IMG/VR virus record: IMGVR_UViG_2703718823_000001
Coordinates: 1 to 13,174 of that record
Direction: 5' to 3' (one strand)
Origin: a virus
Lineage: Duplodnaviria; Heunggongvirae; Uroviricota; Caudoviricetes
Length of the DNA: 13,174 bases
In this document: piece after piece, positions 1 through 13,174 of the stretch
Position numbering within the stretch: position 1 is the stretch's first letter
How the letters are laid out: each line of letters begins with the position of its first letter
The notes under the pieces: generated by a model
What the model saw: the letters and a program-made list of their open reading frames with translations, nothing else
Databases searched by the model: none
Told to the model about the DNA's origin: nothing
Made by a program: the position numbers and the translations under genes

Positions 1-527
1 CAAAAATCAAATACGGCCTGTCGGCTGTCGTTCTGGCGCTGATTGCCGCAGGGGCTTCTGCGCCTGAAATCCTCGACCAGTTTCTGGATGAAAAGGAAGG
101 TAACCACACCACGGCATACCGTGATGGTGCGGGTATCTGGACCATCTGCCGTGGAGCCACCCGGGTGGATGGTAAGCCTGTGATTCCTGGCATGAAGCTG
201 TCGAAGGAAAAATGCGACCGGGTTAACGCTATCGAACGGGATAAGGCGCTGGCATGGGTGGCGAAAAACATCAGAGTGCCACTGACCGAACCTCAGAAAG
301 CGGGTATTGCGTCATTCTGCCCGTATAACATTGGCCCCGGTAAGTGTTTCCCGTCGACGTTTTATAAACGAATTAATGCAGGCGATCGCAGAGGAGCGTG
401 TGAAGCGATTCGCTGGTGGATTAAGGACGGTGGCAGAGACTGCCGTATCCGCTCAAATAATTGCTACGGTCAGGTATCTCGTCGCGACCAGGAGAGTGCG
501 CTGGCGTGCTGGGGTATCGACAGATAA
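1..527 (+). CDS. R: Endolysin, T4-lysozyme-like muramidase with apparent SAR (signal-anchor-release) N-terminal domain; 5' end lies upstream of window
   Basis: Frame 0 is open from nt 3 to the TAA at 525-527. It translates to KIKYGLSAVVLALIAAGASAPEILDQF... (Gly/Ala-rich, weakly hydrophobic, SAR-like) followed by E(96-98)-x8-D(123-125)-x5-T(141-143), the spacing of the T4 lysozyme catalytic triad. It sits directly upstream of Rz/Rz1. Confidence 0.85.
   Translation, partial: KIKYGLSAVVLALIAAGASAPEILDQFLDEKEGNHTTAYRDGAGIWTICRGATRVDGKPVIPGMKLSKEKCDRVNAIERDKALAWVAKNIRVPLTEPQKAGIASFCPYNIGPGKCFPSTFYKRINAGDRRGACEAIRWWIKDGGRDCRIRSNNCYGQVSRRDQESALACWGIDR
412..419 (+). other. Chi octamer 5'-GCTGGTGG-3' (RecBCD hotspot sequence), inside the endolysin gene
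   Basis: Exact octamer match read in the sequence. The orientation is the one that is active for RecBCD entering from the right-hand cos end. Confidence 0.55.
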
Positions 528-682
528 GCAGAATATTTTGCTGAAAAGCCTGTAACTGATGACATCAGCAGAGCACTGGCTTTTGCCATTAAGTGGGTGG
601 CGGTCGGTGTTGCTGTGTCCCCGATGCTGTATGGGCTGGCAAAACTGGTCATTGCGTTGAAATCGTGAAGGGAGGATTAAGC

Positions 683-814
683 ATGTCAGACAAACTCATA
701 ACGCTGGCGAAGATCCTCTGTGTAATTGTCGGCATTTCATTTTCACTAATGCTGGTTGCTCTTTTTCTTTCCATGGCCTGGATGATGTTGTCTTCGTCGG
801 GGCTGCTGGGGTGA
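683..814 (+). CDS. Hypothetical small single-pass membrane protein (43 aa) between endolysin and Rz
   Basis: ATG at 683 is preceded by a strong Shine-Dalgarno (AAGGGAGGA, 6-nt spacer). Product [43 protein letters not shown] has one long hydrophobic segment. Its TGA stop (812-814) overlaps the Rz GTG (811-813), suggesting translational coupling. No homolog recognised from memory. Confidence 0.5.
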
Positions 815-1284
815 ACATAAACCGAATGCTTTCCGCGTTTATCGTTATTCTGCTGGTGGCCTGTGGAGCGCTGTGGATGGCAACAGACCATTACCGTGAT
901 AACGCGATTACCTACAAAGCGCAGCGCGATAACAAAGCCAGTGAACTGAAGCTGGCGAACGCAACCATTACTGATATGCAGGTGCGCCAGCGCGATGTTG
1001 CTGCGCTCGATGCAAAATACTCGAGGGAATTAGCCGATGCGAGAGCTGAAAATGAAACTCTTCGCGCTGACGTTGCCGCTGGTCGTAAGCGCCTGCGGAT
1101 CAACGCCACCTGCCACGGTACCGTGCGTGAAGCCCCCACCACCTCCGGCGTGGATAATGCAACCGGCCCCCGACTGGCAGACACCGTTACACGGGATTAT
1201 TTCACCCTCAGAGAGCGGCTGATGACGATGCAGAAGCAACTGGAAGGGGCGCAGGAATATATCCGTACTCAGTGCATTAAGTAG
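811..1284 (+). CDS. Rz: i-spanin (inner-membrane spanin subunit) Rz
   Basis: Product has an N-terminal TM helix followed by ...[14 protein letters not shown]...DVAALDAKY...[28 protein letters not shown], co-linear with lambda Rz as I recall it. Start may be GTG 811 (coupled to upstream ORF) or ATG 826. Confidence 0.9.
852..859 (+). other. Chi octamer 5'-GCTGGTGG-3', inside Rz
   Basis: Exact octamer match, same orientation as the copy at 412-419. Confidence 0.55.
1037..1222 (+). CDS. Rz1: o-spanin (outer-membrane lipoprotein spanin subunit) Rz1, embedded in the +1 frame of Rz
   Basis: Product [20 protein letters not shown]... has a lipobox (VSAC) and the proline-rich [22 protein letters not shown] core, closely matching lambda Rz1 as recalled. 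It lies entirely within Rz in another frame, as in lambda. Confidence 0.85.
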
Positions 1285-1307
1285 TCTTTTTATTATCCGG
1301 AGGATGT

Positions 1308-1532
1308 ATGAAGAAATTACTGGTAACCGTAAAGCCTTTTCAGGGAACAATTCCGTTCCGTATTTTGCAGCGTGGTCGTGTTCTTGTTGAAGGTTCGTTC
1401 AGTGGTAAATGTACGCAATTACACTCCCGGACCTTTCAGGTGAATGCCACGAATGAAGAGCTAACCGTTGAGTGTACGATGAATGCCGCTAAATGCCGCA
1501 TGGTATCCGCTGCATTACAGCCAGTGTGTTGA
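1308..1532 (+). CDS. Hypothetical 74-aa Cys-containing protein in the 'moron' position between spanins and cos
   Basis: ATG at 1308 is preceded by GGAGG (1299-1303). Product MKKLLVTVKPFQGTIPFRILQRGRVLVEGSFSGKCTQLHSRTFQVNATNEELTVECTMNAAKCRMVSAALQPVC has 4 Cys and no obvious signal peptide or TM segment. It occupies the slot where lambda carries bor on the opposite strand. No homolog recognised. Confidence 0.45.
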   Translation: MKKLLVTVKPFQGTIPFRILQRGRVLVEGSFSGKCTQLHSRTFQVNATNEELTVECTMNAAKCRMVSAALQPVC

Positions 1533-1759
1533 GCGACCTTATTATCCATGCGCGGTATTGTCGCCGTATTCCTGCATTAACAGAGACCGCAGCCCGACAG
1601 GGAGACTCCTCTGCGAGAGTGTGCGGGGATAATCAAAAACGATACACACCGGGGTTTACCGCGTTAACGGAGCGCGGCGTTGTCCCCTCATGGTCGCTGG
1701 TCCGGTGCGATGGTGGAAGAAACTGGATTTTGTTGCAACTGACAATCATTATCATTTTG

Positions 1760-1836
1760 CCGGGTCCTTTCCGGCGATCCGGGCCGTTACGGGGCGGCGA
1801 CCTCGCGGGTTTTCGCTATTTATGAAAATTTTCCGG
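1760..1836 (+). other. cos: cosQ/cosN region of a lambda-type cohesive-end site; predicted 12-nt cohesive end GGGCGGCGACCT at 1792-1803
   Basis: 1792-1836 (GGGCGGCGACCTCGCGGGTTTTCGCTATTTATGAAAATTTTCCGG) matches the lambda left end as I recall it. The preceding ...GGGTCCTTTCCGG.GATCCG...GTTACG closely resembles the lambda right end. The small terminase start lies about 195 bp downstream of the predicted end, as in lambda. Confidence 0.8.
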
Positions 1837-1840
1837 GATC

Positions 1841-1948
1841 CATGTCCGGTTTCTCTGCAAGTTAACCATATGAAAAATATAAAAACATGCTTTCCATGAA
1901 CCGGACATGCGCAAAAAATAGACACTAAAACCGGACATGACCGGTTTT
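1841..1948 (+). repeat. cosB-like cluster: four copies of a 12-bp element CATGTCCGGTTT in both orientations, separated by A-tract-rich spacer
   Basis: 1841-1852 CATGTCCGGTTT (forward). 1898-1909 GAACCGGACATG (reverse, 11/12). 1928-1939 AAACCGGACATG (reverse, 12/12). 1937-1948 CATGACCGGTTT (forward, 11/12, overlapping the previous copy to form a near-palindrome). The cluster lies between cosN and the small terminase gene, where lambda has its R3-I1-R2-R1 sites. Confidence 0.6.
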
Positions 1949-1986
1949 GTTGTGATTGTGAGGTGAGAGTTTTTGCGAGGTGAGGA

Positions 1987-2496
1987 GTGGCTACGCAGAC
2001 TGAAGTTGCCAGGCATTTAAGTCTGACCGATCGCCAGCTTCGCAGATTGCAGAAATTGCCGGGTGCCCCGATATCGAATAAGCGAGGGCAACTGGATCTG
2101 GATGCCTGGCGCGATTTTTACATATCGTATCTGAGAAGAAGTAAAAACGATGTGCCTGATGGCGATAGCGAAGACGACTATGAGGAGAAATTGCTTATTG
2201 CCAGATGGGAACTGACAGCAGAACAGGCTGTTACACAGCAGTTAAAAAATGAGGTGTCAAAAGGAAAACTTATTGACACCGGGTTCTGTATTTTTGCCCT
2301 CAGCAAGCTGGCAATGGCGTTATCCAGTACGCTTGATTCCATCCCTTTATCCATGCAGCGACAGTTTCCTGATTTAACACCGCGCCATCTTGACCATCTG
2401 AAAACCCTTATTGCGAAGGGGGCAAATCAGTGTGCGCGGGCGGGGGATAAATTACCGGATTTACTCGATGAATATATCAGAGCAACAACTGAATAA
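1987..2496 (+). CDS. Terminase small subunit (cos-binding DNA packaging protein); Nu1-like C-terminal region, non-lambda N-terminal HTH region
   Basis: GTG start at 1987 with GAGG 6 nt upstream; no in-frame ATG nearby. The C-terminal part (...GFCIFALSKLAMALSSTLDSIPLSMQRQFPDLTPRHLDHLK...LPDLLDEYI) aligns with lambda Nu1 C-terminus as recalled. The N-terminal part (MATQTEVARHLSLTDRQLRRLQKLPGAP...) does not resemble lambda Nu1. Its 3' end overlaps the large terminase start. Confidence 0.85.
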   Translation: MATQTEVARHLSLTDRQLRRLQKLPGAPISNKRGQLDLDAWRDFYISYLRRSKNDVPDGDSEDDYEEKLLIARWELTAEQAVTQQLKNEVSKGKLIDTGFCIFALSKLAMALSSTLDSIPLSMQRQFPDLTPRHLDHLKTLIAKGANQCARAGDKLPDLLDEYIRATTE

Positions 2497-4396
2497 TATG
2501 ATGAGTGCTGTCACAACAGCATTACAGCCCCTGATAAGGGCATTGCCGGTGACGCCAGTTGAATGGGCTGATCAAAATTATTATCTGCCTAAAGAATCTT
2601 CATATGGTGAGGGAGAATGGAAAACGCTGCCGTTCCAGATCGCCATCATGAACAGCATGGGGAATGATCAGATCCGGACTGTTAATCTGATTAAATCTGC
2701 CCGTGTTGGCTATACAAAGATGTTGCTGGGAGTCGCCGGGTATTTTATTGAGCATAAATCCCGAAACAGTCTGCTTTTTCAGCCCACGGATTCTGCCGCT
2801 GAAGATTTTATGAAGTCTCACGTGGAGGCGACGATTCGCGATGTTCCCTGCCTGAAAAAACTTTCTCCCTGGCTGGGACGTAAACATCGTGATAATACCA
2901 TCACGCTGAAACGCTTTTCATCGGGTGTGGGCTTCTGGTGCCTGGGCGGCGCTGCCGCCAAAAACTACCGTGAAAAATCCGTGGACGTGGTCTGCTATGA
3001 CGAACTTTCCTCGTTCGAGCCGGATGTCGAAAAAGAGGGCTCGCCAACCCTGCTGGGGGATAAGCGTATTGAGGGCTCGGTATGGCCAAAATCCATTCGC
3101 GGCTCGACGCCTAAAATAAAAGGCTCCTGCCAGATCGAAAAAGCGGCCAACGAGTCGGCACATTTCATGCGTTTTTATGTGCCCTGCCCGCACTGCGGGG
3201 AGGAGCAGTATCTGAAATTTGGCGATGAGTCCACGCCTTTTGGCCTTAAATGGGAGAAGGACAGTCCCGAAAGTGTTTTCTACCTCTGTGAACATCATGG
3301 CTGCGTGATCCATCAGTCTGAACTGGACCAGAGCAACGGGCGGTGGATCTGTGAAAACACGGGGATGTGGACCCGCGACGGTCTGACGTTTTTCAGCGCC
3401 GCGGATAATGAAATTCCGCCGCCGCGCTCCATCACATTCCATATCTGGACGGCGTACAGTCCGTTCACCACCTGGGTACAGATTGTCTATGACTGGCTGG
3501 ATGCACTGAAAGATCCCAACGGCCTGAAAACCTTTGTGAACACCACGCTGGGCGAGACCTGGGAAGAGGCCGTGGGCGAAAAACTCGATCACCAGGTGCT
3601 GATGGATAAGGTTGTGCGTTACACGGCTGCGGTGCCTTCCCGGGTGGTTTATCTGACGGCGGGCATTGACTCGCAGCGAAACCGTTTTGAGATGTATGTC
3701 TGGGGATGGGCTCCGGGAGAGGAAGCCTTTCTGGTGGATAAAATCATCATTATGGGGCGTCCCGATGAGGAAGAGACGCTGTTACGTGTGGATGTGGCGA
3801 TCAACAAAAAATACCGCCATGCAGACGGAACCGAAATGACCATTTCCCGTGTCTGCTGGGACACCGGGGGGATCGATGGCGAAATTGTCTATCAGAGGTC
3901 AAAAAAACACGGTGTTTTCCGGGTGCTGCCGGTAAAAGGTGCATCTGTTTATGGCAAGCCGGTGATCACCATGCCAAAAACCCGCAATCAGCGGGGCGTG
4001 TATCTGTGCGAAGTGGGGACGGACACCGCAAAAGAAATTCTCTATGCCCGTATGAAAGCCGATCCCACGCCTGCGGATGAAGCCACGTCGTATGCCATCC
4101 GTTTTCCTGATGATCCGGAGATTTTTTCGCAGACAGAGGCGCAGCAACTGGTGGCGGAAGAGCTTGTGGAGAAGTGGGAAAAAGGAAAGATGCGTCTGCT
4201 GTGGGATAACAAAAAGCGGCGTAACGAAGCGCTGGACTGCCTGGTGTATGCCTACGCGGCATTACGTGTGTCCGTGCAACGCTGGCAACTTGATCTGGCT
4301 GTACTGGCAAAATCCCGGGAAGAAGAGACGACCCGGCCAACCCTTAAAGAACTGGCAGCGAAGCTGTCCGGAGGAGTGAATGGTTACAGTCGCTGA
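2468..4396 (+). CDS. A: Terminase large subunit (ATPase/endonuclease), lambda gpA-like
   Basis: Product starts MNISEQQLNN... and is co-linear along its whole length with lambda gpA as recalled (e.g. VEWADQNYYLPKES, KSARVGYTKMLLGV, FWCLGGAAAKNYREKSVDV, CPHCGEEQYLKFGD, YLTAGIDSQ, WDNKKRRNEALDC). The ORF-track start at 2411 is a TTG-initiated upstream extension, judged unlikely. Confidence 0.95.
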   Translation: MNISEQQLNNMMSAVTTALQPLIRALPVTPVEWADQNYYLPKESSYGEGEWKTLPFQIAIMNSMGNDQIRTVNLIKSARVGYTKMLLGVAGYFIEHKSRNSLLFQPTDSAAEDFMKSHVEATIRDVPCLKKLSPWLGRKHRDNTITLKRFSSGVGFWCLGGAAAKNYREKSVDVVCYDELSSFEPDVEKEGSPTLLGDKRIEGSVWPKSIRGSTPKIKGSCQIEKAANESAHFMRFYVPCPHCGEEQYLKFGDESTPFGLKWEKDSPESVFYLCEHHGCVIHQSELDQSNGRWICENTGMWTRDGLTFFSAADNEIPPPRSITFHIWTAYSPFTTWVQIVYDWLDALKDPNGLKTFVNTTLGETWEEAVGEKLDHQVLMDKVVRYTAAVPSRVVYLTAGIDSQRNRFEMYVWGWAPGEEAFLVDKIIIMGRPDEEETLLRVDVAINKKYRHADGTEMTISRVCWDTGGIDGEIVYQRSKKHGVFRVLPVKGASVYGKPVITMPKTRNQRGVYLCEVGTDTAKEILYARMKADPTPADEATSYAIRFPDDPEIFSQTEAQQLVAEELVEKWEKGKMRLLWDNKKRRNEALDCLVYAYAALRVSVQRWQLDLAVLAKSREEETTRPTLKELAAKLSGGVNGYSR

Positions 4397-4586
4397 ACTG
4401 CAGGCGCTGCGTCAGGCGCGCCTTGATTTATTAACCGGTAAACGGGTGGTGTCTGTCCAGAAAGATGGTCGCAGAATTGAATATACGGCGGCCTCTCTGG
4501 ATGAGCTTAACCGGGCGATCAATGATGCTGAGTTGGTACTGGGGACAACCCGCCGTCGCCGTCGTCCGCTGGGAGTGAGGTTATGA
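4380..4586 (+). CDS. W: Head-tail joining / head completion protein, lambda gpW-like (68 aa)
   Basis: Product contains ...LLTGKRVVSVQKDGRRIEYTAASLDEL...RRRRRPLG, same length as and similar to lambda gpW as recalled. GAGGAG lies 3 nt upstream of the ATG. Overlaps the end of A and the start of B (ATGA). Confidence 0.9.
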   Translation: MVTVAELQALRQARLDLLTGKRVVSVQKDGRRIEYTAASLDELNRAINDAELVLGTTRRRRRPLGVRL

Positions 4587-6175
4587 AACGAAAGCCTGTC
4601 CTGATTGATGTGAACGGCGTTCCGCTTCGGGAGAGCCTCAGCTACAACGGGGGCGGTGCAGGATTTGGCGGGCAAATGGCAGAGTGGTTGCCACCCTCGC
4701 AGAGTGCCGATGCGGCCCTGCTGCCCGCGTTGCGTCTGGGGAATGCCCGTGCAGATGATCTGGTGCGCAATAACGGAATAGCGGCCAATGCGGTGGCCCT
4801 GCATAAGGATCACATTGTCGGGCATATGTTTCTGATTAGCTACCGTCCGAACTGGCGCTGGCTGGGGATGCGGGAGACCGCGGCAAAAAGTTTTGTCGAT
4901 GAGGTGGAGGCGGCCTGGTCAGAATACGCAGAAGGGATGTTTGGTGAGATCGACGTGGAAGGGAAACGCACGTTTACGGAATTTATCCGTGAAGGTGTGG
5001 GCGTTCATGCGTTTAACGGCGAAATCTTTGTGCAGCCGGTCTGGGATACGGAGAGCACGCAACTGTTTCGTACGCGTTTTAAAGCCGTGAGTCCGAAACG
5101 GGTGGACACGCCAGGACACGGTATCGGGAACCGTTTTCTGCGGGCCGGGGTGGAGGTTGATCGATATGGCCGTGCCGTTGCGTACCATATCTGTGAGGAT
5201 GATTTTCCTCGCTCCGGGAGTGGACGATGGGAACGGATCCCGCGTGAACTTCCCACCGGGCGTCCGGCCATGCTGCATATTTTCGAGCCGGTGGAGGACG
5301 GGCAGACCCGTGGGGCCAACCAGTTTTACAGCGTCATGGAACGGCTGAAGATGCTCGATTCCCTGCAGGCAACACAGCTTCAGTCGGCCATTGTTAAAGC
5401 CATGTATGCAGCGACGATTGAAAGTGAACTTGATACCGAAAAGGCCTTTGAATATATCGCCGGTGCGCCGCAGGGGCAGAAGGATAATCCGCTTATTAAT
5501 ATTCTGGATAAGTTCTCCACCTGGTATGACACGAATAGCGTGACGCTGGGCGGTGTCAAAATTCCGCACCTTTTCCCTGGTGATGATCTGAAACTTCAGA
5601 CCGCGCAGGATTCAGACAATGGATTTTCGGCGCTTGAACAGGCGCTGCTGCGGTATATCGCTGCCGGTCTTGGCGTTTCCTACGAACAGTTGTCCCGTGA
5701 TTACTCGAAGGTCAGTTACTCAAGTGCCCGCGCCTCCGCCAATGAGTCGTGGCGCTATTTTATGGGGCGGCGAAAATTTATTGCGGCCCGGCTGGCCACG
5801 CAGATGTTTTCCTGCTGGCTGGAAGAGGCACTTCTTCGGGGGATTATTCGTCCGCCACGGGCACGTTTTGATTTTTATCAGGCGCGTTCAGCCTGGTCAC
5901 GGGCTGAGTGGATTGGTGCCGGAAGAATGGCCATTGACGGGCTCAAGGAGGTTCAGGAATCGGTGATGCGTATTGATTCCGGACTGAGCACGTATGAGAA
6001 AGAGCTGGCGCTGATGGGCGAGGATTATCAGGACATTTTCCGCCAGCAGGTCAGGGAATCTGCAGAGCGGGAAAAAGCCGGACTCTCACGTCCGGTGTGG
6101 ATAGCGCAGGCGTATCAGCAGCAGATAGCGGAGAGTCGCAGGCCGGAAGAGGAGACAACACCACGTGAGACGTAA
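4583..6175 (+). CDS. B: Portal protein, lambda gpB-like
   Basis: 530-aa product in the position and of the size of lambda gpB (about 533 aa), between W and C, with start overlapping the W stop. Confidence 0.93.
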   Translation: MKRKPVLIDVNGVPLRESLSYNGGGAGFGGQMAEWLPPSQSADAALLPALRLGNARADDLVRNNGIAANAVALHKDHIVGHMFLISYRPNWRWLGMRETAAKSFVDEVEAAWSEYAEGMFGEIDVEGKRTFTEFIREGVGVHAFNGEIFVQPVWDTESTQLFRTRFKAVSPKRVDTPGHGIGNRFLRAGVEVDRYGRAVAYHICEDDFPRSGSGRWERIPRELPTGRPAMLHIFEPVEDGQTRGANQFYSVMERLKMLDSLQATQLQSAIVKAMYAATIESELDTEKAFEYIAGAPQGQKDNPLINILDKFSTWYDTNSVTLGGVKIPHLFPGDDLKLQTAQDSDNGFSALEQALLRYIAAGLGVSYEQLSRDYSKVSYSSARASANESWRYFMGRRKFIAARLATQMFSCWLEEALLRGIIRPPRARFDFYQARSAWSRAEWIGAGRMAIDGLKEVQESVMRIDSGLSTYEKELALMGEDYQDIFRQQVRESAEREKAGLSRPVWIAQAYQQQIAESRRPEEETTPRET

Positions 6176-7670
6176 TCTTTCACACATTATTGCAGCAGCA
6201 TTCAATGAACCGCTGCTTCTGGAGCCCGCCTATGCGCGGGTTTTCTTTTGCGCGCTCGGGCGCGAGATGGGGGCAGCAAGTCTTTCGGTACCACAACAGC
6301 AGGTACAGCTTGATGCACCCGGAATGCTGGCTGAAACGGACGAGTACATGGCCGGAGGTAAACGACCGGCCCGTGTTTACCGGGTGGTGAACGGTATTGC
6401 TGTACTGCCGGTCACAGGCACGCTGGTGCACCGGCTGGGGGGTATGCGGCCATTTTCCGGAATGACAGGCTATGACGGCATTGTCGCCTGTCTTCAGCAG
6501 GCAATGGCGGATAGCCAGGTGCGGGGTGTACTGCTGGACATTGACAGTCCGGGCGGGCAGGCCGCCGGTGCGTTTGACTGTGCTGACATGATTTACCGCC
6601 TCCGTCAGCAGAAGCCGGTCTGGGCACTGTGCAATGACACGGCCTGTTCTGCAGCCATGCTGCTGGCGTCGGCCTGCTCCCGACGGCTGGTTACCCAGAC
6701 ATCCCGTATCGGCTCCATTGGCGTGATGATGAGCCATGTCAGCTATGCCGGTCATCTGGCGCAGGCCGGTGTGGATATCACGCTGATTTACTCAGGGGCG
6801 CACAAGGTGGATGGCAATCAGTTTGAAGCGTTGCCGGAAGAGGTTCGCCAGGACATGCAGCAGCGGATTGATGCGGCGCGCCGGATGTTTGCCGAAAAAG
6901 TGGCGATGTATACCGGTCTGTCTGTTGATGCAGTCACGGGAACAGAGGCCGCCGTTTTTGAAGGTCAGTCCGGCATTGAGGCCGGGCTGGCGGATGAATT
7001 AATCAATGCGTCGGATGCCATCAGCGTGATGGCTGCGGCGCTGAACACACATGATACAGGAGGCACTATGCCGCAATTAACTGCAACGGAAGCTGCCGCG
7101 CAGGAGAACCAGCGAGTGATGGGGATCCTGGCGTGTCAGGAAGCGAAAGGACGTGAACACCTTGCCACGATGCTGGCAGGACAACAGGGCATGAGCGTTG
7201 AACAGGCCCGGGCGATTCTGACCGCGGCAGCACCACAGCAGCCGGTGGCATCCACGCAGAGTGAAGCCGATCGCATTATGGCGTGTGAAGAAGCTAAAGG
7301 TCGTGAACAACTGGCGGCAACGCTGGCGGCGATGCCGGATATGACGGTGGAAAAAGCCCGCCCGATCCTGGCGGCTTCACCGCAGGCGGATGCCGGACCC
7401 TCACTCCGTGATCAGATTATGGCTCTGGATGAGGCAAAAGGGGCTGAGGCGCAGGCTGAAAAACTGGCGGCGTTTCCCGGAATGACGGTGGAGGCTGCCC
7501 GCGACATTCTGTCCTCATCGCCGGATAAAGCAGAACCGGTTTCTGCATCCACAACCGCCATGTTTGAACGCATCATGGCGAACCATTCACCGGCAGCCGT
7601 GCAGGGTGGCGTGTCACAGACGTCGGCAGACGGTGATGCGGACGTGAAAATGCTCATGGCCATGCCATGA
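6165..7670 (+). CDS. C: Prohead protease / scaffold protein, lambda gpC-like (S49/ClpP-type serine peptidase domain plus C-terminal scaffold region)
   Basis: GTG start overlapping the B stop. N-terminal region (...AFNEPLLLEPAYARVFFCAL..., GVLLDIDSPGGQAAGAFDCADMI, VWALCNDTACSAAMLLASACSRRLVTQTSRIGSIGVMMSH, ITLIYSGAHKVDGN) matches lambda gpC as recalled. The C-terminal third is a repetitive helical region. Confidence 0.9.
   Translation: MRRNLSHIIAAAFNEPLLLEPAYARVFFCALGREMGAASLSVPQQQVQLDAPGMLAETDEYMAGGKRPARVYRVVNGIAVLPVTGTLVHRLGGMRPFSGMTGYDGIVACLQQAMADSQVRGVLLDIDSPGGQAAGAFDCADMIYRLRQQKPVWALCNDTACSAAMLLASACSRRLVTQTSRIGSIGVMMSHVSYAGHLAQAGVDITLIYSGAHKVDGNQFEALPEEVRQDMQQRIDAARRMFAEKVAMYTGLSVDAVTGTEAAVFEGQSGIEAGLADELINASDAISVMAAALNTHDTGGTMPQLTATEAAAQENQRVMGILACQEAKGREHLATMLAGQQGMSVEQARAILTAAAPQQPVASTQSEADRIMACEEAKGREQLAATLAAMPDMTVEKARPILAASPQADAGPSLRDQIMALDEAKGAEAQAEKLAAFPGMTVEAARDILSSSPDKAEPVSASTTAMFERIMANHSPAAVQGGVSQTSADGDADVKMLMAMP
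7068..7670 (+). CDS. Nu3: Nested in-frame scaffold protein (Nu3-like), translated from an internal start within C
   Basis: In-frame ATG at 7068 preceded by GGAGG (7059-7063, 4-nt spacer). It encodes 200 aa sharing the C terminus of C. This mirrors the C/Nu3 nested arrangement of lambda. Confidence 0.6.
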   Translation: MPQLTATEAAAQENQRVMGILACQEAKGREHLATMLAGQQGMSVEQARAILTAAAPQQPVASTQSEADRIMACEEAKGREQLAATLAAMPDMTVEKARPILAASPQADAGPSLRDQIMALDEAKGAEAQAEKLAAFPGMTVEAARDILSSSPDKAEPVSASTTAMFERIMANHSPAAVQGGVSQTSADGDADVKMLMAMP

Positions 7671-7706
7671 AGTCAGTGCTGACCATCAATATGAGGTTTT
7701 AACAAA

Positions 7707-8054
7707 ATGGTGACGAAAACCATCACTGAACAACGTGCGGAAGTACGTATTTTTGCCGGTAATGATCCGGCTCATACCGCCACAGGCAGCAGCGGGATTT
7801 CTCAGGCAACACCGGCTCTGACGCCCCTGATGCTGGATGAAGCCAGCGGGAAACTGGTGGTCTGGGATGGACAGAAAGCCGGTAGTGCGGCTGGCATACT
7901 GGTACTGCCGCTTGAAGGCACAGAGACGGTGCTGACCTATTACAAGTCGGGGACCTTTGCGACGGAGGCAATCCGCTGGCCTGACAGTGTGGATGAACAC
8001 AAAAAGGCAAATGCCTTTGCCGGTACAGCCCTGAGTCACGCGGCTCTGCCGTAA
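7707..8054 (+). CDS. D: Head decoration / capsid stabilisation protein, lambda gpD-like
   Basis: Product contains ...NDPAHTATG...TPLMLD...KLVVWDG...AGILV...YYKSGTF...AFAGTA, co-linear with lambda gpD as recalled. Confidence 0.9.
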   Translation: MVTKTITEQRAEVRIFAGNDPAHTATGSSGISQATPALTPLMLDEASGKLVVWDGQKAGSAAGILVLPLEGTETVLTYYKSGTFATEAIRWPDSVDEHKKANAFAGTALSHAALP

Positions 8055-8061
8055 CACGTTA

Positions 8062-8083
8062 TCAGGCCACCATGGTGGCCTGA
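8062..8083 (+). other. Perfect 22-bp palindrome TCAGGCCACCATGGTGGCCTGA in the D-E intergenic region (potential RNA hairpin or protein-binding site)
   Basis: The sequence is exactly self-complementary. It lies 8 nt after the D stop and 29 nt before the E start. It is not followed by a clear U-tract. Confidence 0.5.
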
Positions 8084-8111
8084 CTGATTTCTGAATGAAA
8101 GGAACTGATTT

Positions 8112-9140
8112 ATGGGATTGTTTACGACCCGCCAGTTACTCGGTTATACCGAACAAAAAGTGAAATTCCGTGCGCTGTTTCTGGAGCTGTTTTTCCGCCG
8201 TACGGTGAATTTCCACACCGAAGAGGTGATGCTGGACAAAATTACCGGAAAAACGCCGGTGGCAGCCTATGTCTCCCCGGTTGTTGAAGGAAAAGTGCTT
8301 CGCCATCGCGGTGGTGAAACCCGCGTGTTACGTCCGGGCTACGTCAAGCCCAAACACGAATTTAATTACCAGCAGGCGGTTGAGCGCCTTCCTGGTGAAG
8401 ATCCGGCTCAGCTGAATGACCCGGCCTACCGTCGTCTGCGTATCATTACCGATAACCTCAAACAGGAAGAGCACGCCATTGTCCAGGTGGAAGAAATGCA
8501 GGCGGTGAATGCCGTGCTGTATGGCAAATACACCATGGAAGGGGATCAGTTTGATACTGTCGAGGTGGATTTCGGGCGCTCTGAAGGAAATAACATTGAG
8601 CAGGCTGACGGTAAAAAATGGTCTGAGCAGGACCGTGATACGTTTGATCCGACGCATGATATTGACCTCTACTGCGATCAGGCCAGCGGCCTTGTGAATA
8701 TCGCCATTATGGACGGTACGGTCTGGCGTCTGCTGAATGGCTTTAAGCTGTTCCGCGAAAAACTGGATACCCGTCGCGGCTCAAATTCACAACTCGAAAC
8801 GGCAGTGAAAGACCTGGGGGCGGTGGTGTCCTTCAAGGGGTATTACGGCGATCTGGCCATTGTGGTGGCGAAAACGTCTTATGTGGCAGAGGACGGTACC
8901 GAAAAACGTTATCTGCCGGAGGGCACACTGGTCCTGGGGAATACGGCAGCAGAGGGCATTCGTTGCTATGGTGCCATTCAGGATGCGCAGGCGTTGTCCG
9001 AAGGTGTGGTGGCCTCTTCCCGTTATCCGAAACACTGGCTGACTGTGGGCGATCCGGCCCGTGAATTCACCATGACGCAGTCCGCTCCGCTGATGGTGCT
9101 GCCGGATCCGGATGAGTTTGTGGTGGTACAGGTGAAATAA
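8112..9140 (+). CDS. E: Major capsid protein, lambda gpE-like
   Basis: 342-aa product (lambda gpE is about 341 aa) with long co-linear matches (PGYVKPKHE, DPAYRRLRII, VEEMQAVNAVLYGKYTMEGD, KLDTRRGSNSQLETAVKDLG, GDPAREFTMTQSAPLMVLPDPDEF). Confidence 0.95.
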   Translation: MGLFTTRQLLGYTEQKVKFRALFLELFFRRTVNFHTEEVMLDKITGKTPVAAYVSPVVEGKVLRHRGGETRVLRPGYVKPKHEFNYQQAVERLPGEDPAQLNDPAYRRLRIITDNLKQEEHAIVQVEEMQAVNAVLYGKYTMEGDQFDTVEVDFGRSEGNNIEQADGKKWSEQDRDTFDPTHDIDLYCDQASGLVNIAIMDGTVWRLLNGFKLFREKLDTRRGSNSQLETAVKDLGAVVSFKGYYGDLAIVVAKTSYVAEDGTEKRYLPEGTLVLGNTAAEGIRCYGAIQDAQALSEGVVASSRYPKHWLTVGDPAREFTMTQSAPLMVLPDPDEFVVVQVK

Positions 9141-9148
9141 TCCGTGAG

Positions 9149-9177
9149 CGGGGGCGAAATGCCCCCGTGTCTTTTTT
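9149..9177 (+). terminator. Candidate rho-independent terminator or attenuator immediately downstream of E
   Basis: GC stem CGGGGGC (9149-9155) and GCCCCCG (9161-9167) with loop GAAAT, followed by TTTTTT (9172-9177). It begins 9 nt after the E stop. Confidence 0.65.
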
Positions 9178-9191
9178 CACAGGAGGCTGAG

Positions 9192-9575
9192 ATGGCAACA
9201 AAAGAAGAAAATCTGAATCGTCTTCGTCAACTGGCTGGCCTGCTGGGGCGCGAGGCGGATATGTCGGGGAGTGCTGCGGATATTGCTCAACGTGTGTCTG
9301 AGTGGGAAGAGGAGCTTGCTGTTTCCCCGGAGGGCATTATGCACTCTGATGAGAGCGGGGCTGATCAAAATCACACAGACGATGGTGAGCAGTTGAACAA
9401 CACGGATGCTCCGGATGATGTTAAAGCCGTCCGGGTACGGAAGTGCCTGCAAGTAATGGGGTATTGCCCGGAGACAGGTCGTCCCGTTGAGCTGGCGTTA
9501 CGGGGTATGCGTGTTCTGGTGCCATCATCACTGGCAACGGCCATGATACAGCACGGAACGGCTGAATATGCGTGA
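9192..9575 (+). CDS. FI: DNA packaging / head assembly accessory protein, lambda gpFI-like
   Basis: ATG at 9192 with AGGAGG 5 nt upstream. Product of about 127 aa with an N-terminal helical part, an acidic low-complexity linker and a C-terminal domain. Assignment rests on position between E and FII and on size, similar to lambda FI. Confidence 0.75.
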   Translation: MATKEENLNRLRQLAGLLGREADMSGSAADIAQRVSEWEEELAVSPEGIMHSDESGADQNHTDDGEQLNNTDAPDDVKAVRVRKCLQVMGYCPETGRPVELALRGMRVLVPSSLATAMIQHGTAEYA

Positions 9576-9921
9576 TTTTCAGAATGCCTTTGATGCTGCC
9601 CTCGCCGGGGTGGACAGTACGATCGTTGAAGTGATGGGGATCCGTGCGCAGTTCACCTCTGGAGCACAACGTGGCGGCGAAGTTCAGGGGGTTTTTGACG
9701 ATCCGGAGTCGCTGGGTTTTGCCGGTGGCGGGGTCCGTATTGAAGGAAGCAGCCCGTCATTATTTGTGCGGACGGATACGGTGCGTGCCGTGCGGCGTGG
9801 TGACACGCTGACCATTAACGGCGAGATGTTCTGGGTGGATCGTGTTTCTCCGGATGACGGGGGAAGCTGTTATCTCTGGCTCAACCGTGGGCAACCACCC
9901 GCTGTTAACCGGCGACGATAA
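9568..9921 (+). CDS. FII: Head-tail connector protein, lambda gpFII-like
   Basis: Product contains ...GVFDDPE...GGGVRIEGSSPSLFVRTD.VR..RRGDTLTI....FWVDRVSPDDGGSCYLWL.RG.PPAVNRRR, nearly co-linear with lambda gpFII as recalled, including the C terminus. Confidence 0.92.
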   Translation: MRDFQNAFDAALAGVDSTIVEVMGIRAQFTSGAQRGGEVQGVFDDPESLGFAGGGVRIEGSSPSLFVRTDTVRAVRRGDTLTINGEMFWVDRVSPDDGGSCYLWLNRGQPPAVNRRR

Positions 9922-9936
9922 ACGCAGGGTGAAATT

Positions 9937-10470
9937 ATGGCGATAAAAGGGCTTGATCAGGCGATTGACAATCTGAGCCGGGTTCGTAAAAACGCCATTC
10001 CGGCGGCTTCAGCAATGGCCATTAACCGCGTGGCCACAACGGCGATTAATCAGTCTTCATCACAGGTTGCCCGGGAGACAAAGGTTCGCCGGAAACTGGT
10101 TAAGGAACGGTCCAGACTGAAACGGGCCACGGTCAGAAATCCGAATGCCAGAATTATCGTTAACCGCGGTGATCTCCCTGTGATTAAGCTGGGGATCAGG
10201 ATGCTGGGGCGTCGCCCGAACAGCATACTTAAAGCCGGTCAGCATCGGTATCAGCGGGCATTTATTCAGCGATTAAAAAATGGTCGCTGGCATGTCATGC
10301 AGCGTGTGGCCGGGAAAAACCGTTACCCCATTGATGTGGTGAAAATCCCGATGGCGGCCCCACTGAAACAGGCATTTGATGAGAATGTTGACCGTATCCG
10401 GCGTGAACGCCTGCCTAAAGAACTGGCATACGCGCTGAAACAACAACTGAGGATTGCGATAAAACGATGA
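9937..10470 (+). CDS. Z: Tail completion protein, lambda gpZ-like
   Basis: 177-aa product in the gpZ position between FII and U. Its stop overlaps the U start (ATGA). Confidence 0.85.
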   Translation: MAIKGLDQAIDNLSRVRKNAIPAASAMAINRVATTAINQSSSQVARETKVRRKLVKERSRLKRATVRNPNARIIVNRGDLPVIKLGIRMLGRRPNSILKAGQHRYQRAFIQRLKNGRWHVMQRVAGKNRYPIDVVKIPMAAPLKQAFDENVDRIRRERLPKELAYALKQQLRIAIKR

Positions 10471-10862
10471 AACACACTGACATTCGTGCCGCAGTGCTGG
10501 ATGCACTCGAGCAGCATGAACACGGGGCGACGCTGTTTGATGGTCGCCCCGTTGTTTTTGACGAAGAGGATTTTCCTGCGATCGCGGTTTATCTGACGGA
10601 TGCAGAGTATACCGGTGAAGAGCTGGATGCAGATACCTGGCGGGCCACACTGCATATTGAGGTGTTTTTACCGGCACAGGTACCTGATTCGGAGCTCGAT
10701 CAGTGGATGGAAAGCCGGATTTATCCGGCGATGACTGCGATCCCTGCACTGGCAGGACTGATTACCACGATGGTTACGCAGGGCTATGAGTATCGTCGTG
10801 ATGACGATATGGCGTTATGGAGCTCTGCGGATCTGACTTATTCCATTACATACGAGATGTGA
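10467..10862 (+). CDS. U: Tail terminator protein, lambda gpU-like
   Basis: 131-aa product, the same length as lambda gpU, in conserved order between Z and V. Confidence 0.88.
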
Positions 10863-10869
10863 GGACGAT

Positions 10870-11622
10870 ATGGCAACACCAAATCCCCTGGAGCCGGTAA
10901 AAGGTGCCGGTACCACTCTGTGGGTTTACAACGGCAAGGGTGATGCTTATGCAAACCCGTTGTCAGACGATGACTGGCAGCGACTGGCTAAGGTGAAGGA
11001 TCTGACGCCGGGCGAGATGACGGCAGAACCCTACGATGATAACTACCTGGATGATGAAGACGCGGACTGGACCGCGACCGGGCAGGGGCAGAAGTCTGCA
11101 GGAGATACCAGTTTTACGCTGGCCTGGAAACCGGGAGAAGATGGTCAGAAAGGGCTTATAGGCTGGTTTGAAAGCGGGGATGTGCGGGCCTATAAAATCC
11201 GTTTTCCGAACGGCACGGTGGATGTGTTTCGTGGCTGGGTCAGCAGTATCGGTAAGGCCGTGACGGCGAAAGAAGTGATCACCCGCACGGTGAAAGTGAC
11301 CAACGTGGGCAAACCTTCCGTGGCGGAAGAACGCAGCAAAATTACGCCGGTCACTGCAATTAAGGTGACACAGACATCCGGTACCGTGGAAAAAGGAAAA
11401 ACAACCACCCTGACGGTTTCTTTTGAGCCGGAAAGTGCAACCGACAAGACGTTCAGAGCGGTTTCCGCCGATCCGTCAACGGGAACCATTGCTGTGAAAG
11501 ATATGGTGATCACTGTGACGGGGATTAAGGCCGGAAAAGTGAGTATCCCCGTGATTTCCGGTAATGGTCAGTTTGCCACGGTAGCTGAAGTCACCGTTAC
11601 TGAAGCGGGCGCTGCAGGGTAA
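10870..11622 (+). CDS. V: Major tail tube protein with C-terminal Ig-like domain, lambda gpV-like
   Basis: Product has long identical stretches to lambda gpV as recalled ([102 protein letters not shown]). The C-terminal roughly 90 aa are Thr/Val-rich and beta-rich (Ig-like). Confidence 0.95.
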
Positions 11623-11635
11623 ACGGAGGTAATAC

Positions 11636-12067
11636 ATGTTTCTGAAAACAGAACAATTTGAATATAACGGTGTATCCGTCATGCTTTCTGAGCTGTCTGC
11701 GCTGCAGCGTATTGAGCATCTTGCCCTCCTGAAACGGCGGGCAGAAGAGGCTGAAGCCAGCGGCAACCTGCAGGTGAGTGTGGAAGATCTTGTCAGAACC
11801 GGCGCGTTTCTGGTGGCGATGTCCCTGTGGCATAACCATCCACAGAAAACGCAGTCACCGTCAATGAATGAGGCCGTGATGAAGATAGAGCAGGAAGTGC
11901 TCACCACCTGGCCTGCCGATGCCATTGCCCGGGCGGAAGAGGTGGTGTTACGTCTGTCCGGGATGAGCGGGGCTGTTCATGCGGATACTGACAGCACCGA
12001 AGTGGCGAAAAATAACGCGCTTACTGATGATGATTTTTCTGCGGGAAAGTTTTCGACGGCGAGCTGA
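11636..12067 (+). CDS. G: Tail assembly chaperone, lambda gpG-like
   Basis: Product MFLKTEQFEYNGVSVMLSELSALQRIEHLALLKRR...GAFLVAMSLWHNHPQKTQSPSMNEAV... is nearly identical in places to lambda gpG as recalled. GGAGG precedes the ATG. Confidence 0.92.
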   Translation: MFLKTEQFEYNGVSVMLSELSALQRIEHLALLKRRAEEAEASGNLQVSVEDLVRTGAFLVAMSLWHNHPQKTQSPSMNEAVMKIEQEVLTTWPADAIARAEEVVLRLSGMSGAVHADTDSTEVAKNNALTDDDFSAGKFSTAS

Positions 12068-12507
12068 ATTTTGCCCTCAGACTGGCGCGTGAGATGGGGA
12101 GGCCTGACTGGCGCGCCATGCTTGCCGGGATGACATCCACCGAATATGCCGACTGGCGACATTTTTACCGCACGCATTATTTTCAGGATACCCAACTGGA
12201 TATGCATTTTTCCGGGCTGATGTACGCCGTACTCAGCCTGTTTTTTTGCGATCCGGATATGCATCCCTCGGATTTCAGTCTGCTGGCTCCCCGGCGAGAG
12301 GAAGCGCAGACGGAGATGCCGGATGAGGAAGACATGCTGATGCAGAAAGCGGCAGGACTTGCCGGAGGCGTCCGGTTCGGTGGGGAGGGAGGGGGCGATA
12401 TTTCACCTTCTGCAGATGTGGTGGATGTCAGCGAGGATGATGTTGCATTAATGATGGCTTCAGCGGGGATTTCCGGAGGTGTGAGATATGTCCCAGCCGG
12501 TTGGTGA
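11636..12507 (+). CDS. GT: Tail assembly chaperone G-T fusion produced by -1 frameshift at 12043-12049
   Basis: The -1 frame after the slippery site reads ...DGELNFALRLAREMGRPDWRAMLAGMTSTEYADWRHFYRTHYF...LMQKAAGLAGGVRFG...GGVRY, co-linear with lambda gpT as recalled. The T frame has no independent start with a ribosome-binding site. Confidence 0.8.
12043..12049 (+). promoter_or_regulatory. Programmed -1 ribosomal frameshift slippery heptamer G GGA AAG for the G-T fusion
   Basis: GGGAAAG lies in the G zero frame as G-GGA-AAG, 18 nt before the G stop. The -1 frame is open from here to 12507 and encodes a gpT-like sequence. Confidence 0.85.
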
Positions 12508-13174
12508 TCTTGTTATTGACCTGAGTCTGGATGCTGTCCGTTTCGATGAGCAGATGAGCCGGGTAAGGCGTCATTTTTCAGGACTGGATACCGACGCCAG
12601 AAAAACCGCCGGTGCCGTTGAGCAGAGTCTGAACCGTCAGGCGCTGGCCGCACAAAAAGCCGGGATTTCCGTCGGGCAGTATAAAGCAGCCATGCGTACC
12701 CTGCCCGCACAGTTTACGGATATCGCCACGCAGCTTGCCGGTGGTCAGAATCCCTGGCTCATCCTGCTGCAACAGGGCGGTCAGGTGAAGGACTCCTTCG
12801 GCGGGATGATCCCCATGTTCAGGGGGCTTGCCGGTGCGATCACCCTGCCGATGGTCGGGGTCACCTCGCTGGCGGTGGCGACAGGTGCGCTGGCGTACGC
12901 CTGGTACCAGGGGGATTCCACGCTTTCAGAATTTAATAAAACGCTGGTCCTTTCCGGCAATCAGGCCGGACTGACTGCCGATCGTATGCTGACGCTCTCA
13001 AGAGCCGGGCAGGCAGCAGGGCTGACGTTTAACCAGGCGAGAGAGTCACTGGCAGCCCTGGTGAATGCCGGTGTGCGTGGTGGTGAACAGTTTGATGCCA
13101 TTAACCAGAGTGTCGCGCGTTTTGCGTCTGCATCCGGTGTGGAGGTGGATAAAGTCGCTGAAGCCTTCGGGAAG
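12489..13174 (+). CDS. H: Tail tape measure protein, lambda gpH-like; 3' end lies beyond window
   Basis: ATG at 12489 with GGAGG upstream, overlapping the end of T. Product MSQPVGDLVIDLSLDAVRFDEQMSRVRRHFSG...GISVGQYKAAMRTLPAQFTDIATQLAGGQNPWLILLQQGGQVKDSFGGMIPMFRGLAGAITLPMVG... closely matches the lambda gpH N-terminus as recalled. Confidence 0.93.

What the first reader, a model, noticed from the sequence alone, without database searches (positions are those of the whole stretch)
412..859. Two Chi octamers within about 1.4 kb of the right cos end, in the RecBCD-active orientation
GCTGGTGG occurs at 412-419 and 852-859 on the + strand, and I found no copy on the other strand in the window. RecBCD recognises Chi when approaching from its 3' side. 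A nuclease entering at the right-hand cos end (upstream of 1803) and moving leftward would meet both sites in the active orientation almost immediately. That would attenuate degradation of linear or rolling-circle phage DNA and stimulate recombination. Wild-type lambda lacks Chi, so this may reflect host-adapted protection.
Basis: partly seen in the sequence, partly recalled or inferred. Interest (0 to 1): 0.4.

Follow-up and report, generated by a model that had tools for sequence, protein, structure and literature searches.

The report
Two ordinary Chi sites beside cos
Two copies of the E. coli recombination signal Chi lie inside the lysis genes of a lambda-like prophage, about 1 kb from its packaging cut site and facing the way the host nuclease RecBCD would arrive; this arrangement is already published for lambda-like phages, and two sites are no more than this window's coding sequence would give by chance.

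Summary
GCTGGTGG occurs at 412-419 and 852-859 on the + strand and nowhere on the - strand. A lambda-identical cohesive end lies at 1792-1803, so the sites are 1372 and 932 bp from the right cos end. They face the orientation RecBCD reads when entering from that end.

The count and orientation are not unusual here. Both octamers are in-frame coding sequence: endolysin cGC-TGG-TGG (Arg-Trp-Trp) and Rz spanin CTG-CTG-GTG-Gcc (Leu-Leu-Val-Ala). Synonymous-codon shuffles of the window predict 1.6 forward and 0.05 reverse sites, with P(≥2 forward) about 0.49.

The idea is already published. Bobay et al. 2013 and Zheng et al. 2025 showed that lambdoid phages without their own recombination or anti-RecBCD genes are Chi-rich. 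Their Chi sites cluster toward the right end in this orientation. The endolysin site has a homologue in their model phage LLS.

Site 1 is conserved in 60 of 67 Arg-Trp-Trp homologues across Enterobacterales. Site 2 is polymorphic.

The window is a whole 13-kb contig, so the phage's recombination genes and total Chi count cannot be seen. Close relatives include both the Chi-rich and the Abc2-encoding, Chi-poor kinds.

Verdict: a real, probably usable pair of Chi sites, and an instance of a known pattern. Low novelty.

The parts
412..419 (+). Chi octamer 1. It lies in frame in the endolysin gene as cGC-TGG-TGG (Arg-Trp-Trp).
   Evidence: Exact match and translation. Chi is present in 55 of 55 homologous IMG/VR loci and in 60 of 67 Arg-Trp-Trp homologues from Enterobacterales genomes. 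The homologous site in phage LLS is at 41190.
852..859 (+). Chi octamer 2. It lies in frame in the N-terminal membrane segment of Rz as CTG-CTG-GTG-Gcc (Leu-Leu-Val-Ala).
   Evidence: Exact match and translation. The site is polymorphic: 28 related loci carry Chi, and 31 carry GTA at the valine codon and have no Chi.
3..527 (+). [quoted passage not shown] Its 5' end is cut off by the contig end.
   Evidence: Pfam PF00959 Phage_lysozyme, E = 3e-24. The gene call runs off the contig start. The homologue in LLS is annotated as a SAR endolysin.
826..1284 (+). Rz i-spanin gene.
   Evidence: Pfam PF03245 Phage_lysis, E = 1.2e-48; gene call.
1037..1222 (+). Rz1 o-spanin gene, embedded in Rz in another frame.
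   Evidence: The translation shows a lipobox (LVVSAC) and a PPPPPAW motif. The assignment is by resemblance to lambda Rz1 as I recall it. The embedded position matches the lambda annotation.
1740..1836 (+). cos region homologous to lambda cos. The cohesive end GGGCGGCGACCT is at 1792-1803.
   Evidence: Local alignment to the joined lambda ends; the 12-mer is identical.
1841..1939 (.). Three copies of the 11-mer AACCGGACATG, at 1899-1909 and 1929-1939, with an inverted copy at 1841-1851. They are probably cosB binding sites for the small terminase subunit.
   Evidence: Repeat search. The role is inferred from position between cosN and nu1 and from the lambda R3/R2/R1 arrangement, which I cite from established knowledge.
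1987..4396 (+). Terminase genes nu1 (1987-2496) and A (2468-4396). [quoted passage not shown]
   Evidence: Pfam Phage_Nu1, E = 1e-18; GpA_ATPase and GpA_nuclease on the gene call. The occlusion of this side by terminase is inferred from lambda (PMC12315714).

Best explanation
These are two genuine E. coli-type Chi octamers inside the lysis genes of a cos-packaging lambdoid prophage. They lie 0.9 and 1.4 kb left of cosN, on the strand that makes them readable by RecBCD travelling leftward from the right cos end.

Proposed mechanism (inferred from lambda genetics and the LLS study, not shown for this phage):
1. Terminase cuts cos in replicating or concatemeric DNA.
2. Terminase stays on the nu1 side, so the right end is free.
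3. RecBCD enters that end, meets these sites within about 1.4 kb and stops degrading.
4. RecBCD then loads RecA, and the end is used for recombination that protects phage DNA and rebuilds packageable concatemers.

The two sites are the cos-proximal members of a known pattern. Lambdoid phages that lack their own recombination/anti-RecBCD module have a Chi-enriched right arm. The sites would be largely irrelevant if this phage encodes Gam or Abc2.

Site 1 (endolysin Arg-Trp-Trp) is old and widely conserved, and may be held by selection. Site 2 (Rz Leu-Leu-Val-Ala) is a recent, polymorphic site that preferred codons produce readily.
For: Anatomy:
- Exact octamers, + strand only.
- cos is identical to lambda's cohesive end at 1792-1803.
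- Terminase genes lie to its right.

Published model and experiment:
- Chi-rich Rec-less lambdoids have sites clustered at the right end in this orientation, and LLS grows better with RecBCD (PMC12315714).
- Chi is concentrated between ori and cos (PMC3784561).

Same site in the model phage:
- LLS carries the homologous endolysin Chi at 41190, one of its 20 active-orientation sites.

Relatives that carry the endolysin Chi and have no annotated recombination or anti-RecBCD gene in the early operon (for Stx2_95 and ASU11 read by me from the annotation tables) and no lambda-Red, Abc2 or Erf homologue by tblastn:
- STEC2018-607 prophage: 12 forward / 3 reverse; both of the window's sites are its nearest to cos.
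- Stx2_95: 15 forward / 3 reverse.
- ASU11: 16 forward / 3 reverse.
- LLS: 20 forward / 3 reverse.
- LLS and the STEC prophage exceed the synonymous-shuffle expectation in 0 of 400 shuffles.

Family level, 80 Enterobacterales loci (921 kb):
- 388 forward Chi against 122 +/- 7 expected.
- Chi is the top octamer of its composition: 388 against a mean of 21.
- The strongest orientation-specific excess is in the spanin-to-cos segment: forward O/E 5.0, reverse O/E 1.75.

Synonymous constraint at site 1:
- The Arg codon is CGC in 60 of 67 homologues, against 30-62% at eight other conserved Arg columns. It has the second-lowest codon entropy of 108 columns.
Against: - In the window itself nothing exceeds expectation: 2 forward observed against 1.4-1.6 expected, and 0.05-0.07 reverse expected.
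- Given the proteins, each site forms with probability of about 0.2.
- The orientation ratio in the family (6.8:1) is about what the coding strand predicts (6.2:1). Upstream of the endolysin, both orientations are enriched about threefold.
- The CGC signal at site 1 is weakened by a general codon-context effect. Arg before Trp is CGC in 59.5% of cases against 30% overall.
- Site 2 is lost by a synonymous GTG-to-GTA change in about half of close relatives.
- The closest phage, PhiR12_2_star, carries both sites yet encodes Abc2 and Erf, and it is not Chi-enriched.
- The loci compared are related to one another, so counts overstate the number of independent events.
Confidence: 0.55

Rival explanations
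1. The sites are coding by-products with no selected role. They exist because the endolysin needs Arg-Trp-Trp (TGG is the only Trp codon and CGC-TGG is the preferred pairing) and because a membrane helix reads Leu-Leu-Val-Ala in E. coli's commonest codons. RecBCD could read them, but nothing maintains them for that purpose.
For: - The synonymous shuffle of the window expects 1.57 forward and 0.05 reverse sites, with P(>=2) = 0.49. P(Chi given protein) is 0.23 for site 1 and 0.20 for site 2.
- CGC precedes Trp in 59.5% of Arg-Trp pairs generally.
- Site 2 is absent through a synonymous change in 31 of 59 close homologues.
- Both sites are present in a phage that encodes Abc2 and whose total Chi count is at expectation.
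- Chi-like octamers with one mismatch are also twice as frequent as expected, mostly on the coding strand. This points to a compositional or codon cause.
Against: - At site 1, CGC is used in 90% of homologues (84% after removing identical contexts), against a context baseline of about 60%.
- Family-wide, forward Chi is 3.2 times the synonymous-shuffle expectation, and 5 times in the spanin-to-cos segment with no matching reverse excess there.
- Same-composition octamers are far rarer: mean 21, next-best 111, against 388 for Chi.
- LLS, the published model of this phage class, grows better with RecBCD (PMC12315714).
Confidence: 0.33
2. The sites serve the host chromosome rather than the phage particle. 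As part of an integrated, possibly defective prophage, the DNA has acquired or retained Chi like any other E. coli DNA. Its orientation would then suit RecBCD repair of broken replication forks, and the relation to cos would be incidental.
For: - Both papers raise this. Prophages may accumulate Chi as the chromosome does, and Chi in prophages may stabilise the element (PMC12315714; PMC3784561).
- Upstream of the lysis genes, both orientations are enriched about 3- to 4.6-fold, as expected of host-like enrichment.
- In strain STEC2018-607 the prophage lies next to cmoA-cmoB-torZ. Its 12 forward sites lie on the strand that I infer, from the E. coli K-12 map recalled from memory, to be the leading strand there.
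Against: - Free-living phages (LLS, ASU11, the Stx2 phages) show the same pattern.
- Bobay et al. found no difference between phages and prophages.
- Near cos and in the head genes only the cos-active orientation is enriched: reverse O/E is 1.2-1.75.
- The chromosomal orientation of this contig is unknown.
Confidence: 0.1

Closest known systems
Chi-rich lambdoid phages without a recombination module (phage LLS class; Zheng, Casjens, Davidson, Amundsen and Smith 2025, Genome Res 35:1767, PMC12315714; first noted by Bobay, Touchon and Rocha 2013, PLoS Genet, PMC3784561)
   Same: - It is a cos-packaging lambdoid phage of E. coli.
- Chi lies on the top strand to the left of cos, in the orientation read from the right end.
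- The endolysin Chi is the homologue of LLS site 41190.
- Relatives with 97-99% identical head genes include a prophage of this class.
   Different: - Only two sites are visible here, and they match expectation.
- The defining features cannot be seen, because the contig ends in the endolysin gene. These features are the absence of a recombination module and eight or more active-orientation sites.
- The closest phage is of the opposite class, with Abc2 and Erf.
Chi+ mutations of lambda red gam (chi A-D) and the cos-Chi orientation rule (Lam 1974; Faulds 1979; Kobayashi 1982; Taylor 1985, as cited in PMC12315714)
   Same: The octamer is the same. The geometry is the same: Chi is active only when RecBCD comes from the right cos end.
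   Different: Those sites are laboratory mutations selected in phages deprived of Red and Gam. The sites here are natural and lie within coding sequence, and their activity has not been measured.
Chi over-representation in the E. coli chromosome
   Same: Chi is the top octamer of its composition in these prophage regions. It is about three times above codon-based expectation. E. coli has an O/E of about 2.3 under Bobay's model.
   Different: Chromosomal Chi is polarised by replication direction (established knowledge). Near cos, the polarity here follows the packaging end and the late-operon coding strand.

Membership tests
Chi site (E. coli-type RecBCD hotspot) | Exact octamer 5'-GCTGGTGG-3' | tested here: met
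   Two exact copies, at 412-419 and 852-859 on the + strand.
Chi site (E. coli-type RecBCD hotspot) | Octamer oriented so that RecBCD reaches it from its 3' side, from an accessible double-strand end | tested here: met
   A cohesive end identical to lambda's lies at 1792-1803, to the 3' side of both sites. That the right end is the open one is inferred from lambda (PMC12315714).
Chi site (E. coli-type RecBCD hotspot) | Host whose RecBCD recognises this octamer | tested here: inconclusive
   The contig is LOJC01000069.1 of assembly GCA_001606435.1, and the organism name was not returned. The best matches, at 97-99% identity, are all E. coli chromosomes and E. coli phages.
Chi site (E. coli-type RecBCD hotspot) | Measured stimulation of recombination, or Chi-dependent cutting by RecBCD | not testable with these tools
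   This needs genetic crosses or an enzyme assay.
Chi-rich, recombination-module-less lambdoid phages (LLS class) | Lambdoid genome organisation with cos packaging | tested here: met
   The gene order is endolysin, Rz/Rz1, cos, nu1, A, W, portal, protease, D, E and tail genes. cos is confirmed.
Chi-rich, recombination-module-less lambdoid phages (LLS class) | No recombinase, exonuclease or anti-RecBCD genes in the early left operon | not testable with these tools
   The window is the whole contig and holds no early genes. Relatives are of both kinds.
Chi-rich, recombination-module-less lambdoid phages (LLS class) | Many Chi sites (eight or more) in the active orientation, above expectation | tested here: inconclusive
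   The 13 kb available holds 2 forward and 0 reverse sites, equal to expectation. In Chi-rich relatives most sites lie 7-15 kb left of cos, outside this contig.
Chi-rich, recombination-module-less lambdoid phages (LLS class) | Sites concentrated toward the right end rather than in the head and tail genes | tested here: met
   Both sites lie in the 1.8 kb left of cos, and there are none in the 11.4 kb of head and tail genes. With two sites this is weak evidence.

The most novel reading that the evidence does not exclude
The endolysin Arg-Trp-Trp codons (cGC-TGG-TGG) may be a dual-use sequence: a conserved protein motif whose one free base is held by selection. Lambdoid phages across Enterobacterales would then always carry a Chi within about 1.5 kb of the right cos end, acting as a fixed 'first stop' for RecBCD. 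The evidence does not exclude this. CGC is used in 60 of 67 homologues while neighbouring synonymous sites are scrambled. That figure compares with about 60% for Arg-before-Trp in general. The spanin-to-cos segment also shows the highest orientation-specific Chi excess.
Probability: 0.3. Interest if true: 0.35.

Novelty: already known. Interest (0 to 1): 0.17.

Why it matters
If the sites work as proposed, they mark this prophage as one that may use the host's RecBCD-RecA pathway for replication and packaging instead of blocking it. That choice affects host range, sensitivity to defences that sense RecBCD inhibition, and how readily the phage recombines with relatives, many of which carry Shiga toxin genes. 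The principle is already established and has been tested experimentally with phage LLS, so this window adds one small, incomplete example. The useful methodological point is that Chi orientation in a late operon cannot be read as evidence of function on its own. The coding strand alone predicts about a 30:1 bias in this window and about 6:1 across the family.

Tried and rejected
1. This was not possible. An exact-protein look-up showed the window is a complete 13,174-bp contig. No complete E. coli genome or phage record matches at 100%. A 60-mer scan of IMG/VR found 69 relatives but not the source.

2. Supplementary table of Zheng et al., which lists Chi counts and module class per phage. It is not held, so I sampled relatives myself.

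3. Orientation as evidence of function. I rejected this as an independent argument. Synonymous shuffles predict the bias.

4. Synonymous conservation at site 1. It first looked very strong, at 90% CGC against 40% at other Arg columns. The Arg-before-Trp control raised the baseline to about 60%, so I downgraded it to suggestive.

5. Synonymous conservation at site 2. I rejected this, because a GTA variant without Chi is as common as the Chi form.

6. Lambda 'avoids' Chi. My shuffle test expects only 1.3 forward and 1.1 reverse sites in lambda. Zero is therefore not significant for that single genome. The avoidance claim rests on the published multi-genome analysis.

7. Base composition as an explanation of the right-end concentration. 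The + strand has positive GC skew throughout. Same-composition octamers show only a 1.8:1 strand ratio and a mean of 21 copies, against 388 for Chi. Composition alone therefore does not explain the family-level excess.
Full report
**1. What is in the sequence**

GCTGGTGG occurs twice in the window, at 412-419 and 852-859 on the + strand, with no copy on the other strand.

The window is the late region of a lambda-like prophage. Gene calls and Pfam matches give this order:
- endolysin, with its 5' end missing (3-527; Phage_lysozyme)
- two small ORFs
- Rz i-spanin (826-1284; Phage_lysis), with an embedded Rz1 o-spanin (1037-1222)
- a 74-codon ORF
- nu1 (1987-2496) and terminase A (2468-4396)
- W, portal, protease/scaffold, D, E, FI, FII, Z, U, V, G, T and the start of the tape-measure gene

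Window 1740-1836 aligns with the joined ends of lambda. The 12-nt cohesive end GGGCGGCGACCT is identical and sits at 1792-1803. The two octamers therefore end 1372 and 932 bp from the right cos end.

**2. Is it more than chance?**

It is not, within this window.
- Dinucleotide shuffles give 0.69 sites on average, and 29 of 200 shuffles reach two.
- Both octamers are in-frame coding sequence. Site 1 is cGC-TGG-TGG (Arg-Trp-Trp) in the endolysin. Site 2 is CTG-CTG-GTG-Gcc (Leu-Leu-Val-Ala) in the membrane segment of Rz.
- I shuffled synonymous codons among the window's genes, keeping every protein and the codon usage. This predicts 1.57 forward and 0.05 reverse sites, with P(≥2 forward) = 0.49.
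- For the 1.8 kb right of the window start up to cos, the same shuffle predicts 0.92 forward sites, with P(≥2) = 0.23.
- Each site forms with probability of about 0.2 given its peptide. An independent ORF-based version of the test gives the same answer.
- At the E. coli density of one Chi per 4.6 kb (quoted in PMC12315714), the whole window would hold about 2.9 sites.
- The lack of a reverse copy is exactly what the coding strand predicts. The + strand also has positive GC skew throughout.

**3. Where the window comes from, and why the whole prophage cannot be counted**

The Rz protein is recorded on one contig, NCBI LOJC01000069.1 of assembly GCA_001606435.1. That contig is 13,174 bp long, so the window is the entire contig. 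It begins inside the endolysin gene and ends inside the tape-measure gene, as expected when an assembly breaks at sequences shared by several prophages. The early region, where recombination and anti-RecBCD genes lie, is not available. No complete E. coli genome or phage record is identical, and 69 IMG/VR relatives did not include the source.

**4. What is already known**

- Bobay, Touchon and Rocha (2013, PMC3784561) found that lambdoid phages without recombinases strongly over-represent Chi. The sites are concentrated between the replication origin and cos. Phages with a recombinase plus Gam or Abc2 lack Chi.
- Zheng, Casjens, Davidson, Amundsen and Smith (2025, PMC12315714) isolated phage LLS, which has no recombination module.
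- LLS has 20 Chi in the orientation active from the right end, against 3 in the other orientation, clustered at the right end. It grows better with RecB and RecC.
- They found 68 further Enterobacteriales lambdoid phages without a recognisable recombination module, most of them Chi-rich (62 with eight or more active-orientation sites). They restated the mechanism: terminase occludes the left end, and RecBCD enters the right end and meets top-strand Chi from its 3' side.
- They state that lambda, 21, 434, P22 and Sf6 have no Chi. I confirmed zero for lambda.

**5. How the two sites relate to that pattern**

Site 1 is the same site as one of LLS's published Chi. LLS carries ...GCA ATC CGC TGG TGG ATT AAA... 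(Cys-Glu-Ala-Ile-Arg-Trp-Trp-Ile-Lys) in its SAR endolysin at 41190, about 1.7 kb from its right end.

I compared complete relatives that carry the endolysin Chi. "No Red/Abc2/Erf homologue" refers to tblastn with five queries. For Stx2_95 and ASU11, "none annotated" is my reading of the annotation tables returned. This does not exclude other recombinase families such as RecT, Sak or Sak4.

| Relative | Recombination / anti-RecBCD genes | Chi forward / reverse |
|---|---|---|
| STEC2018-607 prophage (head genes 99% identical to the window; LLS-like yfdP-yfdQ-yfdR early operon) | none annotated; no Red/Abc2/Erf homologue | 12 / 3 |
| Stx2_95 | none annotated; no Red/Abc2/Erf homologue | 15 / 3 |
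| ASU11 | none annotated; no Red/Abc2/Erf homologue | 16 / 3 |
| LLS | no recombination module (published) | 20 / 3 |
| PhiR12_2_star (closest phage overall, 98.7%) | P22-type Abc2 (PF11043, E = 6e-64) and Erf (PF04404) | 4 / 1 |

In the STEC2018-607 prophage all the sites lie left of cos, and the window's two sites are the nearest to cos. PhiR12_2_star also carries both of the window's sites.

The synonymous-shuffle test separates these classes:
- LLS: 20 observed against 7.5 expected; 0 of 400 shuffles reach the observed count.
- STEC prophage: 12 observed against 4.9 expected; 0 of 400 shuffles reach it.
- PhiR12_2_star: 4 observed against 3.7 expected.
- Lambda: 0 observed against 1.3 expected.
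- The window: 2 observed against 1.4 expected.

The lysis-gene sites travel with a mosaic module found in both classes. The sites that make a phage Chi-rich lie mostly 7-15 kb left of cos, outside this contig.

**6. Are the two sites themselves under selection?**

Site 1:
- It has Chi in 55 of 55 homologous IMG/VR loci.
- Among 80 endolysin homologues from species-representative Enterobacterales genomes (69-95% protein identity), 67 keep Arg-Trp-Trp. Of those, 60 use CGC, 5 use CGT and 2 use AGG. The flanking Cys, Glu, Ala, Ile, Lys and Asp codons are thoroughly mixed.
- Eight other conserved Arg columns use CGC in 30-62% of sequences. The Chi column has the second-lowest codon entropy of 108 conserved degenerate columns.
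- A control weakens this result. In the same loci, Arg directly before Trp is CGC in 59.5% of cases, against 30% overall. Part of the signal is therefore a general CGC-TGG preference.
- I regard selection on site 1 as suggestive, not shown.

Site 2:
- It shows no such signal. 28 related loci have CTG-GTG-G, and 31 have GTA at the valine codon and no Chi.
- Some relatives have a third Chi 47 bp upstream, where the window reads GCTGCTGG.

**7. Family-level check of the published claim**

In the 80 genome loci (921 kb, oriented with the late operon):
- Chi occurs 388 times forward and 57 times reverse.
- It is the commonest of the 168 octamers of its composition on both strands. The + strand mean is 21 and the next-best count is 111.
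- Synonymous shuffles expect 122 ± 7 forward and 20 ± 4 reverse sites.
- Chi is therefore about threefold in excess. The orientation ratio (6.8:1) is close to what coding strand and codon usage predict (6.2:1).

By region:

| Region | Forward O/E | Reverse O/E |
|---|---|---|
| Upstream of the endolysin | 2.7-3.5 | 3.3-4.6 |
| Spanin to cos | 5.0 | 1.75 |
| Terminase and portal genes | 3.3 | 1.2 |

The orientation-specific part of the excess is therefore confined to the neighbourhood of cos and the head genes. That is compatible with the cos-entry model. The loci are related to one another, so these counts overstate the number of independent events.

**8. Mechanism, with shown and inferred steps**

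Shown here:
- the octamers, their strand, their coding context and their distance from a lambda-type cos
- their presence in relatives of both recombination classes

Established elsewhere:
- RecBCD reads Chi from the 3' side.
- The right cos end is the entry point in lambda.

Inferred for this phage:
- After terminase cuts cos, RecBCD entering the right end meets site 2 and then site 1 within 1.4 kb.
- It then switches from degradation to RecA loading.
- The end is recombined into another copy, which preserves DNA and generates concatemers.
- This matters only if the phage does not inhibit or reprogram RecBCD, which cannot be determined from the contig.

**9. Rivals**

(a) A pure coding by-product. 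The in-window statistics, the CGC-TGG context effect and the polymorphism at site 2 support this.

(b) A host-chromosome role for Chi in an integrated prophage. Both papers raise this, and the enrichment of both orientations upstream of the lysis genes fits it. Against it, free phages show the same pattern, and near cos only the cos-active orientation is enriched.

**10. Verdict**

That property is the presence or absence of an anti-RecBCD/recombination module. Novelty: already known. Interest: low.

Noticed in passing
window 1841-1851, 1899-1909, 1929-1939: The 11-mer AACCGGACATG occurs twice in direct orientation and once inverted, between cosN and the nu1 start. The layout resembles lambda's cosB sites R3, R2 and R1 for the small terminase subunit. 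The Nu1 protein matches the Pfam Nu1 family over only part of its length (residues 49-150), so this may be a distinct packaging specificity.
   Followed up: partly
window 1-13174: The window is an entire assembly contig (LOJC01000069.1, GCA_001606435.1). It starts inside the endolysin gene and ends inside the tape-measure gene, which suggests the genome holds several prophages sharing these sequences.
   Followed up: yes
window 1037-1222: An Rz1-type o-spanin gene is embedded in another frame of Rz. It has a lipobox (LVVSAC) and a proline-rich PPPPPAW motif.
   Followed up: partly
window 12043-12049: The heptamer GGGAAAG lies near the end of tail gene G. It is the same slippery sequence as the lambda G/T programmed -1 frameshift (lambda site recalled from memory).
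   Followed up: no
window, whole (e.g. 751-758, 802-809, 1078-1085, 4147-4154, 7853-7860): Octamers one mismatch from Chi are twice as frequent as expected: 31 observed against 15.5 ± 4, with 0 of 200 shuffles reaching 31. Of these, 25 are on the + strand. I did not assess which variants have partial Chi activity.
   Followed up: no
L075-L154 (80 Enterobacterales prophage loci): Arg codons directly before Trp are CGC in 59.5% of cases, against 30% for Arg overall. This codon-context preference by itself favours the GCTGG core of Chi and should be controlled for in any test of selection on Chi.
   Followed up: partly
L075-L154, region up to 7 kb upstream of the endolysin gene: Chi in the orientation that is inactive from the right cos end is also enriched 3.3- to 4.6-fold over the synonymous-shuffle expectation in the Q-to-holin region, but not downstream of the endolysin. 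The cos-entry model does not explain this.
   Followed up: partly
L013, L022, L026 and other IMG/VR relatives; window 802-809: Many relatives carry a third Chi (GATACGCTGGTGGTGAAATG) 47 bp upstream of site 2, just before the Rz start. The window has GCTGCTGG at the corresponding place.
   Followed up: no

Follow-up and report, generated by a model that had tools for sequence, protein, structure and literature searches.

In phage lambda, the endolysin gene is joined directly to the spanin gene, and in the Qin prophage of Escherichia coli K-12, rrrQ overlaps rzpQ by 4 nt; in both, the gene upstream of the i-spanin, an endolysin, ends on or beside the spanin start. Other small hydrophobic membrane proteins are encoded in the same cassette, among them the pinholin/antiholin of the S21 type (S21 68/71; PF04971) and holins. 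S21 has two transmembrane domains (TMDs) and a charged C-terminal tail. Single hydrophobic helices with a short polar end, in proteins of at most 50 aa, are also found in type I toxins (Hok/Gef, TisB, Ldr, Ibs) and in small membrane regulators of the AcrZ, MgrB and KdpF class; a type I toxin is expressed from a promoter of its own, as an mRNA that is folded and untranslatable, and is accompanied by a cis-antisense RNA. Finally, the Mu gp25 releasin (DUF2730), a small inner-membrane protein encoded near a SAR endolysin, governs the step of lysis that takes place at the membrane without being a holin or a spanin (PMC9239132). It is 99 aa long and N-out/C-in, and the model for its action depends on its acidic cytoplasmic domain of 73 aa (PMC9239132).

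Here we describe a short open reading frame, ORF-B, in a 13,174-nucleotide stretch of a Caudoviricetes genome (IMG/VR record IMGVR_UViG_2703718823_000001, positions 1 to 13,174; the whole stretch is referred to as the window). ORF-B holds the place that the endolysin gene occupies in lambda and Qin, the upstream partner of the i-spanin being here a predicted 43-aa membrane peptide. It belongs to the same family as phrog_4906, WP_001280932.1 and ECs_1966, and does not differ from them apart from an N-terminal extension in the versions from Shiga-toxin (Stx) phages.

The original prediction had proposed that this peptide is antiholin- or holin-like, affects SAR release, or acts as a toxin-like membrane peptide. 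Compared with S21, it has one TMD and an uncharged tail. Like holins, it has at least one TMD; however, it has no hydrophilic charged C-terminal domain, and no holin family in Pfam, NCBIfam or PHROGs matches it, nor does any releasin or defence family, which argues against the holin-like reading. A PF04971 holin is present upstream in relatives of the window. Compared with Mu gp25, ORF-B is shorter, is without a soluble domain, has the opposite predicted topology and occurs with a soluble endolysin as well; classification as a releasin was rejected, as there was no DUF2730 hit and no cytoplasmic domain of ~70 aa. An i-spanin was also rejected: only ~10 residues follow the TMD, no periplasmic coiled coil is present, and PF03245 is found in the neighbouring gene. 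The type I toxin reading lost its footing in turn. ORF-B has a strong, open Shine-Dalgarno sequence (SD) and lies inside an operon, a crude consensus scan found no promoter-like site on either strand of window positions 1–2100, no Rfam antisense RNA family or other Rfam family matched at E ≤ 1, and no sequence similarity to type I toxins or small membrane regulators was detected. Two further assignments were rejected, that of a moron (no + strand promoter of its own in three contexts and no terminator downstream) and that of an anti-phage defence protein (no PADLOC hit at E ≤ 1). The holin, antiholin and SAR-release ideas are possible only in a loose sense, as membrane action at the time of lysis.

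Layout of the lysis cassette

The window begins inside a lambdoid lysis cassette of E. coli phage type, and the small and large terminase genes, followed by head genes, lie downstream of Rz/Rz1. The features of the cassette are as follows.

3–527, + strand: endolysin R (PF00959, E = 3e-24), cut at the window edge at about codon 4, with its TAA stop at 525–527
528–668, + strand: remnant of ORF-A, a 5'-truncated small TM ORF (alignment to the related locus L001)
668–676, + strand: SD of ORF-B, AAGGGAGGA (anti-SD duplex −11.3 kcal/mol, spacing 6 nt)
683–814, + strand: ORF-B, predicted 43-aa single-pass membrane peptide of the phrog_4906 / WP_001280932.1 / ECs_1966 family
811–1284 (from GTG 811) or from ATG 826, + strand: i-spanin Rz (PF03245, E = 1.4e-48)
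1037–1222, + strand: o-spanin Rz1, embedded in Rz in the +1 frame (PF06085, E = 2.5e-20), with a lipobox-like LVVSAC

The window R is nearly identical to that of 933W and is thus a SAR lysozyme of the 933W type; the 933W R is among the SAR endolysins given in PMC9239132. The full-length R relative of L001 carries the N-terminal stretch YGLSAAVLALIAAGAPAP. From the R stop to the Rz start at GTG 811 there are ~283 nt, in agreement with the ~280 bp originally predicted.

ORF-B encodes a predicted single-pass membrane peptide

ORF-B starts at ATG 683 and comprises 43 sense codons, with its TGA stop at 812–814. Its SD duplex is the strongest among all starts tested in the region, bearing out the short ORF with a strong Shine-Dalgarno that had been predicted. 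A longer, 73-aa version starting at GTG 593 was rejected, as its upstream part is not conserved in other contexts.

The single long hydrophobic helix of the original prediction is also upheld. The best Kyte–Doolittle 19-aa window (residues 11–29) scores 2.89, residues 11–43 include no charged or strongly polar residue, and AlphaFold2 models a single helix over residues 2–38 (mean pLDDT 89). A 10-residue N-terminal tail with a net charge of +1 precedes the TM helix, which spans approximately residues 11–33 and closes at the invariant Trp33. The C-terminal tail of ~10 residues is uncharged; in other variants, the last 10 residues contain at most one Arg. By the positive-inside rule, the topology would be N-in/C-out. 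In protein alignments S19, F20, W33 and L36 are invariant, and K4, G40, L41 and G43 are invariant or nearly so. The codons of the conserved C-terminal GL(L/V)G form a G-run just 5' of the next start.

ORF-B belongs to a catalogued family

Although the original prediction did not recognize ORF-B, the peptide is not new: it is a member of an already catalogued family of hypothetical proteins with no assigned function. It matches phrog_4906 over its full length (E = 2.1e-23, residues 1–43 on profile positions 7–49 of 49), PGAP annotates it in RefSeq as WP_001280932.1, "hypothetical protein", and in prophage Sp10 of E. coli O157:H7 Sakai it is ECs_1966 (XECs191), located between the antirepressor gene (ant) and Rz and associated with a RIBOseq signal (see below). 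At least 1000 contigs encode the exact peptide, labelled in every case "hypothetical" or "uncharacterized". No family match was obtained in Pfam, NCBIfam or PADLOC (the latter without a hit at E ≤ 1), and no RNA family matched the ORF-B region in Rfam at E ≤ 1. DUF3930 was considered and rejected (E = 0.08, below its cut-off). Literature searches on the peptide, on ECs1966 / XECs191 and on Stx-phage lysis cassettes found no functional study of ORF-B.

The family is common in E. coli. Among 5426 complete E. coli genomes, 1750 carry ORF-B DNA, with 4658 occurrences in total and up to 11 copies per genome, the O157 strains of this collection having as many as 11. A tblastn search identified it in 276 phage records, including 933W, Min27, phi24B, P8983 and many Stx1/Stx2 phages, often unannotated. 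Identical or 65–98% identical homologues of 43–48 aa are encoded at the same position in the late operon, and the Stx-phage versions have an N-terminal extension of 5–6 residues (MGWLM or MEWWLM) arising from the overlap with ant. ORF-B is also present in plaque-forming phages (PhiR12 and the PhiR5 series). The K-12 prophage Qin has no homologue. Beyond this group the distribution is narrow: a profile search of 1.84 billion representatives returned 29 matches, all from the same family, and a GTDB scan with one genome per species returned one match, on a 328-bp contig. This contig (L092; NZ_JPLE01000251.1, labelled Xanthomonas pisi DSM 18956) carries the Stx-phage ant–ORF-B junction; E. coli or phage DNA has almost certainly contaminated the assembly.

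Annotation of the family varies between records. The homologue is left uncalled in 933W (L003, 2483–2632), Min27 (L004) and Stx2 converting phage I (AP004402), whereas newer records call it.

ORF-B occurs in four genomic contexts

The related loci fall into four arrangements, given here in the 5' to 3' direction.

Context (a): R – hairpin – ORF-A – ORF-B – Rz; the window type, including the plaque-forming phages PhiR12 and PhiR5_2
Context (b): R – ant (P22_AR_N type) – ORF-B – Rz; 933W, Min27, P8983 and Sakai
Context (c): R – ANT (KilAC) – ORF-C – ORF-B – ORF-A' – ORF-D – Rz; PhiR5_1-type phages
Context (d): two holins – GH108 endolysin – KilAC ANT – ORF-C – ORF-B – lipoprotein gene – HNH – terminase; phiP27-like, L253

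In context (b), the end of ant and the beginning of ORF-B share a TGATG stop/start overlap, and the Rz start follows the ORF-B stop by 7 nt. In context (c), ORF-B is flanked by a 31-aa TM ORF (ORF-C) and by ORF-A' (38 aa), whose GTG start lies 2 nt after the ORF-B stop; ORF-D has 28 aa. In context (d), the GH108 endolysin is soluble, without an N-terminal SAR segment, no PF03245 Rz is called, and the ORF-B homologue is a diverged one (65% amino acid identity). The ANT–ORF-C–ORF-B block appears as an insertion in a phiP27-type cassette, and the P22_AR_N-type and KilAC-type ant families are unrelated to each other.

In all four contexts ORF-B is located in the late operon, 3' of the endolysin gene, and its stop overlaps the next start or precedes it by no more than ~8–12 nt. 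As far as these arrangements tell, ORF-B is tied to neither SAR endolysins, nor Rz, nor ORF-A, the last of which is present in only 14 phage records. The specific link to a SAR endolysin and Rz in the original prediction is therefore weakened by the 65%-identical homologue of context (d), whose cassette has two holins and a soluble GH108 endolysin but no called PF03245 Rz. ORF-B is an accessory gene rather than a core lysis gene, since matches to the R–Rz region (4947 genomes) far exceed the 1750 genomes that carry it, and since lambda and Qin join endolysin and spanin genes directly.

Several features of these loci were noted in passing. In PhiR5_1 (L006, 1403–1849), four small hydrophobic ORFs (C, B, A' and D) form a chain between the KilAC ANT gene and Rz in which each start lies within a few nucleotides of the preceding stop, and ORF-D (MSAELIRAMAFAIRIVAIAVLVWAIRWW) resembles a paralogue of the ORF-A core (ISRALAFAIKWVAVG). 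Tiny TM genes seem to accumulate preferentially in the R–Rz gap. The block in context (d) was found at positions 2211–3322 of L253, a Logan contig from ERR3901405; there, a small lipoprotein ORF (lipobox LLVGC), also present in phiP27 (L32), starts 4–7 nt after ORF-B.

Conservation and translation of ORF-B

The reading frame has exactly 43 codons in 252 of 252 related loci (counted as fetched, without deduplication), which comprise 23 distinct DNA versions. Loss of the frame in related prophages, which had been named at the outset as evidence against a gene, was thus seen in none of them, and the conservation of ORF-B in relatives is confirmed. Even the distant homologues (~65% aa identity) have 43–44 codons and, at up to 36 differences in 126 nt (27%), not a single indel.

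Constraint on the sequence itself is less pronounced. For most diverged pairs, pN/pS (Nei–Gojobori) is 0.27–0.6, similar to the 0.15–0.51 of the periplasmic part of Rz in the same phages. Variable sites are spread over the three codon positions (14/12/18), indicating weak sequence constraint. Between the window and the L255 version there are 17 nonsynonymous and 3 synonymous differences, and pN/pS exceeds 1 in some lineages. In L255 (3001–3132, contig from GCA_024353925.1), ORF-B has 15 amino acid changes and 3 synonymous changes relative to the window (pN/pS ~2), and the flanking ORF-A and R are far less diverged; this pattern, in which the counts are small, could reflect episodic diversifying selection or relaxed constraint.

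We then compared the diverged versions with a simulation of neutral change, in which the observed number of transitions and transversions was placed at random in ORF-B. Simulated sequences were scored jointly for an open frame, zero polar residues at positions 11–33 and the observed hydropathy. All three were retained at frequencies of 0.0056 (L253), 0.023 (933W) and 0.067 (L255). It is the hydrophobic character, rather than the exact sequence, that is conserved in these comparisons, and we infer that the peptide is under selection as a hydrophobic helix.

Alternative frames were evaluated over the same region. Stops or a pN/pS above 1 speak against the +1 and +2 frames and against two of the antisense frames. 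The remaining antisense frame, whose wobble positions coincide with those of ORF-B, is free of stops in all variants and has a similar pN/pS; the choice of the ORF-B frame therefore rests on conservation of its start and stop, and not on pN/pS. An 80-aa antisense ORF (window 649–891, − strand), which overlaps ORF-B and the Rz start, was rejected because its start and ends vary with context; in the L176 type it runs for ~9 codons after its first start.

With each of three unrelated upstream neighbours, ORF-B has an initiation signal: a strong SD where it follows ORF-A, the TGATG overlap with ant in Stx phages, and AAGGGG before the ATG where it follows ORF-C. Ribosome profiling data exist for the Sakai homologue. 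XECs191 of Sp10 is among the RIBOseq-supported small genes of Hucker et al. 2017 (PMC5597208), with 30.0 RPKM of RNA, 12.6 RPKM of footprints, an RCV of 0.43 and a coverage of 0.55 in LB, and was predicted there to reside in the inner membrane with a single TMH (PMC5597208). The signal is low and comes from an uninduced culture of a multicopy strain type, in which read assignment may be ambiguous, and we take it as supportive only. Altogether, ORF-B is very probably a real, translated membrane peptide. For annotation, the consequence is modest: it is a gene that should be called, which older 933W and Min27 records omit.

A crude consensus search found no sigma-70-like promoter on the + strand 5' of ORF-B in three contexts, and no terminator was found 3' of it, the next ORF starting within a few nucleotides. 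The Q-dependent late transcript is therefore most likely the sole source of ORF-B, which would then be co-expressed with the pinholin, the SAR endolysin and the spanins.

Junction between ORF-B and Rz

Two starts are available to Rz in the window. GTG 811 overlaps the ORF-B stop (GTGA, 811–814), whereas ATG 826 leaves a gap of 12 nt; RefSeq/PGAP starts Rz at the ATG equivalent to 826. Public annotations are inconsistent on this point, PGAP using the ATG and one phage record a site further downstream still. The 933W-type Rz begins with ATG AAC CGT (MNR...). The window has ATA (817–819) at the aligned position, with the Asn-Arg codons kept in frame, and the window-type Rz seems to have lost the 933W-type ATG and to start at GTG 811 or ATG 826. 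Lambda Rz begins MSRV, and an i-spanin with N-in topology should have an Arg ahead of its TMD. GTG 811 is favoured over ATG 826 because the Asn-Arg codons are in frame with it and would supply that Arg.

The SD duplexes of both starts are weak (−5.0 kcal/mol for GTG 811 and −6.0 kcal/mol for ATG 826). ORF-B and Rz thus have the attributes of a coupled pair, with a stop and a start that overlap or lie close together and a poor downstream SD. Since no more than 12 nt separate the ORF-B stop from the Rz start, which at either site is within reach of re-initiating ribosomes, and since the Rz SDs are weak, the coupling to Rz that had been predicted is plausible; the GTGA overlap speaks for it, and the PGAP start, 12 nt past the stop, speaks against it. 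From the arrangement of these signals, we consider it fairly likely that translation of ORF-B is coupled to that of Rz.

Other modes of joining the two genes were considered. A programmed −1 frameshift from ORF-B into Rz at G_GGG_UGA is possible in the window but was rejected, as it is not conserved: the −1 frame of the 933W-type junction reads GTG AAA GAG AGA TGA and stops after four codons. Single-sequence folds contain a hairpin that would occlude the Rz start, but it is not significant (z = −1.2 and −1.9), and a 17-sequence consensus fold at this site (−4.4 kcal/mol) has one compensatory pair and no covariation support.

Possible roles of ORF-B

We propose that ORF-B is an accessory inner-membrane peptide of the late operon whose translation feeds ribosomes to Rz, a reading that we place slightly on the probable side. 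Ribosomes recruited by the strong ORF-B SD would finish at its stop and probably re-initiate on the SD-poor Rz. ORF-B would thereby play the coupling role held by R in lambda and Qin, where the endolysin gene overlaps the spanin gene. ORF-B is probably more than a relay, since it is kept in contexts without Rz. Our best guess is that the peptide acts as an accessory modulator by packing against a second membrane helix, belonging either to the lysis machinery or to the host; its conserved small-residue face, G17-x-S19-x-S21, would suit helix packing.

Whether such packing concerns lysis is doubtful, and a role in modulating lysis is put forward tentatively, from sequence and position. Lambda, Qin and most cassettes are without ORF-B, which is therefore dispensable for lysis as such. 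Its position may reflect a permissive site for insertion or recombination rather than a lysis role, since it occurs with a soluble endolysin, without a PF03245 Rz and beside two unrelated ant genes. A stronger version, in which ORF-B represents an unrecognized class of lysis component, a bare 43-residue TM helix with which lambdoid and Shiga-toxin phages would adjust when or how efficiently lysis proceeds, is unlikely. Such a helix would pack against the pinholin or i-spanin TMD or against the SAR domain.

The consequences differ between these readings. ORF-B is present in approximately one-third of complete E. coli genomes, often in multiple copies, and in 933W, Min27, phi24B and Sakai Sp10, and the operon that houses it sets the timing of cell lysis and, with it, of Shiga-toxin release. 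If it tunes lysis, toxin release could change, because Stx release depends on phage lysis; if it modulates the pinholin, SAR endolysin or spanin, the well-studied lysis paradigm would gain an extra component. If it is only a relay, it would show how mosaic phages keep Rz translated after the insertion of accessory genes.

A pure translational relay is the alternative that survives best, although we judge it rather improbable. Here, ORF-B would carry ribosomes, recruited at a strong SD or passed on from ant or ORF-A, to the SD-poor Rz after morons had split the ancestral R–Rz overlap, and the peptide would be inert, partitioning harmlessly into the membrane. Such a relay would account for the weak Rz SDs beside a strong ORF-B SD, for the tight juxtaposition of stop and next start in every context, for an amino acid constraint so weak that pN/pS is near or above 1 in some lineages, and for the G-run that the C-terminal GL(L/V)G codons place just before the next start. 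However, a relay needs no set composition, and three diverged lineages keep the polar-free core, Trp33 and 43–44 codons better than simulated drift. ORF-B is also kept where no Rz follows it (L253) and where other small ORFs separate it from Rz (L006).

It is quite unlikely that ORF-B is instead part of an ant accessory module, or an independent membrane anchor, partner or exclusion factor, and has no part in lysis. The association with ant is close in several phages: ORF-B directly follows a P22_AR_N-type ant in 933W, Min27, P8983 and Sakai Sp10, with the TGATG overlap, and follows a KilAC-type ANT and ORF-C in PhiR5_1 and in the phiP27-like L253, and the three genes appear as an inserted block in a phiP27-type cassette. 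Yet the window type and many of its relatives have ORF-B without any ant, and the lack of relationship between the two ant families argues that an insertion site is shared and not a function.

We give equally little credence to a moron expressed in the lysogen and acting in superinfection exclusion, in host fitness or as a membrane poison resembling a type I toxin. The size and hydrophobicity of ORF-B resemble those of such peptides, a terminator-like hairpin lies between R and ORF-A in relatives, and transcripts and footprints were found in uninduced Sakai cultures; however, this low uninduced signal would fit spontaneous induction. Moreover, no coding-strand promoter-like site lies upstream in three contexts, no terminator follows ORF-B, with the next gene beginning within a few bases, and neither an Rfam antisense or toxin–antitoxin RNA nor a PADLOC hit was found. 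That ORF-B is no gene at all but a chance ORF in a T-rich, recombination-prone spacer, as its shortness, the antisense frame open in all variants, the neutral appearance of some lineages and the narrowness of the family (29 matches among 1.84 billion representatives) might suggest, is most improbable given a start, stop and length conserved without indels at up to 27% nucleotide divergence, the simulation P values against drift, initiation signals in three unrelated contexts, the ribosome footprints reported for the Sakai homologue, and a rival antisense ORF without conserved start or ends.

A 198-bp deletion and other features of the window

Compared with all relatives found, the window has a 198-bp (66-codon) deletion between R and ORF-B, with its junction near 541–549. 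In the alignment to L001, the segment lost comprises the terminator-like hairpin together with ~22 codons from the 5' end of ORF-A. No other fetched locus has this variant, and it is absent from the best matches among the 5426 complete E. coli genomes; close relatives that have the extra 198 bp include E. coli SCU-106 and phage PhiR12_1. Intact ORF-A has 60 aa with a C-terminal hydrophobic segment and matches phrog_1115. Its remnant in the window (528–668) is without a start codon and, because the length of the deletion is a multiple of three, is in frame with R after the TAA. In relatives, the segment missing here is bordered by short CTGAAA repeats.

Directly after Rz, a 74-aa ORF (window 1308–1532, + strand) is preceded by a good SD, GGAGGA (−9.5 kcal/mol), at the site where lambda has bor. 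It matches phrog_2571 (function unknown) at positions 100–172 of 291 only and may be a fragment of a larger gene. Further downstream, positions 1926–1949 hold a hairpin resembling a bidirectional terminator, AAAACCGGACATGACCGGTTTT, inside the presumed cos region and just 5' of the small terminase gene (1987).

What the first reader, a model, noticed from the sequence alone, without database searches (positions are those of the whole stretch)
1308..1532. Uncharacterised 74-aa Cys-containing ORF in the moron slot between Rz/Rz1 and cos
This slot (after the lysis cassette, before cos) is a classic location for lysogenic-conversion 'moron' genes; lambda carries bor near here on the opposite strand. 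This ORF is on the late-operon strand, has a plausible ribosome-binding site and four cysteines, and lacks an obvious signal peptide or TM segment. The 250 bp downstream (1533-1790) is non-coding up to cosQ.
Basis: inference. Interest (0 to 1): 0.45.

Follow-up and report, generated by a model that had tools for sequence, protein, structure and literature searches.

The report
Small conserved late-operon prophage accessory gene
The 74-codon reading frame after the Rz lysis gene is a real, widely conserved prophage gene for a tiny all-beta protein of unknown function that moves as a small cassette between late-operon slots of lambda-like phages; it is worth a note but not a surprise.

Summary
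Window 1308-1532 (+) is an intact ATG ORF of 74 codons with a GGAGGA Shine-Dalgarno, four Cys, and no signal peptide or TM segment. It lies between Rz/Rz1 and cosN of a lambda-like E. coli prophage.

It is a real gene:
- present in 1187 of 5426 complete E. coli genomes;
- intact in all 91 close copies examined;
- indels in frame, dN/dS 0.27-0.51;
- AlphaFold2 pLDDT 91 for a small beta-sandwich.

It belongs to PHROG 2571 (unknown function; Escherichia, Salmonella, Providencia prophages). It has no Pfam, NCBIfam, PADLOC or Rfam match and no significant structural neighbour.

It behaves like a mobile cassette. A sister phage with the same Rz end and cos region lacks exactly window 1285-1545. Relatives sit after the spanin genes, between tail genes I and J, or between Q and the holin. 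They are sometimes followed by an intrinsic terminator or by a ~70-aa partner gene (PHROG 4280) that the window lacks.

No promoter or terminator accompanies it here, and the cysteines are not conserved family-wide. The "lysogenic-conversion" reading is therefore only partly supported.

My best guess is a late-expressed, non-catalytic binding module. It may be related to the FNIII-A Ig-like domain of tail-tip protein J, but that evidence is weak. Function remains unknown; interest is modest.

The parts
1299..1304 (+). Shine-Dalgarno GGAGGA, 3 nt upstream of the ATG
   Evidence: Read directly from the sequence. The leader CTTTTTATTATCCGGAGGATGTATG is conserved with the ORF in E. coli and Salmonella copies.
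1308..1532 (+). 74-codon gene (plus stop) for an 8.2-kDa soluble all-beta protein, PHROG 2571
   Evidence: ORF; PHROG 2571 at E 2.8e-28; 1187 of 5426 E. coli genomes; 91/91 intact copies; dN/dS 0.27-0.51; AF2 pLDDT 91 with strands 2-8, 11-21, 24-35, 39-45, 52-55, helix 60-63, strand 66-71.
1285..1545 (.). Extent of the variable cassette: the segment present here but replaced by about 125 bp of unrelated DNA in sister phage PhiR12_1
   Evidence: In the pairwise alignment, homology breaks at the Rz stop codon and resumes about 13 nt after the ORF stop.
811..1284 (+). Rz (i-spanin), upstream neighbour. Its 3' end travels with the ORF in most copies. Rz1 is embedded at 1037-1222.
   Evidence: Pfam PF03245 and PF06085. 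Rz-ORF adjacency. In L006 only the last ~55 bp of Rz accompany the ORF.
1546..1791 (.). Non-coding segment between the cassette and cosN. It travels with cos, not with the ORF.
   Evidence: About 97% identical to PhiR12_1, which lacks the ORF. Not annotated by PGAP. RNA fold no better than shuffles, z = 0.2.
1792..1803 (+). cosN cohesive-end sequence GGGCGGCGACCT (right boundary of the slot)
   Evidence: Sequence. Identity with the lambda end sequence is from my own knowledge of lambda.

Best explanation
SHOWN:
- 1308-1532 is a genuine protein-coding gene. It is the last gene on the lysis side of the late operon of a lambda-like E. coli prophage.
- It encodes an 8.2-kDa protein with no export signal, predicted with high confidence to be a seven-strand beta-sandwich.
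- It belongs to PHROG 2571, a family found only in prophages and phages of Enterobacterales (Escherichia, Salmonella, Providencia).
- The gene is dispensable: closely related phages lack it.
- It behaves as a small mobile cassette. It occurs alone, or with a ~70-aa partner gene and an intrinsic terminator, in three different late-operon slots: after the spanins, between tail genes I and J, and between Q and the holin.

INFERRED:
- It lies 23 nt after Rz on the same strand with its own SD and no detectable promoter. It is therefore made late in lytic growth from the Q-antiterminated transcript, not in the lysogen.
- It is too small, and its conserved residues are too few (F17, Q21, G33, K34, an aromatic at 39/43, V45), for an enzyme. 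It most likely acts as a non-catalytic binding module.
- The leading specific guess (about 0.3) is a free-standing Ig-like module distantly related to the FNIII-A insertion domain of tail-tip protein J. It would dock on the phage's own tail-tip hub (gpI/gpJ) or on envelope glycans as an optional accessory.

Sub-probabilities: real gene 0.95; late-operon accessory cassette 0.8; binder rather than enzyme 0.7; virion or tail-tip association 0.3.
For: Real gene.

Family and range: PHROG 2571 matched by 27 of 27 members. The profile search of 1.84 billion representatives gave 46 hits, mostly 70-81-aa proteins. Sources name Escherichia, Salmonella and Providencia.

Cassette behaviour:
- Empty site in PhiR12_1.
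- After the spanin genes with different packaging modules.
- Between I and J in HK225 and SaltyDalty, whose flanking genes the annotators match to adjacent N15 genes gp20 and gp21.
- Between Q and the holin in Providencia.
- Strong terminators directly after the HK225 gene and after the mEp237 gene pair.

Late expression: same strand, SD, 23-nt gap or ATGA overlap, and no promoter-like site.

Link to J FNIII-A, from several weak signals in the same register:
- Pfam PF24801 hit in 3 of 27 members, best E 0.02.
- hhalign of the family core against the TipJ FNIII-A core: P 6e-4, 48 columns.
- The best BLASTP segment between HK225_020 and its own J falls at J 122-179.
- The family HMM scores HK225 J at 160-179 better than 999 of 1000 shuffles.
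- The AF2 model of a TipJ FNIII-A fragment has the same order of elements from residue 34 on: five strands, a short helix, then a last strand.
- In lambda, FNIII-A contacts gpI by beta-sheet augmentation (PMC10721106).
Against: - No experimental datum exists for any family member.
- The J link is not significant in any database-wide test. No TipJ protein is among the 46 profile hits. No PDB sequence hit was found although lambda J structures are in the PDB.
- Most copies sit beside the lysis genes, not the tail genes.
- Ig-like phage domains are normally fused to structural proteins, not free-standing (my own knowledge of Fraser et al. 2006).
- The promoter scan is a crude consensus scan and cannot exclude a weak or non-sigma-70 promoter inside Rz.
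Confidence: 0.45

Rival explanations
1. Anti-defence or host-factor inhibitor. A small soluble protein made during lytic growth binds and neutralises a host immunity protein, a signalling molecule or another host factor, possibly together with the PHROG 4280 partner in the two-gene version.
For: - Small, accessory, with presence/absence polymorphism.
- Relatively relaxed constraint (dN/dS 0.3-0.5), and one allele pair has 16 non-synonymous against 2 synonymous changes.
- In L093 a family member is directly followed by an Acb2/Tad1-hairpin protein (PF24729, E 3e-16) in the same pre-cos slot.
- In PhiR46_1 the neighbouring gene is a DUF4406 / nucleoside deoxyribosyltransferase-like gene.
Against: - No match to any known anti-defence family in Pfam, and no PADLOC match.
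- Late-operon placement is atypical for counter-defence, which is usually early (my own knowledge).
- The 16:2 excess is not significant (p 0.16-0.25).
- Neighbour evidence rests on single loci.
Confidence: 0.22
2. One reading: a lysogenic-conversion moron expressed from the prophage that changes host phenotype, as bor and lom do.
For: - It sits in a slot where lambda carries bor. It is a cassette-like insertion.
- Relatives in HK225 and mEp237 are followed by strong intrinsic terminators, half of the classical moron signature.
- It is very common in pathogenic E. coli prophages.
Against: - No promoter-like site upstream in the window, HK225 or mEp237, and no terminator in the window.
- Same strand as the late operon and coupled to Rz.
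- No signal peptide, lipobox or TM segment.
- Charge and cysteines are not conserved.
Confidence: 0.1
3. Accessory or regulator of lysis. It is co-translated with the spanins and modulates the last step of lysis or its timing.
For: - Most copies lie immediately after Rz or other spanin-like genes, sometimes overlapping by ATGA.
- In L006 the ORF travels with the last ~55 bp of Rz.
Against: - Family members also sit between tail genes I and J and upstream of the holin.
- It has no membrane or periplasmic targeting, whereas spanins act in the envelope.
- Sister phages lyse without it.
Confidence: 0.1
4. Not a functional protein: a chance or decaying ORF, or a DNA/RNA element that happens to be open.
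For: - No Pfam or NCBIfam family; dispensable.
- Truncated and fused variants exist in databases.
- The partner gene has been lost here and is truncated in L006-L008.
Against: - 91/91 intact copies and in-frame indels.
- Purifying selection.
- Recognisable homologues at 25-40% identity in other genera.
- Confident fold.
- No Rfam hit, and the other five frames are closed.
Confidence: 0.03

Closest known systems
PHROG 2571 (phage protein family, function unknown)
   Same: Full-length HMM match (E 2.8e-28). All 27 family members tested match it.
   Different: Nothing differs; it is a member. The family has no characterised member, so membership says nothing about function.
Classical lambdoid morons (lambda bor and lom; HK97 gp15; definition of Juhala et al. 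2000, from my own knowledge)
   Same: A small extra gene inserted between genes that are adjacent in related phages, dispensable and horizontally mobile. Some relatives are followed by a terminator.
   Different: No promoter of its own was detected, and there is no terminator in the window. It is on the late strand and coupled to Rz. It has no envelope targeting, whereas bor is a lipoprotein, lom is an outer-membrane protein and gp15 is a membrane protein.
FNIII-A Ig-like insertion domain of tail-tip protein J (Pfam PF24801; lambda gpJ structures 8iyk/9e7m; PMC10721106)
   Different: It is free-standing and only 74-88 aa, against about 126 aa; the first two strands are absent. No score reaches significance. 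The window ORF itself gives no Pfam hit.
XepA / YomS, beta-sandwich proteins of Bacillus prophage lysis cassettes (PDB 6i56; their function is from my own knowledge)
   Different: No sequence similarity, a different host phylum, and XepA is a 276-aa two-domain pentamer. The structural score is in the generic range.
Carbohydrate-binding modules (CBM6/35/36) and the C-terminal sandwich of hemocyanin/tyrosinase
   Different: 6-16% identity, targets much larger, no conserved sugar- or metal-binding residues identifiable, and Foldseek E > 0.09 everywhere.

Membership tests
PHROG 2571 | Significant full-length match to the family HMM | tested here: met
   E 2.8e-28, residues 1-73; 27 of 27 aligned relatives also match.
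Moron (Juhala/Hendrix definition) | Extra DNA between two genes or segments that are adjacent in a related phage | tested here: met
   PhiR12_1 has the same Rz end and cos-proximal segment but lacks window 1285-1545. HK225_020 lies between homologues of adjacent N15 gp20 and gp21.
Moron (Juhala/Hendrix definition) | Own promoter upstream of the inserted gene | tested here: not met
   Zero sigma-70-like sites in window 1-2500, in HK225 3400-4400 and in mEp237 2300-4443. The scan is crude, so weak promoters are not excluded.
Moron (Juhala/Hendrix definition) | Own factor-independent terminator downstream | tested here: not met
   None after 1532 in the window. Present in relatives: HK225 4280-4299 and mEp237 3550-3569.
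Moron (Juhala/Hendrix definition) | Expression from the repressed prophage | not testable with these tools
   Needs RNA-seq or 5'-RACE of the lysogen.
Bor/Lom-type lysogenic-conversion envelope proteins | Signal peptide, lipobox or beta-barrel outer-membrane targeting | tested here: not met
   Maximum hydropathy 0.8 over 15 residues, no N-terminal Cys lipobox, and residues 2-8 are a beta-strand in the model. No Pfam hit.
TipJ FNIII-A domain (PF24801) | HMM score above the Pfam gathering threshold (27 bits) | tested here: not met
   The window ORF gives no hit at E <= 10. Three of 27 relatives hit at E >= 0.02.
TipJ FNIII-A domain (PF24801) | Same fold and topology as gpJ FNIII-A | tested here: inconclusive
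Spanin / holin / lysis proteins | TM segment or outer-membrane lipoprotein signal; Pfam lysis families | tested here: not met
   By contrast the neighbours Rz and Rz1 match PF03245 and PF06085.
Known defence systems (PADLOC) and Acb2/Tad1 anti-defence sponges | HMM match | tested here: not met
   No PADLOC hit for the ORF, three relatives, the partner or the 286-aa fusion. No Pfam PF24729 hit.
Prophage sRNAs (AgvB/AsxR, Pas, any Rfam family) | Covariance-model match, or location at the PR'-proximal convergent sRNA site | tested here: not met
   No Rfam hit in the whole window. The published sRNAs lie downstream of PR', upstream of or adjacent to the holin/lysozyme genes, not after Rz.

The most novel reading that the evidence does not exclude
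The family is a free-standing, truncated copy of the FNIII-A Ig-like domain of tail-tip protein J that works in trans. It would be either an optional add-on that docks by beta-sheet augmentation onto gpI/gpJ and changes adsorption or host range, or, with the PHROG 4280 partner, a two-gene late module with a new role such as counter-defence against systems that sense tail or late proteins. Either case would be a new class of trans-acting Ig-like accessory proteins that spread as mini-cassettes through lambdoid late operons.
Probability: 0.2. Interest if true: 0.55.

Novelty: new member of a known kind. Interest (0 to 1): 0.3.

Why it matters
The gene is in about one in five complete E. coli genomes, with up to six copies per genome, and in many Shiga-toxin phages, yet no member of its family has ever been studied. 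If it modifies the tail tip, blocks a host defence or tunes lysis, it would add a widespread accessory function to the best-studied phage group. It would also help explain mosaic variation at the lysis/packaging junction of STEC prophages. As it stands it is one more conserved hypothetical phage protein. It is useful as a well-defined small target (8 kDa, confident fold, natural presence/absence pairs) for a knockout or pull-down experiment.

Tried and rejected
1. sRNA idea. I checked whether the site coincides with the prophage sRNAs AgvB/AsxR or Pas. Those lie near PR' and the holin, not after Rz. Rfam found nothing. The downstream RNA folds no better than shuffles.

2. Cystatin lead. The profile search hit a 602-aa multicystatin at E 3e-11. 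The protein consists of six near-identical repeats, so the score is one weak 34-residue match counted six times. The AF2 fold lacks the cystatin helix. Rejected. The same applies to the multi-repeat proteins P0085 (19 matched stretches, not scanned against Pfam) and P0098 (T-Q ester-bond domain repeats).

3. Cysteine or metal-site idea. C63 and C74 vary within the close subfamily, and no Cys is conserved in distant members.

4. Nucleic-acid-binding idea from pI 9.7. The pI of relatives ranges from 4.5 to 9.7.

5. Defence-system idea: no PADLOC hit.

6. Structure searches. Foldseek against PDB and BFVD gave nothing below E 0.09. The afdb50 library was unavailable.

7. Sequence searches against the PDB with two profiles: nothing.

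8. Scans of one genome per species found no close copy.

9. Literature searches by peptide, WP accession, PHROG ids, UniRef id and phage names: nothing.

10. Positive selection between the two commonest alleles (16 non-synonymous against 2 synonymous changes): not significant.

11. A remnant of the partner gene in the window: none by tblastn at E 10.

Full report
**1. The observation**

The window is the late region of a lambda-like prophage. Pfam assigns:
- a lysozyme, ending at 527;
- Rz at 811-1284, with Rz1 embedded at 1037-1222;
- Nu1 at 1987-2496;
- gpA at 2411-4396.

Lambda-type head and tail genes follow. The lambda cohesive-end sequence GGGCGGCGACCT is at 1792-1803.

Between Rz and cos there is an ATG ORF at 1308-1532 (+) of 74 codons. 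GGAGGA lies at 1299-1304. The protein has four cysteines (35, 56, 63, 74), pI 9.7, and no hydrophobic stretch that could be a signal peptide or TM helix.

The 276 bp around the ORF (window 1285-1560) are 100% identical to a prophage of E. coli STEC17-183. There NCBI annotates the ORF as hypothetical protein WP_000735655.1 and annotates nothing between it and the small terminase. Every factual element of the finding is therefore correct.

**2. Is it more than a chance ORF?**

Length alone proves nothing: there are 35 ORFs of at least 30 aa in the first 3 kb. Conservation does.
- The DNA occurs in 1187 of 5426 complete E. coli genomes, at 1-6 places per genome, nearly always annotated next to 'lysis protein' or 'i-spanin Rz'.
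- The exact protein has been seen on at least 1000 contigs.
- In the loci I fetched, all 91 close copies are intact 74-codon ATG ORFs.
- More distant alleles (60-97% identity; E. coli and Salmonella) keep the frame, and their length differences are whole codons (9-bp deletion class).
- Nei-Gojobori dN/dS between divergent alleles is 0.27-0.51. Synonymous differences per site significantly exceed non-synonymous ones (Fisher p 6e-5 to 4e-3).
- All five other frames carry stops.
- AlphaFold2 on a 22-sequence alignment gives pLDDT 91 and pTM 0.77. The model has strands 2-8, 11-21, 24-35, 39-45 and 52-55, a one-turn helix at 60-63, and a last strand at 66-71.

This is a real gene.

**3. What family?**

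- No Pfam, NCBIfam or PADLOC match, and no Rfam match in the window.
- PHROGs places it in phrog_2571, 'unknown function' (E 2.8e-28).
- A profile search of 1.84 billion representative proteins gave only 46 hits. Apart from fragments, these are 70-81-aa proteins with the pattern MK-x-L-x-V-T ... F-x-V-x-Q-x-G ... SGK ... Y-x-V-D-A ... L-x-V.
- All 27 aligned members match phrog_2571.
- Sources name only Escherichia, Salmonella and Providencia, always as 'hypothetical protein'.
- Conservation falls from the N-terminus (mean column entropy 0.36 for residues 1-28) to the C-terminus (1.19 for residues 57-74).
- Only C35 and C56 are conserved within the close subfamily, and no cysteine is conserved in distant members. 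Charge is not conserved either: pI ranges from 4.5 to 9.7.

**4. Surroundings and mobility**

In close relatives the gene always follows Rz on the same strand. The gap is 23 nt, or, where the Rz stop codon is mutated, there is an ATGA overlap. What follows varies:
- lambda-type cos/Nu1/A (window, Salmonella L004, L006);
- HNH plus TerS/TerL of the HK97 type (Stx2a, Stx2c and O55/O157 prophages);
- other terminases.

A natural empty site exists. Phage PhiR12_1 shares the Rz 3' end and window 1545-1860 at about 97% identity, but has about 125 bp of unrelated DNA instead of 1285-1545. The unit is thus a cassette of about 260 bp. In L006 it carries with it only the last ~55 bp of an Rz gene.

Distant members occupy other late-operon slots:
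- after the spanin-like gene in mEp237 and in L099-L101;
- just before a cos-like sequence in L093;
- inside a 286-aa protein after Rz in PhiR46_1;
- between tail genes I and J in HK225 and SaltyDalty, overlapping the upstream gene's stop by 4 nt;
- between Q and the holin in Providencia.

The HK225 gene, and the mEp237 gene pair, are each followed directly by a strong intrinsic terminator.

In many loci a second conserved gene of about 70 aa follows (MFVAxGLKxDxDNxGWVxGWAVVRxxPWHLVGVYAT...YGSHRLGSDDF; phrog_4280, unknown function). The intergenic RBS is conserved between mEp237 and Salmonella. This partner is truncated in L006-L008 and absent from the window.

In the window itself no promoter-like or terminator-like site accompanies the ORF.

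**5. Fold comparisons**

- Foldseek against the PDB and against BFVD found nothing below E 0.09.

The fold is therefore a small generic sandwich with no close solved relative.

**6. A possible relation to the tail-tip protein**

Several weak signals point to the same place, the FNIII-A Ig-like insertion domain of TipJ:
- Three of 27 members hit Pfam PF24801 at E >= 0.02.
- hhalign of the family against HK225 J picks J 159-183, inside that domain.
- Core-to-core hhalign gives P 6e-4 over 48 columns, but only 29% probability.
- BLASTP of HK225_020 against its own J picks J 122-179 (E 0.31).
- The family HMM scores the real J better than 999 of 1000 shuffles. It scores 8-11 bits at the same motif in four other TipJ fragments.
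- An AF2 model of a TipJ FNIII-A fragment (pLDDT 71) shows, from its third strand onward, the same succession of five strands, a short helix and a last strand.

In lambda, FNIII-A is contacted by gpI through beta-sheet augmentation. Such Ig-like domains are thought to aid weak adhesion to surface carbohydrates (PMC10721106).

Against this relation:
- No TipJ protein appears among the database-wide profile hits.
- There is no PDB sequence hit.
- The HMM scores negatively on the J of this very prophage, where only the GKTTSxF motif recurs.

I put homology at about 0.4. It is a lead, not a result.

**7. How it most likely works**

Shown: a dispensable, conserved, mobile late-operon gene for a small soluble beta-sandwich.

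Inferred: it is transcribed from the Q-dependent late promoter together with S-R-Rz and translated from its own SD. It is therefore made while virions assemble and cells lyse, not in the lysogen. With 74 residues and a handful of conserved surface positions it is more likely a binding module than an enzyme.

My ranking of what it binds:

| Reading | Probability | Main basis |
|---|---|---|
| The phage's own tail tip, or envelope glycans, as an optional Ig-like accessory | ~0.3 | The J-related signals and the I-J insertions |
| A host defence or other host factor | ~0.22 | Accessory nature, relaxed constraint, Acb2/Tad1-like neighbour in L093 |
| A role in lysis | ~0.1 | Adjacency and coupling to Rz |
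| Lysogenic conversion | ~0.1 | The slot and the cassette behaviour |
| No function | ~0.03 | No family annotation; dispensable |

None of these is demonstrated.

**8. Comparison with what is known, and verdict**

The gene is a member of PHROG 2571. It meets the 'extra DNA' criterion of a moron, but not the promoter and terminator criteria in this window. It fails the defining features of Bor/Lom-type envelope proteins, spanins, known defence and anti-defence families and prophage sRNAs. It fails the Pfam threshold for FNIII-A.

It is already annotated everywhere as a hypothetical protein. What this analysis adds is:
- proof of coding;
- the fold class;
- the cassette boundaries and an empty site;
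- the multiple insertion slots;
- the lost partner gene;
- a tentative link to TipJ.

Novelty: a new (uncharacterised) member of a known kind of element. Interest: modest (0.3).

Noticed in passing
window 1841-1946: Four copies of AACCGGACATG in both orientations, where 0.3 are expected by chance, lie between cosN and the Nu1 start. This is the layout expected of cosB-type binding sites for the small terminase. The pair at 1926-1949 forms the hairpin plus T-run that the terminator scan flagged.
   Followed up: partly
window 1546-1791: A segment of about 245 bp upstream of cosN with no annotated gene stays about 97% identical in PhiR12_1, which lacks the ORF. It also extends to 1768 in phage ASU11. 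So it travels with the cos side, not with the cassette. Its RNA fold is not unusual.
   Followed up: partly
window 683-814: A 43-aa strongly hydrophobic ORF ([43 protein letters not shown]) lies between the endolysin and Rz and ends where the Rz GTG starts. PGAP annotates the equivalent ORF as hypothetical in STEC17-183. It has no Pfam match.
   Followed up: no
L004 4265-4471; L094 3306-3527; L099 5341-5559; L102 665-874; L092 477-746: A conserved ~70-aa partner gene (PHROG 4280, unknown function; motif GWVxGWAVVRxxPWHLVGVYAT...YGSHRLGSDDF) follows the beta-sandwich gene in many relatives, with a conserved intergenic RBS. It is truncated in L006-L008 and absent from the window.
   Followed up: partly
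L093 863-1147: A 94-aa protein with an Acb2/Tad1 hairpin domain (PF24729, E 3e-16) sits directly after a family member and directly before a cos-like sequence. This suggests that the pre-cos slot can carry anti-defence genes.
   Followed up: no
L009 4557-4898 (also L010, L011): In O55:H7/O157-type prophages the same slot carries, after the 74-aa gene, a ~110-aa ORF with a lipoprotein-like N-terminus (…LSSLVMGCSQ) and a TonB_C domain, followed by a DUF3950 gene on the opposite strand.
   Followed up: no
L003 ~2540-2560; L009 ~3990-4004: The Rz stop codon (TAG in the window, 1282-1284) is changed to CAG or CCG in these prophages. Rz is then 7 codons longer and overlaps the start of the 74-aa gene by ATGA.
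   Followed up: partly
L055/window allele versus L011 allele of the ORF: The two commonest alleles differ by 16 non-synonymous and only 2 synonymous changes (dN/dS 2.6). This is suggestive of diversifying selection or recombination but is not significant with these data.
   Followed up: partly
L107 15798-16048 (same prophage in STEC17-183, outside the window): There is a 251-bp non-coding gap between tail genes I and J. This is the slot where HK225 carries its family member. The gap contains two GC-rich hairpins, one followed by a T-run (CAGGCATCCTCCGGGGTGCCTGTTGTTTTTT). No family remnant was seen in the six-frame translation.
   Followed up: partly
L096 3701-4561 (PhiR46_1) and P0076: A 280-286-aa protein carries the beta-sandwich domain internally (about residues 95-162), flanked by unrelated N- and C-terminal regions with no Pfam or PADLOC match. 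It sits next to a DUF4406 / nucleoside deoxyribosyltransferase-like gene.
   Followed up: no

What the first reader, a model, noticed from the sequence alone, without database searches (positions are those of the whole stretch)
1760..1950. Lambda-type cosN/cosQ joined to a non-lambda cosB built from a CATGTCCGGTTT repeat family
The segment 1792-1836 appears identical to the lambda left end, including the 12-nt cohesive end GGGCGGCGACCT. From 1837 onward the sequence diverges from lambda and instead carries four copies of a 12-bp element in alternating orientation, separated by A-tract-rich DNA. Lambda has its gpNu1-binding R sites and an IHF site in this position. Phage 21 is known to share cosN with lambda while differing in cosB and small-terminase specificity, so this is most likely a 21-like or other alternative packaging specificity. 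The repeats are the candidate binding sites for the small terminase at 1987-2496. I could not find a canonical IHF consensus by eye in the spacer. The cos position also means that 1-1803 is the right end and 1792 onward the left end of the virion chromosome.
Basis: partly seen in the sequence, partly recalled or inferred. Interest (0 to 1): 0.55.

Follow-up and report, generated by a model that had tools for sequence, protein, structure and literature searches.

The report
Uncharacterised lambda-type cosB packaging site
This is the DNA-packaging start site of a lambda-like prophage: the cutting site is identical to lambda's, but the adjacent docking sites and the matching small-terminase DNA-binding domain belong to a common class that I could not find described, so it probably sets a fourth packaging specificity beside lambda, 21 and N15.

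Summary
Window 1792-1836 is 45/45 identical to lambda bp 1-45, cosQ (GGGTCCT) lies 30 bp upstream, and homology to lambda stops at 1837. Four copies of CATG(T/A)CCGGTT lie at 1841-1947. None occurs elsewhere in 13 kb (0.27 expected). Their orientation is + - - +, not strictly alternating.

The layout matches the lambda/21/Gifsy-1 complex cosB: R3 at bp 50-61, a lambda-I1-like IHF site at bp 72-84, inverted R2 at bp 108-118, and accessory copies at bp 137-156.

It is not 21-like. R3 matches 21 at 4/16 positions when locked to the nick. The small-terminase (TerS) DNA-binding domain is 12/55 identical to 21 gp1, and BLASTP aligns only from residue 64. TerL, however, is 93% identical to phage 21's. 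So a cosB-terS cassette (about 1837-2549) sits in a 21-like head module.

In 11 relatives from at least five enterobacterial genera, TCCGGTT (bp 54-60) and AACCGGA (bp 108-114) are invariant with fixed spacing, while the spacers diverge. Several relatives carry an exact IHF consensus between them. TerS residue 20 tracks bp 53.

This type is in 1156 of 5426 complete E. coli genomes, about as many as the 21 type. Binding and virion ends are inferred, not shown. I rate it a new variant of a known kind, of moderate interest.

The parts
1762..1768 (+). cosQ heptamer GGGTCCT, 30 bp upstream of the top-strand nick. In lambda it is needed to terminate packaging.
   Evidence: Same sequence and same distance as lambda 48473-48479. 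GGGTCCTTTC is invariant in 9 aligned relatives. The role is from PMC4669245.
1790..1805 (.). cosN. The 12-nt cohesive end GGGCGGCGACCT is 1792-1803, plus 2 bp on each side. Predicted nicks lie between 1791/1792 (top strand) and 1803/1804 (bottom strand).
   Evidence: Identical to lambda and 21 bp 1-12. Nicking itself is inferred by homology and not shown.
1792..1836 (+). Segment identical to lambda bp 1-45. It includes the equivalent of the IHF I2 site annotated in phage 21 (TATGAAAATTTTCCG, 1821-1835). Homology to lambda and 21 breaks at 1836-1838.
   Evidence: 45/45 identity. Stx1a phages and PhiR5_1 share 1549/1600-1838 and then diverge. The I2 position is taken from the phage 21 annotation.
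1841..1852 (+). R3-equivalent CATGTCCGGTTT (bp 50-61). The invariant core TCCGGTT is 1845-1851 (bp 54-60).
   Evidence: The position matches lambda R3 (bp 50-65, contacts bp 55-63; PMC9026076) and N15 R3 (bp 48-59). The core is invariant in 11 relatives at bp 55 +/-1.
1863..1885 (+). I1-equivalent. An IHF-like site TAACCATATGAAA (1863-1875, bp 72-84) is followed by the A-tracts AAAAATATAAAAAC.
   Evidence: It has 2 mismatches to YAANNNNTTGATW, as does lambda TAACTTAATGTTT at bp 74-86. The aligned position is an exact consensus in L014, L016, L020 and L028. The spacer is 70% AT. IHF binding was not tested.
1898..1909 (-). R2-equivalent, inverted: GAACCGGACATG (bp 107-118). The invariant core AACCGGA is 1899-1905.
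   Evidence: It lies 53 bp start-to-start from R3 in all 11 relatives, with no indels between them. lambda R2 is at bp 109-120 and 21 R2 at 107-122.
1928..1939 (-). Third copy AAACCGGACATG (bp 137-148), in the same orientation as R2. Accessory site.
   Evidence: It is kept in E. coli variants L032 and L033 and in Enterobacter L024 at the same position. L036 also has a third inverted copy, and in Klebsiella it lies at bp 151. It is absent in several Salmonella and Citrobacter relatives.
1936..1947 (+). Fourth copy CATGACCGGTTT (bp 145-156), oriented like R3, so it is R1-like in orientation and approximate position. It overlaps the third copy to form a near-palindrome.
   Evidence: lambda R1 is at bp 155-166 and 21 R1 at 150-166. 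The copy is lost in E. coli variant L033 and degenerate in L024, so it is dispensable or variable.
1987..2496 (+). terS: small terminase, 169 aa, GTG start. Residues 1-54 are a divergent winged-HTH DNA-binding domain (recognition helix about residues 15-22). Residues 49-150 match the Nu1 family.
2468..4396 (+). terL: large terminase, 642 aa. From residue 17 it is 93% identical to phage 21 gp2. DNA homology to 21 resumes at 2550.
   Evidence: Pfam GpA_ATPase and GpA_nuclease, tblastn, blastn breakpoints.
1837..2549 (+). Exchangeable cassette: cosB, terS and the first ~27 codons of terL. It has no nucleotide homology to phage 21. Against PhiR5_1 the non-homologous part is only 1839-2271, which is cosB plus roughly the first 95 codons of terS (DNA-binding domain, linker and start of the Nu1-homology region).
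   Evidence: blastn of window 1501-5000 against the phage 21 genome and against PhiR5_1.

Best explanation
Window 1762-1986 is the cos site of a lambda-like prophage.

cosQ and cosN are of the lambda/21 type. TerL should therefore make 12-nt 5' cohesive ends, GGGCGGCGACCT, at 1792-1803.

cosB has the complex architecture R3 - IHF site - inverted R2 - accessory copies. Its R sequence is different: (C/G)A(T/C)(T/G)TCCGGTT, here CATGTCCGGTT.

The cognate reader is the N-terminal winged-HTH domain of the small terminase (TerS) encoded at 1987-2496. This domain is a divergent homologue of the lambda gpNu1 DNA-binding domain, with a different recognition helix (TDRQLRRLQK).

Proposed mechanism, by analogy with lambda: a TerS dimer docks on R3 (1841-1852) and R2 (1898-1909) across a bend at about 1863-1885. 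IHF and/or the A-tracts make that bend. The dimer positions TerL on cosN, about 50 bp away. The copies at 1928-1947 add affinity, as lambda R1 does.

Because cosN is shared with lambda and 21 but the R sites and recognition helix are not, the cassette should give a packaging specificity separate from lambda, 21 and N15.

What is shown: the sequence anatomy, the conservation pattern, the association of domain with site, and the homology. What is inferred: binding, bending, nicking and exclusivity.
For: 1. Anatomy. cosQ and cosN have lambda's sequence and spacing. The R copies lie at bp 50-61, 107-118, 137-148 and 145-156. Compare lambda 53-64, 109-120, 155-166 and phage 21 50-65, 107-122, 150-166. 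An IHF-like site lies at bp 72-84, against 74-86 in lambda and 21.

2. Not chance. There are 4 matches against 0.27 expected, all inside cosB.

3. Conservation footprint. In 11 cos sites whose TerS is 60-99% identical (E. coli, Klebsiella, Salmonella x3, Citrobacter, Enterobacter, one metagenome), the 14 core positions are all invariant, against 6 of 66 positions outside the core. There are no indels between R3 and R2. Among three E. coli variants, 1 of 35 repeat positions varies against 17 of 69 elsewhere.

4. IHF. An exact IHF consensus sits at the aligned position in four relatives.

5. Domain and site go together. Every TerS with the MATQxEVAxHL domain that I examined has CCGGTT, or in two cases the related TTCCGCTTCC, at the R3 position. 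This includes Pseudomonas LPPA33, Aeromonas phiARM81ld, E. coli 705R4 and proteobacterial MAGs. Phage 21 and Gifsy-1 have no CCGGTT in cosB. lambda has one only at bp 42-47, outside its R sites.

6. Natural swap. PhiR5_1 shares both flanks at 92-95% identity but differs in exactly 1839-2271, carrying a 21/lambda-like domain with different R sites.

7. Fine-scale co-variation. Residue 20, in the predicted recognition helix, is R where bp 53 is G (5 of 5 lineages) and D or N where it is T (9 of 9), in both R3 and R2.

8. Homology and fold. hhalign gives 99.8% and aligns the N-terminus in register. The model superposes on the RppC and lambda TerS domains at 2.2-2.6 A.

9. Function in a live phage. 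PhiR12_1 to _5 carry the same cos (98.6% identity) and are deposited as phages with K-12 or E. coli C named as host.

10. Published background. R3 position, bp 54-60 and TerS residues 20 and 24 decide specificity in lambda, 21 and N15 (PMC4669245, PMC9026076).
Against: - No binding, footprinting, packaging or virion-end data exist for this cos.
- cosB lies directly next to the domain-coding part of terS. Co-inheritance and the residue-20/bp-53 pattern could therefore reflect linkage and shared ancestry rather than recognition.
- The core positions used for the conservation test were chosen after looking at the same alignment.
- The window's IHF-like site has 2 mismatches.
- The third copy is oriented like R2, unlike R1 of lambda and 21.
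- The Foldseek matches are not significant (E about 0.6-2), and the PDB profile search did not find gpNu1.
- Cross-packaging by lambda or 21 terminase is not excluded. N15 terminase packages lambda DNA despite dissimilar R3 sites (PMC4669245).
Confidence: 0.8

Rival explanations
1. The cosB has phage 21 specificity. The CATGTC-containing repeats would be diverged 21 R sites read by a gp1-like terminase.
For: The 21 R sites share CATGTC with the window: R1 TTTCATGTCGGGCCTT and R2 (reverse complement) CATGTCGG. The R3/I1/R2 layout is nearly the same. TerL is 93% identical to 21 gp2.
Against: Locked to the nick, R3 matches 21 at 4/16 positions, and bp 56 and 59 are C and T against G and G. Matching the CATGTC blocks needs a 3-bp shift plus a 1-bp indel, and the cosN-R3 distance is critical (PMC4669245). 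In the window's family CATG is the variable part (CATT, CACT, GATG) while TCCGGTT is invariant. The TerS domain is 12/55 identical to gp1 and BLASTP does not align it. blastn finds no 21 homology in 1833-2549. Recognition-helix positions equivalent to 20 and 24 are R and K, against E and S in 21.
Confidence: 0.03
2. The repeats bind a protein other than the phage's own TerS, for example a host regulator or a satellite-encoded Rpp-like protein, and TerS recognises something else.
For: No binding data exist. PICI cos sites show that a cosB can be read by a non-TerS winged-HTH protein (PMC6739421).
Against: The site position, the inverted pair with fixed 53-bp spacing around an IHF site, and strict co-occurrence with one TerS domain type from E. 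coli to Pseudomonas and Aeromonas all fit the TerS model. No other conserved block exists between bp 46 and terS. The window encodes a full TerS rather than an Rpp.
Confidence: 0.06
3. The overlapping third and fourth copies (1926-1949) act mainly as an RNA hairpin or intrinsic terminator upstream of terS, not as protein sites.
For: The terminator-like scan flags 1926-1949 on both strands: a 9-bp stem followed by a T-rich tail. The RNA fold is -13.7 kcal/mol, z = -2.5.
Against: The palindrome is missing in E. coli variant L033 and in most other genera, while the single inverted copy is kept. The T tail is interrupted. Late transcription in lambda-like phages is Q-antiterminated and must read through cos into the head genes (established lambda biology). 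Rfam gives no hit.
Confidence: 0.05
4. The repeats are a chance or decayed feature of a defective prophage and have no present function.
For: Many copies of this module sit in cryptic prophages. In O157:H7 FRIK2533 terS is cut by IS66.
Against: The repeats are far more frequent than chance and conserved across genera. Propagated phages PhiR12_1 to _5 carry them.
Confidence: 0.02

Closest known systems
Phage lambda cos (cosQ-cosN-cosB with R3-I1-R2-R1) and gpNu1
   Same: cosQ, cosN and bp 1-45 are identical. The order and positions of R3, the IHF site, inverted R2 and a distal copy are the same. TerS is a Nu1-family protein with an N-terminal winged-HTH domain (hhalign 99.8%, aligned in register). 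The gene order is cos-terS-terL.
   Different: The R sequence is CATGTCCGGTT, not CGTTTCC(G/T)TTCT: 2/16 identity when locked to the nick. The DNA-binding domain is 7/55 identical, with a wing 5 residues shorter and recognition helix TDRQLRRLQK against SIRTIQNWQE. There is an extra inverted copy, and copies 3 and 4 overlap.
Phage 21 cos and gp1 (21 packaging specificity)
   Same: It shares cosQ and cosN with lambda while differing in cosB, which is exactly the situation here. The window R3 and R2 are the same 57 bp apart as the 21 sites annotated at bp 50-65 and 107-122, and the IHF site is at bp 74-86 in 21 against 72-84 here. The window's TerL is 93% identical to 21 gp2, and the downstream head genes are 21-like.
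   Different: The R core is C(A/G)TGTCGG, against TCCGGTT here. bp 56 and 59 are G and G, against C and T. The gp1 domain is not alignable by BLASTP. There is no nucleotide homology across 1833-2549.
N15 and Monarch (third documented specificity; simple versus complex cosB)
   Same: Like the N15/Monarch pair, the window's TerS family contains both complex cosBs (enterobacterial members, including the window) and simple ones. The simple ones (phiARM81ld, LPPA33, 705R4) have a single R3 block plus an inverted copy inside terS about 194-203 bp downstream, as N15 has rR2.
   Different: N15 R3 is GAGGTTGTTGTT, and its TerS domain is 12/55 identical to the window's.
Gifsy-1 cos
   Same: A complex R3-I1-R2-R1 cosB at the same positions, with its own R sequence CAGATCC(G/T)TTC.
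   Different: Its R sequence is a lambda-like variant and its TerS domain is lambda/21-like (MNVNKKKLAEIF...). The window's is neither.
PICI cos sites read by Rpp-TerS heterodimers
   Different: R2 and an IHF site are present.

Membership tests
lambda-like cos site (12-nt 5' cohesive ends related to lambda; cosQ-cosN-cosB) | cosN with a 12-nt cohesive-end sequence related to lambda's | tested here: met
   1792-1803 GGGCGGCGACCT is identical to lambda and 21, and bp 1-45 are 45/45 identical. This is sequence evidence only.
lambda-like cos site (12-nt 5' cohesive ends related to lambda; cosQ-cosN-cosB) | cosQ heptamer about 30 bp upstream of the nick | tested here: met
   GGGTCCT at 1762-1768, 30 bp before 1792. 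It is invariant in relatives.
lambda-like cos site (12-nt 5' cohesive ends related to lambda; cosQ-cosN-cosB) | Virion DNA actually ends in 12-nt 5' overhangs at this site | not testable with these tools
   This needs virion-end sequencing or PhageTerm analysis. The PhiR12 records are not deposited in cos-permuted form.
Complex cosB (R3-I1-R2-R1) | R3 about 50-65 bp from the left end | tested here: met
   CATGTCCGGTTT at bp 50-61, fixed at +/-1 bp in 11 relatives.
Complex cosB (R3-I1-R2-R1) | R2 inverted relative to R3, roughly 55 bp away | tested here: met
   bp 107-118 on the minus strand. The 53-bp offset has no indels in 11 relatives.
Complex cosB (R3-I1-R2-R1) | IHF site between R3 and R2 | tested here: inconclusive
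   The window has no exact consensus. TAACCATATGAAA at bp 72-84 has 2 mismatches, as does the lambda sequence at bp 74-86. Four relatives have an exact consensus at the aligned position. Binding was not tested.
Complex cosB (R3-I1-R2-R1) | R1 distal to R2 and oriented like R3 | tested here: inconclusive
   Copy 4 (bp 145-156, plus strand, 11/12) fits, but it is lost in variant L033. The better-conserved distal copy (bp 137-148) is oriented like R2.
Nu1-family small terminase | Nu1 homology and an N-terminal winged-HTH DNA-binding domain, encoded just before a gpA-type terL | tested here: met
Phage 21 packaging specificity | R sites with the core C(A/G)TGTCGG, with G at bp 56 and G at bp 59 | tested here: not met
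   4/16 identity locked to the nick. bp 56 is C and bp 59 is T.
Phage 21 packaging specificity | gp1-type DNA-binding domain and recognition helix | tested here: not met
   12/55 identity. BLASTP aligns only residues 64-166.
lambda packaging specificity | R sites CGTTTCC(G/T)TTCT and a gpNu1 recognition helix with Q20 and E24 | tested here: not met
   2/16 identity locked to the nick. The domain is 7/55 identical. The aligned residues are R19 and K23.
N15 packaging specificity | R3 GAGGTTGTTGTT at bp 48-59 and an N15-type TerS helix | tested here: not met
   6/16 identity locked to the nick. The domain is 12/55 identical.
Any distinct packaging specificity (functional definition) | Self DNA is packaged far better than DNA carrying a heterologous cosB | not testable with these tools
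   This needs helper-packaging or cos-plasmid transduction assays.

The most novel reading that the evidence does not exclude
The CCGGTT-type cosB and its MATQ-type TerS domain form a fourth, functionally exclusive packaging specificity among lambda-like cos phages. It is as common in E. coli as the 21 type and is present in O157:H7 prophages. It may also carry a readable recognition rule: recognition-helix residue 20 is R with G at bp 53, and D or N with T. The family contains both complex (R3-IHF-R2) and simple (R3 plus remote inverted copy) architectures. Together these would make it a natural system for working out how TerS specificity and cosB architecture evolve, and for predicting which co-resident prophages and satellites can cross-package in polylysogenic pathogens.
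Probability: 0.55. Interest if true: 0.5.

Novelty: new variant of a known kind. Interest (0 to 1): 0.4.

Why it matters
The Feiss laboratory wrote in 2015 that only three packaging specificities (lambda, 21, N15) had been documented among lambda-like cos phages, and that this diversity looked modest (PMC4669245). I found no later report of a further one.

This cassette looks like another specificity, and it is not rare. It is in 1156 of 5426 complete E. coli genomes, including O157:H7 strains. The 21 type is in 1173 and the lambda type in 3954.

Polylysogenic STEC strains carry several lambda-like prophages that share cosN. Which cosB each carries should decide which prophages, defective prophages and satellites a given terminase can package, and so which virulence genes are mobilised.

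The natural chimeras give ready-made material for studying TerS-DNA recognition and TerS-TerL pairing. PhiR5_1 and phage 21 are each homologous to the window on both sides of the cassette but carry a different cosB and TerS domain.

The biology is an extension of a well-understood mechanism, not a new one.

Tried and rejected
- Genome-contig scan with the TerS alignment. It returned only 6 distant loci (MAGs, Azospirillum) and no enterobacterial ones. I used exact-protein look-ups instead.
- PDB sequence-profile search. It found no gpNu1 or Rpp hit, so sequence alone does not link the domain to solved TerS structures. hhalign and fold comparison were needed.
- Exact IHF consensus: none in the window.
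- Promoter scan: no sigma-70-like site in 1300-2300, so the repeats are not obviously operators of a local promoter.
- Rfam at E <= 1: nothing.
- Literature. No paper mentions PhiR12, and none describes a CCGGTT-type cosB. Two key Virology papers (PMC4461450, PMC5006951) are not held, so a prior bioinformatic mention there cannot be excluded.
- Rejected, 21-type cosB: see the rival explanations.
- Rejected, shifting the window R3 by 3 bp to align CATGTC with 21. The family conserves TCCGGTT rather than CATG, and the cosN-R3 distance is critical in lambda.
- ORF 1493-1825 crosses cos. I treat it as spurious: it has one weak PHROG hit and is not annotated by PGAP.
Full report

Yes. A local alignment of window 1500-2100 against the joined lambda chromosome ends covers 1740-1836. 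Within it, 1792-1836 is 45/45 identical to lambda bp 1-45, including the cohesive end GGGCGGCGACCT at 1792-1803. The cosQ heptamer GGGTCCT lies at 1762-1768, 30 bp before the nick as in lambda. Lambda continues TTTAAGGCGTTTCC, whereas the window continues GATCCATGTCCGG.

The repeat finder and a pattern search give four copies:
- 1841-1852 CATGTCCGGTTT (+)
- 1898-1909 GAACCGGACATG (-)
- 1928-1939 AAACCGGACATG (-)
- 1936-1947 CATGACCGGTTT (+)

With at most one mismatch the 11-mer occurs four times in 13,174 bp, all in this 106-bp stretch. Shuffles give 0.27 expected, and 0 of 200 reach 4.

Two corrections are needed. The orientation is + - - +, not alternating, and copies 3 and 4 overlap by CATG. 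The spacers are 67-70% AT with A-tracts, against 46% AT for the whole window.

**2. Context**

Upstream are lysis genes (endolysin, Rz). Downstream are terS (1987-2496, GTG start), terL (2468-4396), then the W, portal, protease, D, E, FI and FII genes and the tail genes.

The window matches a prophage of E. coli 2015C-3121 and others. It also matches five deposited phages, PhiR12_1 to _5, at 98.6% over 1600-2100. K-12 or E. coli C is named as their host.

**3. The layout is that of a complex lambda-type cosB**

Positions are counted from the left end, with bp 1 at window 1792.

| Element | Window | lambda | Phage 21 |
|---|---|---|---|
| R3 | 50-61 | 53-64 (core) | 50-65 |
| IHF site | 72-84 | 74-86 | 74-86 |
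| R2 (inverted) | 107-118 | 109-120 | 107-122 |
| Distal copies / R1 | 137-148 (-), 145-156 (+) | 155-166 | 150-166 |

Gifsy-1 has the same positions as lambda.

Murialdo and Feiss place lambda R3 at bp 50-65 with TerS contacts at bp 55-63, and N15 R3 at bp 48-60 (PMC9026076). In N15, bp 54-59 matter most, and in lambda and 21, bp 56 and 59 are critical (PMC4669245). The window's invariant core TCCGGTT occupies bp 54-60.

**4. IHF**

The window has no exact WATCAANNNNTTR. TAACCATATGAAA at 1863-1875 has two mismatches to the reverse-complement consensus YAANNNNTTGATW. The lambda sequence TAACTTAATGTTT at bp 74-86, the position annotated as I1 in phage 21, also has two. A-tracts follow the window's site. 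In relatives the aligned position is an exact consensus: TAACCAATTGATT, TAACATATTGATT and TAACCTGTTGATT.

**5. Comparison across relatives**

Exact-protein look-ups recovered cos regions for TerS homologues 60-81% identical to the window's. These came from Klebsiella, a second E. coli lineage, three Salmonella lineages, Citrobacter, Enterobacter kobei and metagenomes. Two further E. coli variants were added.

Results for the 11 sequences in the position comparison:
- CCGGTT starts at bp 55 +/-1 and AACCGG at bp 108 +/-1 in every one. There is no indel between them.
- The 14 core positions are invariant, against 6 of 66 other positions between bp 46 and 125. The core was defined after seeing the alignment, so the Fisher p of 3e-11 is descriptive only.
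- Among three E. coli variants, 1 of 35 repeat positions varies against 17 of 69 elsewhere.
- After R2 nothing is conserved across genera. The third, inverted copy recurs in E. coli and Enterobacter at the same place, in the metagenomic L036, and in Klebsiella further out. The fourth copy is missing in one E. coli variant.

So R3, the bend site and R2 form the constrained unit, and copies 3 and 4 are accessory.

**6. The reader protein**

Pfam recognises only residues 49-150 of TerS as Nu1. tblastn and BLASTP align lambda, 21, N15, phi80 and Gifsy-1 TerS only from about residue 60.

| Compared with | N-terminal 55 residues | C-terminal part |
|---|---|---|
| lambda | 7/55 | 43/99 |
| 21 | 12/55 | 39/99 |
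| N15 | 12/55 | 41/98 |
| Gifsy-1 | 8/55 | 28/94 |

The domain is nevertheless homologous to gpNu1's. Profile-profile comparison with lambda, 21 and Gifsy-1 TerS gives 99.8% probability and aligns the N-terminus in register. Window R16 aligns with lambda R17, R19 with Q20 and K23 with E24, and the wing is 5 residues shorter.

Searched alone against 1.84 billion representatives, the domain finds 42 clusters. Apart from fragments and three long or repetitive outliers, they carry it at the N-terminus of proteins of roughly 150-210 residues.

**7. Domain and site travel together**

Distant relatives with the same MATQxEVAxHL domain carry TTTCCGGTTCCGGT(T) at the R3 position. These are Pseudomonas LPPA33, Aeromonas phiARM81ld, E. 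coli vB_EcoM-705R4 and several proteobacterial MAGs. Two MAG loci have the related TTCCGCTTCC instead.

A natural swap supports the link. PhiR5_1 is 95% identical to the window up to 1838 and 92% identical from 2272 onward. In between it has a 21/lambda-like domain (MNVNKKKLAEIF...) with CATGTC(A/G)-type R sites.

Within the family, recognition-helix residue 20 is R wherever bp 53 is G (ATGTCCGGTT; 5 of 5 lineages). It is D or N wherever bp 53 is T (AT/CTTCCGGTT; 9 of 9). R2 changes in step.

Because cosB adjoins the domain-coding DNA, linkage and shared ancestry can produce this pattern. It is consistent with direct reading but does not prove it.

**8. Not 21-like, but set in a 21-like head module**

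Locked to the nick, the window's R3 matches 21 at 4/16 positions, lambda at 2/16, Gifsy-1 at 2/16 and N15 at 6/16. bp 56 and 59 are C and T, against G and G in 21 and T and C in lambda.

The shared CATGTC between the window and 21 R sites needs a 3-bp shift and an indel. It also falls in the part that varies within the window's own family.

TerL is 93% identical to 21 gp2 from residue 17, against 66% to lambda-type gpA. Nucleotide homology to the 21 genome is absent from 1833 to 2549 and 93% thereafter. The element is therefore a cosB-terS-terL(N-terminus) cassette placed between lambda/21-type cosN and 21-type head genes. Its left edge is at bp 45-47 in every comparison.

**9. Mechanism proposed**

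Shown: the anatomy, conservation, homology and modularity described above.

Inferred by analogy with lambda (PMC4669245, PMC9026076):
- A TerS dimer docks its two winged-HTH domains on R3 and R2.
- IHF and/or the A-tracts at about 1863-1885 bend the DNA and bring R3 and R2 together.
- This anchors TerL to nick cosN at 1791/1792 and 1803/1804.
- Copies 3 and 4 add affinity.
- Packaging then proceeds rightward from 1792, and cosQ acts at termination.

I put 0.8 on the repeats being the TerS sites of a functional cosB. I put about 0.55 on the stronger claim that this is a fully exclusive fourth specificity, because N15 terminase packages lambda DNA despite dissimilar R3 sites.

**10. Rivals**

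- 21 specificity: 0.03.
- Sites for another protein: 0.06.
- Copies 3 and 4 acting as a terminator hairpin: 0.05. The scan flags it and the RNA fold is -13.7 kcal/mol, z = -2.5, but it is not conserved.
- Relic or chance: 0.02.

**11. Known or new?**

The kind is textbook. The particular R sequence and domain class are not described in any paper I could search. The 2015 statement that only lambda, 21 and N15 specificities are documented is the latest I found. Two relevant Virology papers were not readable.

The class is common:

| cos type | Complete E. coli genomes (of 5426) |
|---|---|
| lambda type | 3954 |
| 21 type | 1173 |
| This type | 1156 |

Yet only five of 50,697 deposited phage records carry this TerS.

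Verdict: a new variant of a known kind, with interest about 0.4.

Noticed in passing
L005 (LPPA33) terS nt 173; L006 (phiARM81ld) nt 173; L007 (705R4) nt 182: The three 'simple cosB' relatives have one TTTCCGGTTCCGGT block before terS. They also have an inverted AACCGGAA(A/G)xG inside terS, about 194-203 bp downstream. This is the same layout as N15's R3 plus remote rR2 (bp 48-59 and 249-260). The internal copy encodes a conserved Pro-Glu in an otherwise variable acidic linker, which suggests a constraint at the DNA level.
   Followed up: partly
window 1833-2549 and 1839-2271: Mosaic joints. Phage 21 homology stops at 1832 and resumes at 2550, inside terL codon ~28. PhiR5_1 homology stops at 1838 and resumes at 2272, terS codon ~95. 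TerL residues 1-16 differ from 21 but match PhiR5_1. These are natural chimeras that map the TerS-domain/cosB module and the TerS-TerL pairing region.
   Followed up: partly
lambda bp 41-47 (L001), window 1832-1838: lambda itself has TCCGGTT at bp 41-47 (ATTTTCCGGTTTA), 13 bp upstream of where the window family places its core. The lambda/window homology break at bp 45/46 falls inside it. This could be coincidence or a recombination joint.
   Followed up: no
L038 (PhiR5_1) bp 46-200 after its cosN: PhiR5_1 carries yet another R variant with a 21-like TerS domain: GCATGTCAGTTCTTCTT, inverted AAGAAAGAAACGACATC, and TTTCATGTCGTAAC. It mixes features of 21 and lambda R sites and may be a further sub-specificity.
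   Followed up: no
L032 (E. coli O157:H7 FRIK2533) 1702-3415: The O157:H7 copy keeps all four repeats intact, but an IS66-family element (ISEc8) interrupts its terS. The prophage is packaging-defective yet retains a cos that a co-resident phage of the same specificity could use.
   Followed up: no
window 1956-1967 and 1973-1984: Direct repeat TTGTGAGGTGAG / TTGCGAGGTGAG just before the GTG start of terS. It is a duplicated Shine-Dalgarno-like stretch.
   Followed up: no
window 1926-1949: Copies 3 and 4 form a 9-bp-stem hairpin followed by a T-rich run. The scan flags it as terminator-like on both strands. The RNA fold is -13.7 kcal/mol, z = -2.5. It is absent in variant L033.
   Followed up: partly
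window 1493-1825: A 110-aa ORF runs across cosQ and cosN. It has one weak PHROG hit (phrog_6954, residues 20-64) and is not annotated by PGAP in the near-identical prophage. It is probably not a gene.
   Followed up: partly
L016 (E. coli) and L007 (705R4): These have the CCGGTT-type cosB but a different 12 bp at the predicted cohesive-end position (30 bp after cosQ): GACGGCAGACGC and GTCGGTAGACGC. So the cosN sequence and the cosB type assort independently.
   Followed up: no
P0105 (2465 aa), P0121, P0129: The 55-residue domain query also hit very long proteins with many repeated matching stretches (19 in P0105). The PDB profile search gave a weak hit to the MACF1 region NFDFDVWRKKYMRW. This is probably a chance similarity in repeat proteins.
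   Followed up: no
E. coli complete genomes: 4421-4450 of 5426 genomes carry the cosN-proximal ~50 bp, with up to 8 places per genome. The K-12 cryptic prophage genes nohA and nohD lie next to lambda-type cosB.
   Followed up: partly

Follow-up and report, generated by a model that had tools for sequence, protein, structure and literature searches.

Three tandem copies of a predicted three-helix module, the Tri boxes of phage 21, in the scaffold part of a lambdoid prohead protease/scaffold gene

Results

The window, by which we mean the whole stretch of 13,174 nucleotides that was analysed (IMG/VR record IMGVR_UViG_2703718823_000001), carries a late operon of lambdoid type. First come the end of an endolysin gene, an Rz-like spanin gene, the small and large terminase genes, a head-tail adaptor gene and the portal gene (4583-6175); these are followed in order by a prohead protease/scaffold gene of the S49 type (6165-7670, plus strand), the head decoration gene (7707-8054), the major capsid gene (8112-9140), FI and FII. 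The protease/scaffold gene is 1506 nt long, encodes 501 aa (translation 6165-7667) and sits between the portal gene, whose end its GTG start overlaps, and the decoration and major capsid genes, an order (portal, C/Nu3, decoration, major capsid) that the window shares with lambda. The best matches to the whole window were Escherichia phages of the PhiR12 series (98-98.7%), and phage 21 matched it at 88.6% over 78% of its length. The nucleotide identity of the protease/scaffold gene was 99.8% to Escherichia phage PhiR12_1 and 95.3%, without indels, to gene 5 of phage 21. It is the same gene as that of phage 21, with equal length, three repeats, a putative ribosome binding site and a nested start, but the window holds another allele, which is nearest to PhiR12-type E. 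coli phages and prophages (98-99.8%) and differs from phage 21 by a mosaic patch that lies in the latter half of the third repeat (26 mismatches in 100 nt).

The 501-aa protein matched PHROG 53, 'head maturation protease' (E=1.8e-225), and is 54% identical in amino acids to lambda gpC. A peptidase S49 domain lies within its N-terminal 300 aa (aa 146-293; 6600-7043, plus strand; Pfam PF01343, E=1.6e-35, 122.8 bits against a cut-off of 24.9), and B. subtilis SppA (3rst) also aligned to the protein (E=2.4e-16). Ser162 aligned to Ser166 of lambda gpC and to the serine in the 'AASGG' motif of SppA, which we take to be the catalytic residues. The likeness to lambda gpC/gpNu3 covers the S49 domain, the C-terminal scaffold part and a tail motif: the BLASTP match to lambda C extended through the first repeat (E=8e-142 overall), where identity was 60%, and the third repeat and the tail aligned as a separate match (E=6e-08), showing that the C-terminal part is homologous to lambda Nu3. 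The initial annotation had placed the repeats in the Nu3-like scaffold part of a lambda-C-like S49 protease/scaffold gene, and the phage 21 annotation, the Pfam match and the lambda alignment all agree with this placement.

A nested, in-frame scaffold gene of 200 aa is predicted to start at an ATG at 7068 (7068-7670, plus strand) by one-to-one alignment with phage 21, whose gene 6 is the Nu3 analogue. A Shine-Dalgarno sequence, AGGAGG (7058-7063, plus strand), precedes this ATG as its putative ribosome binding site and is annotated as such in GenBank M81255.1 and OL657228.1. A Shine-Dalgarno sequence followed by an ATG was found at the equivalent place in seven lineages, including Trabulsiella, Providencia, Buttiauxella, Serratia, Enterobacter and lambda. 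The RefSeq start of lambda nu3 is Met239, inside the protease domain, whereas gene 6 of phage 21 starts just after that domain. The predicted start in the window is Met302 of the 501-aa protein, and Met309 is the other candidate start in lambda. The 200-aa scaffold would consist of a short linker, three modules and a tail. The frame would be read twice, giving the protease/scaffold protein and a separate 200-aa scaffold from the predicted internal ATG, and both proteins would therefore carry the same three modules.

The three modules lie on the plus strand at 7104-7238 (copy 1, R1; aa 314-358, ENQRVMGILACQEAKGREHLATMLAGQQGMSVEQARAILTAAAPQ), 7254-7385 (copy 2, R2; aa 364-407, TQSEADRIMACEEAKGREQLAATLAAMPDMTVEKARPILAASPQ) and 7395-7526 (copy 3, R3; aa 411-454, GPSLRDQIMALDEAKGAEAQAEKLAAFPGMTVEAARDILSSSPD). 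BLASTP of the scaffold part against itself returned only the identity match, and the copies were therefore compared segment by segment with Smith-Waterman alignments and shuffles. The scores were 106 for R1-R2 (z=17.2), 74 for R1-R3 (z=12.8) and 109 for R2-R3 (z=17.2), and none of 2000 shuffles reached the score of any pair. Furthermore, an HMM of the unit found three full-length copies in the 501-aa protein, and PHROGs 8399, 8940 and 17040 each matched the scaffold part in three stretches. The three consecutive protein repeats of the initial annotation are therefore real, and the peptides that it quoted occur verbatim in the translation. Its claim that the copies have diverged in DNA also holds, as Tandem Repeats Finder reported no repeat in the DNA and an exact-seed repeat finder gave only one pair, R1/R2, with 70% identity over 97 nt.

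These repeats are already in the public record. The entry for the head gene operon of phage 21 (M81255.1, 'Bacteriophage 21 head gene operon') contains three repeat_region features within gene 6, named 'Tri1 box', 'Tri box' and 'Tri3 box' and annotated 'function unknown; putative'. Since the gene in the window aligns one-to-one with gene 5 of phage 21, these features (5542-5645, 5682-5792 and 5823-5936 in M81255.1) map to 7135-7238, 7275-7385 and 7416-7529 of the window, that is, onto copies 1, 2 and 3. We regard it as virtually certain that the three repeats are the Tri boxes and that they are tandem copies of a mini-domain of about 45 aa with three helices. Literature searches on phage 21 head genes, Tri boxes and Nu3 domain mapping returned nothing useful.

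Across 68 distinct units the signature of the module is ExxR[IV]xGILxCxEAKGRExLAxxLAxxPGM[TS]VExAxxILAAAP, in which an Ile, two Ala, a Gly and a Leu are invariant or nearly so and the polar positions (E, R, the E-A-K-G-R-E of the EAKGRE loop and a further E) are also conserved. The pattern beginning with [RQ][IV]M in the initial annotation captured the repeats themselves, but its register is shifted by three residues for copy 1, the first helix of which is longer by three residues, so that its GIL aligns with the RIM and QIM of copies 2 and 3. In the window, copy 3 reads EAKGAE and has lost the conserved Arg, and it may therefore not be equal to the other two copies.

AlphaFold2 modelled the whole 200-aa scaffold poorly (pLDDT 59), as helical units joined by low-confidence linkers. 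A single unit (copy 2), modelled with 21 aligned units, reached a pLDDT of 93.9 and a pTM of 0.72, with helices predicted at residues 5-11, 19-26 and 33-42 of the 45-aa unit. Both models are consistent with the helical nature that had been attributed to the repeats. Foldseek searches against the PDB gave no match for the 200-aa scaffold model and no match with E <= 0.001 for the single-module model, and no Pfam or NCBIfam model reached its cut-off on the scaffold part. Against BFVD, the top three matches were S49 prohead proteases, from Salmonella phage 37, Synechococcus virus S-ESS1 and an uncultured siphovirus (TM 0.80-0.83, rmsd 1.1-1.2 Å over 41 residues), with E-values that were not significant given the short query. 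Profile matches among PDB sequences were designed tandem-repeat proteins only; they share a generic helix-capping motif, G[MV][ST]VE.A..IL, and were judged non-homologous.

The C-terminal tail (aa 455-501; 7527-7667, plus strand) ends in KMLMAMP and contains the motif FERIM (7563-7577, plus strand). This is where the initial annotation had seen a fourth, partial copy (ERIMANHS), but the shuffles gave no significant repeat there (z <= 1.7). Of 57 distinct tails, 39 have a motif of the form [LF][DE]x[LIFMA]M at 9-13 aa downstream of the last module, and single-copy proteins are among them, including lambda (LDRLM) and relatives in Pseudomonas and Marinobacter. The motif is therefore an ancestral tail element rather than the decayed remnant of a fourth copy. 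In copies 2 and 3 the leaders (ADRIM and RDQIM) look like this motif, a resemblance in sequence which suggests that the end-points of the duplications may have lain within it. The tails are otherwise lineage-specific and follow the clade of the head genes.

Lambda gpC/Nu3 has a single module (ENSRIMGILNCEEAHGREEQARVLAETPGMTVKTARRILAAAPQ), of which copy 1 of the window is the ortholog. Comparing lambda was the check proposed for the repeat count, and as lambda has one copy against three here, the count is not equal in all lambda-like scaffolds. The lambda module also differs in the linker before it, which is of low complexity, about 45 aa long and rich in Ser, Thr, Ala and Gln, while the linker in the window is of about 17 aa. 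A scan of GTDB with one genome per species gave 80 loci, and all 69 complete S49 homologs among them, scored with the iterated unit HMM, contained at least one module. One copy was found in 63 proteins, from Enterobacter to Vibrio, Pseudomonas, Marinobacter and Zooshikella, two copies in one protein (Buttiauxella ferragutiae) and three copies in five (E. coli, Shigella flexneri, E. albertii, Trabulsiella guamensis and Providencia alcalifaciens). When 1.84 billion cluster representatives were searched with a profile built from 21 units, there were 1527 matches at E <= 0.001; the best-scoring 150 of these, a choice biased towards multi-copy proteins, comprised 131 proteins with one copy, 15 with two and 4 with three. 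These data show that one copy, as in lambda, is the common state, and that, in the scaffold part of lambda-family S49 prohead protease/scaffold proteins, the module is the sole element to be conserved throughout. The domain is widespread and usually present once; only a small minority of forms have more than one copy.

Within E. coli, 1867 of 5426 complete genomes contained the 603-nt three-copy scaffold part with a coverage of >= 80%, and it was exactly 603 nt long in 38 of the 40 E. coli matches listed. The scan of IMG/VR gave 449 relatives, at 93-100% identity only, all with three copies. A search of 5.8 billion proteins returned mostly gene fragments, and among these were a partial E. coli protein with four copies (P0026), a fragment that lacks exactly copy 2 (P0021) and another with an in-register partial deletion (P0013). 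A further natural variant is the allele in NZ_AP022003.1, which has a deletion of 57 nt.

The initial annotation had considered the duplication to be old, and a unit-by-unit comparison supports this. Copy 1 was nearest to copy 1 of other genera, copy 2 to copy 2 of the Salmonella-type and Providencia relatives and copy 3 to copy 3 of the Salmonella-type and Trabulsiella relatives. This pairing by position across genera indicates that the triplication predates the split of these phage lineages. P0026, in contrast, points to a recent amplification, as its copies 2-4 share 80-85% identity with each other, and in the two-copy proteins P0127 and P0103, which belong to distant lineages, the own copies are most alike each other, indicating independent duplications. 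All these data show an old amplification to three copies in the phage 21 lineage, the window included, in which all three copies have been kept, while unequal recombination between copies still yields two-copy, four-copy and partly deleted variants.

Selection on the regions of the gene was analysed with 69 distinct alleles of the 501-aa gene. The dN/dS values were 0.175 for R1, 0.182 for R2 and 0.212 for R3, compared with 0.118 for the S49 domain, 0.39 for the linker before R1, 1.18 for the R1-R2 linker (8 codons) and 0.14 for the R2-R3 linker (7 codons). Purifying selection, with a dN/dS of about 0.2, thus maintains all three copies.

A tuning of capsid size by copy number had also been proposed. 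The downstream major capsid protein is homologous and of about 341 aa for scaffolds with one, two and three modules alike, and lambda and phage 21 both form T=7 heads of similar size. Nothing in our data supports a link between copy number and capsid size. Capsid protein identity to the window was at least 81% for relatives with three copies, 67% with two and at most 68% with one; copy number tracks the phylogeny of the head module.

Discussion

The repeat described here has long been annotated, and the prophage head gene that contains it is very common in E. coli, where about one third of complete genomes carry it; in this sense the finding is ordinary and mostly of housekeeping value. Its new content is modest: a conserved domain with three predicted helices that has no Pfam or NCBIfam family and is single in nearly all lambda-like S49 protease/scaffold proteins. 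The new comparative point is that this domain was amplified in one enterobacterial lineage and reaches two to four copies in a few lineages.

The best overall explanation of the repeats, to which we give a probability of about one half, is that a three-helix domain acting as a binding unit has been triplicated. Each module would be a protein-protein contact unit on the inner face of the capsid protein, on another scaffold chain or on both, and these contacts would bring scaffold and protease together into the procapsid, where the protease would later degrade the scaffold and itself. In this regard, purified gpNu3 of lambda is reportedly partly helical and partly disordered, is said to be in a weak monomer-dimer equilibrium and is said to drive gpE into procapsid-like shells, properties that fit a small folded module on disordered linkers. 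The oligomerisation role suggested for the repeats in the initial annotation is plausible. Lambda Nu3 has been described as a scaffold that is needed for portal incorporation and is thought to be degraded by C, and its listed interactions are Nu3-E, Nu3-Nu3, Nu3-C and Nu3-B (PMC3224144). For the specific proposal that the putative protein-binding unit draws scaffold and protease into the procapsid, we consider the chances to be close to even or slightly below. With three modules on flexible linkers, the scaffold would be multivalent and its avidity could exceed that given by the single module of lambda.

The broader reading is more tentative, and we lean slightly against it. The module of about 45 aa may be an unnamed domain without a solved structure that serves as the universal interaction unit of S49-protease-linked scaffolds, with its copy number, from one to four, setting the valency. 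If this were true, phage 21-type heads would be built with a multivalent scaffold and lambda would use a monovalent scaffold with a long linker. The naturally occurring variants with one, two, three and four copies could be used to test binding by the lambda-type scaffold core.

Other explanations of the extra copies have to be weighed against this binding role. Copies 2 and 3 could be a structured spacer whose only effect is on the distance or bulk that separates the protease domain from the tail, with the tail as the true capsid-binding element and the copies in effect replacing the linker of lambda. The longer linker before the lambda module is in line with this, as are the lineage-specific tails that track the head-gene clade, and the tail could be the real capsid-binding element. 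However, copies 2 and 3 retain the polar signature of the module and not helicity alone, at positions conserved across genera, and their dN/dS is lower than the values for the R1-R2 linker and the linker that precedes R1, although not lower than that of the R2-R3 linker. We therefore consider a mere spacer to be unlikely. Somewhat less probable is a role of the module as a cassette for protease docking or degradation, which the S49 domain would recognise to clear scaffold and protease, so that more copies would mean faster or fuller removal. The module accompanies S49 prohead proteases even when capsid protein identity falls to 29-43%, it appears in the predicted structures of S49 proteins from a cyanophage and from Salmonella phage 37, and both a C-Nu3 interaction and degradation are listed in the literature (PMC3224144). 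This co-occurrence is nevertheless trivial given that the two parts are fused or encoded in a nested arrangement.

The copy number could also be functionally meaningless, a neutral by-product of unequal crossing-over, as the natural one- to four-copy variants and the in-register partial deletions might suggest. The purifying selection on all three copies, the three-copy length kept in 1867 E. coli genomes and the positional orthology across genera argue against this, making neutrality improbable. Finally, the repeats might act in the DNA, as regulatory sites or as sites to which proteins bind, for example the CII sites that OL657228.1 annotates, and the region does contain two matches to TTGYN6TTGY (minus strand, 7073-7086 and 7307-7320). 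As the window holds 2 such matches against 2.5 expected by chance, the motif is at chance frequency and we discarded the CII-site reading of the region; the repeats are, furthermore, conserved as protein and not as DNA, so that a DNA-level element has a negligible chance of being the explanation.

The proposed binding role recalls the scaffolding protein of P22, the C-terminal helix-turn-helix of which is its coat-binding domain, and the likeness is by analogy only: in both cases a small helical unit of a scaffold could contact the coat via conserved charged residues. The module differs from the P22 domain in having three helices, in lying about 47 aa from the C-terminus and in being repeated, and neither Foldseek against the PDB nor the PDB profile search gave a sequence or fold match between the two.

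Lastly, three antisense open reading frames overlie the repeat region (7066-7251, 7077-7310 and 7412-7663), and we assume them to be by-products of the Ala-rich coding frame.

Length variation and mosaicism of the scaffold

The three-copy scaffold, built from modules of ~45 aa at nt 7104-7238, 7254-7385 and 7395-7526, was found to have natural in-frame length variants. A complete E. coli genome carries an allele that is 57 nt shorter (H76; NZ_AP022003.1, 3009071-3009616), two of the homologous scaffold proteins (P0013 and P0014) show a 19-aa in-register deletion across the end of copy 2, and the allele encoding another homolog, P0021, lacks exactly copy 2. Our comparisons also revealed a mosaic patch at window 7465-7564, which runs from the last part of copy 3 into the first part of the tail (7527-7667). 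Mismatches to phage 21 cluster in this patch (26 per 100 nt, compared to 0-9 per 100 nt in the rest of the gene) and dS among alleles is raised in copy 3 (0.35, compared to ~0.1 in most of the remaining gene), which points to a recombinational exchange of these two adjoining segments.

Translation starts

The protease/scaffold gene (6165-7670, plus strand) begins with a GTG, and its first 11 nt (6165-6175) overlap the 3' end of the portal gene (4583-6175); as in phage 21, this arrangement would fit translational coupling. Further downstream, each of the seven lineages checked carries a Shine-Dalgarno sequence and an in-frame ATG immediately 3' of the S49 domain (7058-7070 in the window). In lambda (homolog locus L095, 913-936), the sequence 'tcaggagggcga ATG' follows the S49 domain and gives MTKETQ at gpC Met309, a candidate start. 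In contrast to this Shine-Dalgarno-preceded ATG, the RefSeq annotation places the lambda nu3 start at Met239 (5132), a codon that corresponds to ATT (Ile) in the window.

Lambda gene C in unrelated assemblies

Loci L096-L102 of the GTDB scan, found in assemblies of unrelated organisms (Chromatium weissei, Kitasatospora papulosa, Shewanella canadensis, two Pseudomonas, Oceanobacillus profundus and Leeuwenhoekiella nanhaiensis), had no mismatches to lambda gene C over 1320 positions (0/1320). Where contig names gave the coverage of the contigs carrying it, this was ~1x in three assemblies and 9.6x in one Pseudomonas. These copies are almost certainly lambda DNA contamination of the genome assemblies, and L095, L120, L121 and L130 are probably cases of the same kind.

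Motifs and antisense ORFs over the repeats

Two matches to TTGYN6TTGY, the motif that phage 21 record OL657228.1 labels as 'CII binding sites', lie on the minus strand of the window (7073-7086 and 7307-7320); we rejected these matches as CII sites because their number in the window is at chance level (2 observed, 2.5 expected) and they therefore carry no signal. Three minus-strand ORFs of 61-83 aa (7066-7251, 7077-7310 and 7412-7663) also lie opposite the repeat region; they probably arise incidentally from a coding frame that is both Ala-rich and GC-rich.
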